Positions 1 to 64,000 of a DNA stretch of 64,000 nucleotides are shown here, piece by piece. The position numbers and the translations under genes were made by a program. The notes beneath the pieces were generated by a model, which searched no databases, had not been told where the DNA came from, and saw only the letters and a program-made list of their open reading frames with translations. Origin of the DNA: Candidatus Latescibacterota bacterium (GTDB lineage: Bacteria > Latescibacterota > UBA2968); NCBI GenBank assembly GCA_965116885.1, contig OZ220741.1:4736001-4800000 (forward strand). The letters are read 5' to 3'. The number at the start of each line of letters is the position of its first letter. Position 1 is the stretch's first letter.

Positions 1-1183
1 ATCCCCGGATACGCTGTTTGGGCTGTTTGAAATCCTCTCGAAAGGGAAATTCCATCACCCGATTGCCATCTCCATCCATCAGAAACGGCCAGTAAAGATG
101 TGTATCTTCCGGCTCGCTATGGTATGGCACATCCTCTTGTTGCCTCTTTAAAGCCGGGGCATAAATCACCAGATCCAGTCCATCATCCCGCCAGCCCCGC
201 ACAGCATGTCGGGCGTATCCCACACCGGCTTTTTGCCACAGTGCCTGTCCATCGGGCGTATAACACGTCATCCCAATCCACTTTTCATTCAAAATCATCG
301 TCTGTCCATCTATATCACTGCGAAAACGCCCCACCGTCGTATTCTGTGAATGCTCGTGCGGGCGTCTCCAGATCACCTCGCCCTGCGTATTCGCCACAAA
401 AAAATCCCTGCTACCCGAATACGCAATCTCAATCTCCCCATCCCCATTCAGATCCACCGGATTGATATTGTCCGCATGCTCTGCCGTAGCGTTTTCCACA
501 GGAATCGACCACAACAAAGTCCCATCGCTATCCACCAGATTATACCCGATCAACATCTCGTCGCACCCATCGCCATCCACATCGATCAAAATCGGCGCAT
601 GCCCTGCCCCGTGATAATGCGGCGTCATCCACAACTCCGACAAATCGCTATCCAGAACATAAGTCGGATTGCCGTATTCATAAGGCGGATAAGCACCATC
701 ATTGACTTTCACCACCAATTGCTGCCGCGTCGAATCGCCCCTCAAATTCCCTGCCTTCACCTGGGAAAAATTATCTGCCGGCAACTTCTTCTCCGCCAGT
801 ATCTCGCCCGTTTCCCCGTCAAAAACCGTCAGCACATCCCACACAATCGAAACCACCTCCGCCTTCCCATCGCCATCCACATCAGCCGTGATAAAATCAT
901 TGCCCCCATGTGTGCAGTATGGATCTGCCCCCCGATGCGGTTCGCCCACTTGCCACAGTTGGTTGCCCTCCTGATCAATCGCCGTAATGCAGAACAAACG
1001 CCGTTCCTCGTCCGTATTCCATCCCCGCTCAATATAGAGATCCGACTTCAACTGTCCCGGACTCTGCCGCAACAAAAACTCCAGCTTCCCATCCCCATTC
1101 ACATCCGCCACAACCATCTGTCCGCCAACACCTTCCACATCCAGTTCCCACAGCAACCGCGCATCTCCTTGTGCATCACCCAT
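1..1183 (-). CDS. FG-GAP/beta-propeller repeat protein (PL11 rhamnogalacturonan lyase-like), 3' end runs off the window
   Basis: Not in the ORF track. Manual translation from ATG 1183 (AAGGAG RBS) gives MGDAQGDARLLWELDVEGVGGQMVVADVNGDGKLEF..., with repeated DVxGDG motifs; the same frame reads open near base 1. Clear paralog of 42742-44034. Confidence 0.75.
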   Translation of the reverse strand, partial: MGDAQGDARLLWELDVEGVGGQMVVADVNGDGKLEFLLRQSPGQLKSDLYIERGWNTDEERRLFCITAIDQEGNQLWQVGEPHRGADPYCTHGGNDFITADVDGDGKAEVVSIVWDVLTVFDGETGEILAEKKLPADNFSQVKAGNLRGDSTRQQLVVKVNDGAYPPYEYGNPTYVLDSDLSELWMTPHYHGAGHAPILIDVDGDGCDEMLIGYNLVDSDGTLLWSIPVENATAEHADNINPVDLNGDGEIEIAYSGSRDFFVANTQGEVIWRRPHEHSQNTTVGRFRSDIDGQTMILNEKWIGMTCYTPDGQALWQKAGVGYARHAVRGWRDDGLDLVIYAPALKRQQEDVPYHSEPEDTHLYWPFLMDGDGNRVMEFPFREDFKQPKQRIRG

Positions 1184-1244
1184 AGTTGGTCTCCTTGTAT
1201 CTTTGCGTCCCTTGTCTGCGCTCTTATGTGGCTATCTCTTTTGA

Positions 1245-1272
1245 CGGGCGGGCACAGGGGCACCGCCCCTAC
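1245..1272. repeat. GTAG-type REP-like palindrome, copy 1
   Basis: CGGGCGGGCACAGGGGCACCGCCCCTAC, identical to 63403-63430; reverse strand begins GTAGGGGCG. Confidence 0.75.
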
Positions 1273-1298
1273 GTTTGATTTTGATTTTTCATCTGCGT

Positions 1299-2912
1299 TC
1301 ATCTGTAGTTGCTTTTTTCTTCCACAACCACAACGCGATCAACCCCAACATCTTCCAACACCTGCACGCGCCCACTCACCCAGCGCACCTCAATTCGATC
1401 CACGCGACGCGCATTGCCCAGCCCAAAATGAAGCCGCAAATCGCTCGCAGACAAATAGCTCGACTGACTCCGAACCTCGCGCACCTGGATCTTTCCCCCC
1501 GCGCTCACATGCACCACCGCCCCAATCCCATCCCTATTTGAAAACCCATGTTCCTCTCCCTGCATACCTCCCCCTACCAGTTTTACAATGATCCAGTGTC
1601 CCGAGTTCTCAAATTCATTGCGGAACACCCGCGCACGCTGTCCCGAATGCAGTACCACCAGATCCAGATCGCCATCCCCATCCAGATCGCCAATCGCCGA
1701 TCCGCGACTCACCCCTGGTGTTTCAACCCCCGCATTGACCACCTCAAACCGCCCGTCCGCATTGCGAAATATTTGATCCGCCTGTAAATAGGATTCCGCC
1801 CTGGAAAACGCCTTTACATTCGGGAAAATATGTCCATTTGCCACAAATAGATCCAGATCGCCATCGTTGTCATAATCAAAAAAATGAGTACCAAAACCCA
1901 GAGGCAGCAGAGACGCGCCAGCAATCCCGGTTAGCGCGCTGACCTCTGAAAAAAAACCACCCGCCATACTTTGATAAATCGCATTGGTCTCGTAGGAAAA
2001 ATTCGTCACAAAAATATCTGATCGTCCGTCCCCATCTACATCCCCCACATCGACCCCCATCCCCGCCTGCGTCCGACCCTGTGCATTAAACGCCACACCC
2101 GCCTCTACACCCACATTCTCAAACCGCCCCCCCACATTGCGGTACAAAAAATTTGGCGTCGTATCATTCACCACATAGAGATCGGTATCTCCATCCCCGT
2201 CGTAATCCAGACTCACCACCCCAAGTCCTTTGCCCGAAGAATCTGCCACACCCGCCTCAAAGGAAACATCCGTAAATAGTCCATTCCCCTCATTCCGATA
2301 AAGCAAATCCGGCGCACCCTCAAAATAGCCGGGATCACAATACGTGCGAACACCCACCCGCTCGCAATGCGGCTCGGTTTTCACATTATACGTCAAATAG
2401 CGCACCACATACAAATCCAGATCGCCATCCCCATCCGCATCAAAAAAGGTGGCACCAGTAGACCACCCTCCACCCTCCACCCCCGCCTTCTTTTCAGCAA
2501 AACCGCCACGGCCATCGTTCTGATACAGCACATTGGCATCATAACCCGTCGTATAAAGATCCAGATCGCCATCATTGTCATAATCCCCAACCGCACACCC
2601 CATCCCATACCCCACCCCAGGCGCACCCGGCACAGCCGAAAAACGAAACCCGCCATCATTTCTGTACAACGCATTCTCACCACCCGTCTGCCCGTGTTCT
2701 CCATTGACAAAATACAAATCCAGATCGCCATCCCCATCCGCATCAAACACCACACAGCCCGACCCCATGGTCTCCAAATAATGCCAATTTCCCTGCGCGC
2801 CAGTCCGATGCACAAACGATATACCAGACGCTTCTGCGACCTCTACAAATTGCTCTGCGGCAACAGAACCCGAACATAAAAGCAAAAAAAGAATGCCAAT
2901 GACTCTAATCAT
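1299..2912 (-). CDS. CRTAC1-family protein (FG-GAP repeats plus C-terminal ASPIC/UnbV domain), secreted
   Basis: Repeated DxDGDGDLDLY; C-terminal NRDGIGA...SYLSASDLRLHFGLG...IEVRW; signal peptide. Start is 2912 or 2924. Confidence 0.9.
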   Translation of the reverse strand: MIRVIGILFLLLCSGSVAAEQFVEVAEASGISFVHRTGAQGNWHYLETMGSGCVVFDADGDGDLDLYFVNGEHGQTGGENALYRNDGGFRFSAVPGAPGVGYGMGCAVGDYDNDGDLDLYTTGYDANVLYQNDGRGGFAEKKAGVEGGGWSTGATFFDADGDGDLDLYVVRYLTYNVKTEPHCERVGVRTYCDPGYFEGAPDLLYRNEGNGLFTDVSFEAGVADSSGKGLGVVSLDYDGDGDTDLYVVNDTTPNFLYRNVGGRFENVGVEAGVAFNAQGRTQAGMGVDVGDVDGDGRSDIFVTNFSYETNAIYQSMAGGFFSEVSALTGIAGASLLPLGFGTHFFDYDNDGDLDLFVANGHIFPNVKAFSRAESYLQADQIFRNADGRFEVVNAGVETPGVSRGSAIGDLDGDGDLDLVVLHSGQRARVFRNEFENSGHWIIVKLVGGGMQGEEHGFSNRDGIGAVVHVSAGGKIQVREVRSQSSYLSASDLRLHFGLGNARRVDRIEVRWVSGRVQVLEDVGVDRVVVVEEKSNYR

Positions 2913-3048
2913 TAATACCCCCATCCAATTGCGAAAGTATAGCTACACTCATCTGCGTTTATCTGCGAAAACGCTCAAATGAACTGGCCTGGGGATGGTG
3001 TACAACGAGCCGCTTTTCAGGCTCGTTCACCGGCCAGTTGTACACCGC

Positions 3049-4533
3049 TCATTCGCGTTTTTTTTCTGCGGATGCTTTAGCCTTCATCGCCTCGGCCTCT
3101 GCTTTCCGTCCCACCCGACCATAGAGAACCGACAACTGGAGATACAATTCGCGCGGATCTTCCGCCCCCTCAATCACTTGATCGTACAACGCCCTTGCCG
3201 AGTCCATATCTCCCACCACCGCATGTGCCACACCCAATCGCACCAACAATCCCGCAGAATACGCAACCTGATCTGCCCTGGTCTGATATGTCGAAATACA
3301 CTTATTCAAATGTCCCGTCTTCGCCTGTGCCTGGCTAATCTGATCGTAAATATAGAACGCGGCATAAGCAATTGGATCCATAGCCACAATCCGCTCATAT
3401 CCCTCCACCACATCGCGCGACAACCCATCGGCACACAAAAACATATCTGCCCTGTGTCTCAATGCCTCGTCAGATACCATGCCCCCTTCACCCAGCGCAA
3501 AAGCCGCATCATAAGACCGCCGCGCCCGCTCTACATCTCCCAATGCCTGATAGGACTGTCCCAGAGCCAGATACACCACGGGGACCTCCGGACTAAACCG
3601 CCACGGCAAATCCGGATCTTCTACCAGAGCGACCGCTTTTCTATAAACCTCTATAGCCTTATCGTGATGCCCCAATCTCACAAACCTGTCTCCAAAATCC
3701 AGCAAATCAGCTACCTTATCAAATCGCACAGGCAACACATACTGATCTCGAACCGCGTGCCGGTGGCGCTCGTCAAAAAACTTAAACGCCTCCCACGCAT
3801 GTCGCGCCGATAGTGAATCGCCCGATACCTGATAAGCCTGTGCCAATCCATAATGACCTTTGGGATCTTCAAAATCGATTTTTGTCGCCCGTTTGTACGC
3901 AGATATAGCAGACGCATACTTGCCGTGCATCATCATGAGTTGTCCAATTTCTAAATGCGCCTCTTTGCGATCCGAAAACATGTGGACAGCCTTTTGAAAT
4001 GCCTCCAGCGCCTCGTCGTGACGCGCTTGCCTGACCAGCGCAAGACCATATCCGTAAACCGCCAGATCATCCGTCGGGTCTCGCTCTAAAACAGCCTGAA
4101 ACGCCGATTCCGCATCGGAATACGCCCCCGCCAATTCAGCCACAAAACCCAGATTTCGGTAAAACATTGTCTCATCGGGTCTTAGCGCGACCGCCTGCCT
4201 GAATGCCTCAATCGCCGGGCTGTAGTTCCGCTGAAAAAAATACACCACCCCGAGATCGTTATACGCTCCCGCATCCTCTTTAAGATGAATGGCCCGCCGC
4301 AAATTCTCCCCGACCTCTTGCAAATCGCCCTGCCGCGTCACAATCTGAAGCCATCCCAAAAATCGGTACGCATCCGCCGCTGTCGAATCGGCTGCTATCA
4401 CATCCTCGCACCGCACCATTGCCCCGTAATAATTGCCCTTGATAATATCGACCAGCACCGAGTCCATCTGTGATGGCTCAACATTTGAGACAAATAGCAT
4501 CCACGCCATTATCCCATAACCAAATCTTTTCAA
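3049..4533 (-). CDS. Tetratricopeptide repeat protein
   Basis: Many TPR units (AYNDLGVVYF, FYRNLGFV, YLALGQSY); TTG start with GGAGGAG RBS. Confidence 0.88.
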   Translation of the reverse strand: MKRFGYGIMAWMLFVSNVEPSQMDSVLVDIIKGNYYGAMVRCEDVIAADSTAADAYRFLGWLQIVTRQGDLQEVGENLRRAIHLKEDAGAYNDLGVVYFFQRNYSPAIEAFRQAVALRPDETMFYRNLGFVAELAGAYSDAESAFQAVLERDPTDDLAVYGYGLALVRQARHDEALEAFQKAVHMFSDRKEAHLEIGQLMMMHGKYASAISAYKRATKIDFEDPKGHYGLAQAYQVSGDSLSARHAWEAFKFFDERHRHAVRDQYVLPVRFDKVADLLDFGDRFVRLGHHDKAIEVYRKAVALVEDPDLPWRFSPEVPVVYLALGQSYQALGDVERARRSYDAAFALGEGGMVSDEALRHRADMFLCADGLSRDVVEGYERIVAMDPIAYAAFYIYDQISQAQAKTGHLNKCISTYQTRADQVAYSAGLLVRLGVAHAVVGDMDSARALYDQVIEGAEDPRELYLQLSVLYGRVGRKAEAEAMKAKASAEKKRE

Positions 4534-4545
4534 AATCGCTCCTCC

Positions 4546-6501
4546 TCAATACAAATGAATCCAATGCCCTCGTCCCATAAACCACAACACATCCACAGCA
4601 AACGACACACCAACCCCCAGCGAATATCCCGAAAGCAATCCCGTAAACAACGGGCGATACCGCCGATAAAGCGTCACACCGCCAATTTTCACAATTAAAA
4701 ACTTACACGCCCAGGCAATAAAAATGGACCACGTCGCTTTCGTAGCGCGACCGCTTCCCCCCACTGCAAACCCAATCGGATGCAACGGCCACCAGGGCAA
4801 GCGGTAGCGCAACACCGTCAACACCGTCATGCCCACCACACCAACCCCGAAAAATATGAGACGAGACGACGCAGGTCCCTGAGGACTTTGCATCATGCTC
4901 ACAGCCCGCGCAAACACACTATCGCGGCCATAGCGAAATGGAAACCCCCCAAAATTGTACGCGCCCTGTTCATAGCCCCATCCCAAGCTCAAATAAATAC
5001 ACAGGGGAATACCCACCAGCAGTGCCAACCCCATGCTCTTTCCCAGCCGCCTCTGATCGGTACCGGCCAGATCACCCATCTTTGCACTATTGGCCAGAGA
5101 CGACATAAACATGCCCTTGCCGTGGAAAAATAGCCCCTCTGTAAATGCCAGCGTCGTAATCGTACCCCCCGCCATAGACACCGACCCCAAACAATTGGTC
5201 ACCAATGTCTGCGGACTCACTCCCCATGCCAGATAGAGCAAACCACTCTCACACACCACCTTTGCCAGCCCCAAACACACCCCGTAGAGCGCGAGCAAAA
5301 ACAAAACCCCGATGTACCACTCAATCCCGGCCATACACAGCCACAACAAACAAAATCCCGACCCCAGAACCACCCCCAATACAGCTGTGCGGTAAGACAC
5401 CATTTCCCCCGAATCATCCACCCCGTACTTAGTATTGATCGCTTTTCTCACCACATCCCGCAGATGATGCCTCGCTGTCCACAATGCCCACCAGACCAGC
5501 GCGAACAACGCCCCCAGATTTTCCCATGCACTCGCCGCACCCGTTCCCGGTCCCAAATCCAGACCAATGCGGTTGAAAATCCCGTTCTGCGCCCAGTAAA
5601 CCAGATAAAAAAACCAGAGACTAAACAACACATCCAGATTGGCAAAATAGCCAAAGCCAATAATGTACAAATTGACCCGGTTGGTCATCGCGGGGAACCC
5701 GTCGATAAATACCAGATCTTTGCGCCCAAAAAAGTTGATACGGGGCCAGGCATCCCAGAAATACCACACAAAATTCCATGCCAAAAGGCCAAAACCCAAA
5801 ACAAATCCGAACCAGAACAGCTTGTTCTGCATCAGACCAGACAGTATTCCCCCCACGCCGTCATCTTCAATCAGATCGGACACCGGTGAAATCAGGGGAT
5901 AAACCAGACGCTCGTTTTCCACCCATTGCTTTCTCAGCATCACCGCCATACACAGCAGCACAAAAGTCAGCACCCCGATCAAACACATCCACCAGAATAA
6001 CGGCATAATCCAGACCGACCACGGTACTGAGTCTGAAGGTAGCCCCTCAAAAAACCCCTGCATGGCACCGCGCTCATTCAAAGGCGCCAACCACGAGGGA
6101 ATAGTCGGATGCAACAGAGCTTCCCATTGATTCTCTGGCGAGGCAAAATAATAAGGCGCAGCCAGCACTCCCAGGAAAAATCCCAAAAGACCGCTACCGG
6201 GAATATGTGCCCCAATCAATCCCATCGCAGCAACAGTCAAAAGCTCTGAACGCGAGAGCATATACCCCGGATAAATCCATTTCAAAAGCGGGTTCAAACC
6301 CAAAACCACAACCACAAACCACATGAAAAATCCCACGGGAAAGTGGCTCACGTTCATAGACGATGACCGCGCCACCGGCTCGGAAAATGTAATCACCGCG
6401 ATCTCTGCACAGACCAGCGCCAGGCCCAGCAATACAGCGCGGGCGGTCACGCCCCGACCAGCTGACTGAATCGCAACAGATGTATCAAAAGCCAGACTCA
6501 T
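4546..6501 (-). CDS. DUF6785/DUF6784-like polytopic membrane protein (putative peptide transporter)
   Basis: About 15 hydrophobic segments; YYFASPEN, LRKQWVENERLVYP, WWPLHPIG motifs; paralog of 26922-28883. Confidence 0.8.
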   Translation of the reverse strand: MSLAFDTSVAIQSAGRGVTARAVLLGLALVCAEIAVITFSEPVARSSSMNVSHFPVGFFMWFVVVVLGLNPLLKWIYPGYMLSRSELLTVAAMGLIGAHIPGSGLLGFFLGVLAAPYYFASPENQWEALLHPTIPSWLAPLNERGAMQGFFEGLPSDSVPWSVWIMPLFWWMCLIGVLTFVLLCMAVMLRKQWVENERLVYPLISPVSDLIEDDGVGGILSGLMQNKLFWFGFVLGFGLLAWNFVWYFWDAWPRINFFGRKDLVFIDGFPAMTNRVNLYIIGFGYFANLDVLFSLWFFYLVYWAQNGIFNRIGLDLGPGTGAASAWENLGALFALVWWALWTARHHLRDVVRKAINTKYGVDDSGEMVSYRTAVLGVVLGSGFCLLWLCMAGIEWYIGVLFLLALYGVCLGLAKVVCESGLLYLAWGVSPQTLVTNCLGSVSMAGGTITTLAFTEGLFFHGKGMFMSSLANSAKMGDLAGTDQRRLGKSMGLALLVGIPLCIYLSLGWGYEQGAYNFGGFPFRYGRDSVFARAVSMMQSPQGPASSRLIFFGVGVVGMTVLTVLRYRLPWWPLHPIGFAVGGSGRATKATWSIFIAWACKFLIVKIGGVTLYRRYRPLFTGLLSGYSLGVGVSFAVDVLWFMGRGHWIHLY

Positions 6502-7409
6502 TACTCTTTCTCCAGCTTATCTAACTTTCTACTAAAAACCAATTCAATCTCTGCTTTGATATCATCGATAGGCTTTGGATCGCCTGCCATACGCACCTGC
6601 GGCAATCCCAGACCGATCTTCATATTGTGGGAAAGCACAAGCCCGCGGTCGATATCGATCTCCCACTCCGCATTCCCCGATCCCTTGCCATCAATCACCA
6701 GCGACAACACCTCAATGTGAAACCAAATTCGGTAATGTACCTCGCGCTCCTCCTCAATCTCCACCACCCGGTATCCCTTTTGCTCTTTGACCTTCTTCAG
6801 CTTATACGCACTGGTAAACTGCACAAGTGAAGGCTCTAACCCGGCATCGAAATCGTAAAACGGTACCTCGATGCGCTGCTCACCCTCCCATGTATCTCCG
6901 ACCGATACCGGCTGATCGGGCAGCACGGGCGCGAGACCGGGCATCCAGACCTGCCGCAAATCCGTAATCATATCCTTGCGCTTGGCCTTGAAAGCCGAAA
7001 AATCGGGACCAAACGTACCCACCTGTCCCCCGGGCGCAATCCCCCAGGCAAACGAAAGGTCGTTCAACAAATCCAGAGTATAGGGAAATTGCTCATAGGT
7101 CAACCGCTCACCAGTCAATATGGCCTGGCTCCCGGCCTTATCTACTCTGGCAGTCACTTTCACGCTATCGTCCTCTTCAACCACCATTTCTCGACTCCGC
7201 CATTCCCCATACCCCTGCATAGTAAATGAGCCTTCTCTCAAAATCATCTCGGCCTTATCGCTAAAATAATCCAGGCGATACTTATTTTTGTAGCGCGCGA
7301 TTCGCCCTTCGGGATACTGCAACTTCAACATCACCTGATCCGCAGCACAAACCTCTCCTCCCATCACCAGAATCCCTATCGCACATAGAATCCATCTCAA
7401 GACCTTCAT
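6501..7409 (-). CDS. Secreted hypothetical protein, beta-rich
   Basis: ATG 7409 with AAGGAGG RBS, signal peptide MKVLRWILCAIGILVMGGEVCA; stop overlaps the next start. Confidence 0.7.
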   Translation of the reverse strand: MKVLRWILCAIGILVMGGEVCAADQVMLKLQYPEGRIARYKNKYRLDYFSDKAEMILREGSFTMQGYGEWRSREMVVEEDDSVKVTARVDKAGSQAILTGERLTYEQFPYTLDLLNDLSFAWGIAPGGQVGTFGPDFSAFKAKRKDMITDLRQVWMPGLAPVLPDQPVSVGDTWEGEQRIEVPFYDFDAGLEPSLVQFTSAYKLKKVKEQKGYRVVEIEEEREVHYRIWFHIEVLSLVIDGKGSGNAEWEIDIDRGLVLSHNMKIGLGLPQVRMAGDPKPIDDIKAEIELVFSRKLDKLEKE

Positions 7410-7434
7410 AGCATCCTCCTTCCCAATGCCTTCT

Positions 7435-9645
7435 CTATCCACCTGGCCTCTTTCTTCTTTCCCGGATCAACACTTCCAATTCGCGCACAGCATTCGCATC
7501 TCTCGCAATTTGCCGGTATCTATCCAACGCCGCCTCAGCCTCCACCTCCCGCCCAGCCTCTGCACAGACCAGTGCCAGATTGTGGTAAGGTACAGCGTAA
7601 TTGGGATCGGACTCAATGGCTTTTCGATACCAGTAGATTGCCACATCCAGAGAATCCCGAAGCGTATATGTATCCCCCAGGTCGGTATAATCCCGGGCTG
7701 TGCCGGGTCGCGTTCTAAACCCCTTCCGAATATCAGCCTCCCACAACTCGCAAGCGTGATGCAGAGGTGCAACCAGAGTCGAATCCCTTGCCGCTGCTTC
7801 CCGCCACATTTTTACCGCCTCCGAGAAATGCCTGTTCCTGACAAACACAGTACCAAGCCCCGCATAAGCATCTGCCATTCCGGGCCAGACCTTCAGTGCT
7901 TGTCGAAATGCAATCTCCCCGGTCTGATCATCACCCTGTTGTAATGCCTCAATGCCCACCTGCACCTGTGCCTCTGGATCATCGGCAAGAAGATCTGTCA
8001 CTATTGTCCGATATTCTGTCAGAGCTTCCGATAGCTTATTACCCCTATCGCCCGATAGATTCACACCCTCCAGCATCGAAGCCGCCCGTATGCGCACCAA
8101 TCGCGAAGAATCATCCAACCGCTCAATCACCGCCTCAATACCCGCATCGCTCCCATGCCCCATCAATCCCTCTATCGCCCGGGTGCGTACCATTGGATGT
8201 GGATCGCCCAGAGCATCTATCAAAGCCTTTTCAGCCCTCTCATCAGCCTGTCTGCCCAGCAACACGGCTGCCGAAGCCCGCAACACCATACTCTGGTCTT
8301 TCAAAAGCGCGATCAAACCATCCAGAGCCTTTGGATCTCCCACCCGTCCCAGAACAATTGCTTCGGCCTGAGCCACTTCATCTGCCTGTGAACCCCACCA
8401 CGTTTTTACCCAACTCGCCGCCCAGTTGGGCGTTTGATCGCTATGGCATTCGGTACACGCATTTGGAATACCAAACCGAACCGTATTTTCCGGTACCGGC
8501 GACAGGATGCGGTGGTCGTATATCCCAATGCGCTTCACCTCTTCTACAGGTGGCATATGGCAATCCACGCACCCCACCGTCTCGTGATTGCTATGCTGCT
8601 CTCCCACATCCATCCTGTGGCAGTTCAAGCACACCCGGTCATAGGTTGCAGCGCGCGTCTCGCCTTCCGCTCTCACAGGACCCAGGTGGTGAGAATCGTG
8701 GCAACCAGCGCACGTCAGATGCCCCGCCGTATAACACGAACTCATCAAAAAAGCCAGCGTGTTGTAGTTCAATTCACGGTAGCGTCCATCTGCCCAGAAC
8801 TTTTCGCTATCCAGCACTTCCAATTCGTAAAAGTCGTAAAACGGATCGCCCGGCTGATATCCCTCCCCAATGATCCGCTTGTGTGCGTGACACTGCGCGC
8901 AGACCTCCACTGACTGCTCCGAACTCAAAAATCGCAAATTTACCAGTGTCGTATCCCGCGCGGGCACCTGGTCTGGCAGCGCTTTCCAGAATGCCACATG
9001 TTGGCCTCCAGACCCATGACATGTTTCGCAATTAATACTCAAATCTGTCCAGCGCGTCGCGTAAGCACCTGTCTCTGGATCGTAATTTTTCTCAATCTGA
9101 CTCGCGTGACAGTCATGACACTGAAAATTCCAGTTCCGCCCAAAATTCGTCCAATAATTGACATCGCCCGGCGCAAATCCCTGCGGATGGTCGAACAGCC
9201 CCTCCACCGGATCGAACCACGTCTGTTCCCGAACATCCCAATAGGCCGGCAGTACCTGAATACGTCCACCTTCGAGCGTAGTTAAGTACCACTGTGTATC
9301 CCGATCTCCGATCGCATAGTCAATGGGATAGACCCCCCGTTTTCCATCCGCACCATCCGTTTCCATAAAATAGGTCCCATCCCGCACAAACATTCGAGAC
9401 GTCATCCCCCTATACGTATATGTATTGTTCTGTGTAAAATCTCCCCGCACAGTCTCGACCGAAGGCACCTGCATGGACCGCCGATGCAACGACCCCTGCC
9501 ATTCTTTATAAGCCTCCTGATGACACGTTGCACACGCCTCTGCGCCCGTATATATCGCTTTGGAAGTCACGGGTTGTGGTGCATCCTTCGCACACCCACA
9601 TACCATTACTACAAAGAGAAAAGTCCCCGGGATCACTGCGCGCAT
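7435..9645 (-). CDS. Multiheme (8 x CxxCH) c-type cytochrome with HEAT and TPR repeats, probable lipoprotein
   Basis: CATCH, CHDCH, CETCH, CAQCH, CAGCH, CLNCH, CVDCH, CTECH; HEAT (LRASAAVLLG, VRTRAIEGL); C-terminal TPRs; VCGC lipobox-like. Confidence 0.9.
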   Translation of the reverse strand: MRAVIPGTFLFVVMVCGCAKDAPQPVTSKAIYTGAEACATCHQEAYKEWQGSLHRRSMQVPSVETVRGDFTQNNTYTYRGMTSRMFVRDGTYFMETDGADGKRGVYPIDYAIGDRDTQWYLTTLEGGRIQVLPAYWDVREQTWFDPVEGLFDHPQGFAPGDVNYWTNFGRNWNFQCHDCHASQIEKNYDPETGAYATRWTDLSINCETCHGSGGQHVAFWKALPDQVPARDTTLVNLRFLSSEQSVEVCAQCHAHKRIIGEGYQPGDPFYDFYELEVLDSEKFWADGRYRELNYNTLAFLMSSCYTAGHLTCAGCHDSHHLGPVRAEGETRAATYDRVCLNCHRMDVGEQHSNHETVGCVDCHMPPVEEVKRIGIYDHRILSPVPENTVRFGIPNACTECHSDQTPNWAASWVKTWWGSQADEVAQAEAIVLGRVGDPKALDGLIALLKDQSMVLRASAAVLLGRQADERAEKALIDALGDPHPMVRTRAIEGLMGHGSDAGIEAVIERLDDSSRLVRIRAASMLEGVNLSGDRGNKLSEALTEYRTIVTDLLADDPEAQVQVGIEALQQGDDQTGEIAFRQALKVWPGMADAYAGLGTVFVRNRHFSEAVKMWREAAARDSTLVAPLHHACELWEADIRKGFRTRPGTARDYTDLGDTYTLRDSLDVAIYWYRKAIESDPNYAVPYHNLALVCAEAGREVEAEAALDRYRQIARDANAVRELEVLIRERRKRPGG

Positions 9646-9660
9646 CGATCTTCCTCTATT

Positions 9661-10548
9661 CTAAATGGCTTCCCAAAAAGTCTCAGGCCATTTCGGCTCG
9701 TAATCGCTCTCGAACAGCCAGTCGAAGTCCTCGGGCACAATATGCGCGCGCTCGGGACGCAACTTCTCGCGCAGCCGCGGGAAAAACGACATCACGCCAT
9801 CGCGCTGATTCTTCGGCAACCCGCAGGACACGCCAGTAGCGACCCATGCTGTTAGCATCGCCTTGCGGGGCACCGTATCCTCGTTCTGCCATGCAGAGTG
9901 CAATCCCCCGCTGCACAGAATCAGCATCTGACCCCGACGCGCAACAGCCGGAACCGGCTCCTGTTCCAGCCACGGCGTATCAACCAGCTCGGGCACATGC
10001 TCGGGATAAGCCGGCGCAGTATCCGACGGCTCTGGACGCAACCCGTGGACGCGGGGCAACATCGCCTTGTGCTCTGGCGTCAAAACCCGGCTCCAGTGTT
10101 CCATAATCGGGCGATGACTACCCGGCAAAATGCGCATAGCTCCCCGATGCTCCGGCACGTCATTGACCCAGAACCACAACTCAGCGCGCATCCGGCGCGG
10201 CGTCGCCTGAAAATCCTCCCAGGTCGCCTGGATATCGACATGGCAGCCATTCCCCCATTGCTCGCGAACGCTCGCAAAAGGTGCACTACTCGGCGCTCGC
10301 TCATGGGGTGACAATCCCCACCACAGATGTACGGACTCGGCTCGCAACACCTTTTTGGCGACCTCCTCAAAATAGGGATGCTGGACAACATCGACATAAT
10401 CCGGATCTTCATAAGGCGGACGTCCGCTCGCCTTCAACCTATCCCATGCCGCTTCCGCGCGATCCAGTTCCTCAGTCGTGAAGGGACTGGCGATCGTAAC
10501 GGCTCCCTCCTCATCGTATTGCCTCATTTGTGCATCGGTAAACAGCAT
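9661..10548 (-). CDS. Phytanoyl-CoA dioxygenase (PhyH) family Fe(II)/2OG oxygenase
   Basis: Start MLFTDAQMRQYDEEG after AAGGGAGG; HVD motif, ILPGSH, distal LHSA. Confidence 0.85.
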   Translation of the reverse strand: MLFTDAQMRQYDEEGAVTIASPFTTEELDRAEAAWDRLKASGRPPYEDPDYVDVVQHPYFEEVAKKVLRAESVHLWWGLSPHERAPSSAPFASVREQWGNGCHVDIQATWEDFQATPRRMRAELWFWVNDVPEHRGAMRILPGSHRPIMEHWSRVLTPEHKAMLPRVHGLRPEPSDTAPAYPEHVPELVDTPWLEQEPVPAVARRGQMLILCSGGLHSAWQNEDTVPRKAMLTAWVATGVSCGLPKNQRDGVMSFFPRLREKLRPERAHIVPEDFDWLFESDYEPKWPETFWEAI

Positions 10549-10678
10549 AGATCCTCCCTTAGTGTTTCGAATCAAACTTCTTACCACGCCGTTGGAGTGG
10601 CATCCCTGCCGCGATAATCCCATAAAGAAATCATTCGAATCAGACGATCCTTGTCTGAATAAGCTTGTTTTCTTTTTT

Positions 10679-10723
10679 AGTTTATCGCCTCTCAGCCCAA
10701 AATTCAAGCCAAATACTACGAGC
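10679..10723 (-). promoter_or_regulatory. sigma70-type promoter TTGAAT-17-TAAACT, copy 1 of a 45 bp repeat
   Basis: -35 at 10707-10702, -10 at 10684-10679; 39/45 identical to 29038-29082. Confidence 0.6.
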
Positions 10724-10810
10724 TATGCCTTGTGTGAGACAAGCCAATAGTCTATATTTCTAATAGCTCTTATTCTCAAAACTTTAGTATTTTTGGTGAA
10801 AGGCCCCTCG

Positions 10811-13279
10811 ATGAACACAACCCTCAAATGTGTTGCACCCGCCCTGCTCTGTTTCCTGCTCTCTGCACCGCTTGCCGCTCAAAAAGCCCAGATTGACTCT
10901 CTCATTGCCCAGGGACAGGCTGCCTTTGAAGCCAATAGAAAAGACCAGGCCATCAAAGCGCTTACAGCAGCCATCAAACAAAATCCCGATAACATCCAGA
11001 CCTATCTCGCCGTTGCCCCCATATACATCAAGGCGGAATATCTGGATCACGCGATGAAGGCATTCAAAGAAGCCCTCAAACTCAATGATGCCTCGCCAGA
11101 AGCCCAGACCGGCATTGCAGAAATCCACTATAAAAAAGCCTCTGGTGGGATCATGGCCGTTTACCATGCCCGCAAAGCCGTCAGCGCGGCCCGGCGCGCC
11201 ACCCGGCTCGACCCCACCTACGCACCCGCCTACATCCTCCTCGGTCGCGCGTACATCCGCCTGAATGAGAACCACACCGCTGCCTCGCGGGCTTTTGCAC
11301 AGGCATTGACACACCAGCCCGACAATCCCGAAATCGCCTATCTCCTGGGCACTTCTTATATTGAACTCCGCCGCAACGCCCAGGGCCGTCAGCGCGACAA
11401 CCAGATGATCCTGAGCGAATCCATCCTCAAAAACCTCGAATACCACCTCGAAAATGCTCGCTTCCTCCCCATCGCCGCGCAGATCCTCTTCGATAAAGGA
11501 GAGCCAGAAAAAGCACTCAACGTCTTTGAGCAATTCATCGCCACCCTGCCCGAAAAAGAACGGGCCTATTACGACGACATCGCCAGGGTAGGCACCAAAG
11601 AAGAAATCAAAATCTACGAAGAAACCCCCGAAGCCGAGCAACCCGTCTTTCTCGAACAATTCTGGGCAAAGCGCGATTTTGATTTGCTCACCGAAGTCAA
11701 CGAACGCCTCATTGAACACTACCGCAGGGTGTGGTACGCGCGAAACCACTTCGCCGAAGCCAAAACGCCCTGGGATGCGCGGGGAGATATCTACATCCGC
11801 TACGGCGACCCCGACTACCGCGCGCGTTCTGGCAGGGCCAATCCCGAAATCACGCCCGCCGTAGAACAGGTCAAAGAACGCCTCGCTCTGGCTCTCTACG
11901 GTCCCGAAGCCATGGACGAAGTCTTTACCGGACCGGTCTATCCGATCCGATCCAACCAGTCTTTCGTGGGCGAACTCGACCCCGCAGCTCTCGCACGCAC
12001 AGATGAAGGCGGCAATATTCTCGTACCCCCCGGCACAATTGAAGGCAACCAGGACGAATTCATTCTCACAGAAGCCCTTGGGGCAGATGGAGAGGCAAGC
12101 GGTGAAGTCGGAGAAATTGGGCAGTTGGCTCTCGACGAATACCAACGGCGACAGATGCGCCCCGAAAACCAGCACCACTTCCTGCCCGTCACCTCACGGG
12201 GCGACATGACCATTGTCCCCTGGGAAACCTGGGTCTATACCAACATCGGAGAAGGCATCGAAATCACCTTCACCAATGAATTGGGCAACGGGGTTTACAG
12301 CTACGCGCCGCTTCCCGACTTCCCCCACGAAGAAACCACCATTGGCCTTCACCGATACTCCCTTCTCGCGTATTACGCTCCCGAGGCCATCGCCAACCGC
12401 ACGGTCAGCGAAATCCCCGACTTTTACACGCCCGGCGGTCCCATGTCGGGCCTCGGATTCCACTACGATTTTGCCGACTTTCGCGGATCAGATGGCGCTA
12501 CCCGCCTGGAAATCTACTACGGCATCGACCCCGTAGAAATGGGCACCTTTGCTTCGGGCGATACCTCCACGATTGTCGCCGACTGCGCCGTCATCCTGGC
12601 CGACACCTCCTACACCAATGTTTACCGCACACAAGACGCCATATTTTTCCGGTCTATCGGCCACCGCATGTGGCCCGAAGGCTCCTTCATCCCCACCCTC
12701 ATCCCGATCGACGTACCCCCCGGCAACTACCTGCTCACAGTACAGGTCAACGACCGCGCTGCCGAACGCAAAGGTATTTATCGCCATCAAGTACACGTTG
12801 AACCCTACCAGTCCAACGCCTTGCAACTCAGCGATATCCAGCTGAGCTGGAATATCTCAGAAAATCCGGGCGACGAAAAATTCCGCAAAGGCGACGTATG
12901 GGTCGTGCCCATGATCTCCCGCGCCTATCAGAAGAACCAGAATGCCTATGCCTACTACGAACTCTACAACCTCACCCGAAACGATTTTGGGCAAACCCGC
13001 TATCGCGTCACCTATACCATTGCCGTGGAAGATCCAATACGCCCCTTCAATCTGGTCCGCAGCAGCGTTGGTGCTCTTACCAGGATATTTCAGCGGCAAG
13101 ACAAAACACAGGTCACAGTCAGCTTTGAACAGACCGGCAACGAACAATCTACCACCGGGTATTTTGAACTCAGCCTGAAAAAAGTCAAAGCCGGTTACAA
13201 CCGCCTCACCGTCACAGTCGAAGACCTCAACAATGGACAAAAAGCCGCCAAAGAAATCCAGTTCAGGTATAAGAAATAG
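10811..13279 (+). CDS. GWxTD domain protein with N-terminal TPRs, secreted
   Basis: FLEQFWAKRD...NERLIEHYRRVWYARNHF...PWDARGDIYIRYGDPD...WETWVY; signal peptide from ATG 10811. Confidence 0.85.
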   Translation: MNTTLKCVAPALLCFLLSAPLAAQKAQIDSLIAQGQAAFEANRKDQAIKALTAAIKQNPDNIQTYLAVAPIYIKAEYLDHAMKAFKEALKLNDASPEAQTGIAEIHYKKASGGIMAVYHARKAVSAARRATRLDPTYAPAYILLGRAYIRLNENHTAASRAFAQALTHQPDNPEIAYLLGTSYIELRRNAQGRQRDNQMILSESILKNLEYHLENARFLPIAAQILFDKGEPEKALNVFEQFIATLPEKERAYYDDIARVGTKEEIKIYEETPEAEQPVFLEQFWAKRDFDLLTEVNERLIEHYRRVWYARNHFAEAKTPWDARGDIYIRYGDPDYRARSGRANPEITPAVEQVKERLALALYGPEAMDEVFTGPVYPIRSNQSFVGELDPAALARTDEGGNILVPPGTIEGNQDEFILTEALGADGEASGEVGEIGQLALDEYQRRQMRPENQHHFLPVTSRGDMTIVPWETWVYTNIGEGIEITFTNELGNGVYSYAPLPDFPHEETTIGLHRYSLLAYYAPEAIANRTVSEIPDFYTPGGPMSGLGFHYDFADFRGSDGATRLEIYYGIDPVEMGTFASGDTSTIVADCAVILADTSYTNVYRTQDAIFFRSIGHRMWPEGSFIPTLIPIDVPPGNYLLTVQVNDRAAERKGIYRHQVHVEPYQSNALQLSDIQLSWNISENPGDEKFRKGDVWVVPMISRAYQKNQNAYAYYELYNLTRNDFGQTRYRVTYTIAVEDPIRPFNLVRSSVGALTRIFQRQDKTQVTVSFEQTGNEQSTTGYFELSLKKVKAGYNRLTVTVEDLNNGQKAAKEIQFRYKK

Positions 13280-13294
13280 AGAGATGGCAAAATC

Positions 13295-13329
13295 AAAAAA
13301 AGGCGACCGAAAAACTCGGTCGCCTTTTT
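13295..13329. terminator. Bidirectional intrinsic terminator
   Basis: A-tract, AGGCGACCGA / TCGGTCGCCT stem, T-tract, between convergent genes. Confidence 0.85.
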
Positions 13330-13348
13330 ACATGCTCAACACAACGAG

Positions 13349-14290
13349 CTAAAAAGCGAAGCCCATCCCAAACCGCAAGGGTTGATTCAGATCGTGTTTG
13401 GACTCCTGCCAGGCCACATCCGCCGTGATCTCTGTCCCTGCCAGAGGCAATTTCACGCCTGCACCTGCTGTAAGTCCAAAGGAATCGTAGCGGAACATAT
13501 ACCCTCCGCGCAACGCCAGTATATTGCCCAACCAGGCTTCACCGCCCACATGGTAGCGCTCTTCCCAGTTAATCAGGAAGTTCATCTCAGCCGCCCCGGT
13601 GATATAAAACGGATCGCCTTGCTGCCCATAGACCTCGGCAGCGGTTCCCAGATTGAACGACAGGGGTTGCTGGAACTGTCTTCGCAAAACCTCTGTGTCC
13701 TTTCCGAAGTTCCGCAGTGCCATTGACAACCTCAGGCTGCCAAGCCCGGTGTAGAACTTGGTGCCAAAATCCACATTAAAAGTCGTGTGATTGGTCAGAT
13801 CAAGATCCTCGCGAGCCAGCATAAATCGCACGCCAAAGGACAGCTTATCCGTGAACTTGCGGCTATAGATGAGACTAAAAGCCGATGTGCCCAGGCTGAG
13901 CGTTCGACCCGTGCCTCCCGGCTGCAAAATCGTGGTCTCTTCCACATCCTGTGGCTTAAAAGTCAGGATGCTGACCCCAATGGTATGCACACCGCTTGTA
14001 TAAGCTATAGCCCCTGTGTTGAATGTAGAATTTACGAACCACTGCGAATGGCTCAACGACACTTCCAATTTCTCCACGCCCGTCATCCCGGCTGGATTCC
14101 ACCACGCGGCATTGACATCGTCTGCGGCTGTTGCATAAGCACTCCCCATTGCCACGGCGCGAGGGCTTTGCGCCACTGCAAGGGGCGAGAAGATTGTCAA
14201 GTCCGGCCGCTTAATAAGCCCACCTGCATATGCTGGAATAGCCATTAGTGTCGTGGCGAGCATGCAGATGAGAAAAACTTTTTTATACAT
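13349..14290 (-). CDS. PorV/PorQ-family (FadL-like, UPF0164) outer-membrane beta-barrel
   Basis: SPRAVAMGSAYATAADDVNAAWWNPAG signature; alternating beta strands; C-terminal Phe. Confidence 0.85.
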   Translation of the reverse strand: MYKKVFLICMLATTLMAIPAYAGGLIKRPDLTIFSPLAVAQSPRAVAMGSAYATAADDVNAAWWNPAGMTGVEKLEVSLSHSQWFVNSTFNTGAIAYTSGVHTIGVSILTFKPQDVEETTILQPGGTGRTLSLGTSAFSLIYSRKFTDKLSFGVRFMLAREDLDLTNHTTFNVDFGTKFYTGLGSLRLSMALRNFGKDTEVLRRQFQQPLSFNLGTAAEVYGQQGDPFYITGAAEMNFLINWEERYHVGGEAWLGNILALRGGYMFRYDSFGLTAGAGVKLPLAGTEITADVAWQESKHDLNQPLRFGMGFAF

Positions 14291-14345
14291 ACTTGCTCTC
14301 CTTATTCAGAGGGGCGATGGACAGAAACTGCCCACCGCCCGCCGA

Positions 14346-16850
14346 TTACCTGACAGTTCCCCCAACCACCACAAATGTCCCGCGCTGGATCTTTCCGTTG
14401 CTTTCTGGCGTCAGGGATTTCACCACGAAGAAATAGACCCCGGCTGGAACCTGTCCCGTCACCGCTTTGGTGAGCTGGATATATTCCGCTTCTCCAACCG
14501 CTGGATTATCGTGGTCAAACTCCGACATCAGATCCCCGGAAACCGAGAAAATCTTCACATTGCACTTGGACGGCAAATTCACGAATCGAATTTTATCCGA
14601 CCCCTCATAGGCGTGAGAACCATCGGCCAGGAAGGGATTGGGCACCACCGACACCTTCGCTTCCAGGCGTTCGGCCTCTGCATAAGCGGCCACTGCCGGA
14701 CTCGTGGGTATCCACGAATACCGGAAGAACTGCTCGGGAGCAGCCAATCCGCTCTCCAGCCCGCTTTGTACCGACTGCTGGGCAGCAGGTGGCAAATCGG
14801 ACAGCGTCCTGGTGCCATCGCTGCTGGTCCAGGTACTGTGACCAGTGTCATAAGCCGTCACCGCATAGTAATAGGCAAATCCAGCCAGAGATGTATCGTC
14901 GGTGTAAGAATACCGATCACCTTCTTTGTGCGCCGTATCTCCGACCTTGATATCCTTCAGGAGTTGCCAGTTGTCAAAATAAAAATCGCTGCGGTAAACC
15001 CGATAGCCGGCAATATCCTTCGCCTCAGTAGTACCCGCATAATCGGGATCTTCCAGATCGTCGATACTCTGCCAGCTAATTTGGGCCGTAGCTGCCGGTG
15101 TATTCGCGATCCAGGTGTGGAGATCCGGCGGTGGGAGCGGCACATCGCCGCCCAGTTCGTACATCGCCTGCGCGTGCTGCGCGTGCTTCATCAAATTCCG
15201 CATGGCCTTGTCCGTGTGCAAATCGGCCTGGTTCTGCGGGATATTCCGCTGCCAGCCCCACATATTTTCCTCTACTGGCATCGCCGCTGTAAAAGCCATC
15301 ACGATCTTCACGCGGTCACCCCTTTGCATATCGTAGGGACCGTAAGTGTGAGAAAACGCATGCCAGTTGGGCGACATGGGTTGCTCGGGAGTTTCGCCCC
15401 GTCGCGTGGGATTGTCCTGCACTGGCAGCGGCGCAGTCGGATTGTCTGGCCAGCCCGTGCGTCCGGCGATATTGAACGTACTCACCCGTTCGCCCGGCTT
15501 GGCCACCGACACCAGCGCAATACCGATCTCGTCGGTGCTATGCCGGTTGATATCCGGTTCTTCCTTGTGGGTGAACCACGGCACGGCAAAGGGCTGCTCC
15601 GCCACCTTTGGCGCTATGTAATTTGCGTAGTCGTCGTTCACAAAAGGCGGCGTATAGTCAATCGGAATCGCCCCCACGTACTGTCCGGCCAGAAGTTCTC
15701 CGCGCATTTGGAAGTTCACCCGCCCCCAGCAACACTGGTTTTCGGGCTGGTGGGGATCCCCCGCATCGTCGTGCGCTGTCAGCGGAGAATCCCAGTCAAA
15801 CGCATAGCTCATCTTCATCCCCACTGCATCGGCTACATCCGCGTGATTCGGGTCGGCCGTTCCATAGTTGGCCGCCTCGGTATAGCGGTACACATCGTCC
15901 TGAATCACATTGTAGTTCTCCGTTTCAGACCGGCGCAACAACCAGTAGTAATACCCCCGCGCTCTATCTACGCGATCGCGGTTGGCCGTACCGCCCTCCG
16001 TGGGCCAAAAATAGTTGTAAAAGGCAAAATAAACATCCTTGAGATTTAGCCCGGCACCCCCGTTGAGATCGGCAACGCCATCGCCGTCGGAGTCTCCGGT
16101 ATTCTCAAATATATTCTCCACAATGATGAAGTCATCCCAGTCCCGAAACGTCCACTGGTAGATCTTCTTTGTGCCCTGGATCCCGGCCTCCGTCGTCCAC
16201 TTGGCAATCGCCACCAGTTCTCCAAACCGCTTGTGCTCCGGCTTCATATACGTATGGAAATCCCAGTTGTGGATCTCCACGATATTTTCCGCGCCAGGAT
16301 GCGGCTGTCCCGGATACCAGTTCTTGGCTTCTCCGATAGGAATTCCCTTGAGCGGGTGCTGAGGATCCATTCCCACACCCAATTGCCCTTCGATTTCTGT
16401 ACTCACCGGATACTCCATCGGCGTGATGTCCGGACTGGTGGTCAGGCTCGTAAACGATACCACGAGTTCGTTCCCACGCGAGGGGGTGTATTCCGACGGG
16501 TCGGGCTTGGTGATAATAAATGTTCCCAGGCTCCGCGCCGTGGCCGTTCTCAGCAAGTAATTTTGCACCCACTGATTGGACCCCGGCCATCCGCGCCTAT
16601 CCCACAAACTGCCCGGCAAGCGGTTCCGCCCCGGATAGGCCACGCCTTCCATGCTGGCGCGCCGACTTCCGTCTCGATCGGGACCGTGCATGCCTGTGTT
16701 CATCAGCCCCGTCCAGAGCTTGCTGCGCCGCAGGTTGCGCCACGGCAGCCGAGGAATATTCTGAGCGGCTACCTCGCAGGCCAGCGACATCACAAAGATT
16801 CCCACAAGGATTGCCCCGGCCGTGCGAGAAAATTTCGCATACATTTTCAT
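14346..16850 (-). CDS. Large secreted protein with FN3-like domain and T9SS type-A-like C-terminal sorting domain
   Basis: Signal peptide; AGYRVYRS...YYYAVTAYD; C-terminal VSVVPNPF...IRFVNLP...VKIFSVSGDLM...PAGVYFFVV...GTFVVV. Confidence 0.8.
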   Translation of the reverse strand: MKMYAKFSRTAGAILVGIFVMSLACEVAAQNIPRLPWRNLRRSKLWTGLMNTGMHGPDRDGSRRASMEGVAYPGRNRLPGSLWDRRGWPGSNQWVQNYLLRTATARSLGTFIITKPDPSEYTPSRGNELVVSFTSLTTSPDITPMEYPVSTEIEGQLGVGMDPQHPLKGIPIGEAKNWYPGQPHPGAENIVEIHNWDFHTYMKPEHKRFGELVAIAKWTTEAGIQGTKKIYQWTFRDWDDFIIVENIFENTGDSDGDGVADLNGGAGLNLKDVYFAFYNYFWPTEGGTANRDRVDRARGYYYWLLRRSETENYNVIQDDVYRYTEAANYGTADPNHADVADAVGMKMSYAFDWDSPLTAHDDAGDPHQPENQCCWGRVNFQMRGELLAGQYVGAIPIDYTPPFVNDDYANYIAPKVAEQPFAVPWFTHKEEPDINRHSTDEIGIALVSVAKPGERVSTFNIAGRTGWPDNPTAPLPVQDNPTRRGETPEQPMSPNWHAFSHTYGPYDMQRGDRVKIVMAFTAAMPVEENMWGWQRNIPQNQADLHTDKAMRNLMKHAQHAQAMYELGGDVPLPPPDLHTWIANTPAATAQISWQSIDDLEDPDYAGTTEAKDIAGYRVYRSDFYFDNWQLLKDIKVGDTAHKEGDRYSYTDDTSLAGFAYYYAVTAYDTGHSTWTSSDGTRTLSDLPPAAQQSVQSGLESGLAAPEQFFRYSWIPTSPAVAAYAEAERLEAKVSVVPNPFLADGSHAYEGSDKIRFVNLPSKCNVKIFSVSGDLMSEFDHDNPAVGEAEYIQLTKAVTGQVPAGVYFFVVKSLTPESNGKIQRGTFVVVGGTVR

Positions 16851-16876
16851 GTCATATCCTCTGTCTAAGTTGAATC

Positions 16877-16905
16877 CGCGGTGTGGGCACTACGCCCACA
16901 CCGCG
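16877..16905. other. Perfect 12 bp intercistronic hairpin
   Basis: CGCGGTGTGGGC-ACTAC-GCCCACACCGCG between the TBDR and CTD genes; no U-tract. Confidence 0.65.
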
Positions 16906-16919
16906 ACACTATAGCCTGC

Positions 16920-19900
16920 TTACCAGGTCAACCGCAACCCTGCAAATACCAGGCGCGGATTAGTCCTCGTAAATCTGCTCAGCTCATTGGCATCGCCGCC
17001 GAACTGCACGAACAACGGGTCGGTAGGTTGCGCTTCAAGCAAGCCCCATCGCACGTAATCTGCACTCGTGGATGGCGAGCCTTTGAAGTTGAACAAATTT
17101 TCGATCTCCACATAAAGCAGCGGGCGGATGCCCCTGATATTGAACCCTTTCTGGACGCTGAGATCTACCGTCGAGATCGTGGGACCCTCTTTCTTCAGGT
17201 TCAAGCTGGTTTTCGGATCCTGGTAATCGAAGATCCGCCCCGTGAAGATGCGGTAGATCATGTTCACCCGGACATCGCCGAACAGCTTGCTACCCCAGAA
17301 CATCTCGCCGGGACCAAAATCGGGCGGGCTGGCATAAATCAGTACCAGGCTCCCATTTGTCCGCGTGGCATCGCTGCGCCCACCTTCCACACTCCAGCCC
17401 GTGGTCGAAAAGGCGTAAAGCCCCCGCAGCGCTGCTTGCTCTTCACTGGACAGCCCACTCTGCTCCCACAAGGGATAAAATTTCCCATCGTTGGTCGCGT
17501 ACATCGCACCCACGCCGAACTCGCCGGCCAACCCCTGGTCAACCACAGCCTGTGCTTTTGCCTTTAATTCTTCCAGCTTGGCACCGGTCGGCGGAGCGGG
17601 GATCTCTGCGCCCGTATTCGGGTCAATTGTGTGACTGACCCAGTACCGGTTGGGATCGGCAATATAGGATGCATCCGGATAGATGCTGGCGCCCATATTG
17701 CCCCGCTTGGTGCCGCCAATGGTCAGGCGCTCGCCCCAGCCAAAGTTGAGTGCGGCTTTGAACGAGAAGTTGTGCTTCAACCCCTTCTTCAATGCCAGTT
17801 CGATGCCTCGGGTCGTGGTGTGGCCCCTCGGACCCTGTGAACGGGTCTTGGCTTTGCCACCTTGCTGCGGGTCGCGGAATACCGCACCATTAACACTTAA
17901 AAATCCATTGGTGATGCGGTAATAGGCAGTGCCCTGGAAGGAATAATCGCTGATGAAATTCCACTCCGTGCCCAGCTCAAAAGCCGTAGAGACCTGCGAA
18001 TGCTGCAAGGAGAAAAATTGGTCAATCACAAAGGCCGCGCCAAACGAGTCATTCCGATCCAGCGCATTGTTCTCTTCTTGCGGGCTGATGACCCCGTCGT
18101 TGTTGCGGTCTATCGAGTGCGGGCCTGTAGATTGCCAGTTCTGCTGGTATATCCGGCGGAAATCCGGACGGGTGTGGAATTTCCCGTAGAAGAAGTGAAT
18201 CTTGGACTTGGCCGTAATAGGATGCGAGATACCCACCCGTGGCATAAACCAGTTCATTGGCTGCATATCCCCGTACTGCGCATGCTCTCGGAAACGCGTG
18301 TAGTTGTAGCCCATTGGCGTTCCCTGGTAGGGATAAAGCAGTGTCTCACCACCGTTATACCGCTCGTAGCGGAATCCCGCATTGATGATCAAACCCTCAA
18401 ACTCCATCTTGTCCTGCACATAAGCGTGGAGTTCGGTGGGCGTAATCCCCACACCGGGTTCATATCGCTTGCCCCAGTAAATCAACCACCGAGTGCGCCC
18501 ATCCACATTTTCGTACGTCTCGGTTTTCCAGTTGTTGTAGCGATAAAACGTAAAACCGCCCTTCAAGAAGTGCGTTCGGGTCACCTGACTGGCCAGATCA
18601 AACCGGAGTGCCAGCTTGTTCTGCTGCCCGACGCGCAGATCCCGCACCTGCCCGGGATCTGCGTAAAACCACCCGTCATTATCCAGGGATGGATTTATTG
18701 TCACACTTGGAATGTCAATCGTGTCCTGCTTGCTGGCAATATACGACAACCGCACCTCGTAAAACGTCTTTGCCGATAGGGTGTGGATGCTGGACACATA
18801 GAACATGTTGTCCGTCACCTGCCACTCCCCACCGAGTCTTCCGCGTTCATCGAGGAAAATCGCCCTGGAATTAAAGCTGTCCGCATAGCGACCTTTGCGG
18901 CTGGAATACAGCCCACCTGCACGGAGCTTGATATCCGGTGTGGCACTATAGGTTAATTTGTAACTCACATCCGCGTTAAATGGCTCGCGCTCAGTCGGCT
19001 GGGGCAGGTTCCGCGGCTGAACATCGTGCTTTGTGGTGGCAAAGAACGACAGATCGCGGTTAATAGGCCCCGAAAGGGACGCCTCTAAAAAATGCCCTCG
19101 CACATCGGTATAATCGCTCGAAGGCCGCTGATGCACCTTCCGACCATTGACTGTTTCATTGGCCCATTCAGTATCGCCATACTTCAGCCGGCCCTGATGC
19201 ACGAAGCTCTCGTAAGCATTGTTGCCCCAGTGCTTCTGTTGTGCTGGCGAGTACCGATAGTGCAACTGCCCGTGGTAATCCCGACCGCCATCTTTGGTTA
19301 CAATCTGGATAGAGCCGGTATTGCCGTATTCGGCATTCAACCCGCCAGCCAGCACCGTAATCTCTGAAATCGCCGACGTATTGACATCGCCGGTCCAGTT
19401 CTGCGTGCCTCCGCGGGTGCCCGTCCCGCGCCGCCCGTCCGAGTGCGTCATACGCACACCATCTACCGTATATTCAGCCAACTCGCCGCCATTGCCGCCC
19501 AAAAAGGCATTGCGGATCCGATTTGTGCCGTCGATGTTGACACCCGCCTCCAGTTCGATAAATGAATCCAGATCGCGGACAATGGGCAGCACTGCGATAT
19601 CCTCGGCTGTCACCACATAACGGCTCTCCGTCACATCTGCCTCCACCGGAGGCCGCTCTGCAATCACGGTCAACTCACCCAGCTCCAGAGCCGCTTCATT
19701 GAGAGAAAAATTCACAGTCGTCGTCAGATCCGACGCAACCCGCACATCGGACTTGGTCTCACCCGTGTACCCGACCATCGACGCCTTCACCGTGTAGCTT
19801 CCCGGGTCAACTGACAGGACAAAATAATACCCCTCTGCATCGGTTGTTGCCCCACGGGTCGTCCCCTCCACCTGCACGTTGGCACCCGGCAGAGCTTCTC

Positions 19901-20015
19901 CAGCCTTATCGACTATACGACCAGTAATTTTTCCCGTTGTCGCCGCCTCGGCCAGGCTGACAAAACCGAGGGCAAAAATCACAACGAGAACAAAACCCAG
20001 ACATTTTCTGTACAT
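16920..20015 (-). CDS. TonB-dependent receptor with N-terminal carboxypeptidase-regulatory-like domain
   Basis: GKITGRIVD...LPGANV...TDAEGYY; plug (YTVDGV, ISEITVLAGGLNAEYG); barrel YVQDKMEF, MPRVGISHP; C-terminal Trp. Confidence 0.9.
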   Translation of the reverse strand: MYRKCLGFVLVVIFALGFVSLAEAATTGKITGRIVDKAGEALPGANVQVEGTTRGATTDAEGYYFVLSVDPGSYTVKASMVGYTGETKSDVRVASDLTTTVNFSLNEAALELGELTVIAERPPVEADVTESRYVVTAEDIAVLPIVRDLDSFIELEAGVNIDGTNRIRNAFLGGNGGELAEYTVDGVRMTHSDGRRGTGTRGGTQNWTGDVNTSAISEITVLAGGLNAEYGNTGSIQIVTKDGGRDYHGQLHYRYSPAQQKHWGNNAYESFVHQGRLKYGDTEWANETVNGRKVHQRPSSDYTDVRGHFLEASLSGPINRDLSFFATTKHDVQPRNLPQPTEREPFNADVSYKLTYSATPDIKLRAGGLYSSRKGRYADSFNSRAIFLDERGRLGGEWQVTDNMFYVSSIHTLSAKTFYEVRLSYIASKQDTIDIPSVTINPSLDNDGWFYADPGQVRDLRVGQQNKLALRFDLASQVTRTHFLKGGFTFYRYNNWKTETYENVDGRTRWLIYWGKRYEPGVGITPTELHAYVQDKMEFEGLIINAGFRYERYNGGETLLYPYQGTPMGYNYTRFREHAQYGDMQPMNWFMPRVGISHPITAKSKIHFFYGKFHTRPDFRRIYQQNWQSTGPHSIDRNNDGVISPQEENNALDRNDSFGAAFVIDQFFSLQHSQVSTAFELGTEWNFISDYSFQGTAYYRITNGFLSVNGAVFRDPQQGGKAKTRSQGPRGHTTTRGIELALKKGLKHNFSFKAALNFGWGERLTIGGTKRGNMGASIYPDASYIADPNRYWVSHTIDPNTGAEIPAPPTGAKLEELKAKAQAVVDQGLAGEFGVGAMYATNDGKFYPLWEQSGLSSEEQAALRGLYAFSTTGWSVEGGRSDATRTNGSLVLIYASPPDFGPGEMFWGSKLFGDVRVNMIYRIFTGRIFDYQDPKTSLNLKKEGPTISTVDLSVQKGFNIRGIRPLLYVEIENLFNFKGSPSTSADYVRWGLLEAQPTDPLFVQFGGDANELSRFTRTNPRLVFAGLRLTW

Positions 20016-20037
20016 CGAAAAGCCTCCTTAGTGAAGA

Positions 20038-20736
20038 TTACCAATAATATTTAATCCCACCCGACAGATCTATGGCCTGCATTGGGAAGACTTTTTCAAG
20101 CCCCCAGTCCTCCAGGGGACGGAGTTCGCCCATAATCACATTATACCGCAAGCGAAGATCAATCACAAATTGCTCGGACCCCGCGATGCTAATCCCACCG
20201 CCAAATGAGAACGTCAGTGCCGCCACCTTGTCGTTAAAGGCGGGATTCATAATGCTGGTATCCAGGGACGTTCCCGACTGCCCGGGAAAAATCAACCCCG
20301 ACACCTCGTTCGCAAATCCGAAGAACCCGACGCCACCCATTATATAGGGCGATGTGCCTTCACCCAACTCGTTGAAATGGAGCAGGCCGCTGGCGGTCAG
20401 GCTATTGAACGTCACGCCTTGATCGACATTTGGACTGCGGTAGTTCTGGCTATCAATTGGCCAGGTGAACTCTCGCGTATCCAGATCGCCGCCCAGCATC
20501 GAAGAATAGTGATACTCAATCTCGGCGACAATCCTCGACGAAGCTACATAGTTATAGCTAATCCCCAACTTGGGAGACGCAGAGTACCACTCGCCAAATT
20601 TGAACAACGGTACATTTGCACTCCCGAAAAACCCGATCCCCGACTGGCCTTCTTCCAAGGCTCCAGCCGTGGAAACCGAAATTAGAACCGCCCCAGCGAG
20701 GCATAGTGTTCTAAACATCTCTCTCAACATCCGCAT
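20038..20736 (-). CDS. Outer-membrane beta-barrel (OmpA-like/porin family) protein
   Basis: ATG 20736 with AAGGAGG; signal peptide; SPYIMGGVG, LSGGIKYYW terminus. Confidence 0.75.
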   Translation of the reverse strand: MRMLREMFRTLCLAGAVLISVSTAGALEEGQSGIGFFGSANVPLFKFGEWYSASPKLGISYNYVASSRIVAEIEYHYSSMLGGDLDTREFTWPIDSQNYRSPNVDQGVTFNSLTASGLLHFNELGEGTSPYIMGGVGFFGFANEVSGLIFPGQSGTSLDTSIMNPAFNDKVAALTFSFGGGISIAGSEQFVIDLRLRYNVIMGELRPLEDWGLEKVFPMQAIDLSGGIKYYW

Positions 20737-21362
20737 AAGCTGGCCCTCCTTTGAGATAGAAAAAAACACAAACACAACACGGTATCGCTCTCAATTCAAA
20801 TACCCCTCCTTTCTCCGGCTCAATACATTTGTAAAACTTATCTTTACATTGACAAAAAAAATCATCTAATCTAATAATCAGTTAAATATCTATTTCTAAC
20901 TTTCAAACATGAGTACAAAAAAACCATCTATACCATGCCTTCCTGCAGGTTTTTAGACGGTTTTAGCTCCAAACTGATAATGAAGATAAATTATTGTCTA
21001 TTATTTCTTAGCACTAAATTTATAATACAATCACACATCTTCACTTATATCACACATAATATGCATTAAGATTTCGCCCAATGTCAAGTGTTTTTTCGAT
21101 CATTTGCTCACGAAAAACATACAAGCTGCATGATCCAGCTTTAATCTTTGTTACCGACCTATCCCTATGCCTGGCATCTATTAAAACTGTTGCATACCAA
21201 AATCTTAACCCATATCCTGTATGTCTCTCTCAATATCATCAATTACAGAGACCCGCTCGATTTTGACGGCCTCGTAAAATTTTGAAGTCACACATCGCGT
21301 AAATGATATATCGTCCTTTTTAGAGAATGACGAGTTATATTTTTTATATCGCCCTGCTGCGC

Positions 21363-21391
21363 TTGACAACGCCTCTCAACCCCCTTAACTT
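21363..21391 (+). promoter_or_regulatory. Putative sigma70 promoter TTGACA-17-TAACTT
   Basis: Consensus -35, 17 nt spacer, about 40 nt upstream of ATG 21429. Confidence 0.5.
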
Positions 21392-21428
21392 TCGGCATCT
21401 ACTCACTGTATTCTTTACGGATATCTCC

Positions 21429-22529
21429 ATGCCCACACATCTGTATTTTACCTTTGTCTTTCTGCTGGGACTTGTTGCCTCTGCCAACGCGCAGGGCGAT
21501 CCCGCCGAGATCCCCGCACGCTACGATCTGGCCCGCATGTCGCTGGAAGACGGCGAGGTCTATTATGCCGAGCAGCAATTCCTCAAAATCCTCAAAATTG
21601 ACCCCAAGCACGCACCCACACATTTAATTTTGGGCCGCCTCTATCACCGTCAAAAACACAACGCCAATGCTTATCGCCACCTCAAAACCTATCTCGATCT
21701 CTCGCCTGAAACACCCGACAAAGCCACAGTTCGCACCTTGCTCAATACCCTTGCCGAAAGCCTGAACGCATCCGGCAAAGGCTGGGTCGTCATCGACCCA
21801 TCGAAACCCTGGCGTCCATCTGCCCCCCCCCAATCCGACGAACTCGGTTTTATATCCATCCAGAGCGGAACCTTCCTTATGGGCGGCACTTTTGAAAACG
21901 AAAACCCCATCCGCCTGGTCACAGTGTCCGATTTCGAACTCTTAGACCACGAAGTCACCAACGCCGAATACTTCTCCTTCACCAGGGCCACGGCTCATCC
22001 CTCGCCCGAACACTGGCGCGAAGACTGGTTCTGGATGTCTGAGTTCGGCACCCACCCCGTTGTCAACATCACCTATTACGACGCCGAAGCCTATTGCCAA
22101 TGGCTGGACGCGCGCTTGCCCACCGAAGCCGAATGGGAATATGCCTGCCGCGCGGGCCGCACCCAATCCAAATATCCCTGGGGCGACGATCCGCCCGACG
22201 AACAAAAAGCCAATTACGGACGCATTTTCAAAACGCCTTATCCCACGAGAGCCGTCAAATCCCACCCCCCCAACGCCTACGGTCTCTACGACATGGCCGG
22301 AAATGTATGGGAGTGGTGTGCCGATTGGTACGATCCCAACTATTACAAAAACGCCCCTACTGATAACCCCAAAGGTCCGGACAAAGGCTTCGATTATCAA
22401 CACACGCGCAGGGGCGGGCAGTGGCAGTCCTCCCCTCATTCCCTGCGTTGTGCCCGCCGATATGGGGGCGAGCCTTCGGCTCAGGACAACGGCAGCATGG
22501 CCTACTTCGGCTTTCGCTGCGCCCGGTAG
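21429..22529 (+). CDS. TPR plus SUMF1/EgtB/PvdO (FGE-sulfatase fold) domain protein, secreted
   Basis: FLMG, HEVTNAEY, HPVVNIT, RLPTEAEWEYACRAG, NAYGLYDMAGNVWEWC, FGFRCAR; lacks the FGE catalytic Cys pair. Confidence 0.88.
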   Translation: MPTHLYFTFVFLLGLVASANAQGDPAEIPARYDLARMSLEDGEVYYAEQQFLKILKIDPKHAPTHLILGRLYHRQKHNANAYRHLKTYLDLSPETPDKATVRTLLNTLAESLNASGKGWVVIDPSKPWRPSAPPQSDELGFISIQSGTFLMGGTFENENPIRLVTVSDFELLDHEVTNAEYFSFTRATAHPSPEHWREDWFWMSEFGTHPVVNITYYDAEAYCQWLDARLPTEAEWEYACRAGRTQSKYPWGDDPPDEQKANYGRIFKTPYPTRAVKSHPPNAYGLYDMAGNVWEWCADWYDPNYYKNAPTDNPKGPDKGFDYQHTRRGGQWQSSPHSLRCARRYGGEPSAQDNGSMAYFGFRCAR

Positions 22530-22542
22530 GAGAGAGACCGCC

Positions 22543-23610
22543 ATGCCAATCCGCCTCACATTTCTCTGTACCCTCCTGATCGCCCTGCCGATAGCCATAT
22601 ATAGTGGCGACATACCCCGCGTGCCATTGGGCCATGACGAAATCCGCTATCTCAGCAGCATTCCCAAAGACAATCCCCTCACCCAAACTAAAATAGCCCT
22701 GGGCAAACTCCTCTTTTTCGACAAACGGCTCTCCAGAGACGGCAGCATAGCCTGTGGCTCTTGTCACCAGCCCCACCGCGCCTTTACCGATGGCCGCGTC
22801 TTGCCCACCGGTATCGACGGGCAGACTCCCACACGCAATGTGCCCACCCTCATCAACCGGGCATACGGCACGATTTATTTCTACGACGGCAGGGCTGCTT
22901 CCCTCGAAGAACAGGCCCTTATCCCCATCCAGAGCCCCACAGAAATGGGCAACACCCTTGAACAGGTCGTCTCTACCTTATCAACCATCTCTGGTTACCG
23001 CACCCACTTCAAAGCCGCATTTGGGGACAGCACCATCACGTCCGGCCGCATCGCCAAAGCCCTATCCGCTTTCGAGCGCACCCTGATCTCTGGCGAATCG
23101 CCCTACGATTTGTTCGAATACGGCGGTCCCAAAGGCGCCATGTCCGCATCCGCCATCCGGGGCCTGCGCCTCTTTCGCACCAAAGCGCGCTGTACACTCT
23201 GCCACATGGGATTCAACTACACCGATGAAGATTTCCACAACATCGGTACTGGCTGGGACCGCGCCGATCTTTCCGCTTACGAAAAAACCGGCAAACTGCA
23301 AGATATCAAAGGCATCGATCCCGGGCGCTATGCCCAAACTCAAAAGCCAGAACACTTTGGCGCAATGAAAACACCTACCCTCCGCGAAGTCGCACGCACA
23401 GCCCCCTATATGCACGACGGCAGCATCAAAACTCTGGAAGAAATCATCGAATTTTACGACAAAGGCGGTAATCCCAATCCCTTCCTCGACGAATTAATTA
23501 CCCCCCTCGACCTCACAGACGCCGAAAAACAGGACCTGATCGCCTTCCTCAAAGCACTCAACGGCATCAACTGGCTCCACATTGAGCCGCCATTTAGCTT
23601 CCCCGAATAA
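22543..23610 (+). CDS. Diheme cytochrome c peroxidase/MauG-family protein
   Basis: LGKLLFFDKRLS, CGSCH, CTLCH, KTPTLRE, APYMHDGS; ATG 22543 after AGGAG. Confidence 0.9.
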   Translation: MPIRLTFLCTLLIALPIAIYSGDIPRVPLGHDEIRYLSSIPKDNPLTQTKIALGKLLFFDKRLSRDGSIACGSCHQPHRAFTDGRVLPTGIDGQTPTRNVPTLINRAYGTIYFYDGRAASLEEQALIPIQSPTEMGNTLEQVVSTLSTISGYRTHFKAAFGDSTITSGRIAKALSAFERTLISGESPYDLFEYGGPKGAMSASAIRGLRLFRTKARCTLCHMGFNYTDEDFHNIGTGWDRADLSAYEKTGKLQDIKGIDPGRYAQTQKPEHFGAMKTPTLREVARTAPYMHDGSIKTLEEIIEFYDKGGNPNPFLDELITPLDLTDAEKQDLIAFLKALNGINWLHIEPPFSFPE

Positions 23611-25738
23611 CCGACCACGCACACGCCCGGCTCCAATCGCTCCACACCCCTTGTGCATTCCGCGCGCGCACGCGCCAATAATATCGCTCCCCCGGATTCA
23701 ACAGCCCTGCAAATTGCGGTTGCCAGCACGTCTTCCCCGCGTATGCCGTGCGGCTCACATACCGGTCAAAAGTGGGACACACGCACCACCTGAAATCCGG
23801 GTACCTGCTCACCTGTACGTGATAATCATCCACCTCTGACCCATTTCCCTCAGACCGTCTCCAGCGAAACTCAAAATCCGTCTGATCCAACTCAGCCCCA
23901 TCCGAGGGAAACACCGGCTCGGGTATATCCGGCGGTTTAATACAGTGCTCCTCCTGCCATCCGTAAATTATCCGAACATTCCGTTTTTCCTCTGTCTCAT
24001 CTCGATATTGAATGCTATTCTCACCGCAGAACAGCGAGGGCAAAGATCGCGTTGCACACTGCAAATCCGTATCAAACCAGATTTTATCCACCCCCACATC
24101 CCCGGTATTCGCGCCAGCCCACATCGCCACCTGCACATAATATTCATAACGCGGTCCAACCCGCCATCCCGGATCCCAATCTCCCCGCCAGTCGAACAAA
24201 GCCGGATTCAAATACCAGTCCAGATCCACACACGCACTTGCCCGATGTCCCACTGCCACCCAGACCGACCGCCAGTCCTTTCCATCCTGAGACAGCAACA
24301 CCTCAAGCCCGTCTTCCCTGCTCTCCCGTCTATAGGACAAACCCACCCGCGCTCCGGCAATGGGATATGGTGAACACACCTTCCAGATCATTCTGGAAAC
24401 GCGCTGAGCCTGAGCAGGATGAACAGCCGGCAATCGCCCCGACGTTTCCTGCACCACATTCACCTGCTGTTCTAACCCTCTCATTGCCAGCGGATTTCGC
24501 AGATCGGGCCGATAGACCAGCTTGCCATTGGAATATCGCACCTCGGGATGTAACCGACGCCCCCGCACCACCGTCTTGCCCACCTGATCCCAATAGCGCA
24601 CCAGCTTCTCGCCCGGCCGCAAGCGCATCGCCATCGTATGGGGCGGCAACTGCGTCGTATCCTGTTGCACCCGGCCATCTCCCCGAGTCCATGCACCACT
24701 CGGATTAGTCGGATACACAAATTCCCGATTCTTGAACTGCGTGCTGTAATAATCCTTCTCCGCCAAATCCTTTCCCGCCAGCCCCAGGTTCCGGTGCGAC
24801 CTGCTCATTAATTCTGGATCCTGCGCCAGATCGGCGACACTGGCCACCGTGCGGTTATCGCGCTTTAAGAAAAACACCATCTGATCCGTATCGAGCAAGT
24901 GCCATGCCCCATTTGCCCACGCTTCGAAAATCGTATGGCTGCACTGCCGCCCTCGACCGTGCCCATCCAGAATACCACCAACCCATACCTCGCGCGACTT
25001 CACCCCCATCACCTCGCCCAACCGACTCGTGGCAATCGCATACCCTATACACCCCTCAAACCCATACGCATTGAACAACTTCACCGGATCGCTCACATCG
25101 TCATACCACGACATCCCGCATCGGCTATCGTAAACCTCATCTACGACAAACTGCCACAACCCCATCATCCGCTCTTCCTCATCCAAATCCCGCCCGCCTA
25201 TCGCCTCTTTCGCCATCGCCTCCACCGACCACCAATCCCGCTGTCCATTTGCCACCAACCACGGATTCACCAAATCTGTCTCACCCGTATTCTCGATCAC
25301 CACATACAGATTTGGCTCAAACACCTGATCATAGGGCGGCATACTCGAATTTGGCCCCGGGCAATACACCTCTGGTCCAAGAGTCACAGCATTCGACTCA
25401 TCTACATACCCACTCATCCGAACCTCAAACACCTCTGCTTTCTCCGTCAGATTGACCTGTTTCTCACAAGGCGCGCGGGGCACCTGTACCTCAATGGGTT
25501 CCATATCCTTCAACTCATCTTGCTCCGGATACCGATCAGCACCAACGGCGATATAATAATAAGTCTTCCCCGGTATCAAACCCGCCGCATCCACGAACCG
25601 ATCCTCTCGGGCAATGCCAACTTCTTCAAATACACCATCCACCCGATCCGCGCGATAGATTCGCATCCCCCGAGCGTCCTCGCATTCCACCTGTATCGTA
25701 ACGCAATTGACAGCCGTATCCAAAATTTTGAGTATCAT
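23594..25738 (-). CDS. Transglutaminase-like domain protein with FN3-like ends
   Basis: YGFEGCIG...SHTIFE...WHLLDTD (Cys-His-Asp spacing); YYWRVRARN C-terminus. Confidence 0.65.
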   Translation of the reverse strand: MILKILDTAVNCVTIQVECEDARGMRIYRADRVDGVFEEVGIAREDRFVDAAGLIPGKTYYYIAVGADRYPEQDELKDMEPIEVQVPRAPCEKQVNLTEKAEVFEVRMSGYVDESNAVTLGPEVYCPGPNSSMPPYDQVFEPNLYVVIENTGETDLVNPWLVANGQRDWWSVEAMAKEAIGGRDLDEEERMMGLWQFVVDEVYDSRCGMSWYDDVSDPVKLFNAYGFEGCIGYAIATSRLGEVMGVKSREVWVGGILDGHGRGRQCSHTIFEAWANGAWHLLDTDQMVFFLKRDNRTVASVADLAQDPELMSRSHRNLGLAGKDLAEKDYYSTQFKNREFVYPTNPSGAWTRGDGRVQQDTTQLPPHTMAMRLRPGEKLVRYWDQVGKTVVRGRRLHPEVRYSNGKLVYRPDLRNPLAMRGLEQQVNVVQETSGRLPAVHPAQAQRVSRMIWKVCSPYPIAGARVGLSYRRESREDGLEVLLSQDGKDWRSVWVAVGHRASACVDLDWYLNPALFDWRGDWDPGWRVGPRYEYYVQVAMWAGANTGDVGVDKIWFDTDLQCATRSLPSLFCGENSIQYRDETEEKRNVRIIYGWQEEHCIKPPDIPEPVFPSDGAELDQTDFEFRWRRSEGNGSEVDDYHVQVSRYPDFRWCVCPTFDRYVSRTAYAGKTCWQPQFAGLLNPGERYYWRVRARNAQGVWSDWSRACAWSVIRGS

Positions 25739-25846
25739 CTCCGATCCTCCCCTCAATCAAAGCGGAAAATCGCTTGATGGATCATCCTCAAGCATGTTAT
25801 ATTTCCTCAAATCTTCTCTCCAACCTCCATTCCCAGGAGACACGCC

Positions 25847-26908
25847 ATGAAACTCGTCGAAACCGACCCCAACTCCGGCGCCGAAGTCTATCAACTCATC
25901 GACGATCCCCGCCCCGCCGACAACATCTATGGCGAACAGCCCTATTCCTCAGCTGATGGAAGCCGCGTCACAATCCGATATTATCCCCAAAACGATCAGG
26001 AGGGTGGCCTGTCCTTCCTCGATCTCTCAGACGGCAGCCTCCACACCGTACTCGCCGAAGCCCCCCATTTCCCCGCCTTCCACGCCTGGGGTGAACATCT
26101 CTACTACCAGCAACAAGACGGGGACTCTCTCGTACTCAAACGTTGCAATTATCAGACCCTCGAAAAAGAAGACATCACAACTTTGCCAACCGAAGAGGGC
26201 CGATTCAGCTATGGCACCACTTCCCAGGACGGTCGTTACTACGCTGCCAGCGTCCATCCCGAAGGCGGATCGAGCAAAGTCTGGTGTACAGACCTCTCAA
26301 CCGGGAAATGCGGCACCCTTGCCCAGCGCGACGACTACCACTTCAAACACGAACAATTCTCCCTCGACGGCAACAACCGCATCCTCATTCAAGCCAACAA
26401 AATGCCCGACGTCAAATTCGTTCACCTCGGCGCTCTTGAACCCGACCGTGAAGGCATCACCTGGTTTCCCGTCGATCGCCCACACACGCCGCGGCCCACC
26501 GGTCACGAAGCGTGGATAGGCACAACCGACCACATCTTCATCTCCACAGGACAAGACGAAGACAGCGAAGGGAATGTCTGGACTGCGGGCTTACGCGACA
26601 AGGCTCCAAGTCTGGTCAGCAAGACCCCCCACCGCTTCGGTCACGTCAGCGTCTCCCGCTGTGGCCGATACTGGGTTGGGGACGCCACCCAGGAAGAAAA
26701 CATCCCCATCCATATCGGTTCCCTCGAATCGGGTCGTCACAAATGCCTCGTCCTCAGCCGCACCGAACACGACAGCAATCAGTGGTCTCACACACATCCT
26801 TACATGACCTCTAACAATGCGTGGCTCATCTACACCTCCAACCGCAGTGGTCACCCCCAGGTCTATGGTGCGAAAATCCCACAGGAGTTTTTAGACAGTC
26901 TTTTATAA
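25847..26908 (+). CDS. Oligogalacturonate lyase-like (PL22/TolB-like) beta-propeller
   Basis: DPNSGAEVYQL start, HEQFS, GHEAW, HTHPYMT...IYTSNRSGHPQVY. Confidence 0.7.
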   Translation: MKLVETDPNSGAEVYQLIDDPRPADNIYGEQPYSSADGSRVTIRYYPQNDQEGGLSFLDLSDGSLHTVLAEAPHFPAFHAWGEHLYYQQQDGDSLVLKRCNYQTLEKEDITTLPTEEGRFSYGTTSQDGRYYAASVHPEGGSSKVWCTDLSTGKCGTLAQRDDYHFKHEQFSLDGNNRILIQANKMPDVKFVHLGALEPDREGITWFPVDRPHTPRPTGHEAWIGTTDHIFISTGQDEDSEGNVWTAGLRDKAPSLVSKTPHRFGHVSVSRCGRYWVGDATQEENIPIHIGSLESGRHKCLVLSRTEHDSNQWSHTHPYMTSNNAWLIYTSNRSGHPQVYGAKIPQEFLDSLL

Positions 26909-26921
26909 GCCTTCAAAACTC

Positions 26922-28883
26922 TCACCATCCATGTACCCCATGCCCCGCATCTGGAAACCATATTATATCCACTACCTTTGAGACCCCAATCCCGAACAAA
27001 TACCCTATAATCGCCCCGTACCAAAACGGCAGTGACCTCCGGTAAAGACTCACGCCCCCAAACCGGATGACAAAGGTCTTCATCAACCACACAATCAGCA
27101 GACAAAACCCGTATCGCCCTACAGGCAACGCAATCGCCGCCGGGTGAAAAGGCCACCAGGACACCCGCGCCTTCAAATAAGTCAGCACTCCTGCCTCTGC
27201 AAACCCAAAAAACCACACCCCCAACTTCTGTGGATCGAACACCGTCAGCTTGCTCCCCTCAATCAACGACACCCTGCCCATCAGCACACCCCAATCCCAC
27301 AAAGCCATGTGTCCATTCAGACCGCCCTCGGTATAACACCGGTAAAGCTGCGCGCCCACAGAAGCCACAAAACCCGTCACAAACGCAACCGGTATGCACC
27401 CCCAGATCAGCGGATGCCGCCGCAGATGGTCGCCCAGCATCCGAAAAAAATGCGTCACTGACGGAATACACGTAATCCGGATTGGCACCCCACAAAGCGC
27501 GTTGCTATTCACCAGCCAGATAGACGTCTGTGTCGCAGGTGGCAGATTCGACGTTCCGCCCAGCGCCAGGAGCACATCGGCTCCCTTCCCTCCTGCAGGA
27601 GACAAAAAAATAAATCCCGTAGTTGCCGCGTATTTTGTAATCCCAAAAAAGCAGATAAACAGCAACAACAACTGCACCAGCATCACGGGAACTCGCATCC
27701 CGGCAGACACCATCCACCCGCCCAAAAACACCGCCGAAGACAACAACCCCAGCCACGCCGTGCGATAAGAAACCGGAGTCCCGTCATCACCCTCGCGCCC
27801 CCTTTCAAACGCCTTTTGCAACGTCTCCCGCAAATGCCCTCTGGCGACCCACACCGACCATCCCACCAGAAACACCAGTGCCCCGTGCGATTCCAGCATC
27901 GCGATCTCGCCACCCATCGCCGGCTGCCCGGGCAAACCCACCGTAAATCCCGTGCGGTTCAGCAACCCCTTTTTCAAAATATTCACAAAATCGTAAAACC
28001 AAAAACTAAACAGAATATCCAGTGGGCATAAATACGCCAGCCCCATAATCATCGGCTGCACCCGCAAAAAATAATCCGGAAAATGATGTCCCAGAGGCAC
28101 GGCTTTGTACGTAGTCGAATAAAACAGGGTGATAGGCGGCAAGCTGAGAGCGAAATACCCGATGATATTCCAGCCAATAATCCCCGCCACAAAACCGAAC
28201 CCAATCCAGAACACCTTATTCTTAAACACATCCGGCACCCGACTGCCCGCAGACTGCCTGAGCATATCCATCGGGAATGTCGCCATCGGAAAGACCAGCC
28301 GCTCCTTTTCGTGCCACTGTTTGTAAAAAATCACACTCGAAAAAAAACCCGCCCCAACCAGCGACAAGCACGCCATCAACCACCAGAACAGCGGCCGTAC
28401 CCAGGCCAGCCACGGGATAGACCCATCCACCTGCACCCCGGTAAACAACTGCCCGATCACCACCTCCGATTCCTCTGGAAACAGCCAGCGAGGGAAATAG
28501 GGCATCACCACCTCCCGCATCCGGTTCTCAGGCGAGGCATAGTGAGCCGGAGCCGCAATATCGGTCACCATATACATCGCCCATCCGATACCTGGCAAAT
28601 TCCCCACCAGCCACACCATAAAAAACACCGTCAACATCTCCATCCTGGACAGTGCCCACCGCCGCGCAAACAACTTCAACACCGTATTGATACCCAGCCA
28701 GACCACAAACGGCAGAGCCACCGCTACGGGCATATAATTCTTCACCAAATTCCGCCCGAAATAGGACATGAAAAGCGCCATACCCACAATCGTGAGCACA
28801 CCTATCACCAGCGCGCGTCCCGTCACCCGTTCGCGGAGACCCTTAGCCTGTTCTTCCACTACCTGCTTTTCGTAGGTAGCCAT
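26922..28883 (-). CDS. DUF6785/DUF6784-like polytopic membrane protein (putative peptide transporter)
   Basis: HYASPEN, KQWHEKERLVFP, WWPFHP; paralog of 4546-6501. Confidence 0.8.
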   Translation of the reverse strand: MATYEKQVVEEQAKGLRERVTGRALVIGVLTIVGMALFMSYFGRNLVKNYMPVAVALPFVVWLGINTVLKLFARRWALSRMEMLTVFFMVWLVGNLPGIGWAMYMVTDIAAPAHYASPENRMREVVMPYFPRWLFPEESEVVIGQLFTGVQVDGSIPWLAWVRPLFWWLMACLSLVGAGFFSSVIFYKQWHEKERLVFPMATFPMDMLRQSAGSRVPDVFKNKVFWIGFGFVAGIIGWNIIGYFALSLPPITLFYSTTYKAVPLGHHFPDYFLRVQPMIMGLAYLCPLDILFSFWFYDFVNILKKGLLNRTGFTVGLPGQPAMGGEIAMLESHGALVFLVGWSVWVARGHLRETLQKAFERGREGDDGTPVSYRTAWLGLLSSAVFLGGWMVSAGMRVPVMLVQLLLLFICFFGITKYAATTGFIFLSPAGGKGADVLLALGGTSNLPPATQTSIWLVNSNALCGVPIRITCIPSVTHFFRMLGDHLRRHPLIWGCIPVAFVTGFVASVGAQLYRCYTEGGLNGHMALWDWGVLMGRVSLIEGSKLTVFDPQKLGVWFFGFAEAGVLTYLKARVSWWPFHPAAIALPVGRYGFCLLIVWLMKTFVIRFGGVSLYRRSLPFWYGAIIGYLFGIGVSKVVDIIWFPDAGHGVHGW

Positions 28884-28898
28884 CTCCCAACCTTTTTG

Positions 28899-29036
28899 GT
28901 CATCGCAACTGCTTCAACAAGCCCAAAGCCACCTCGACAATCTGCTCGCCACACCCCGGTGCAAAAACGCTCGCCTCCGGCTCATAGCCCCCTTCTTCAT
29001 AAGACTGCCTCGCCGGCAAATACCCCACCGATTCAT
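28899..29036 (-). repeat. Displaced duplicate of the 3' end of the ceramidase-like gene
   Basis: 130/138 identical to 30517-30654, including the TGA stop. Confidence 0.9.
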
Positions 29037-29037
29037 A

Positions 29038-29082
29038 AGTTTATTGCCTCTCAATCCGAAATTCAAGCCAAATACCAAGAGC
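29038..29082 (-). promoter_or_regulatory. sigma70-type promoter TTGAAT-17-TAAACT, copy 2
   Basis: -35 at 29066-29061, -10 at 29043-29038; 39/45 identical to 10679-10723. Confidence 0.6.
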
Positions 29083-29107
29083 CTCTTAAATAAAAACACG
29101 ACAAAAT

Positions 29108-29144
29108 AAAAAAGGCAACCGAATAAAAATTCGGTTGCCTTTTT
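29108..29144. terminator. Intrinsic terminator downstream of the LacI gene
   Basis: AAAAAAGGCAACCGAAT / ATTCGGTTGCCTTTTT. Confidence 0.85.
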
Positions 29145-29172
29145 GCCTAACACAATAGATTCAAAATTTCTA

Positions 29173-30201
29173 TCATTTTTCACTTTTGTTAGATCCACAC
29201 GATTCCCGCACGACCAGATGCGACTTCAAGGTTACTTGCCGAGGCTCATCCTGCTCTTCGAGTTGTTCCAGCATCAGGTCCATCGCAGCCTGGGCAATCG
29301 CCTCGTAAGGCGTTACCAGTGTCGTCAGTGCTGGCGTCATATAAGCCGCTACGTCAATATCACCACTGCCCACTACAGCCACGTCCTCAGGGACGCAAAT
29401 ACCCGATTCCCGTAGTCCCCGACAAACGCCTATCGCGGTATAATCATCCCGACATACAAGAGCCGTAAACCGGCCGCCGAGTTCTTTGCCCTCGCGATAC
29501 CCCGCTTCGATACAGATGGAGCTGACAGGTATGCTTTTAGGCGTCAAGTCGTGCTTTTGCATCGCCAGCAAATATCCTTTACCCTTAGCTGAAACCGGAC
29601 TGGCCTCATTCTGGTCCTCTCCTATAAACCCGATCTGCTCGTGACCCAACTTGATCAAATGTTCCGTGGCCTCGTAAAAATTCGCCACATAGTCCAGCAC
29701 GACTCCACTCTGGTTTTCGGCTGGATAGTGCAATGTCACCACTGGCACACGTCCCTTCACAGCGTCCAAAATACGCTCTGACTCTCCTGCGTCTCCCTGC
29801 ATATGAATTAAAAGCCCATCTACGCCCCAGGAAATCAATTGCTTGATCTGTGTAGTCCGGTCATCCCGTGAACTTTGAAGGATCCGGTTAGAGGCCACTC
29901 CCATCATGATTTGATAATCATGCTCGTCAGCCACTCTCAAAATCTGGTCGGTCTGATATCCAGACGCTTCCTGGAAAACCTGGTAGGTTAGCAGACCCAG
30001 TGTACCCGTCTTCCCCATCACAATCCCCCGCGCCATCAAATTGGGACTGTAGTCCATCTCGGCGGCTGTTTGTCGCACCAGTTCTCGGGTCTTCTCTTTC
30101 ACCAGTACCGACGCATGTGGGGATAACGCCCGTGAGACTGTTGAATACGAAATCCCCAACTGCCTCGCAATATCTTTAATCGTAGCTTGATTCTTTTTCA
30201 T
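29173..30201 (-). CDS. LacI-family transcriptional regulator
   Basis: ATIKDIARQLGISYSTVSRAL HTH, YSPNLMARG hinge, VPEDVAVVG, PALTTL, LVVRES. Confidence 0.95.
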   Translation of the reverse strand: MKKNQATIKDIARQLGISYSTVSRALSPHASVLVKEKTRELVRQTAAEMDYSPNLMARGIVMGKTGTLGLLTYQVFQEASGYQTDQILRVADEHDYQIMMGVASNRILQSSRDDRTTQIKQLISWGVDGLLIHMQGDAGESERILDAVKGRVPVVTLHYPAENQSGVVLDYVANFYEATEHLIKLGHEQIGFIGEDQNEASPVSAKGKGYLLAMQKHDLTPKSIPVSSICIEAGYREGKELGGRFTALVCRDDYTAIGVCRGLRESGICVPEDVAVVGSGDIDVAAYMTPALTTLVTPYEAIAQAAMDLMLEQLEEQDEPRQVTLKSHLVVRESCGSNKSEK

Positions 30202-30517
30202 TGGATTATCTCGTCATCAATTAAGCGATATAAATGAAGGGACATAATTCTCGAATAGACTGCTTTGATGTGACTTGAGCTGGATGATATTTTTTATAAA
30301 TGTACTGATTTTATCTTAAGAATACCAGTACCTTATATAAAGGATCTATATATCGTCCTATGGACAATATATCGTCCTGTAAAAAAATGACAAGTATATT
30401 TTCTTGCACTCGTCCTGCTGCGCTTGCCGCGCGGAATAGACCAGCCCCAGATCGCATAATCTCCATCTCAAGGCACCTTCTGAAAACTGTGAAATGCTCA
30501 TATCCCAACGCTATCAG

Positions 30518-31786
30518 TCATCGCAATTGTTCCAACAGGTCCAAAGCCACCTCGACAATCTGCTCGCCACACCCCGGTGCAAAAACGCTCGCCTCTGGCT
30601 CATAGCCCCCTTCTTCATAAGACTGCCTCGTCGGCAAATACCCCACCGAATCATTGGCCAATTCGATCACTATCGTCTGCGAAAACGGAGATCGGGCTTT
30701 CAAATCCAACCCCAGTTCCACCAGCAACTCCCCCGGCACAGCCGCAATCCCCAGGTCCCCAATGCGAAGTGCCTGCACCCATGTCCGCACCCGATTCGGC
30801 ACATCGGTCATGCGCCTGGTTATTCGTCGCACAAAAGCGCGCTCGGCCATCGTGGATCGCTCCATATCTTCAATCCCTCTCACCCTCGCCATATCAGTCT
30901 CCGAAGGCTTTGGCTTGCGCGCCAGAACCACCTCTTGCATCGCCGCCCCAATGGGTACATCGGACGCAAAATCCATCTCATTCCACACCCATAAAACACC
31001 CGCTGCAATCAGCCCCGCCACGCGTTCTGCATGCAGAGAACGATCTTTCACAGGGCGCTTATCCCCCAGCACATCTATATTGTTGATATCCCCACACGCG
31101 CCATTTGAAAGTGCCGCAACAAAAGAAGCATTCCGCATCCGCTGAATCAGCGTTGAAAAAGTCCCAAAATAGTCTGCGGAAATCGAATATGTAGATTGGG
31201 GCACACCGATATAATGCAGCGCGTAATTGGCCAGCAAACCAATCACCTCGCCATCAACGCCCTGAAAACAAATCGCGCCGATCTCCGGATCAATCGGTCC
31301 CATTGGCGCCACCACATCGGAATTGCCCACCCCGGGATTTGTGCGCACCGATCCATCGCGCATGCGATAGCGGCGGTTAAAAACCACGCGGTCCTCAAAA
31401 GCTCGCCCAAACCCCACCTGCGCTGGCTTTCGGTCCTCCCACGCCAGCCTGACCGCATCGGCGATCCGGTCAATCAAAAACGCCGTATAAGCATCTTCGC
31501 CAGTAGCCGCTCCGGTGTGCGTATGCGTGCAAGAAATCAAAACCCGTTCCGCACTCAGTTCCGTCTCAACAGCGATCCGTTCCTTCGCGCGGTCCAGATA
31601 ATCCCGCTTCACCCCGATCAAATCGCACACCACAATCGCCACACCTTCTCCCTCTCGTTCCATCACAAAACTGCGCACATGCAATGGATCGCGCACCTTC
31701 TCGGCGAACCGATCCTCAAACGATCCCGGAATCATCGTACCCAGCGGTGGTGTGATATCCAGACATGCCGTTCCTGCGGTGATCAT
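30518..31786 (-). CDS. Neutral/alkaline ceramidase N-terminal-domain family hydrolase
   Basis: DITPP, RDPLHVR, SCTHTHTG, NYALH, NGACGDIN, VPGELLVELG, GYLPT...GGYE. Confidence 0.85.
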   Translation of the reverse strand: MITAGTACLDITPPLGTMIPGSFEDRFAEKVRDPLHVRSFVMEREGEGVAIVVCDLIGVKRDYLDRAKERIAVETELSAERVLISCTHTHTGAATGEDAYTAFLIDRIADAVRLAWEDRKPAQVGFGRAFEDRVVFNRRYRMRDGSVRTNPGVGNSDVVAPMGPIDPEIGAICFQGVDGEVIGLLANYALHYIGVPQSTYSISADYFGTFSTLIQRMRNASFVAALSNGACGDINNIDVLGDKRPVKDRSLHAERVAGLIAAGVLWVWNEMDFASDVPIGAAMQEVVLARKPKPSETDMARVRGIEDMERSTMAERAFVRRITRRMTDVPNRVRTWVQALRIGDLGIAAVPGELLVELGLDLKARSPFSQTIVIELANDSVGYLPTRQSYEEGGYEPEASVFAPGCGEQIVEVALDLLEQLR

Positions 31787-31804
31787 AGAACACTCCTTTA
31801 GTGG

Positions 31805-32662
31805 TCATTCCATCCCAAACTGCCGCTTCAAAAATTCAACCGTCTCCCTGTAAAACCGCGCCTGAATCGCCCCTTGATCCTCCCCTGCTACATCTTCCCG
31901 CATCCGCACCACGCATTCCACACCCAGCGCATCCATCTTCTCCTTCAGCACCTGCCCGAATATCGGATGGTGGATTCCCTGTCCCGCATCCGGCTCGGGA
32001 TCCATCGGCAAATTTGGCGTGGTGTACCACAACATCACGGGCGGCGCATCTTTAGACACATAATTGATTGCCGAAGCTGCTTTAAACATCGCCCGGGCCT
32101 CTGGCTTGTCGAATTCCTCGGGCGAAAATCCAAAAAATAATTGCAGTGCCTCGTGTGCATACGCCGGCCCCGAAATAATCGTCCGGATAAAATGCGGATC
32201 GTAAGAACACTGCCCCTGCCACGACGCCACGCACGTCAACCGCGTGGATTGTCGGGCCACCGGATCTTCGCTTTTCGGCTTCGCTTCTTCCCCGCGAAAC
32301 CCGATCCACATCGAAATCCCGGCCCCCGCAGATCCACCTCCTGCCGCCACCCGGAAAGCATCCAAATTCCACTCCTCTGCCTTCCGCCGGATAAACTGAA
32401 TCGCCCGCTGGCTGTGCTCCATCGCCGCCGGATACCGATCCGTTCCCGAAAGCGGATAATTGATCGCCACCACCGAAATACCCGCTTCCAAGCAGCCTTT
32501 CAGCAACACCTGCGAAATCCCTGCTTTGTCCCCACCCCGAAATCCCCCACCGTGAATATACACATACACCGGTGTCGGACCTTCCGAATCCGCCTGATAC
32601 AGATCCACCACATCCCGCTCGTGATTCCCATACGCCACATCTTTAAAAGTCGGTTCGTCCAT
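31805..32662 (-). CDS. Alpha/beta hydrolase (HSL-like esterase)
   Basis: IHGGGF oxyanion motif, GGSAG nucleophile elbow. Confidence 0.9.
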   Translation of the reverse strand: MDEPTFKDVAYGNHERDVVDLYQADSEGPTPVYVYIHGGGFRGGDKAGISQVLLKGCLEAGISVVAINYPLSGTDRYPAAMEHSQRAIQFIRRKAEEWNLDAFRVAAGGGSAGAGISMWIGFRGEEAKPKSEDPVARQSTRLTCVASWQGQCSYDPHFIRTIISGPAYAHEALQLFFGFSPEEFDKPEARAMFKAASAINYVSKDAPPVMLWYTTPNLPMDPEPDAGQGIHHPIFGQVLKEKMDALGVECVVRMREDVAGEDQGAIQARFYRETVEFLKRQFGME

Positions 32663-32684
32663 TGTTCCCCCTTAAAAATCTCAG

Positions 32685-33500
32685 TTATACATCCTCGAAA
32701 TTGTACGTATAAGGTTTCCGATAGCATTGGTCGAGCTTACCGCGCCACTCGCCTAAAACGCCCCGCAGATCGGCATTCCGTATATTCTGGAGAAACCATT
32801 CGGGAACCTCGTAATGCCGCATATTGCAGTAGAAGGGCGGAATAAATGTATAAGTCATCGAATACCGAGTATTCTCGGTCAGGATATGGGGCGCCGAATG
32901 CATCAGCGATTCCGTAAACAAGAAGGCGTCTCCCGCGCTACAAGTGGCCTCAATAGGCTCACAGAACTTACTCACTGCCGCGTAGTCACCATGAACCTTG
33001 TGCGACTTATCCATGGCCCAGGTCCCACCATCACCAGGTCCCACATCCGTCAGGAACAGAAAAAAATTCAGATAAGGGAAATGATGTATTCCCGGGTGAT
33101 ACTCATCTTCGTACATTCCCCACTTTGGCGCACTGCCGCGATGCCAGCCCTTCTTATAGCTCATGTCTTGCTTGTATTTTTGGACCTCTTTAGCGTTATG
33201 ACGAAAATCAGCAGGTCGCTTGATAAAAGCCCAGGAATTCTTGAGTGTGGCTGCAATGCCGCCGATCTCGGTGTAAGCTTCCAGAATGCAGGGGATTTTG
33301 ATGAACTCGATAAAAGAGTCGTCCCGAAGAATGAGGGTATCTATTCGAGTGGTCGTCATGTCATTGCCCGTCAGCGACCAAATACCAGACGCGATGCGAT
33401 CTAACGTGGACTTATAAGCGTTTATTTTTTTTGCATCCAATACGCCCTCCAGCCGCACCCAACCGTGTTCTTCAAAATGCTGACGCATTTCTGATATCAT
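32685..33500 (-). CDS. PhyH-family dioxygenase with non-canonical HxG motif
   Basis: FEEHGWV, WHRG, LTDVGPGDGGT, AGDAFLFTESLMHS, RYS. Confidence 0.8.
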   Translation of the reverse strand: MISEMRQHFEEHGWVRLEGVLDAKKINAYKSTLDRIASGIWSLTGNDMTTTRIDTLILRDDSFIEFIKIPCILEAYTEIGGIAATLKNSWAFIKRPADFRHNAKEVQKYKQDMSYKKGWHRGSAPKWGMYEDEYHPGIHHFPYLNFFLFLTDVGPGDGGTWAMDKSHKVHGDYAAVSKFCEPIEATCSAGDAFLFTESLMHSAPHILTENTRYSMTYTFIPPFYCNMRHYEVPEWFLQNIRNADLRGVLGEWRGKLDQCYRKPYTYNFEDV

Positions 33501-35776
33501 AACCCTCTCCTATTAACCCAGATTGGACTCGACCATGCGAAATCGCCCTGTGCCACCTGCAAATTACCACAGCGCCCACCCATCGGCACCCGGCGAAGTG
33601 GCTTTAGTCGTACCTCTACATAATAAAAATGTTCTCCAACACCTGGCTCGTCCTCAAACCTCAAAACGGCCTGTTGTTTTCCGACCCATTGCTCCTGTAC
33701 CTGCTCTCCATCCCTGAACAGCGCAATCTCCTGCACCATTCGGGATGCCTGTACCCTGCAGATTAAGTGTACCTGCCCAGCCACCCTCACCCCCGATCCC
33801 ATCGGCATTCCGTTCACCCGTACATCCATCATAACACGAGCACCGTTGGTGGCAAAACACCGCCGTGCCCACAGGGCTTCAAATAGCGCCTCCCGGGTCA
33901 GAGCCTCCGCCCACACACCCGTCAGAGCACCGCCCATCCCGGGCACAATCCGATGGGAATCGCTATTCCCCATAAACGCCAGGCGATAGCCCTGCCGCAG
34001 TGCCTTTGGAATCGTATCCCGCATCTGAATGTAAATATCCCAGCACGAACACAGTTCCACCCCCCCGAGCCGACTGCTCGGAATCACCCACCAGGTGGGA
34101 TGGTGCGGAAATGTGAACGCCCGCGTCCTCTCCATCGCTGCCACCCACTTCTCCAGTGTATCCGCATCGGACTCGGTAAAATGATACAGCGGCACTTCTC
34201 CGTCCGGAAATAGCATAATCCGATGATTCGGTCCGCTCTCCGATTCCTTGCGATAGGTGCGTTCATAGGCGGGGACAGCCACAAATCGTCCCGGATCGTC
34301 AAAGTGATCGGCCTCCGCCAGGATCAACTCGAGCTCAGATGGCGTGAGAATATTATCGTAAAGCGCATCATTATCCGTCACCGCCATAAAATCCAGCCGT
34401 GCCTTGTAGCGCCCATACGCGTAATTCTCGTCGATCTCGCCCTCTGCATCACCCGACAGATTGCCGTGACAATGGAGATCTCCCCAATAAAGCTTATAGG
34501 TCTTTCCCCCCACCTTTATTTCGGGCCGCCGATCAAAAACAGGCGGTTCGGGCAGTCGGATCGGCCGCCACGACCGCCACGCCGAAGCCGGACGTTCCTC
34601 CACGGGCTGCGCCCGATCCAGTGGCAAATACCCGGCACAGATATCCGCATAATATCGCCCTTCGGAAATCTGGGCGGCAAACGGCAACCTCCCATCCACC
34701 ACAGGTAAATCTCCGTTCACCGTATAGGCGTGTACCTGCCCATCCACCTCACAGGACCGCCCCTGATTTCTCCCGGTCAGGGGACGAGCGTAAAACAGCG
34801 CATCTGGACCGTGCCGGTTGACCAACTCGTCCTCTTTGCGCTCGTACAGAACCCAGACATCCCCATCCGTCTCCCGCACAATCTGCGGCCGTCGCCGCCA
34901 TCCCACAAATCCCATATAATGCTCGCGCCCCAGCAATCCATCGTAGAGATGCGCCACATACCCTTCGGGCATAGTGCGATCCGATCCCCTATAGGGTGTC
35001 CAGGACCGGCCATCAAAATGCGAAGCCATCGCCTCCACTTTGTGATCCACAAAACCTTTGGGATGGATCACATCGCGCGTGACCGTCCACGTCGCCCAGA
35101 CCCCGTCTGATCCGTCGGGACACAACCTCGGAAACAACTCCCAGTCATCTGTAAGCGAAAACTTCCTCGGCTTTCCAATCCCATCCGGCGTCCACTTTCT
35201 CAAAAACAGATCACATGCCCCATTTCGGAGCGTCTGGTAAGCCACCCAAGCACCCCCGGCATGACCACACAGCACGGGTCGATAGTGATCTCCCCCACCC
35301 AGCGACAGATCCACGGCTTCAGTCCAGTGACCCCCATCCAGACATCGCCCAAATATCCGACGCCTTTTACCCACCAGCGCAGTCCAGACTACCCATATCC
35401 TACCCTCACCATCTGAAGTCACATTTGGGAAAGCCAGACTCGCATCCGCTTCTGCCAGTCGCACCACCTCGCCCATTTCGCCAGCAGATCGGGCCAGCAC
35501 GCACCACCGTCCCTCCCGCACAGCGCACCACACCACCCACACGGCATCACCCCCACACGCAATCCGCGGCTGAAAATTGATCCCCGCCTCTTCGCTCACC
35601 GATAGCAGAGGACCTCGCTGCTGACCATTAAAAGACCGCGCCAGAATCCGATCTTCTTTGGGCCTGTACCCGTGCCAGGCCACCCAGAACCGACCAGACC
35701 CATCCACAGTCAGCGCCGGATCTTTATCCACATGCCCGCGGCGATGCTCCGACAATCGAATTTGCAAACGCCCCAT
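33497..35776 (-). CDS. PHP-fold metallohydrolase (DUF3604/CehA-McbA-like) with N-terminal beta-propeller
   Basis: WGDLHCH, LDFMAVTD, NHR, GNSDSH, ARRCFAT, AWSSPIWV; likely start ATG 35776 (MGRLQ). Confidence 0.8.
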   Translation of the reverse strand: MGRLQIRLSEHRRGHVDKDPALTVDGSGRFWVAWHGYRPKEDRILARSFNGQQRGPLLSVSEEAGINFQPRIACGGDAVWVVWCAVREGRWCVLARSAGEMGEVVRLAEADASLAFPNVTSDGEGRIWVVWTALVGKRRRIFGRCLDGGHWTEAVDLSLGGGDHYRPVLCGHAGGAWVAYQTLRNGACDLFLRKWTPDGIGKPRKFSLTDDWELFPRLCPDGSDGVWATWTVTRDVIHPKGFVDHKVEAMASHFDGRSWTPYRGSDRTMPEGYVAHLYDGLLGREHYMGFVGWRRRPQIVRETDGDVWVLYERKEDELVNRHGPDALFYARPLTGRNQGRSCEVDGQVHAYTVNGDLPVVDGRLPFAAQISEGRYYADICAGYLPLDRAQPVEERPASAWRSWRPIRLPEPPVFDRRPEIKVGGKTYKLYWGDLHCHGNLSGDAEGEIDENYAYGRYKARLDFMAVTDNDALYDNILTPSELELILAEADHFDDPGRFVAVPAYERTYRKESESGPNHRIMLFPDGEVPLYHFTESDADTLEKWVAAMERTRAFTFPHHPTWWVIPSSRLGGVELCSCWDIYIQMRDTIPKALRQGYRLAFMGNSDSHRIVPGMGGALTGVWAEALTREALFEALWARRCFATNGARVMMDVRVNGMPMGSGVRVAGQVHLICRVQASRMVQEIALFRDGEQVQEQWVGKQQAVLRFEDEPGVGEHFYYVEVRLKPLRRVPMGGRCGNLQVAQGDFAWSSPIWVNRRGL

Positions 35777-35816
35777 ACTCCGCAATCCTTTCGTGAAACG
35801 TCCCCTTCCAAAAACC

Positions 35817-36854
35817 CTACGGTGTTTGAAATTTTCGGAACTTTGTCCGAAACCTCGGTGTTTCAAGCACATCACGGTTCACCACAGCCTCGGGAATCTC
35901 ACCCCGAAGAATCTGCGCGGCCTGACGGAATTTATCGCGCCAGGCACCTTCAAAGTATTCATCGGTATGCCCCAGAGAGTGCGGGGATACGACGACATTA
36001 TCCATTTTGAGAATCGGATTGTTGGGATCAACAGGCTCCTGTTCGAACACATCCAATCCGGCCCCTCGAATCCATCCCTGCTGCAGCGCCTGAATGAGCG
36101 CTGCTTCGTCAACAACTGAGCCGCGCGAGGTGTTGATCAGGTAGGCCGTGGATTTCATTTTGCGCAATTCTTCTTTCCCAATCAGATGGTGTGTCTCTGC
36201 GCTAAATGGAACGCTGATGCTCAGGAAGTCGGACTCGGACAGAATCGTATCCATATCTACCAGATCTGCGCCGATATCGGACACAGCGTCCTGTTCTACG
36301 TAGGGGTCACAGGCAAGGTGCCGCATCCCGAACGGTCTGGCCAGTAAAAACATCTCATGGCCGATGTTGCCGACGCCGATGGAACCGAGGGTCTTGCCGG
36401 TCAGACCTTCACCGTGATACGCATCCCGTTCCGACCAGCGTCCCTGGCGGGTTATTCTGTCTTTGTTAATCAGTCGCATCGCGAGCGCCAGAATGAAGGT
36501 GATGATAGTACAGGCCATTGGCCGGCGAACCGCGTCGGGAGCAAAGCAGAGCATGACGCCCGCCTGGGTGAGAGCCTGAACATCGAGGTGGTCGTATCCC
36601 ACGCCGGTGTAGAGGACTGCGATCAGTTGGTCGTTTTCCGCAAGTGAGCGCTTTGTCCAGTGAGCGGTCCAGGAGATAACCATATCACATCCACGTATCT
36701 GTTCGGCGCCGACTTCTGGCAGAAACCGATCAAATATCCGGTACTCGACTTCGGGCATCTCATTGAACAGTTCCAGCCCCGGGCCGGGAATGGCCAGATT
36801 TCCAGCCGGATCAAAGAAATCTCTGGTAATTCCGAGTCTGACTTTCCTCTCCAT
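35817..36854 (-). CDS. D-isomer-specific 2-hydroxyacid dehydrogenase
   Basis: GVGYDHLD, GSIGVGNIG, LINTSRG, LDVFEQEP, SPH. Confidence 0.93.
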   Translation of the reverse strand: MERKVRLGITRDFFDPAGNLAIPGPGLELFNEMPEVEYRIFDRFLPEVGAEQIRGCDMVISWTAHWTKRSLAENDQLIAVLYTGVGYDHLDVQALTQAGVMLCFAPDAVRRPMACTIITFILALAMRLINKDRITRQGRWSERDAYHGEGLTGKTLGSIGVGNIGHEMFLLARPFGMRHLACDPYVEQDAVSDIGADLVDMDTILSESDFLSISVPFSAETHHLIGKEELRKMKSTAYLINTSRGSVVDEAALIQALQQGWIRGAGLDVFEQEPVDPNNPILKMDNVVVSPHSLGHTDEYFEGAWRDKFRQAAQILRGEIPEAVVNRDVLETPRFRTKFRKFQTP

Positions 36855-36889
36855 ATATCCTCTCCTGAATTCTTACTGGAGATCCCCGT

Positions 36890-37666
36890 TTACGGAATCG
36901 CCATTCTGAAAATGGGGTGATTATCGGATGCGTTTGAAAGACACCCGTGGCGATTCACAAGCGGGATCATATCCGTAGTAATGTGATCCACGTTGATATA
37001 GCGGTAGATCAGGGAACGGCGCCGGTTAGAAGACGTGTTGGAATCAGAGCCGTGGGGCAGGCACAGGTGAAAAAAGAGGGCATCACCCGCATTCAGAACA
37101 ACGGGCACGGCATCGGTGGTATCAAATTCTCCCTCGTCAAACCAGGGCTGGTCCGAATTGGGGCGTTTCAGGATGCCCTGCCGGTGCAAACCGGGCACGA
37201 CTTGAAGACAGCCGTTTTCCGGAGTCGCCTCATCTACAGCGATCCAGACAGTGGCAACTGGGAGAGGTATTGAACAAAAATAAGGCGCGTCCTGATGCCA
37301 GGCATGGGCAGACCCGTAGAAAGCGGGTTTGAGTTGGGCTTCGTCGCCGAAAAAACGCAGGTTATCGCCCAGAATATCCCGCATACACGACAGAATGGGT
37401 TCACAGGTAGCCACAGACCGAAAGAAAGAATCGTGCCGGACGACGCGGCTGACTTTGCGAATGCGGTTCAGGGGATTATCGGGACGAATATCCAGGCGCT
37501 GGACCTCGGGTTCGACCTGCACGGCAATCCCGGAATCGAGTTGCCCGAGCGCAGCGCGATCCAGGTGATCGGCGATCTCTTTGAGAAGCCCCGGCGGAAT
37601 GAGTCCCTCTACAATGGTAAAACCATCTGCGTGGTAATCCCGGATTTGATCTGGAGTGAGAGTCAT
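36890..37666 (-). CDS. PhyH-family Fe(II)/2OG dioxygenase
   Basis: WHQD, VWIAVDEATPENGCL, PHGS, NRRR. Confidence 0.92.
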   Translation of the reverse strand: MTLTPDQIRDYHADGFTIVEGLIPPGLLKEIADHLDRAALGQLDSGIAVQVEPEVQRLDIRPDNPLNRIRKVSRVVRHDSFFRSVATCEPILSCMRDILGDNLRFFGDEAQLKPAFYGSAHAWHQDAPYFCSIPLPVATVWIAVDEATPENGCLQVVPGLHRQGILKRPNSDQPWFDEGEFDTTDAVPVVLNAGDALFFHLCLPHGSDSNTSSNRRRSLIYRYINVDHITTDMIPLVNRHGCLSNASDNHPIFRMAIP

Positions 37667-37752
37667 AAAAACCTACCTTTTTTAATCCTGGATGGGTCTT
37701 TATCTACATGCCCGCGGCGATGCTCTGACAATCGAATTTGCAAACGCCCCAT
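37663..37752 (-). other. 29-aa mini-ORF formed from a duplicated 5' end of the PHP hydrolase gene
   Basis: MGRLQIRLSEHRRGHVDKDPSRIKKGRFL; 37697-37758 is 60/62 identical to 35721-35782; GAGGAG RBS; its TGA overlaps ATG 37666. Confidence 0.75.
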
Positions 37753-37862
37753 ACTCCGATCTCCTCGAAATCATCCCAAGGGTCTCAAGATGACTTTTAT
37801 TTTCGGGAATAATTTGTATATTGCTCATAAGAACTCTGATACAATTCCCGGAGAAACCAACA

Positions 37863-39113
37863 GTGACAACAAACACCATTCGCGTGGGCATCATCGGAAC
37901 TGGCAGCCGCGGCATCAACTGTATTGGCCATCAAATTGCCGAACAAGCCAGTGACCTGGACATCACAATCACCGCCTTCTGCAACCGCACAGAAAGCCGC
38001 ATGCACATCGCCCTTGAAGATGTGAATAGAATCGCGACAGCAGCGGGCAACAGTATCTTTTCTCCCACCTTCTACAGCGATCCAATAGCCCTGATCTCGG
38101 ACGACAACGTAGATCTGGTCGTCATCACCACGCCCACGGCAGCCCATCGCGAAGCCGCAATACCCGCACTGCGCTCGGGCAAAAAAGTCTATCTGGACAA
38201 GCCCATTGCACATACGCTTGAAGATGCCATAGCCATTCAAAAAGAAGAGTACAAAACAAATAATCCGATGATCATGGGTTTTACCAGACGCTATGAACAG
38301 CCCTGGATAGAACTCTACAACCTGCTGAAAAGCGGTGTCATCGGCGACCTCAAAATGATGCTCATCCGCTCTGTAATCCCCTACACGCATTATTTTATGA
38401 CCTGGCACCGCACGCGTGCCTTGAGCGGTGGTGCGCTCAACGACAAGGCATCGCACTACACGGACGTATTCAACTGGTTTGCGGGCGGCCACTGTCTCCA
38501 GGTCAACGCCTTTGGGGGACGCAACCTCTTTGAAGTGCGCGAAGACGCCCCCGAATTTTGTGCCGTCTGCGACGACTGGACCTGTCCCTATCGAGCGGAG
38601 TTGGTCGAAACGGGTACACAGGATCAGGCCCGGGGCGCGATTGACCAGACCTTCGCCCAGGAAACCGATCCCATGCGCCGAAAAGACAACTGCGTATATA
38701 AACCCGGCGCAGACATCTTCGACCACGCATCCATCCACTTCCAGTACGACAACGGAATCGTCGCCTCCATCTTCTACGCCATTTACGGTCCCCAAGCCGA
38801 AGACGAAGAAACCTTTGAACTCGTCGGCACAAAAGGCCGAATGATCCTGACGCGCCTGAAAGGCGAAATCGACCTCGTAACGGACTATGGGGAACGCAGA
38901 GAAGAAATCATACAATGCAAAGCCGAAGCCTTTGAAACCTCTCACTTCGGTGCAGACCGCAAACTGATTCAGGAAATTGCCAAATTTGCCCGCGGCGGTC
39001 CATCCCCAGTAGATGGACAATACGGCATGGAAGCCACGCGAATGATCCTATCTGCAATGCAATCCATCGACCAGGGCGGCGAAACCATCCGCCTCACCAA
39101 CGGATCAATATAA
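37863..39113 (+). CDS. Gfo/Idh/MocA family oxidoreductase
   Basis: VGIIGTG, VYLDKPIA, GFTRRY, GGALNDKASHYTD; GTG 37863 after GGAG. Confidence 0.92.
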   Translation: MTTNTIRVGIIGTGSRGINCIGHQIAEQASDLDITITAFCNRTESRMHIALEDVNRIATAAGNSIFSPTFYSDPIALISDDNVDLVVITTPTAAHREAAIPALRSGKKVYLDKPIAHTLEDAIAIQKEEYKTNNPMIMGFTRRYEQPWIELYNLLKSGVIGDLKMMLIRSVIPYTHYFMTWHRTRALSGGALNDKASHYTDVFNWFAGGHCLQVNAFGGRNLFEVREDAPEFCAVCDDWTCPYRAELVETGTQDQARGAIDQTFAQETDPMRRKDNCVYKPGADIFDHASIHFQYDNGIVASIFYAIYGPQAEDEETFELVGTKGRMILTRLKGEIDLVTDYGERREEIIQCKAEAFETSHFGADRKLIQEIAKFARGGPSPVDGQYGMEATRMILSAMQSIDQGGETIRLTNGSI

Positions 39114-39123
39114 AGGAGGAAAA

Positions 39124-39942
39124 ATGACACCCATACCCATGACCGACGAGCAAAAATTCTTCTTCGACCTTCGCGGCTGGATCCTGCTACCATCTATATT
39201 ATCAGCAGCCGAAATAGAAGAGATGAAAGCCGAAGTATATGCCGGCGCCAGGCGAAGTTATGAGGGCGCACTTCAGAACCTGCTGGACCACCCGGCAATC
39301 GTCGGCATTCTAAACGAAATCCTATCCGAAGACCCCTTTGTGAAAGACGACTGCTACGGCTTCCGCTGCGAAGGCTCCTTCACCACCGTGCGGCCTCCCG
39401 GATGGGACAAATCGGAACGGGGAGACAACGGCATGCCCCACGTCGTGCGTCCACCCCAGCGAGCCAACGCCATGCGCTATCAGGTCGCGGGAAATAAAAT
39501 TTTTGCCGGGCTGACCCGGGTCGTGTGGGAACTCGAGGAAGTGGTGGCAGGACAGGGCGGCACCTCTTTTCTCAGCGGGTCACACAAAGCGCACTTCAGT
39601 TACGGCGGTCCGGATCCGTTTCGACCAAATATCGGCGGCTCACCCTATGAATCCAGCATGAGAGACACAATGGAAGATTATAGCTGTCCCGCAGGCTCGG
39701 TGGTTATCTTCACAGAAAGCCTGATCCACGCGGCCAACGACTGGATCAACCCGAACAACCCGAGATGCGCGGTCTTCAACTGCTACAACTCCATCTGGGC
39801 GCAGTGGCACCGCCTCAACCTCGACCACGAAACAATCGAAGCCATGCCCCCGATGCGGCGAACGCTCTTCCGCGGCACCTGGGCAATCGGCGGCGGTCCC
39901 AATGGAAACCGCGAGTACTCGCTGGATAACAGAACCGTCTAA
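39124..39942 (+). CDS. PhyH-family protein, non-canonical triad (PHVV)
   Basis: QKFFFDLRGW, LLDHP, VVWEL, GSHK, FTESLIHA. Confidence 0.8.
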   Translation: MTPIPMTDEQKFFFDLRGWILLPSILSAAEIEEMKAEVYAGARRSYEGALQNLLDHPAIVGILNEILSEDPFVKDDCYGFRCEGSFTTVRPPGWDKSERGDNGMPHVVRPPQRANAMRYQVAGNKIFAGLTRVVWELEEVVAGQGGTSFLSGSHKAHFSYGGPDPFRPNIGGSPYESSMRDTMEDYSCPAGSVVIFTESLIHAANDWINPNNPRCAVFNCYNSIWAQWHRLNLDHETIEAMPPMRRTLFRGTWAIGGGPNGNREYSLDNRTV

Positions 39943-41702
39943 CGGCCCGCTCTATTCCGCATCTGTTCAACCACTGGCGTCGTTGGTGCTTCCCCACTAT
40001 AAAGTGCCTGCCCTCGCTCGTAGGACACCTCCACTTCCCCATCTTTCACCTCGAGCCGGGGCACGTTGTAATCGCGCGCATCCCGATCCGTGCCGCGCAT
40101 CACGGTCAAATGCGCGTCCGTCATGCCCTCCACCATGTCGTCGCCCCACCGGTTCCACGGATGCACTATCTCCCCGCCACTGCGGTGAAAACTCCGCGAC
40201 GAGTATTTGATCAGGATTCCCCGCCGCGGGATGGGATTCTTCCACGCCGTAGTGCCATGCGTCGTCGCCCCATCTGCAAAAAACAGCACATCTCCCGCCT
40301 CCATCACCAACTGCTTCACCAGCCCCATGTCGTCGTCACAGGACCGCACGCCCGGCGGCGTCGGGTATTTCCCCTTGTGAGATCCCGGAACACAGGCAAA
40401 CCCGCCAAGACCGGGCGGCACATCCCGCAACTGCCATGTAATCGTCACCGCCTCCGAATAGCTCCGCCCGTTCTGGAACTGATAGCCCATCGGCGGATAC
40501 ATCGGTTCCCCGGAATCGTGCAACGCATGGCCAGACGTCCCCTGAACCGAGCAAAACGCCGAAGGCCCGCTCATTCGCGCACCACTCCCGCCCATCCACG
40601 TCAACCTGTGTTGCACAGGCGGGTGCGCCACCATCTTCCGAAACGGCTCGCAATACGGCTCGGGAAGATCCAGCAAACCACCCAGCACCGGACGCCCCGT
40701 ACCCGCCAGACTCTTCGACCCCCGCGACAATTCCTCCTGCACCACAATCTGATCCTCAAACTTGTCAACTGCCTCGTTCGCCGTCTCCAACCATTCCTCG
40801 TCCATCACACCCTTGAGAATCAAATACCCGTTCAATTCCCAAAAATAGAACTCTTTTTCATCGATATTGGAATTGGGATCCCGACTGTAAATTGAAGGGT
40901 GAAACACCTCGCGCGATTCATCTATTTTTACCGTCTCGCCATCTGTCACAATCACCGGTGGAGGCGTCGAATACGCATAATCCGGTTTGTAAAGCGACGC
41001 GCGTTGTTCGGGGCTAATCGCCGCATGCCAATCCGGAGAGGGATCCTCCGCAACCATTGGACCCGTCCCCGCAGACTGAATCGCCGCCCGCCCCACATAC
41101 TCGTAGCTCAACAATCTCCGAGACGCTTCGCTCGGCCGCACCCCCTGCAACACCGTCCCCGCCACCAGAAACAGATCCCCGGCCTTCAGCTTCGGTTGGA
41201 ACGTCAGACCCATGTCGTCCTCACCAGTAGCTACGTCCTCTGGCGTCTCCACATTCACCTTGTGGGTACACGGCACCATCACGAACCCACCATCGCCCTC
41301 TTCCACATCCTCAAGCGCCCAGATCGCCCGCACGGCCTGGCAATACCGGCGACCATTCTGAAAATAGTACGCCCTGGCAGGATTTCTCGGTTCATTGCCC
41401 CCCACCAGAGGTGCTTCTACATCATAGGTCTCATCGCACAACAACTCTGGCTCCCGGTCCAGCCGGAACCCATAGCCCACGATCTGATTCAAATACCACA
41501 CCAATTGTGGATGAATCATCAAATCCCGAAACAGATCCCGAAGCGGGGAATCCCATCTCAGCATCCCCTCACTCTGCCCCCCCTTGTCCAGCGCCTCATT
41601 CAGCGCCTTCACCTCACCTCGGTTCAACACGCCCGGGATGTGCAAATAGCCTGCCACATCAAAGCAGTAATTCTCCTCGTTGCTCATCGCTTCCCGGTCC
41701 AT
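39939..41702 (-). CDS. Tandem two-domain PhyH-family protein
   Basis: Two repeats of (F)DxxGYL...HP...W.L.DV..G.GG...P.xHK; paralog of 44711-46450. Confidence 0.85.
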   Translation of the reverse strand: MDREAMSNEENYCFDVAGYLHIPGVLNRGEVKALNEALDKGGQSEGMLRWDSPLRDLFRDLMIHPQLVWYLNQIVGYGFRLDREPELLCDETYDVEAPLVGGNEPRNPARAYYFQNGRRYCQAVRAIWALEDVEEGDGGFVMVPCTHKVNVETPEDVATGEDDMGLTFQPKLKAGDLFLVAGTVLQGVRPSEASRRLLSYEYVGRAAIQSAGTGPMVAEDPSPDWHAAISPEQRASLYKPDYAYSTPPPVIVTDGETVKIDESREVFHPSIYSRDPNSNIDEKEFYFWELNGYLILKGVMDEEWLETANEAVDKFEDQIVVQEELSRGSKSLAGTGRPVLGGLLDLPEPYCEPFRKMVAHPPVQHRLTWMGGSGARMSGPSAFCSVQGTSGHALHDSGEPMYPPMGYQFQNGRSYSEAVTITWQLRDVPPGLGGFACVPGSHKGKYPTPPGVRSCDDDMGLVKQLVMEAGDVLFFADGATTHGTTAWKNPIPRRGILIKYSSRSFHRSGGEIVHPWNRWGDDMVEGMTDAHLTVMRGTDRDARDYNVPRLEVKDGEVEVSYERGQALYSGEAPTTPVVEQMRNRAGR

Positions 41703-41836
41703 CGGTGACCTCCTGTAAGAAGATTGGGGTTTATTAGTGCATTTAATACATAGTACAGCATTTTTTGGATCAATTCAAAATAAAAATGATTATACTGTTA
41801 CAAAGGTAGCAATTAACAGAAAAGGAGTGACAAAAT

Positions 41837-42739
41837 ATGACCACAAAATCGCGAAAATCGCCCGATGAAATCAAAAACCTCCTCGAAGGCCCTGTCACAT
41901 CGATACCGACACCTTTTCTCTCAAATGGAGATATCGACTGGGACGGCGTGGGCAACATTATCGAAATCGGCATTGAAGGCGGCAGCGGCATCATCTTGCT
42001 GACAGCGGGCGACAGCCAGTACTTCTGCCTGAGCGAAGACGAAATCGCACAACTCACACAATTTACCATCGAACGCACCGCTGGCCGCGCCCTCACCATC
42101 GCCGCGACCGGGGCATGGCCCACCCGGCAAGCAGAAGCATTCGCCCACAGATGCATCGAATGGGGCGCTGATGCGCTCATGTCCGTCACCACATTCCACG
42201 GCTCAGACCCCGAAGGCGTGGCCGCCCACAATGCCGCAATCGGCAAAATCATCCCGGTCATGCTCGTCGGCTATCCCTCGCACCGCGCACTGGATATGCT
42301 CATAGACGAACCCGGCATCTGCTGCTTCAAAGAAGACGGCGACACGGCCTATGCCGTAGAAACCCTGCAAAAATACGGCCACCGCTGGAAAATCATGACC
42401 GGAGGCACCCTGTGGCGTCACCTCCTCGAATGGCCCTTTGGCTGCACCACCTTCATGGACTGGTCCACCTCATTCGCCCCCCACATCGGCGCGGAATTCC
42501 ACCAGGCTCTCTGCCGCAACGACATAGCCGAAGCGCGGCGAATCACCGTCGAAATCGAACGCCCACTCTGGGATCTACAACCCAATTTTCGAGGCGGCTG
42601 GCAAACCATGTGGCGCGCCATTCTGGAACTCTACGGCGTCTCCGCCCGATATCTCAGATCGCCCCAGCTCTCAGCTACCGAAGAAGACATGGAATTTCTC
42701 CGTGCGTCTCTGGACCATATTGGCCTGCTTCCGGAATAA
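41837..42739 (+). CDS. Dihydrodipicolinate synthase (DHDPS/NAL) family aldolase
   Basis: SIPTPF...GDID, LSEDE, GADAL, FKED Schiff-base Lys. Confidence 0.85.
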   Translation: MTTKSRKSPDEIKNLLEGPVTSIPTPFLSNGDIDWDGVGNIIEIGIEGGSGIILLTAGDSQYFCLSEDEIAQLTQFTIERTAGRALTIAATGAWPTRQAEAFAHRCIEWGADALMSVTTFHGSDPEGVAAHNAAIGKIIPVMLVGYPSHRALDMLIDEPGICCFKEDGDTAYAVETLQKYGHRWKIMTGGTLWRHLLEWPFGCTTFMDWSTSFAPHIGAEFHQALCRNDIAEARRITVEIERPLWDLQPNFRGGWQTMWRAILELYGVSARYLRSPQLSATEEDMEFLRASLDHIGLLPE

Positions 42740-42741
42740 AA

Positions 42742-44034
42742 TTAAGGCAACGCATACACCCACATAAACCTTCGGTCGTAGATCAGAGCCTCATCTCTGC
42801 CGTCACCGTTCATATCACACACCTGCATCGCATAGCTATAACCGATGTCATCGAGCCGCGTACGCTCCAAAATACCCGCCGGGCAATCGGGATGTTTTGC
42901 ATTTGCAGGCGGTGAAAACGCCAGCGATATCTCGCCATCCCCATCCATTCCCCAGGGCCATCCGCCATCGGCATACCCGATCCAGGTCTGGCTCCCCCGA
43001 AGCGCAATAATCGGACGATTTCTGTGCATGCGGAGCTTTTCCCCGCCTTTCGGAAACCCCATTGGCCAGATTCGCTCAGTGGGCCTGCTCCACACTTCCA
43101 CGCCATCCGGATCGTAAAGCACCATAGGGCCATCTGGCGAATTGTAGAGCGCGACCTGAAATTCAGAATCCGAACGAAAACATCCCAGCGCCGTACCCTG
43201 GCAATGAATGTGTTCTCTCGAAAAATAAGTCCCGCCTCCCGCCCCAAACAGGTGCAACTTGTCGGACGCAGCAATAGAAAAAACCGGACCGATAGCAGTG
43301 TGAAACACATCCGTGTAATCCACATGTTGCTGGTCTGCATTCAGCGTTTCCGGATCAACGGCATCCATCGTCCACAAAATCTGCCCACCCACACCCACGG
43401 CACAGTATCCGATCAAATACACCTGCTCGCCATCCACATCCAGAGACAAAATGTGGTGCCCACCTCCCGGAACGGCTTTGGGACCCCACACCGGCTCCAG
43501 ACCTGCGTTCAGACCCAGCACCGGCTCGCCATACCGCCACGAACCATTTCCCATCTCTCCATTTTTGATCGCAATAGCGGCCTCGTGTTCATCGGTGGGC
43601 CGTACAGCGGTCTGGAGGATATAGTAATTCTCATCGGGAAGACGGGCACTCTTTACCTCCTCCCCTGTCTCACCGTCCAGGACCACAACCCTATCGCCAT
43701 CTGCTAAGACCACCTCAATGCGCCCGTCTCCATCAATATCCCCCGTGGCGATACAAGCCTCATAGGAATGGGAGATATAAGGGATATGCGGCGGATTTGG
43801 CGTCCCCCACGTCCACAGGCGTCGGCCATCAGCGCGAAATGCCGAGACAGAGACATATTCGGGAAACAGCGCGCTTACAAAATCCCAACTCCTGAACGGC
43901 TCTGGACCAAAGATCCCCGGTCCCTGATAGGTGAGAATCTCCGGAATCCCATCTCCGTCGATATCCGCAGGAAAACACTCTGCCCCGCCGTACTCCTCAA
44001 AAGCGATCTCAAACATACACGATACCGTTGCCAT
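42742..44034 (-). CDS. FG-GAP/beta-propeller repeat protein (PL11-like)
   Basis: DIDGDG x2, DMNGDGRDE; ATG 44034 after GGAGGT; paralog of 1-1183. Confidence 0.75.
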   Translation of the reverse strand: MATVSCMFEIAFEEYGGAECFPADIDGDGIPEILTYQGPGIFGPEPFRSWDFVSALFPEYVSVSAFRADGRRLWTWGTPNPPHIPYISHSYEACIATGDIDGDGRIEVVLADGDRVVVLDGETGEEVKSARLPDENYYILQTAVRPTDEHEAAIAIKNGEMGNGSWRYGEPVLGLNAGLEPVWGPKAVPGGGHHILSLDVDGEQVYLIGYCAVGVGGQILWTMDAVDPETLNADQQHVDYTDVFHTAIGPVFSIAASDKLHLFGAGGGTYFSREHIHCQGTALGCFRSDSEFQVALYNSPDGPMVLYDPDGVEVWSRPTERIWPMGFPKGGEKLRMHRNRPIIALRGSQTWIGYADGGWPWGMDGDGEISLAFSPPANAKHPDCPAGILERTRLDDIGYSYAMQVCDMNGDGRDEALIYDRRFMWVYALP

Positions 44035-44087
44035 TACCACCTCCTGCACAAAACCGGGACTTGCGATAAGCCCCGGTTCTATAGCCC

Positions 44088-44696
44088 CTACAACTCAATC
44101 TCACCAGAGGCAATGCGCTGCAACGTCCGGACGTAAAGCCTGTGTTCCTGTTGCAACACCCGGGCCGATAGAGTCTCGACCGAATCTCCAGGCTCAACCG
44201 GCACCCGGACCTGATCCAAAACCTGACCGTGGTCGTATTCTTCGTCAACCAGATGCACCGTGGCTCCAGTCTCGCGATCACCCGCGGCCAACACCGCCCG
44301 ATGCACGACCTCCCCGTAAAAACCCCGACCACCAAACTTCGGCAACAGGGATGGATGGATATTGAGGACGCGCCCCCTGTACGCGGCCAAAGTCCGCGGG
44401 CCCAACCGCTTCATGTACCCGGCCAGGCAGACCACCTCGACCCCATACGCCTGTAAAATCGCCAGAATAGCCCCATCCAGAGCACCGGGTCCGGGGTGGG
44501 TATAGGTACTCAAATGCACCGCTGGCACGCCCATCTTTCTCGCCCGGTGTAGAGCACCGGAATCCGAGTTATTGCTGATGACCACCCGGGGCCTGGCCTG
44601 CAAGCGTCCTGTTTTACAGGCATCGAGAATAGCCTGCAAATTGGTGCCCCTGTGCGAAGCCAGAAAGCCCAGATGCAAAATCCTTCCACTCGGCAT
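44088..44696 (-). CDS. purN: Phosphoribosylglycinamide formyltransferase
   Basis: ASHRGTNLQAI, CLAGYM, LNIHPSLLP, GATVHLVDEEYDHG; ATG 44696 after AAGGAG. Confidence 0.95.
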   Translation of the reverse strand: MPSGRILHLGFLASHRGTNLQAILDACKTGRLQARPRVVISNNSDSGALHRARKMGVPAVHLSTYTHPGPGALDGAILAILQAYGVEVVCLAGYMKRLGPRTLAAYRGRVLNIHPSLLPKFGGRGFYGEVVHRAVLAAGDRETGATVHLVDEEYDHGQVLDQVRVPVEPGDSVETLSARVLQQEHRLYVRTLQRIASGEIEL

Positions 44697-44710
44697 TTTC
44701 CCGTTTCTCC

Positions 44711-46450
44711 TTAATCCACCTTCTCTCCCGGCTTGCGATAAGACGCCGCGTATCGGTCGCCCTCCGGATCGTACGACACATGCACCTGTCCATCCCGCAC
44801 GACCAACCTGGGCACTGTGCGATCCCATCCATCTCGTTCGGGACCGCGCATAACCGCAAACTGTTCCTCCGTCATATCTTCGACCATATCGCCCCAGCGC
44901 TCCTGGGGATCGATCACGCCACCCCCCCAGTTGGAATTTTTGGACTGATATTTAACCAGCACACCCCGTCTGGGAATCGGATTCTTCCACGCCAGCGCGC
45001 CGTGAGTACACCCGCCATCCATAAAAAACAACACATCGCCCGCTTTCATCGCCGGCTGCACCACCAGGCCCATCGTCTCGTCGCATGTGCGGATTCCCGG
45101 AGGCATCGAATACTGCGTCTTATGAGAACCCGGCACACAGGCAAACCCACCCAACTCCGGCTCCACATCCCGCAACTGCCACGTAATCGTCACCGTCTCG
45201 CAATAACTCCGCCCATTCTTAAACTGGTAGCCTCGCGAAGGACTCATCGGCTCATTCCCATCGTGCAACGCGTGGCCCGACGTCCCTTGCACAGCGCAAA
45301 ACACCGTACCGCCACCCGTGCGATACCCGCTGGCTCCCATCCAATTCAGCCGATGCACCACAGCGGGATGGGCAATCATGCGCCGGAACGGCTCGCAATA
45401 AGGCGCGGGCAAATCCACCAGACCCGGCAATAACGGTCGCCCCGTCCCCGCCTGACTCTTTGAACCTCGCGCCAGTTCTGCACCAACCTCAATCCGATCC
45501 TGAAATTTATCCACCGCCTCATTCGCCTTTTCCAGCCAATCCTCGTCCATCACCCCCCGCACCACCAGATACCCATTCAAATCCCAAAAATAAAATTCCT
45601 TCTCATCAATTTTTGAATCTGGATCCCGAATATAAATCGAAGGATGAATCACCTCAGGACTCTCCTCCACCCAGGTCTTTTCGCCATCGGTATTCAGCAC
45701 TGGCGGAGGATTAGACCCCTTAAACCCCGGCCTGTACATCACCGCCTTCTGTTCGGGAGGCGCACTCTCCGTCCACCTGGGTCGCGTTTCGGTCTCAGCC
45801 CCCGGTCCCGGTCCATTCGACTGGATGACCGCCCGCCCCGCATACCAGTACGTCAACAGCCGTTTCGGCGACCCCATCCACGGCCGCATCCCCTGCAACG
45901 CAGTCTCAGCCAGTAAAAACAAATCACCCGCCTTCAGAACCGGCTGTTTCACCAGCCCCATATCGTCCTGTCCCGTCGCCAAATCCCCGGGTGTTTCCAC
46001 ATTGCTCTTGTGGCTCGCCTGAACCACCACCAGCCCGCCATCTCCTTCCTCCACATCCTCCAGCACCCAGATCGCCTTCACCCCCTGGCACGACCGGCGA
46101 CCATTTTGAATAAAATACGCCCGGGACGGATTCCGGGGTTCATCTCCACCAACCAGCCCCTGCCCAATCTCCCCTTCCCGGCTACCCAATAACCGGGGTG
46201 CCTGATCCAGACGAAAACCATGTCCGATAATCTGATTCAAATACCACACCAGTTGCGGATGCACCAGCAAATCCCGAAACAGATCCCGCTGGGGCACCTC
46301 CCAGCCCAGCATGCCTTCAGACGCACCCGCCTCGTCCAGTACTCTGTTCAAAGCCTCGACTTCACCGCGACTCAATACCCCTGGAACATGCAAATATCCG
46401 GCGACATCAAACGCATAATTCTCTTCATTGCTCATCTCTTCCCGGTCCAT
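44711..46450 (-). CDS. Tandem two-domain PhyH-family protein
   Basis: MDREEMSNEENYAFDVAGYL start after AGGAGG; close paralog of 39939-41702. Confidence 0.85.
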   Translation of the reverse strand: MDREEMSNEENYAFDVAGYLHVPGVLSRGEVEALNRVLDEAGASEGMLGWEVPQRDLFRDLLVHPQLVWYLNQIIGHGFRLDQAPRLLGSREGEIGQGLVGGDEPRNPSRAYFIQNGRRSCQGVKAIWVLEDVEEGDGGLVVVQASHKSNVETPGDLATGQDDMGLVKQPVLKAGDLFLLAETALQGMRPWMGSPKRLLTYWYAGRAVIQSNGPGPGAETETRPRWTESAPPEQKAVMYRPGFKGSNPPPVLNTDGEKTWVEESPEVIHPSIYIRDPDSKIDEKEFYFWDLNGYLVVRGVMDEDWLEKANEAVDKFQDRIEVGAELARGSKSQAGTGRPLLPGLVDLPAPYCEPFRRMIAHPAVVHRLNWMGASGYRTGGGTVFCAVQGTSGHALHDGNEPMSPSRGYQFKNGRSYCETVTITWQLRDVEPELGGFACVPGSHKTQYSMPPGIRTCDETMGLVVQPAMKAGDVLFFMDGGCTHGALAWKNPIPRRGVLVKYQSKNSNWGGGVIDPQERWGDMVEDMTEEQFAVMRGPERDGWDRTVPRLVVRDGQVHVSYDPEGDRYAASYRKPGEKVD

Positions 46451-46556
46451 CTCTGACCTCCTGTTGGAAGATTGGGGTTTATCTCTGCATTGTCGAATAT
46501 TGTACGCCAACTTTTTGTCCAATCCAACAAAAAAGTTTTGAAGCTCCAAAAACACA

Positions 46557-46593
46557 AAACCGGGACCTGCAGCACAGCCGTAAGTCCCGGTTG
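46557..46593 (-). terminator. Putative intrinsic terminator
   Basis: AACCGGGAC...GTCCCGGTT stem with T-tract on the - strand; a similar hairpin lies at about 44050-44078. Confidence 0.5.
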
Positions 46594-46619
46594 TAAACAC
46601 CCTGTATTTCCCCCAAATA

Positions 46620-47627
46620 TTAAATCTGGTGCACCGCCTTGCGCTTCGCGCGCATACTGGCGTGCGATTCTGGCGACCCATCGTGAAACGTGCCGAACCA
46701 GTAATCAAACGGAAAATCGTTCTCGCCGTAATTGCACTCAAAATAGCGGTGATGCAACTGGTGAAAAAATGACGCCGCAGGCATTCTATCACTCCCTCCC
46801 ACCTCAATTTTATCAAACCCCACATGCCCCTGTGCCGGTGTAAACGCCGCATGTTGTGCATTCATCAACATGTGAATCGGATGGGATGGCACCACCCAGT
46901 GAATCAGAATACAGCTAAAATACAACAAATGCTCAATCGGATGCATAGCCAGCCCGGACCACGGTCCGATATTGATATTCTTGTGATGCAAATAATGCGC
47001 GGATTTGTACAGCGGTTTCCAGTGGGTCAGGCGGTGAACCCAATAAAAATGGAATAGCCGCCAGAACTGGATACCGCACAGCAACGCAACAAAATAAATC
47101 GGTTCTGTGCGCCAATCGACATAGGGAATTATTTCATTCGCAAACGCCCACATAGAAACCACTTCATAAGCCGTCCAGATCGTGCCCCCACTCACGCAAC
47201 TCCAGAAAATATTATCGCGCAATTGATTGCCCCACAAAAACTTGCGGTTCGATGTCGCGAGCCATTTCGACGTGTATTTATACCGCGTGCCCTGCGCCTT
47301 GAACCTGTAGAAATACACATGCCACGCGCCCGCGATAACAATTAACATCGCAATATTGCGCACATACATCTCGGCAATCCAATCCACGCGGAACGCCACA
47401 CAGCGCTCAAGCGCGGGTTGCAAATAAAGCCATGTGCCAATGGCAATAAGCATATAAATTGCGTTCCAGGGCCACAAATAGCCCGGAAAACCAAACATCC
47501 ACTTCAGCGCCTCAACAGGGCGCGGAGGCCATGCAAAAATCGGCGCAGGCACCGGGCGTTTTGCGGGCTGCCATTCGCCACTTTCATCCCGGGCAACGCC
47601 ATCTACGACTTCTCTGGTATCAGCCAT
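46620..47627 (-). CDS. Sterol desaturase/fatty acid hydroxylase family protein
   Basis: His boxes HRLTH, HYLHH, HQLHH; MHPIE; FDYWFGT. Confidence 0.92.
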   Translation of the reverse strand: MADTREVVDGVARDESGEWQPAKRPVPAPIFAWPPRPVEALKWMFGFPGYLWPWNAIYMLIAIGTWLYLQPALERCVAFRVDWIAEMYVRNIAMLIVIAGAWHVYFYRFKAQGTRYKYTSKWLATSNRKFLWGNQLRDNIFWSCVSGGTIWTAYEVVSMWAFANEIIPYVDWRTEPIYFVALLCGIQFWRLFHFYWVHRLTHWKPLYKSAHYLHHKNINIGPWSGLAMHPIEHLLYFSCILIHWVVPSHPIHMLMNAQHAAFTPAQGHVGFDKIEVGGSDRMPAASFFHQLHHRYFECNYGENDFPFDYWFGTFHDGSPESHASMRAKRKAVHQI

Positions 47628-47660
47628 TGTGTACTCTCCTCGAATGGTTGAGACTACGTA

Positions 47661-48320
47661 CTAAATCCTCCCGCTGACCCACTGAATACCCCGCACTAAC
47701 ACCGACTGAAAATTTTCATCCTTCCACGTCTGATTGTCGTGCCCGCTTTGGAAGCAAAACACCCGCGTACCATTGTATTGCCGCGTCCAGCCGATCGACT
47801 TCATACACGCCGGGTGATCTGTCGTCAACAGCAAATGGCTATCCGAATCCGGCTCGCCCATCACATAAGTCTCATCGATCATCTCCCAATCGGATATCCC
47901 GCGCGTAATCGGATGATCCCCATCCTCTACCGCAATCCGCATCACCTCATCGTGGCTGAACGATTCAAACGACCCCGCGACAACACCGGCCATCTGCACC
48001 CAGGGATCCCAATTTGGAAATGCCAAAATCGCGTGGTGCAACAACACAATACCCTTGCCCGTCGCCAGCCATGATTCCAGCGCGCTTAGAGGTCGCCCCA
48101 TCCACCCAAGACGGTTCTCATCCGTCGGACCTTCCTTGTGCATATTGTAAAACACAACCGCATCGTAGAAATCGCGCTCCTCTGCTCGCGGCGATGCAAA
48201 ATCCTCCAGAGACTGAATATAGGCATCTACGCCTTCCATCTTGCGAAACAACCCGTGAAAATTCGGCACATCAAAACGGTGGCCGCCGGTCACCACCGCA
48301 ACCTTAATAGTATCGTCCAT
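47661..48320 (-). CDS. ThuA-like (trehalose utilisation, class I GATase fold) protein
   Basis: VVTGGH, YDAVVFY, GKGIVLLHH, HPITRGI, DETY, GHD. Confidence 0.85.
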   Translation of the reverse strand: MDDTIKVAVVTGGHRFDVPNFHGLFRKMEGVDAYIQSLEDFASPRAEERDFYDAVVFYNMHKEGPTDENRLGWMGRPLSALESWLATGKGIVLLHHAILAFPNWDPWVQMAGVVAGSFESFSHDEVMRIAVEDGDHPITRGISDWEMIDETYVMGEPDSDSHLLLTTDHPACMKSIGWTRQYNGTRVFCFQSGHDNQTWKDENFQSVLVRGIQWVSGRI

Positions 48321-48343
48321 AATCATACCCCTCAAAGTATAAC

Positions 48344-49792
48344 CTATCGCCCCCGATTTGTCTCCCAAACCGACCTTTCCTGCCACGGCTCAAAATCTGG
48401 ATTCTCTTCGGGAATTTTGGCTTCGATCTCCTCCTGCCATCCCTTCAGAAGCTCGTGCAATCGATCTCGTACATCGGGCAATTCATCTGAGAGGTCATGC
48501 TCCTCACCAATATCCTCTCGCAAATTGTACAACTCCACATGCCCGGATTCAAAAAACTCGATCAGCTTATAATCCCCCGCTCGAACCGAAGATCCAGGCG
48601 TCCCTCCCTGATTGCCATAATGCGGGAAATGCCAGAAAATCGCATCGCGCGCCAGATCGTCCCCCCTCAACAAAGGCACGATACTCACCCCATCGCAATG
48701 CTGCTCGGGAATCAGATCCAGATCCGCCATTTCCAGTATCGTCGGATAATAATCTGTACTCGTCACCGGAACATCGCAAACAGACCCTGCCGGTGTCACA
48801 CCGGGCCATTTGACAATCAGCGGTTCCCGAGTTCCACCTTCATACATCCAGCCCTTGCCCTCGGCGAGCGGTGCATTGCACGTTGGCGAACCTTCACTCG
48901 TCGCCAACCCACCATTATCTGAGGTAAACATAATCGCCGTATTATCGGCAATACCCGCCTCTTCCAGCGCGTCCAAAATGCGCCCCACACTCTCATCCAT
49001 GCTCTCGATCATCGCGGCGTACACCGGATCGGACTGCACCGTCCGCCGCGTAATGCGCCTGTCCTTCTTGTGTTCCCCCGGGAAAAAATCGCCCTCTTCA
49101 AACGGCTCAATTTTATCCAAGCCCATTGCTCGCGCTTTCTCTTCGTACTTCTCGATCTTTTCCCGCTTCGCCTGAATGGGCGTATGCACCGTATAATACC
49201 ACAAATTCAGGAAAAACGGACGATCGTCCCGGTTCTCGATCAAATCTATAACCCGATCCGTCAAATAATCCGTCAAATACGTCCCGTCCGGTACATCCAC
49301 ATCATCCAGCACCGGAATCGTCCACGGGCTAAAATAACCCCCGCGCCCGGGAGACCCATGTTCGCATCCGCCTACATTCACCTCAAACCCGTGTTCATCG
49401 GGATAAAACCCAGGTCCACCCAAATGCCATTTGCCAACATGCCAGGTCGCATATCCCCCGTCTTTCATCGCCTGTGCAACCGTGCGTTCTTCATGGGGCA
49501 AATACCTGAAATAGGGCACATCGATCAATTTGCCGCGATTGGGGTGATTTCTCCCGCTCCAATCGATAAAATTCGTCACCCCAACCCGTGCGGGATATTT
49601 GCCACTCATCACACTCGCGCGCGTTGGCGAACACACCGGACACGACGCGTACGCATCCGTAAACTTCATCCCCTCCGCGCACAACCGATCCAGATTGGGC
49701 GTCTCGTAAAATTCACTTCCGTAACACGTCGTATCTGCCCATCCGTAATCGTCCAACAAAATAAAAATAATATTGGGTTTGCCCATTTCCAT
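48344..49792 (-). CDS. Sulfatase (Cys-type, FGly-dependent)
   Basis: PNIIFILLDDYG, CSPTRAS, GKWHLG, TSDNG, YEGGTREP. Confidence 0.95.
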   Translation of the reverse strand: MEMGKPNIIFILLDDYGWADTTCYGSEFYETPNLDRLCAEGMKFTDAYASCPVCSPTRASVMSGKYPARVGVTNFIDWSGRNHPNRGKLIDVPYFRYLPHEERTVAQAMKDGGYATWHVGKWHLGGPGFYPDEHGFEVNVGGCEHGSPGRGGYFSPWTIPVLDDVDVPDGTYLTDYLTDRVIDLIENRDDRPFFLNLWYYTVHTPIQAKREKIEKYEEKARAMGLDKIEPFEEGDFFPGEHKKDRRITRRTVQSDPVYAAMIESMDESVGRILDALEEAGIADNTAIMFTSDNGGLATSEGSPTCNAPLAEGKGWMYEGGTREPLIVKWPGVTPAGSVCDVPVTSTDYYPTILEMADLDLIPEQHCDGVSIVPLLRGDDLARDAIFWHFPHYGNQGGTPGSSVRAGDYKLIEFFESGHVELYNLREDIGEEHDLSDELPDVRDRLHELLKGWQEEIEAKIPEENPDFEPWQERSVWETNRGR

Positions 49793-50784
49793 TATATCTC
49801 CACATCCACACTCTTGCCAGAAGCGCCCGACTCGCGTGCAGCGTGCAACACCTGCATCACCCGCAAACCGTGTTCAGCAGTAATAATCAGTTCTTCACCC
49901 TCGCGCAAATGCCGCGCAATATTCGCGTGCAGATTTTCGCGCGGTACCGCATCGGTACGCACTTCCTCAGAACCTTCGCCGTAAACCGTCACCTCGCCAC
50001 CGCCTCCACGTTCACACACAAGCGTGGCTTCCGTGCCCAGAACAACCCACTTATACGGCAAAGAATAAAAGGAAATATCCGCCTTGGCAGCACGCGCACG
50101 CACCCCATTGTCAAACACCATCACAATATCGAACAAATCGTCTGAATCGCCCCACTTCGTATGCCGCACATCGGCAAAGACCGACACCACCTTGTGACCC
50201 GACATCAAATCGATAATCTGCTCGACCCAGTGCGGCCCAAAATCCAGCAACGTTCCACCACCCGCCGCGGCTGTCACGCGCCATTGCTGATTGTAATCCG
50301 GCACGCCAAAACCCACTGCGGGACGCGCCCCCATCGTGCGATTCTCAAGCGCAACAATCTCGCCAACTGCGCCATCCAAAACCGCGTGCTTCACCAGACA
50401 ATAATCGCGATCGTAATGCCGGTTGTGGTGCATCGTCAACACCACGCCATTATCTTTAGCCGCCTGCACCATCTCCTCGGCCTCTGGACCGGTCAGTGAC
50501 ATCGGCTTTTCAATCAGCATGTGCTTCTTCGCCGCCGCCACCTTGAGCGCATCTGCATAATGCGCTGCCGAATGCGTCGCGATTAAAACCAGTTCGATAT
50601 CCCAACCGAGAAAATCATCGAGATCACCGGTCGCACGCAGACCCTCGGCAACCGCCTCTTCCCGCCTGGATTCCGTAATATCGCACACCCCCACCACATC
50701 GTACAACCCCGTCTCGCGCATCGTTCTCAAATGACCGCCAGCCACCCGCCCAAATCCAATAATACCCGCCTTGATCTTTTCCAT
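49792..50784 (-). CDS. Gfo/Idh/MocA family oxidoreductase
   Basis: GIIGFG, LIEKPM, HNRHYD, GGGTLLDFGPH. Confidence 0.92.
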   Translation of the reverse strand: MEKIKAGIIGFGRVAGGHLRTMRETGLYDVVGVCDITESRREEAVAEGLRATGDLDDFLGWDIELVLIATHSAAHYADALKVAAAKKHMLIEKPMSLTGPEAEEMVQAAKDNGVVLTMHHNRHYDRDYCLVKHAVLDGAVGEIVALENRTMGARPAVGFGVPDYNQQWRVTAAAGGGTLLDFGPHWVEQIIDLMSGHKVVSVFADVRHTKWGDSDDLFDIVMVFDNGVRARAAKADISFYSLPYKWVVLGTEATLVCERGGGGEVTVYGEGSEEVRTDAVPRENLHANIARHLREGEELIITAEHGLRVMQVLHAARESGASGKSVDVEI

Positions 50785-51510
50785 TTATTCTTCCTCATCA
50801 TCTCCGTATTCTTCACCGCGATAAGCCGCGCGCAACTCGGCGATATTGGTCGCCTTCTTAACGCGCGCCTGAAGCGCCTCTTCCCCTGCGATCAGTTCCT
50901 TCACATTCGCCAGTACCTCCGCCATCCGATCTGCGGGAAACTTAACCGCGCCATTTTCATCCATGTGAATAATCTCGCCAGGCGCGACATCCATGCCGCA
51001 AATCGACACCGGAATATTCACCGCCTGCACAGCCTGATCGCCATGCCCCGGCGATATACCCGTCAACAAATACTGAAACCCCATCGGACGGATTTCATCG
51101 ATATCTCTCGACGGCCCATTAGACACACAGCCCACGCACCCCAGTGCTTTCATCGTCGTCGTCATATTGCCGCCCGCAAGCCCTACCTTACCAGCAATCT
51201 CTGGCGGAAACTTCTGCTCCAGCGCCAGTACCGTCGGCTTTGGCGACGCATCCAGCGCCTCGGCCACATCCATAAACGACAACCGGCTAAATCCCGCATC
51301 TGGCAACGCAAAAGTACACGTCACAGCATACCCACACCGCGCACCGAGTTCTGGATACATACACTTAATCGTCTGATCCGTGTACCAATTTTCAAGCCAC
51401 GGATTATAAAGCCCCAAACACAACGGATTATTCGGATACGTCGCCACCACATTTGTAATAGACGGCGTATCGAAATTCTCCAGCTCCTTCAAAATCTCCT
51501 GCTCTGTCAT
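50785..51510 (-). CDS. RraA/HMG-aldolase family protein
   Basis: DTPSITN, GYAVT, GGNM, SNGPSRDIDE, VAPGEIIHMDENG. Confidence 0.85.
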   Translation of the reverse strand: MTEQEILKELENFDTPSITNVVATYPNNPLCLGLYNPWLENWYTDQTIKCMYPELGARCGYAVTCTFALPDAGFSRLSFMDVAEALDASPKPTVLALEQKFPPEIAGKVGLAGGNMTTTMKALGCVGCVSNGPSRDIDEIRPMGFQYLLTGISPGHGDQAVQAVNIPVSICGMDVAPGEIIHMDENGAVKFPADRMAEVLANVKELIAGEEALQARVKKATNIAELRAAYRGEEYGDDEEE

Positions 51511-51549
51511 GGTAATCTCCTTAAAAGGCGGTCAGCCCGCCCAGTTCAT

Positions 51550-51576
51550 CGGGCGACCACAGGGGGTCGCCCCTAC
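51550..51576. repeat. GTAG-type REP-like palindrome, variant copy
   Basis: CGGGCGACCACAGGGGGTCGCCCCTAC; stem GGGCGACC/GGTCGCCC. Confidence 0.7.
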
Positions 51577-51598
51577 TGACCAATTCACTTCACACTTC

Positions 51599-52567
51599 TC
51601 ACTTCTTCCCCACCTTCACCACATGTCCCTGATCCCAATCCTGAATCAGCGGCTCCAGATCATCCCAAAACGCCTCGGGAATTTCAATACTACCAGCTTC
51701 GGCATTTTGAATCGTCTCCGCTTTGTTTCGCCCCCCGCAAATCGCCGTTGCAATCAACGGATGCCGTGTACACCACTGCAGCGATGCCGCCACCAGTGGA
51801 ATGCCATAATCGTCGCAAAGCGCTTTTACCTTCCCAACACGGTCTAAAACCGCCTGACTAAAATTGCGATTCACATAAGAATGCCCGGGCAAGGGTCCCG
51901 TCGCCAGCAAACCGCGCTCCAGAGGTGTAGCAAGCGCAATCCCCACATTGTGTTTTTCAGCACCGGGAAAAATGAAGGTATCCGCCGTGCGGTTCAACAA
52001 ACTCCACGCATCGGGAACCACCGAAGCATCAAACTCGCCCGTATCAATATAGGGACCATTGGAATCGGGATCATTCGCCGCAATGCCAACAAAACGCACC
52101 ACACCCTCATCCTGCAATTTGCGCAACGCCCCAAGCGCGCCATCTTTTGCCATCACCTGCTGCATCGGAAAATCCATCGGGTCGTGAATATACAACACGT
52201 CAAACGCATCCAACCCCAACCGCTCCTGGCTGTCTTCCACCTGCTGCATCACCCCGTCGAGAGAGAAATCGTATTCATTTCCCGATCTCCCCACTTTTGT
52301 CGTCACCGTACACTTGTCAGCCAGATCGGGGCGTTCGCGCAACGCGCGACCAATAATTTTCTCGCTCACAGTATTCCCGTAAAGCGGCGCTGTATCGACC
52401 AGCGTACACCCGGCCTCAATAGCAGCCACCACATTCTCTACACCCACATCTTCATCAACTCCCGGCAAAAAATGACCATCTGGCCCCATCACACGAGCGA
52501 GAAACGCCGTGCCAAAACTGACGATTGGAACCTCCAACCCCGTTCTGCCCAATATCTTACTCTGCAT
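51599..52567 (-). CDS. Aldo/keto reductase
   Basis: LGRTGLEV, VDTAPLYG, SEKIIG, TTKVG, SQERLG, LYIHDP. Confidence 0.93.
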   Translation of the reverse strand: MQSKILGRTGLEVPIVSFGTAFLARVMGPDGHFLPGVDEDVGVENVVAAIEAGCTLVDTAPLYGNTVSEKIIGRALRERPDLADKCTVTTKVGRSGNEYDFSLDGVMQQVEDSQERLGLDAFDVLYIHDPMDFPMQQVMAKDGALGALRKLQDEGVVRFVGIAANDPDSNGPYIDTGEFDASVVPDAWSLLNRTADTFIFPGAEKHNVGIALATPLERGLLATGPLPGHSYVNRNFSQAVLDRVGKVKALCDDYGIPLVAASLQWCTRHPLIATAICGGRNKAETIQNAEAGSIEIPEAFWDDLEPLIQDWDQGHVVKVGKK

Positions 52568-52665
52568 CGCAAATCTCCTCCTAAAAAAACCCCTCGCATA
52601 ATAGACGACAGAACCCCGCGTGTCAATGCGAAAAAATCCCCTGCTCTATGTCATGGTTATGAGTA

Positions 52666-52990
52666 ATGTTACACAGCTTTAAACAAATTTGCGTTGCTTG
52701 TCGAAAGTGTTGGTGATAATTCCACCTTTTTCTCTTTGTTCTGCCTTCGGCGACCTACTTTTTGTCACCAGCAACAAAAAGTAGGCAAAAAATGCCGCTC
52801 TCAAACGCCGAGGGGCTGGCACAGCGCAAACTGCTCAGGTAGATAGACGCCATGTGATGACCTTCAAAGTGGAATGCAAACAATAAGGATGGTGGTTAAC
52901 GGAATAGCGCGCTGTGCAGAATGGTTTTGATTGATGGCGTTTTATGAGGGTGCATTTTTGTAATGGCTTATTTAAAGTACTGTGTAACAT
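52666..52990. mobile_element. Non-coding MITE-like foldback element, 325 bp
   Basis: Terminal inverted repeats ATGTTACACAG(--)CTTTAAA / TTTAAAGTACTGTGTAACAT plus nested internal inverted repeats. Confidence 0.6.
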
Positions 52991-53178
52991 CAGGAAAATA
53001 ATATTGACAGGCTATTAGCAATCTGTTGTATTTGCAAGTATTATGACAAATGAGATACGTGTCGCTGATCTCAATTTATCCTCTGACTACGCAGACGGGG
53101 CTTAACGGCGCGTGCGGGTACGATTGTTTGGACATGATAGGTTCCCTATATGCTCAATATTTTCAGGTTGGTTGAATA

Positions 53179-54171
53179 ATGGGTATAAGCGTAAAAGATC
53201 GCAAGATTCTATGGACGAGAGCGGGAAATCAATGCGCGTTCCCGGGATGTAGGCAGGAGCTTGTCGAGAAGACCCAAGATGTCGGTCCTGACATCGTTGT
53301 CGGTGAGGAAGCACATATAGTGTCGCGAAGCCGTAAAGGTCCACGGGGTTGCGAACCGATTCCCCAAGAAGGAATGGATTCATACACCAACATCATTCTT
53401 TTATGTCCCACGCATCACAATATTGTCGATAGTGCGCCCGACATTTATACCAAGCAATATATGATCGACATTAAATCTGCACACGAACACAGAGTAAGAT
53501 TCAATCAGCCTTTGGATGGATACTTGCTTGAAGTGGCTGCTACGGTACCCAATGCAATCGGAAAAGCTGTTAATTGCTGGCAGATCGGTGGCTCAATCGT
53601 AGTTATCTACTCGTATGGATCTTCGCCTATCCGGCTGGATAACGATCACTGGCGTGCTGCTGGTGTCAGAATTGGTCAATTGCATGCCACAGAAGATGTC
53701 CACTGGCTATTCGATAGTTCCGAAGCAGAGCCTGATATCGAGTACTGGCCTTCGGACTCCAAGTTTTATGTTGTTCAAGAGACATTTTTATACGACGAAA
53801 ATCGTTTTGCACCCTTCGTAAAGCATGAATTTGATCTCGCTAAGGTGCCTGCTTTATCACAAGTGGAGTTGTTGCTGGATGCAGACCCCTCCCTTGTTGT
53901 AAAAATTCCGGATATCGTCAAAGAGATAGGGGCAATTGATCGCGGCGACCATAGTGACCGTCTTGACGTTCTTCTTTTTCAGATGTGGAGAGCGGGCCTC
54001 AGTGACCCCATCCGGGTCTGCGAAGAGTTTCAACGATTTAAAGGAGCGTGGTGGTACAGCGGTGCAAATTCGGAAGGGGTCACTTCGAGGTCAAAGGAGT
54101 TAGCTCTTGTTCAAAGGGCACGAGCCTCTCTAAATAGTGCCGACTATCCGCGGGCGCGTCATCAATCTTGA
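53179..54171 (+). CDS. HNH endonuclease domain fused to an unknown C-terminal domain
   Basis: LWTRAGNQCAFPGC...GEEAHI...GPR...NIILLCPTHHNIVD. Confidence 0.85.
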   Translation: MGISVKDRKILWTRAGNQCAFPGCRQELVEKTQDVGPDIVVGEEAHIVSRSRKGPRGCEPIPQEGMDSYTNIILLCPTHHNIVDSAPDIYTKQYMIDIKSAHEHRVRFNQPLDGYLLEVAATVPNAIGKAVNCWQIGGSIVVIYSYGSSPIRLDNDHWRAAGVRIGQLHATEDVHWLFDSSEAEPDIEYWPSDSKFYVVQETFLYDENRFAPFVKHEFDLAKVPALSQVELLLDADPSLVVKIPDIVKEIGAIDRGDHSDRLDVLLFQMWRAGLSDPIRVCEEFQRFKGAWWYSGANSEGVTSRSKELALVQRARASLNSADYPRARHQS

Positions 54172-54283
54172 TCTTTTGGAAGTAACACACCTCCTTCAAT
54201 GTACCTGAATCAGACTATGATGGAAACAACTACCCGCCCATTTTTCGCCCTCTACATCATGACATGCGGAAGGAAAATTCACT

Positions 54284-56011
54284 GTGAATATTGATTCCAT
54301 ACACTTCAAGGGACATAGTTGTTTCAAAAAAGAGTGGGCTGGCTTCGACACAATCAAGCCCATCAACGTCATTATAGGACGTAATAACTCTGGAAAATCG
54401 CACCTCTTGGATTTAGTGGAAGCATTATGCGACGGCACCATCAACGGCCAAGGTTGGCAATATCGGTGCAGTAGCGTATTAGACGAGGAGTCATTAAGAA
54501 GTAAGTTTCCCGAAAACACGAGCGGAGGCGCACTGGGAGGAAATCACTGGCAGGCACACGGACAACATTTTGTCGATAAGCCGATAACCTGGAAGGTTGA
54601 TACAAGTGGAAGCATAGTCTTTTCCGATGATTTCAAATTAGACTCTCCTCGGGGTGAAAACTCAACCAATGTCCGGCGCTCATTAATTAGCCAAATCCTG
54701 CAAAACGTAACTCACCAATTTAACGGGCATTCATTCCGCAGACTTCTCGCAGATAGAGACATAAAAACCGAGCCGCAAGATGTTAATCTAACACTTGGAC
54801 CGGATGGAAATGGTGCTTCCAACATAATTCGGCGTTTCATCCTGACCACCAACGTGGAATTTCCGAGAGAAATTATACAGCGAGAACTTCGGGGTGCCCT
54901 GAATTCCATTTTTGGAAATGATGGTCAGTTTTCAGAAATACAGGTACAACATCATGACGATGGAACATCAGGTGGGCTACAAGATCATTGGGAGGTCTAT
55001 CTCGGTGAAGATAAAAAGGGTCTAATTCCCTTAAGCAAATCGGGAAGCGGACTGAAAACCATTCTTCTGGTGCTGCTGAACTTATTGGTCATACCCAAGG
55101 CCAAGATATCGGAGAACAGAAACAAATCTGGATTTGTATTCGCTTTCGAAGAACTTGAAAATAATCTCCATCCAGCACTCCTGCGGCGGCTTTTTCAGTA
55201 TATTGAAAAATACGCCATCACTGAAAAGGTATATATTTTTTTGACAACTCATTCGAGCACGGCATTGGATTTCTTTGGTGTCTCGAAAAATGCTCAAATA
55301 ATCCATGTTTTACATGATGGAGAATCGGCACGTACGATACCAGTTTCCGCACACTTCGATCACCTCGGAGTGGTATCCGAATTAGGTGCGAAACCATCGG
55401 ATTTACTCCAGGCAAATGGCATAGTTTGGGTGGAAGGGCCATCTGATCGCATTTATCTCAATCGCTGGGTTGGCCTCTATTCGGAAGGTCGTTTTCAGGA
55501 GGGTCGGGATTATCAGTGTGCTTTCTACGGTGGATCGCTTTTGGCACGGATACAATTCAAATCTCCCGAGGAAGCCGAAACCGATCTTGTTAATCTACTC
55601 AGCGTTAATCCAAATATCATCGTTGTGTGTGATGGGGATCGAACTGCCAAAGATTCTGATATAAAGGGAAGGGTGAAGAGGATTAACACGGAGGTACAAA
55701 AAATACCTGATGCTCATATTTGGATAACCGATGCGAAGGAAATTGAAAATTATATTCCAAGCTCTGTCCTCGAGAAGGCATTAGACCTTTCAGGACTTCG
55801 TGATCCTGAACAGTATGAGAACTTTTTTCCTCGTAAAAAAGCCTGTTCCGAGTCATATATCGAAGCCAATCTGAATCGGCGCAATGTCCATAAGGAAGAT
55901 TTAGCCAGATCAAGCGTTCCGCACATGACGAACGACATAATGGCGAATCGCTTTGATTGGAAAGAACAGATGAAAGAAATTGTTACCCGTATAGAATCCT
56001 GGAATACTTGA
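54284..56011 (+). CDS. OLD-family ATP-dependent nuclease (ABC ATPase plus TOPRIM)
   Basis: GRNNSGKS Walker A, SGSG signature, FEELENNLHP Walker B/D-loop, TTHS; TOPRIM WVEGPSD, DGD, EIENY. Confidence 0.9.
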   Translation: MNIDSIHFKGHSCFKKEWAGFDTIKPINVIIGRNNSGKSHLLDLVEALCDGTINGQGWQYRCSSVLDEESLRSKFPENTSGGALGGNHWQAHGQHFVDKPITWKVDTSGSIVFSDDFKLDSPRGENSTNVRRSLISQILQNVTHQFNGHSFRRLLADRDIKTEPQDVNLTLGPDGNGASNIIRRFILTTNVEFPREIIQRELRGALNSIFGNDGQFSEIQVQHHDDGTSGGLQDHWEVYLGEDKKGLIPLSKSGSGLKTILLVLLNLLVIPKAKISENRNKSGFVFAFEELENNLHPALLRRLFQYIEKYAITEKVYIFLTTHSSTALDFFGVSKNAQIIHVLHDGESARTIPVSAHFDHLGVVSELGAKPSDLLQANGIVWVEGPSDRIYLNRWVGLYSEGRFQEGRDYQCAFYGGSLLARIQFKSPEEAETDLVNLLSVNPNIIVVCDGDRTAKDSDIKGRVKRINTEVQKIPDAHIWITDAKEIENYIPSSVLEKALDLSGLRDPEQYENFFPRKKACSESYIEANLNRRNVHKEDLARSSVPHMTNDIMANRFDWKEQMKEIVTRIESWNT

Positions 56012-56073
56012 AGGGCATGAACCTTGTCAATGCCACATGTGTTAGATTGTGAACCTGAAATGGAGATCTCATT

Positions 56074-56535
56074 GTAAGTCAAAAATTTAATTTTGAGAAT
56101 CTCGTTGAGTTGTGTCGGCGAACCCACGATCAAACGCAACGCTCAGCAACGCAAGCTATTGATCGCGCACTTGTCGCACGTAATTGGCTATTCGGCTGGT
56201 ATATCGTCGAGTATGAGCAGAACGGCGCAGACAGGGCAGAATACGGATCGCAGACCCTGAAAAGGCTTTCAGCAGCCCTGAAAACCAAGATTGGCTGTGG
56301 GTTCTCTGTGGATGCCCTGGAACGGATGCGCCGGTTCTACCTGCTTTACAAACACATCATTCCCGATGCTCTCGAGGCGGAAAAATTCGCAACAGTGTCG
56401 CGGATTTCCGACAGTGGAAAGATTTCCGCGACAGCGTCGCGGATTTTGCCCAAACAGTCTCTGAAGCGCGAAGATATCGCAGTTGTCATTCTACCGGAAA
56501 CCAGACAACGATTTTCCTTCGGATAGTCCCACACA
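56074..56535 (+). pseudogene. DUF1016/YhcG N-terminal fragment
   Basis: RNWLFGWYIVEYEQNGADRAEYG, GFS...LERMRRFY; G-stop-S-H (TAG) where the family has WSH; no canonical start after the RBS and no C-terminal nuclease domain. Confidence 0.8.
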
Positions 56536-56749
56536 GTTAGCCATATCAGTGTATTAGCATGTCAGAAGTCGTTGAGAAGTAAGTTTCTCGAAAACATAAG
56601 AGACGGTGTCGGTAGGAAACCACTGATTTGACCGCGAACAACATTTTGTCGATATTTCTATAACCTGGGAGGTTGCAGCAAATGGGGACATATCTACCGA
56701 GGTATTCCCCGACAATCTCAAAATGTACGGATGTAGAGGGGGAGCCGAC

Positions 56750-57829
56750 ATGGCACAGCCACAACATCGCAGCAAAGACAACTTGCAACAGAGCGAATAC
56801 TGGATGCGTACCGTCTCGTTTGCAGGACTCCATCGCATTTTGAAAGCCGTTGCAGACTTTCCGACCGGACTCAAGGCTAGTGAGATTAACAACCTGGTGC
56901 TGAAAAATAAAATCTCACTTACTCGGCGTAATTCTCCCCCTTCACCTACTACCCTTTACCACTATCGGAATACCTTGTTACACCTACGCGCACTCAAACG
57001 AGATGGACGGATGTTGCGTATCAACTACGATGACCCTGACGTCTGCAAACTACTACATCAACCAGCCCCAGCCAACGGAGATCAATCGCTATGTGATGCT
57101 GCGAAAGACCCATTTGCAGCACTGGTTTTGAAAAACGAACAATGCAGATCGCTTTTCTTCGATCTTTTCATGCCTTTGGATATAAGTTCTGGTACCGTCT
57201 CCAACTTCCGGCAAAAGGGTGTCCCCGTTAAGTGGACCCGCCACCATTCCTCTCACGCTGGAGAGGTCGTTTTTGAAAATAATACGACAGGCTACACGGC
57301 ACGTTGTGTATCACCTGTAAGCGTGACTGCAATTCTATATGGCTTACGCTACTGGGCGCGTGATGAATTAGGACTCATTGACGAATACTGCCAACAAGCT
57401 GGTGGTGATACGATCATGTTTCCCTTATCCCACCCAGAGCCTTTCTCAACAGAAATTGATTCTCCTGTACTGCGGACAGTGCACTTACTACTTTCTCTAC
57501 GTACCTCACGAGAATGGACTCTTTTTTCCATTTCCGATCTCATCGCTCGTTGCTGTGTAGAACAAAGGCAACCGATTAGTGTGCTCTTCCGTGCCATTGA
57601 TTGGATACTCAAAAAATGGCCTAATCATATTTTGCTGATCCCAACATCTCGTGCCCTCGCTACGCTGACAGCGACATCGCCACAACGGGAGAATCTGGAG
57701 TTGCGAAGATATTACAGGACTTCAAATGGCCCCTATATCTCCCATATCCGCATACATCAAGAAATAACGATCAAATCCCAAGAGGTGACAAACAAACATG
57801 TCCAATATTCTGGAAAAACTCCGGCTTGA
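56750..57829 (+). CDS. Hypothetical protein, probable winged-helix DNA-binding domains
   Basis: ATG 56750 after GGAG; LHRILKAV...GLKASEI...SPTTLYHYRNTLLHL looks wHTH-like; overlaps the next gene. Confidence 0.65.
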   Translation: MAQPQHRSKDNLQQSEYWMRTVSFAGLHRILKAVADFPTGLKASEINNLVLKNKISLTRRNSPPSPTTLYHYRNTLLHLRALKRDGRMLRINYDDPDVCKLLHQPAPANGDQSLCDAAKDPFAALVLKNEQCRSLFFDLFMPLDISSGTVSNFRQKGVPVKWTRHHSSHAGEVVFENNTTGYTARCVSPVSVTAILYGLRYWARDELGLIDEYCQQAGGDTIMFPLSHPEPFSTEIDSPVLRTVHLLLSLRTSREWTLFSISDLIARCCVEQRQPISVLFRAIDWILKKWPNHILLIPTSRALATLTATSPQRENLELRRYYRTSNGPYISHIRIHQEITIKSQEVTNKHVQYSGKTPA

Positions 57830-58988
57830 CTTTAATCCCTTTGAGCCAGCGGCAACAGGTGCGCCCCTCCATGCCAAATTGTCGCCCCCAAAAGACTTGG
57901 AATCTCGAATGAAAAAACTTCTCGACTTACATCAAAAAGGAACTGGTGTCAAGGCCATAGTCATCGTTGGAGAGTACGGGACAGGAAAGACCTGTCTCTT
58001 GCAATGGCTCCATAACGAGGTTTTTCCAAGCCGTCAAATCAAATCGTTTTACTTCGACAATCCAGGGGTGCAATTCTACGACCTTGCCAATATGTTGTTA
58101 CGTACTATCGGACGTAAGGACTTTGCAAAATTTATCTGGGAGCTTGCCGGTTCGCATGTGCCTGGTTCGCATCAAACAAGCCTTTTTGAAAAAGGTTATG
58201 AGGCGTATTTGTCCAGTTCGTTCCGCCCAGGCCGACAACAGGATATGACAAGTCCCCTCCAAGAAGCGATTATAAATGCGGATGTCACGACCGACGAACA
58301 GATCGCGCACTGTCTCGCCCGGATCGTTACCGAAATTGTAAAAAAACCATATTTTGAATATCGGGACTTCATACCGAGGCAGAGTGGCAGCATGGTTCCA
58401 GAAGGAGAAGAAGCACGATACTTTCGTGCAATATTGAAAACGATCTCACAGGGAATGGGTGCCAAGGCCATAGCATTTCTGATCGACGAATTTGAGGAAA
58501 TAGGTCTTCAAAAAAGGCTCACCAGACGTGCTGCACATGATTACTTAGCGACGCTGAAACGTTTGATAAACCTCGCTCAAAGCGAACAAGTTGACTTCTG
58601 GATTGTCATGTCAATGACTCCCGAGGCCTTCGATACCACTATTAACCTCGATCCTGCGCTCGGTGAGCGTTTCTCTGGGCCATCCGAGCAAGAGCAGGTA
58701 CTTCGTATCGAACCGTTGGGTCCCAACGACGCTCTTAATTTGATGCAATCACGTATAAATGCTGCTCGTGCTAAAGAAATGGGCGAATCAACGGAAGATC
58801 TTTTTCCATTTCCAGATGATATTGTCTTCCGTCCCAACACGTACTCTAATCCCAGACGGCTCGTAAAGACCTGTTTTCGAGCAATTGCACAGGCAGATGC
58901 AGACCCACCATTTACTGAAGAATATCTTCACAAAATTGAAGATGAACTTTATCCCGACCCAACTACCAGCGAGAATGTGCAACCATGA
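57798..58988 (+). CDS. P-loop ATPase (ORC/Cdc6- or BrxD/DUF2791-like)
   Basis: FNPF start, GEYGTGKT Walker A, FLIDEFE Walker B, ALGERF, SNPRRL. Confidence 0.85.
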   Translation: MSNILEKLRLDFNPFEPAATGAPLHAKLSPPKDLESRMKKLLDLHQKGTGVKAIVIVGEYGTGKTCLLQWLHNEVFPSRQIKSFYFDNPGVQFYDLANMLLRTIGRKDFAKFIWELAGSHVPGSHQTSLFEKGYEAYLSSSFRPGRQQDMTSPLQEAIINADVTTDEQIAHCLARIVTEIVKKPYFEYRDFIPRQSGSMVPEGEEARYFRAILKTISQGMGAKAIAFLIDEFEEIGLQKRLTRRAAHDYLATLKRLINLAQSEQVDFWIVMSMTPEAFDTTINLDPALGERFSGPSEQEQVLRIEPLGPNDALNLMQSRINAARAKEMGESTEDLFPFPDDIVFRPNTYSNPRRLVKTCFRAIAQADADPPFTEEYLHKIEDELYPDPTTSENVQP

Positions 58989-59740
58989 AAGAGGAGCAAA
59001 CCTTCCAGACAGTAGTGTTTCTGGACACAATGACACTACACCATATTCGGCTTTGCTTGGAGTCCGCCAAGAAGGATGATCTTCAATTTCCTACTGACGA
59101 GCAAACGGTATCCATATTGAAAACCCATTTTGGCAGCGTTTCCGAAGGACCTCTAAAGGAATCACTTCTAAAAGGCTTGGAGACTATCGTTTTACTATCA
59201 ACAAATGATGTACAGATCGAATATGCGCCCGTCTCAGAAATTGAGATACTCACTGGAATTACAGAGGGAGAAGCACGTATAAAAGTGGCCCAAGAGGGCA
59301 TTCCTCATCGAATGTGGTCAAAGTTTCCGGAAAGAGAGATTCGAGATCGGATAATCGCCGAGGACTTAGCTGCTATCAAGGATCGTATTGACGATCTTGA
59401 CTCATTGTTAGAGGAGTCTGGCGTTACGGTTACGCGAAGTGACAACAAACGAACAAGTGATGTAATTGAATTGGCGAAAGGCATAGTTGGTCTCATCTAC
59501 ATGGGCGAAATAGATAGTATCATTTACGCAAGCGCAGTGGCTGCCGGAGCGGACTTTTTGATCACATCTGATAGCTACCTCAGAGAAACTGTGAATAATA
59601 TTCGCGATTCAAAGGATCAACGATACGAGGAAATTCGACGAAAGTTGAATGAGCTTATCGGCGATTTCGACCTTCCCAAAGCTTTCACAGTTACGGATTC
59701 AGGTAGACTTAGAGGAATATCATCTTCATCTTTCCCTTGA
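58985..59740 (+). CDS. PIN-domain protein (extended)
   Basis: VFLDT, SEIE, IDSIIYASAVAAGADFLITSD; ATGA overlap with the ATPase. Confidence 0.8.
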   Translation: MKEEQTFQTVVFLDTMTLHHIRLCLESAKKDDLQFPTDEQTVSILKTHFGSVSEGPLKESLLKGLETIVLLSTNDVQIEYAPVSEIEILTGITEGEARIKVAQEGIPHRMWSKFPEREIRDRIIAEDLAAIKDRIDDLDSLLEESGVTVTRSDNKRTSDVIELAKGIVGLIYMGEIDSIIYASAVAAGADFLITSDSYLRETVNNIRDSKDQRYEEIRRKLNELIGDFDLPKAFTVTDSGRLRGISSSSFP

Positions 59741-59754
59741 GATAGATTCTGGTT

Positions 59755-60966
59755 ATGAAATATCAAACCACCGAGCAGGCAGAGTGGAGATATTGGGTGA
59801 CCCCAAAAGATGCCAAAGAGAAGGCAGTCCACCGTTGGTATCTATTTCCCCATAGCTTCACCGATAATCTCGTACACGCGCTGATTGATGAATGGGGCCT
59901 TAACGGCCAAGATAGGATCCTTGATCCCTTCGTGGGGACAGGTACAACGCTATTGGCCGCCAAGGAAATGGGCGTTCCTGGCAATGGCTATGACCTTTCC
60001 CCTCTCGCCGTTCTTGCATCTAATACCAAGACCGCTACTTTCTCCCGAAAGCGGTTGGAAGCAGCATGGCAAACTCTCGAACGCACATTGATATGCAGCA
60101 ATACACCCCTGAACCGCGTCTATCCGGAACTGGTTCAAAAGGCACTCCCAGAGGGCCGGCTTGAAGCTCTTAATGCAGTCGCGACAAGTATTGAGAGTCT
60201 CGAATGTTCGTCCACGGAACGGGATTTCTTCCGATTGGCGTTGCTTTCTATCATACCACGTTTCAGCCATGCGGTCGCAACTGGAGGTTGGCTGAGGTGG
60301 TTGAATCAAGGTGCTAGTGCCGAGAACGTTACGGTTTTTTTTAAAGAACAAGTTGAGATGATGTTGTCGGATATCTGTGACGCAGTCCCCCAAAGAGATG
60401 GATATTGGGAAACCCATGTCGCGGATGCGCGTGTCATGCCTGCAAACGATGCGGAATACTCAGCCGTGATTACTTCACCACCGTACCCAAATCGTCACGA
60501 CTACACGCGAATTTTTGGGGTCGAATTGATGTTTGCCTTTCTTGACTGGGAAGCCAATCGAGCACTTAGATACCAGACGTTTCATTCCCATCCAGAAGCT
60601 CGTCCGGATCGACCAGTAGCTAAAAGGTATAAACCCCCGAAGGCTTTGAACGGCAGTATCCGAGATCTACGAGACAAGCGTATGCAACGCATGCTGGAGG
60701 GATATTTCCTGGACATGTATTTATGTCTTTGCGAAGTTGCTCGTGTTTGTCGCAAAGGTGCTAAAGCAGCGTTCGTCGTAGGGAATGCACAATATGACGG
60801 TAAGGCTATCCTTGTTGATGAGTTCACGGCAGAGGTCGGGGAACAAGCGGGGCTCACCTGTGAGGAAATACGGGTAGTGCGGAGACGTGGAAATAGTGCA
60901 CAACAGATGGGGAAATATGGGCGAGTGGCGTCTCGAGAGAGTGTTGTCATATTTGAGAAGCCCTGA
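59755..60966 (+). CDS. DNA methyltransferase, alpha-class, probably N4-cytosine
   Basis: VHRWY, motif I ILDPFVGTGTT before motif IV VITSPPY; VVGN. Confidence 0.9.
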   Translation: MKYQTTEQAEWRYWVTPKDAKEKAVHRWYLFPHSFTDNLVHALIDEWGLNGQDRILDPFVGTGTTLLAAKEMGVPGNGYDLSPLAVLASNTKTATFSRKRLEAAWQTLERTLICSNTPLNRVYPELVQKALPEGRLEALNAVATSIESLECSSTERDFFRLALLSIIPRFSHAVATGGWLRWLNQGASAENVTVFFKEQVEMMLSDICDAVPQRDGYWETHVADARVMPANDAEYSAVITSPPYPNRHDYTRIFGVELMFAFLDWEANRALRYQTFHSHPEARPDRPVAKRYKPPKALNGSIRDLRDKRMQRMLEGYFLDMYLCLCEVARVCRKGAKAAFVVGNAQYDGKAILVDEFTAEVGEQAGLTCEEIRVVRRRGNSAQQMGKYGRVASRESVVIFEKP

Positions 60967-61008
60967 TAGTCAAATTAGAGTGACCAGTTGCGCCTCTGGA
61001 GGTAAGAG

Positions 61009-61251
61009 GTGTTCAAAGAACATGAACAAATCGTGCTCACTGCCGATGTAGTCGGCGATGAAGGAGAAGAACTGAAATCGGGTGATGCGGGCACCATCAT
61101 CCACATCCACCCAAATGAAGAAGCTCTTGTAGCGGAGTTCATGTCCCTTGATGGCGACACAGTGGCCATCGCGACAGTGTTACCGTCACAGGCACGCCCC
61201 GTGACTAACGCGGACCTCACACATGCCAGAACGGTTCCGGCTACTGTCTGA
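61009..61251 (+). CDS. DUF4926-like small protein
   Basis: FKEHEQIVL...LKSGDAGTIIHI...AEFMSLDGDTVAI; GTG after GGAGG. Confidence 0.75.
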   Translation: MFKEHEQIVLTADVVGDEGEELKSGDAGTIIHIHPNEEALVAEFMSLDGDTVAIATVLPSQARPVTNADLTHARTVPATV

Positions 61252-61268
61252 CCCTTGCATCGATTTCG

Positions 61269-61426
61269 GGGGCGTAATGGGGCGCAATAGAGGCACTATA
61301 GGGGCGCATTGGAAACGCCTGTGAGACTTCGGTTGGCTTATTCTGGCTTATTCTGGCTTATTCTGGCTTATTAGGGTCTCATTGGGGTCTTATTGGGGTC
61401 TTATTGGGGTCTTATTGGGGTCTTAT
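61269..61426. repeat. Compound 10/11-bp tandem repeats
   Basis: TGGCTTATTC about 4x (61334-61372); GGGGTCTTATT about 4x plus one variant (61373-61426); degenerate GGGGCG-AAT units before them. Confidence 0.85.
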
Positions 61427-61647
61427 CCGTTTCTCCACGGGCCGTACAGTCCCCGGCAAACGATATGTGATCAATGATGGATAGCTTGACTCAGGAGCTA
61501 TGACAAGCTGTGACGAACCATCACAGAATCGCGGAAAAAATGACCCCCCCGACTACTCCGTATAGGAGAGTGCTCGCCTGGAGCACTTGTCATCAGGGGG
61601 GAACCTTTTTATCCATTGGGCAGAATAAAACCTGAAGCAACAAATCT

Positions 61648-62394
61648 CTAAACCGCCATCGCCTCTTCTTTCAAATCATTCAACCCTTCAAACTCGCGCC
61701 AGATATCGGCCATAGCATCCGTGCTATTTTCTCTGGCATTGACGTGTCGGGGTCTGAAAATCACGGCATACCGGATATCGGGTGAATGATTTGGGCCTCC
61801 ATTGTGATACATCTGGTGATGGCAGATCACTGCATCGCCTGCCTCGCCCATAAACTGAATCGGACCATGCGGCAAATCGATATTGGGAATCCGGCGATTG
61901 GCCTTTGCCGTCTCCACATAATTGGGATCCTTTTGAAACGCCGCCTCATAAGCGCGATGAGACCCCGGCCAAAAACAGAAATTGCCCATATATGGTCGCG
62001 GAACATCGTGGACCAGAACCACCACCAGCAGCGTCATACCGCGACTCAGCAACCCATCTTTCAGCTTCCCGCCCAAATCCAGATGCCCTCGCGTCAGCGG
62101 ACGCTCCTCTGCATCGGGAAAATTGAGCTTCACATTACCTCCCTGCGGTGGAATCAACTTCCCCTCTCCCACAACTGACTCGCACAGACCCCAAAGCGGC
62201 GACTTATTAAATAAATCTGCAATCACCGGCTCATTGCTCAACCCCGGATTTCGTCCCTGTTGCATCACACGATAACGCATGTGATAATTAATAGCCCTGC
62301 GTGCCTGATCGGCCATCAACTTTGGCACAGCCCCTCGCACAAGCACATATCCCTCTTCGAAAAACTGCTGCTTTTGAGCTTTGGTCATTTGCAT
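61648..62394 (-). CDS. PhyH-family dioxygenase
   Basis: QFFEEGYV, GHLD, WPGSH, AGDAVICH, MYHNG, IRY. Confidence 0.88.
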   Translation of the reverse strand: MQMTKAQKQQFFEEGYVLVRGAVPKLMADQARRAINYHMRYRVMQQGRNPGLSNEPVIADLFNKSPLWGLCESVVGEGKLIPPQGGNVKLNFPDAEERPLTRGHLDLGGKLKDGLLSRGMTLLVVVLVHDVPRPYMGNFCFWPGSHRAYEAAFQKDPNYVETAKANRRIPNIDLPHGPIQFMGEAGDAVICHHQMYHNGGPNHSPDIRYAVIFRPRHVNARENSTDAMADIWREFEGLNDLKEEAMAV

Positions 62395-62403
62395 GGCAAC
62401 CTC

Positions 62404-63375
62404 CTATTCATAATCCAGCACAACCTTAATCGCCTCGTCGCGATGATCGATAAACAACTCAAACCCCTTTTGCACCTCTGTAAACGGCAAATGGTGTGTG
62501 ATAATCGGCGAGACATCGATACGTCCCTGTGCGATCATATCCATAGCCAGGGGATAATCATTCAGCGAATCTGGCCCCACAGAGCCGACCAGCGTCACAT
62601 TCTTACTGAAAAAAGCGCGATAATTAAACGCATACACATCGTCATCGGGCACGCCAAACGCCAGCACCGTGCCCAGGCGTTTGGTCAAATTCAGACACAA
62701 ATTGACCGTATCCTGATTGTGCCCCACAATCTCCACCACCAGATCGGCCATGCGTCCATCCGTAATATCTCTCACAACAGCCACCACATCTTCCCTATCG
62801 GGATTCACCACATGGGTCGCCCGCATCTTTTTGGCCGCCTCGACACGAAAATCGACCGTATCCACAGCCACAACGGTCTTCGCCCCCAAATTGCTCAACA
62901 AATGCGTCATCAACAAACCCATTGGCCCCTGCCCCACCACCACGGCGTCCTGATTGAGAATATTGCCCAACTTGCGACACGCCCAAATCACCGTCCCCAA
63001 AGGCTGTGACATCAACAATTCATCAAGCGGTTTATAATCCACGAGATGAACCCCTACTCTTTCACTCGAAATATAATATTCAGCCAACCCACCGATACCC
63101 GCCGTGGGCCGCGCCTGCACAAAATCCCCCGGTTGAAACCGATCCGACGACGACGCAACCACCGTACCAATACACTCGTGAATCGAAGTCCCGATATTCA
63201 TCGGATACACCGCGTCCGGTTGTTTCAATACAAACTTTGGCGAATCCGACCCACAAATCGCGGTCATATGCGCCTTAACCTTTATCGATCCCCCTGGAAA
63301 ATCCTCAATATTCGGCTCATCGGCCTCAAACATCTCAATCTGCCGATGAGCGACAACGTGTGCTGCTTTCACCAA
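62404..63375 (-). CDS. Zinc-binding (MDR) alcohol dehydrogenase
   Basis: ICGSD, IHECIG, VVGQGPMG, ITHHLP, AIKVV. Confidence 0.9.
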   Translation of the reverse strand: MVKAAHVVAHRQIEMFEADEPNIEDFPGGSIKVKAHMTAICGSDSPKFVLKQPDAVYPMNIGTSIHECIGTVVASSSDRFQPGDFVQARPTAGIGGLAEYYISSERVGVHLVDYKPLDELLMSQPLGTVIWACRKLGNILNQDAVVVGQGPMGLLMTHLLSNLGAKTVVAVDTVDFRVEAAKKMRATHVVNPDREDVVAVVRDITDGRMADLVVEIVGHNQDTVNLCLNLTKRLGTVLAFGVPDDDVYAFNYRAFFSKNVTLVGSVGPDSLNDYPLAMDMIAQGRIDVSPIITHHLPFTEVQKGFELFIDHRDEAIKVVLDYE

Positions 63376-63402
63376 TGCCTCCTTTAGAAACTTTTAGATC
63401 AG

Positions 63403-63430
63403 CGGGCGGGCACAGGGGCACCGCCCCTAC
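63403..63430. repeat. GTAG-type REP-like palindrome, copy 2
   Basis: Identical 28-mer to 1245-1272. Confidence 0.75.
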
Positions 63431-63457
63431 ATTGATTGCTATCGCCTATCCATCCCC

Positions 63458-64000
63458 TCAATCCGCCGCTTCAATCCGCGGAGCCTCTAACTCACTGCGC
63501 TTTCCCAACCAGATGAACACACCGCCAACGCCCAGTACAAAACCGCCCACAAACAGAATCCCCAGACGTCCAATCAGTGGATTGGGCAAAAAGACGAGCA
63601 TACAAATCACCCCGCCAATAACCGCAGCAAAACTACCGATAATTTTGAGCTGGCGCAAATCATTTGGTATGCCGATCTCTTTCTCAAAATCAACCGGAGT
63701 CAGCATGCGATCAAAAAAGTCCTGCGCTTGCCTCTTATAAACTTCCGGCGTGCGATTCCAGAACGGCATCGTCAACAAATAAACCACTATCCCCACGGCG
63801 AGATTGGTAAACACCTTCTGCTGAAATGACCAGGTCTCGCCAAAAAGCTCCGCGCTAAAAAAACCAATTGCCGATGGAATCAGCGTCACACACACCGTCA
63901 CAATCGCCGCCCAACTCGGCGACGTGCGAATAAACAATCCCATCAAAGCAGGCACAGCCATCGGCAACGCCAACAACGCGCCGATATTCAACATATGCTC
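63458..64000 (-). CDS. Sodium:solute symporter-like membrane protein, 3' part only
   Basis: Hydrophobic helices, PMAVPALMGLF, FFDRMLTPVDF; 5' end lies outside the window. Confidence 0.6.
   Translation of the reverse strand, partial: EHMLNIGALLALPMAVPALMGLFIRTSPSWAAIVTVCVTLIPSAIGFFSAELFGETWSFQQKVFTNLAVGIVVYLLTMPFWNRTPEVYKRQAQDFFDRMLTPVDFEKEIGIPNDLRQLKIIGSFAAVIGGVICMLVFLPNPLIGRLGILFVGGFVLGVGGVFIWLGKRSELEAPRIEAAD

Follow-up and report, generated by a model that had tools for sequence, protein, structure and literature searches.

The large systems Ssp, BREX, Dnd and MANTIS each contain a winged-helix reader and/or an ATPase of the Orc/Cdc6 type, and MANTIS (Gao_RL) is further characterised by a DUF499 ATPase, a DUF3780 co-regulator, a DUF1156 methylase and a helicase-nuclease. 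In Ssp, the two components are SspB, a triple winged-helix protein, and SspC, an Orc/Cdc6 ATPase (PMC10853773; PMC12707154), the same pairing as predicted for the locus described here. A methylase family that recurs in our analysis is known from the tdtA operon of ICETh1, which is described as TthHB27I, a NurA-like protein, TdtA and TTC1880 (PMC5365140).

Within a 64,000-nucleotide stretch of a Candidatus Latescibacterota contig (the window), four co-oriented genes encode a predicted winged-helix reader, an AAA+ ATPase, a likely PIN-domain nuclease and an amino-methyltransferase. These genes are a conserved, co-inherited unit, and on balance we lean towards the view that they form a compact, Ssp/BREX-like immune system gated by methylation, in which unmethylated sites would trigger the PIN nuclease. 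Support comes from the gene set and its order, co-inheritance, intact motifs, gene fusions, patchy spread and a defence-rich context. If this is true, no smaller test bed for the coupling of site recognition to an effector would exist than this 4.2-kb, four-protein version, in which reader and ATPase are fused naturally in some relatives, and it would show whether a PIN nuclease can be the restriction arm of a methylation system.

A four-gene unit in a variable defence hotspot

All four genes lie on the forward strand and are tightly coupled, as the first-pass annotation had described, with a 32-bp overlap between genes 1 and 2, an ATGA overlap between genes 2 and 3, and a 14-bp gap between genes 3 and 4. 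Together with a leader of ~135 bp they make up a mobile unit of 4.4 kb (56615..60979, + strand), which has an unbroken 4.4-kb nucleotide match to the loci L004 (91%) and L003 (86%), where it is present alone at the same chromosomal site. A scan for promoters and terminators gave hits at chance level (9 vs 6.9 +/- 2.3 and 6 vs 4.9 +/- 2.0).

The four-gene order recurs in other genomes of uncultured bacteria. Of 56 genome loci that could be assessed, spread over ten phylum-level groups, 39 have the complete set in intact form, and 37 of these 39 keep the genes contiguous and in the order of the window. Order and close spacing persist down to 28-45% identity across these groups, and the motifs originally read from the window (Walker A/B with NPR, the PIN acidic residues, and FxGxG before SPPY) are conserved in 47/47 aligned complete cassettes (46 non-redundant loci and that of the window). 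When cassettes are compared in pairs, the identities of any one protein rise and fall with those of the others (Spearman 0.88-0.95), which indicates joint inheritance only, because kin share such correlation. The spread is patchy: in the host phylum, 6 of 168 genomes have an orthologue of the PIN protein, the methylase orthologue is found in these 6 as well, and the two genes are neighbours each time. A quick tree of the ATPase requires 14 changes of phylum where 9 would be the minimum, a difference that does not prove transfer. That unrelated island genes came together here by chance, for which the varied cargo collecting at this site might be cited, is extremely improbable in our estimate and was ruled out by the conserved order, tight spacing and joint inheritance.

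Decay affects 16 of the 56 loci, as expected of costly defence genes. An intact methylase stands beside a broken trio of genes 1-3 in four loci (L019, L031, L038 and L071), and in one locus of the 56 (L050) a fused reader-ATPase and the PIN gene are intact with the family methylase absent from the locus; its genome (G171, completeness not given) holds just a weak methylase match (1.7e-22). Three genomes of the genus (G072, G075 and G089) carry ATPase-only remnants, which we do not count as independent losses, since G072 and G089 share the left breakpoint and G075 has the same gene-1 fragment.

The unit sits in a variable defence hotspot (52568..61647, unstranded), itself outside the system, between two anchor genes that we read as aldo-keto-reductase-like and dioxygenase-like. 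Across 16 genomes of the genus the anchor-to-anchor gap ranges from 0.9 to 15 kb with differing cargo, and the site is a type I restriction-modification (RM) hotspot within the genus. Cargo in the window comprises an HNH gene (HNH_2; 53179-54171), an OLD-like ABC ATPase (54284-56011), a truncated DUF1016 gene (DUF1016_N; 56110-56526) and a DUF4926 gene (61009-61251). While the earlier identification of the HNH, OLD and DUF1016 neighbours was correct, they are absent at the site in L003 and L004 and were ruled out as members of the system. The lower GC content noted for the island is likewise real but mild (0.473 vs a genome mean of 0.511, sd 0.03), with 10% of same-sized genome windows as low.

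The setting beside defence genes noted in the window is shared by relatives, with genes of RM, MANTIS-like, OLD/ABC, STAND or DISARM-like kinds in the retrieved flanking sequence of 27 of the 39 intact loci (25 by a local panel and 2 more by PADLOC) and no recognised defence neighbour in the other 12. Random places in the host genome have such neighbours in 0.6% of 5000 cases, a comparison that overstates the enrichment because the panel was built from the same loci (with some self-hits), a single genome served as background, and the loci are related.

In eight of the 39 intact loci the unit is placed inside a type I RM operon, with hsdS on one side and hsdR on the other, a share that rules out obligate nesting in such operons; others lie beside type IIG or MANTIS-like genes. 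These positions would suit an alternative in which genes 1-3 are a back-up module, with a logic like that of PrrC or PARIS, watching an RM enzyme or the gene 4 methylase; its blocking by a phage inhibitor would then cause the ATPase to free the PIN nuclease and arrest growth, while the methylase would act solo. PrrC sits in a type IC locus (PMC12707154), PIN RNases have been proposed as back-up suicide effectors for BREX and Dnd (PMC12839542, PMC10853773), and the methylase is known without the trio, as is the trio without the methylase in L050. However, nesting in type I RM operons is not specific, because the hsdS-hsdR gap in the genus holds many unrelated cargo genes, and neither the window site nor that of L003 and L004 has an hsd gene. 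The trio tracks the methylase and not any RM type, and a dedicated triple winged-helix reader is better suited to site recognition than to protein guarding. We consider a guarding role unlikely.

The four predicted proteins

Gene 1 (56750..57829, + strand) encodes 359 aa; the ORF list places its start at 56723, but the database protein (P0001) has this length, and a G/A-rich stretch resembling a ribosome-binding site lies just ahead of 56750. Searches of Pfam, PADLOC and NCBIfam placed it in no family, no PDB sequence matched it, no two of 93 homologues have a Pfam family in common, and an Atlas search returned unnamed clusters and a DpdG lead scoring <0.9. The predicted fold (pLDDT 83.7) agrees with the original suggestion of a winged-helix protein and points to a triple winged-helix DNA-recognition protein, or reader, of the FokI/SspB/BrxA type. 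It aligns with the recognition part of FokI (Z 9.4, rmsd 3.1, 166 aligned), with SspB in fold only (Z 8.1, rmsd 4.2, 166 aligned) and, with no match in sequence, with BrxA (Z 7.3, rmsd 3.8, 150 residues aligned), Z scores of 7-9 being near the level common for winged helices. SspB (6juf) also headed the Foldseek list (E 0.016, prob 0.80), and the case for the fold rests on alignments of 150-174 residues obtained with each of five related proteins. The match covers FokI residues 7-273 only, the third domain of the gene 1 protein aligning with winged helices. No PD-(D/E)xK catalytic domain appeared among the fold matches, although such a domain, or a nuclease fold outside those listed, may still be present; nicking has been reported for SspB (PMC12707154). 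Residues Y70, H71 and R73, in a helix spanning 66-78, are invariant in 47/47 cassettes. Relatives of gene 1 were found in no viral contigs and, among 400 sampled genomes of the phylum to which G168 belongs, in G168 only.

Gene 2 (57798..58988, + strand; 396 aa), annotated at first simply as a P-loop ATPase, can be assigned by predicted fold and motifs to AAA+ ATPases of the Orc/Cdc6-TnsC-BrxC type. Its model (pLDDT 78), in which a C-terminal winged helix was not seen, aligns with Cdc6/ORC2 (Z 16.4, rmsd 3.7-4.0, ~260 aligned), TnsC (Z 14.6) and BrxC (Z 12.6), and Walker A, Walker B and the residues K64, D230, E231, T274, R291 and R353 (GEYGTGKT, LIDEFEE, NPRR) are invariant in 47/47. The gene is fused in frame behind gene 1 in L034, L050 and P0294, and relatives of the ATPase were found in no plasmids.

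Gene 3 (58985..59740, + strand; 251 aa) likely encodes a PIN-domain nuclease with insertions. Its four acidic residues (D14, E87, D177 and D196), on which the PIN call was first made, are invariant in 47/47 at 37.5% mean identity, whereas the match to Pfam PIN falls below the cut-off (15.7 bits against 23.6, E 0.024); the assignment therefore draws on the motif and on Atlas look-alike clusters with PF01850 PIN in 58% and 84% of their members (scores 0.91 and 0.90). Among PDB sequences no meaningful match was obtained with profiles of either gene 2 or gene 3, a BsoBI row (E 0.037) being treated as chance. Complex prediction for the ATPase and PIN proteins scored 0.38 against 0.00 for the best control, with runs agreeing in at least 73% of contacts and a partner pLDDT of at least 81. 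The mark used is reached by 116 of 157 solved pairs and 2 of 215 mismatched pairs, and at scores <=0.60 by only 18 solved pairs and both mismatches; contact between the two proteins is weakly supported.

Gene 4 (59755..60966, + strand; 403 aa) encodes an amino-methyltransferase in which F59-x-G61-x-G63, ahead of S241PPY, and the SPPY motif itself are invariant in 47/47. It matches Pfam N6_N4_Mtase (35 bits, above the cut-off) and the PADLOC stand-alone DNA methylase MTase_II PDLC03224 (E 2.7e-61, residues 14-403). An SPPY motif denotes m4C, and by this rule and an automatic UniRef name the modified base is likely N4-cytosine. A GGW[LF]RW stretch is present in 119 of 120 distant matches, and matches in plasmids show 26-27% identity only.

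Thermus TTC1880 (TT_C1880) is 38% identical to gene 4 over 403 aa (E 3e-85), and the cluster of TTC1880 has a representative with which the methylase of L082 shares 75% identity. The family is not tied to the trio alone, because it also occurs without genes 1-3 in ICETh1 of T. thermophilus and in G347 (an IIG-NurA-HerA-methylase operon). Some relatives combine both sets: L076 and L080 have the order IIG-gene1-gene2-PIN-NurA-HerA-methylase, L082 and L083 share this inner order, and L070 has IIG-NurA-HerA upstream, with sizes in relatives carrying the trio and NurA-HerA (374/568/411 aa) close to those in the tdtA operon (377/568/410 aa). The methylase family without genes 1-3 and the NurA-HerA pair in some relatives tie the cassette to the Thermus DNA-donation operon.

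Such operons, in effect a tdtA operon plus the trio, together with the homology of gene 4 to TTC1880, may instead speak for a role outside anti-phage defence, either as a selfish addiction cassette or as an accessory to DNA donation or processing like the tdtA operon, which donation requires (PMC5365140). Yet none of the 39 intact genome loci has NurA-HerA in its fetched flanks, transfer is reported to be only slightly affected when the ICETh1 methylase is lost (PMC7767461), and addiction and defence are compatible. We regard a role of this kind as improbable.

A proposed methylation-gated mechanism

In the immune system that we favour, the gene 4 methylase would label the host genome at a short recognition site, probably as m4C, and the predicted reader and the ATPase would assemble at unmarked sites of invading DNA, reader and methylase presumably using one common site. 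The assembled ATPase would then turn the PIN nuclease on in an ATP-dependent manner, and the cell would be protected. The motif layout of gene 3 is one that we take to be VapC-like, and for this reason we slightly favour host or phage RNA as the target of the nuclease, with arrest of growth as the outcome, over DNA close to the site.

Reader and ATPase could also be chiefly marking machinery, comparable to SspBC or to MtsAB, which loads MtsC in MANTIS, with the PIN protein as a nicking or processing subunit or a downstream cutter. An Orc/Cdc6-clade ATPase is reported to be needed to load the methylase for MANTIS methylation (10.64898/2026.09.23.753747), SspBC install the phosphorothioate mark and BrxA was needed for methylation in 3 of 4 tested cases (PMC12707154), and both folds are predicted for the cassette. 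However, operons without genes 1-2 retain closely homologous methylases that share the GGW[LF]RW stretch, which suggests that the methylase can act unaided, and we give a chiefly marking role little credence.

Relationship to described systems

No system in PADLOC 2.0 or NCBIfam matched the four-gene set and no description of it was found in the literature, in line with the first-pass annotation, which had not recognised the combination as a named system. None of the refuting observations that this annotation listed and that the analysis covered was made. SspABCD resembles the cassette in having an SspB/FokI-fold reader (predicted in our case), after which come an ATPase of the Orc/Cdc6 type and an enzyme that marks DNA (PMC10853773, PMC12707154). 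The cassette differs in that its mark would come from a SAM methylase and not from a PAPS-reductase/sulphur pathway, no SspD PAPS reductase being found among the island proteins, and in having a PIN gene inside the operon and no SspE. Its ATPase has 396 aa against the 1039 positions of the SspC profile, which it matches with 10.3 bits over 31 residues (PADLOC).

With BREX and its relatives (MANTIS and the BRC capture system) the cassette has in common that a single operon encodes a BrxA-like reader, a BrxC/BrxD-like ATPase and also a methylase. Its methylase is a small 403-aa SPPY enzyme, with no PglX among the 25 PADLOC rows shown for gene 4 (MTase_II and mad2), and the whole spans ~4.2 kb. 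The absence of PglZ and helicase from the operon, noted at the outset, extends to the window neighbours, as does that of BrxL, DUF499, DUF1156 and DUF3780, and PglZ was found neither among the 8 island proteins nor among recurrent annotated neighbours of related loci, where DUF499, DUF1156 and SNF2 genes are separate neighbours only, in some relatives. Gene 2 scores 19.7 bits against a cut-off of 350 with the BREX_BrxD model, over the P-loop only, and its Pfam BrxC_BrxD match is limited to residues 44-75.

Neighbourhoods of Orc/CDC6 and DndG-like triple-wHTH genes combine a triple-wHTH protein, an Orc/CDC6 ATPase, a nuclease and sometimes HerA/FtsK, whereas their nuclease is an REase (with an iREase insert or ASCH fusion); section 22 of that account names no PIN or N4-methylase partner and does not list the cassette (PMC10853773; Rakesh, Aravind and Krishnan 2024). 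LlaJI-type RM likewise divides an unmodified-site reader, a McrB-like NTPase, a nuclease and methylases into separate roles (PMC12707154), but its NTPase, nuclease and methylase belong to other families. PrrC-type RM guards differ in their embedding, given the window site without an hsd gene and type I RM operons around just 8 of the 39 intact relatives.

The tdtA operon of ICETh1 shares the TTC1880-family methylase and, as described, lacks the reader, ATPase and PIN genes, whereas the cassette has no match to a type IIG enzyme, NurA or HerA within window positions 51501-63500; some relatives pair the trio with NurA-HerA, HerA being likened to TdtA by size. No published methylation motif for TTC1880 was found, nor any role assigned to this methylase in the literature found; the link suggests one, and it also makes available T. 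thermophilus HB27, a host that is in culture and open to genetics, for reading the methylated site. We put forward, more tentatively, that the cassette may represent a new minimal RM class, lacking both a helicase and a classical restriction enzyme. Unmethylated sites would be sensed by a FokI-like reader that stands free, together with an AAA+ ATPase of the initiator type, and the two would set off a PIN nuclease; the ICETh1 operon would be a sister or reduced form within this immune family, and its orphan methylase TTC1880 the self-mark of the system.

Gene content, borders and genomic site of the cassette

The four plus-strand genes proposed in the first-pass annotation (gene 1, the predicted reader, 56750-57829; gene 2, the ATPase, 57798-58988; gene 3, the likely PIN gene, 58985-59740; gene 4, the SPPY methylase, 59755-60966) and their junctions (a 32-bp overlap, an ATGA overlap and a 14-bp gap) were found in the sequence, together with the motifs that it named. 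The lower-GC island that it described is only mildly AT-rich, since the GC of the cassette lies below the genome mean by a small amount (0.473 vs 0.511, sd 0.03). The host genome carries one copy, and the closest relatives have the record title Candidatus Latescibacterota. The borders are fixed because two genus relatives hold exactly 56615-60979 at the same site, without HNH, OLD or DUF1016.

This site is a defence hotspot. The flanking anchor genes (aldo-keto-reductase-like and dioxygenase-like) lie near one another on a single contig in 16 of 21 genomes of the host genus, and enclose 0.9 kb in four genomes (one was fetched and proved empty), 1.7 kb in one, an intact cassette in three, type I RM genes accompanied by varied cargo in seven, and OLD with a Cap4-NACHT protein in one. 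The HNH-OLD-DUF1016 block of the window matches hotspot cargo in a relative, G082.

Several further features were observed in the hotspot. The DUF1016/YhcG gene of the window (56110-56526) is truncated at 138 aa, its G082 counterpart (L116) having 379 aa, and a degenerate OLD-like gene piece (56536-56740) sits directly upstream of gene 1, overlapping the cassette leader; a similar piece occurs in locus L002. L112:3657-8081 (genome G080) encodes a protein of 1474 aa that combines NACHT/STAND domains with a Cap4-type nuclease domain and adjoins OLD. Beyond the island, short tandem repeats were seen by eye at 61334-61430 (about four copies of a 10-bp unit, followed by about four of an 11-bp unit), parts of which match relatives at the same site.

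Conservation and neighbourhood of the four-gene unit

Using a gene-1 profile, we collected 60 loci from species-representative genomes and 29 from metagenomes, and scored a gene as intact if a single stop-free profile match spanned at least 85% of it. Four genome loci were too short for judging; among the 56 assessable, 39 hold all four genes intact, 16 have at least one gene broken or missing, and one, L050, has genes 1-3 only. Intact copies of the four-gene set put forward as a system from the window span ten phylum-level groups (by record title), and 37 of the 39 intact loci keep the window's order and contiguity, the exceptions being L041 (3.6-kb insertion) and L057 (inversion). The metagenome loci, several of them duplicates of other loci, comprise 14 with all four genes, 13 too short, one cut by a contig end and one decayed. 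In L078:3537-8091 and L079 the genes are rearranged: the methylase comes first, and a 95-aa ORF lies ahead of gene 1.

Since the loci had been picked on gene 1, the other cassette genes were also used as queries against all 168 host-phylum genomes. One and the same set of six genomes has the methylase orthologue (E below 1e-200) and PIN, adjacent every time; the ATPase occurs in these six plus three related remnants, and five further genomes have a distant methylase only (E about 1e-41). Beside this observed architecture and co-inheritance, a chance cluster is scarcely credible.

Defence-type neighbours accompany 27 of the 39 intact genome loci in a range reaching about 8 kb upstream and 4.8 kb downstream (25 through a panel of annotated proteins, two through PADLOC on 36 chosen neighbours), and none was found in this range at the other 12. 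Of 5000 places drawn at random from the host genome, island left out, the panel scored 0.6%; this enrichment is indicative only, because the panel derives from the same loci and the loci are kin. In eight loci the cassette lies between hsdS and hsdR, an arrangement in keeping with genes 1-3 being a back-up module that guards an RM enzyme or the methylase; nesting inside type I RM is not cassette-specific, and we regard such a role as rather improbable. A small aspartyl-protease-like gene was seen between hsdM and hsdS of the adjoining type I RM operon in L005:6305-6676 and five other loci, and L030:4945-14298 holds a decayed cassette inside a MANTIS-like locus, between DUF1156 and DUF499 genes.

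A second association is with genes known from the Thermus element ICETh1. NurA-like and HerA genes sit between PIN and methylase in four loci (L076, L080, L082, L083) and upstream in L070, and a type IIG enzyme gene precedes in L070, L076 and L080; the HerA gene matches solved HerA at E 1e-35, and the NurA-like gene matches Pfam NurA below cut-off (E 0.002-0.006). The cluster containing T. thermophilus HB27 TT_C1880 has a representative with 75% identity to the L082 methylase, and TT_C1880 itself shares 38% identity with gene 4 of the window. According to PMC5365140 and PMC7767461, ICETh1 codes for TthHB27I-NurA-TdtA-TTC1880; DNA donation requires the first three, and the methylase affects it only slightly. 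That the cassette is an addiction cassette or a DNA-donation accessory is decidedly unlikely in our assessment. Genome G347, from the phylum of G168, has an ICETh1-like IIG-NurA-HerA-methylase operon without genes 1-3 (L119:718-9117), in which a small ORF, read as transposase-like, lies between IIG and NurA. Because ICETh1 and G347 share this arrangement, the methylase is able to stand without the trio of genes 1-3, and the trio is nearly always accompanied by the methylase. The exception, L050 (7998-10961), encodes a reader-ATPase fusion and an intact PIN without a family methylase in the locus, and offers a natural test of the trio's need for it.

Predicted folds and proposed mechanism

No known family was found in the gene 1 homologues (399 at the 90% level, 196 at the 50% level). 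The gene 1 model (pLDDT 83.7) can be aligned with five recognition domains across 150-174 residues, those of FokI (Z 9.4, rmsd 3.1), SspB (8.1, 4.2), N.BspD6I (7.5, 3.7), BrxA (7.3, 3.8) and BpuJI (6.8, 4.1-4.2); the single Z scores are middling, and the evidence is the concordance of five related proteins. Single winged helices align to the final third of the model. The aligned region is predicted to be the triple-wHTH module that DndG, SspB and FokI share according to PMC10853773. For gene 2 the model is that of an AAA+ ATPase of the Orc/Cdc6-TnsC-BrxC type (its Z score against Cdc6 is 16.4), and none of the catalytic positions varies. In L034, L050 and the homologue P0294 (72%, 39% and 27% identical, in that order, to gene 1 of the window) it follows gene 1 in a fusion; genes 1 and 2 therefore very likely function jointly. 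Such a pair could mainly be part of the marking machine, loading the methylase, which we consider quite unlikely.

Gene 3 evolves fastest in the cassette (mean identity 37.5%), and D14, E87, D177 and D196 are kept in 47 of 47; its PIN assignment rests on a sub-threshold Pfam match and Atlas look-alikes. A predicted ATPase-PIN complex (score 0.38, best control 0.00, contact agreement at least 73%, partner pLDDT at least 81) lends weak support to a putative interaction; the mark in question is one that 116 of 157 solved pairs and 2 of 215 mismatched pairs attain, and of these only 18 solved pairs and both mismatched ones score 0.60 or less. Gene 4 is an SPPY amino-methylase. Its GGW[LF]RW stretch, between both catalytic motifs, and the reader YHxR helix are nearly invariant, from which we infer that a single fixed target site may be used throughout the cassette family. 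Two tandem distant gene 4 homologues (21% and 28% identity) lie elsewhere in the host genome (G000:C1:3019244-3020842).

By the logic of Ssp, BREX, MANTIS and LlaJI, as set out in PMC12707154 and the MANTIS preprint (10.64898/2026.09.23.753747), we somewhat favour a reading in which the methylase would mark self DNA, reader and ATPase would assemble at unmarked sites, and the ATPase would switch on PIN. Taking this reading together with guarding of RM and methylase loading, the cassette very probably serves defence in some form.

Comparison with known systems

The full-text literature searched, which included few subscription papers, contains no description of the four-gene set, and its neighbourhood might be among those in the supplements to PMC10853773 and PMC12839542. 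On their defining genes the cassette belongs to none of BREX, Ssp and MANTIS. We conclude that it is a real, unnamed and putative variant of ATPase-assisted methylation defence, which in its working would resemble a reduced Ssp/BREX system.
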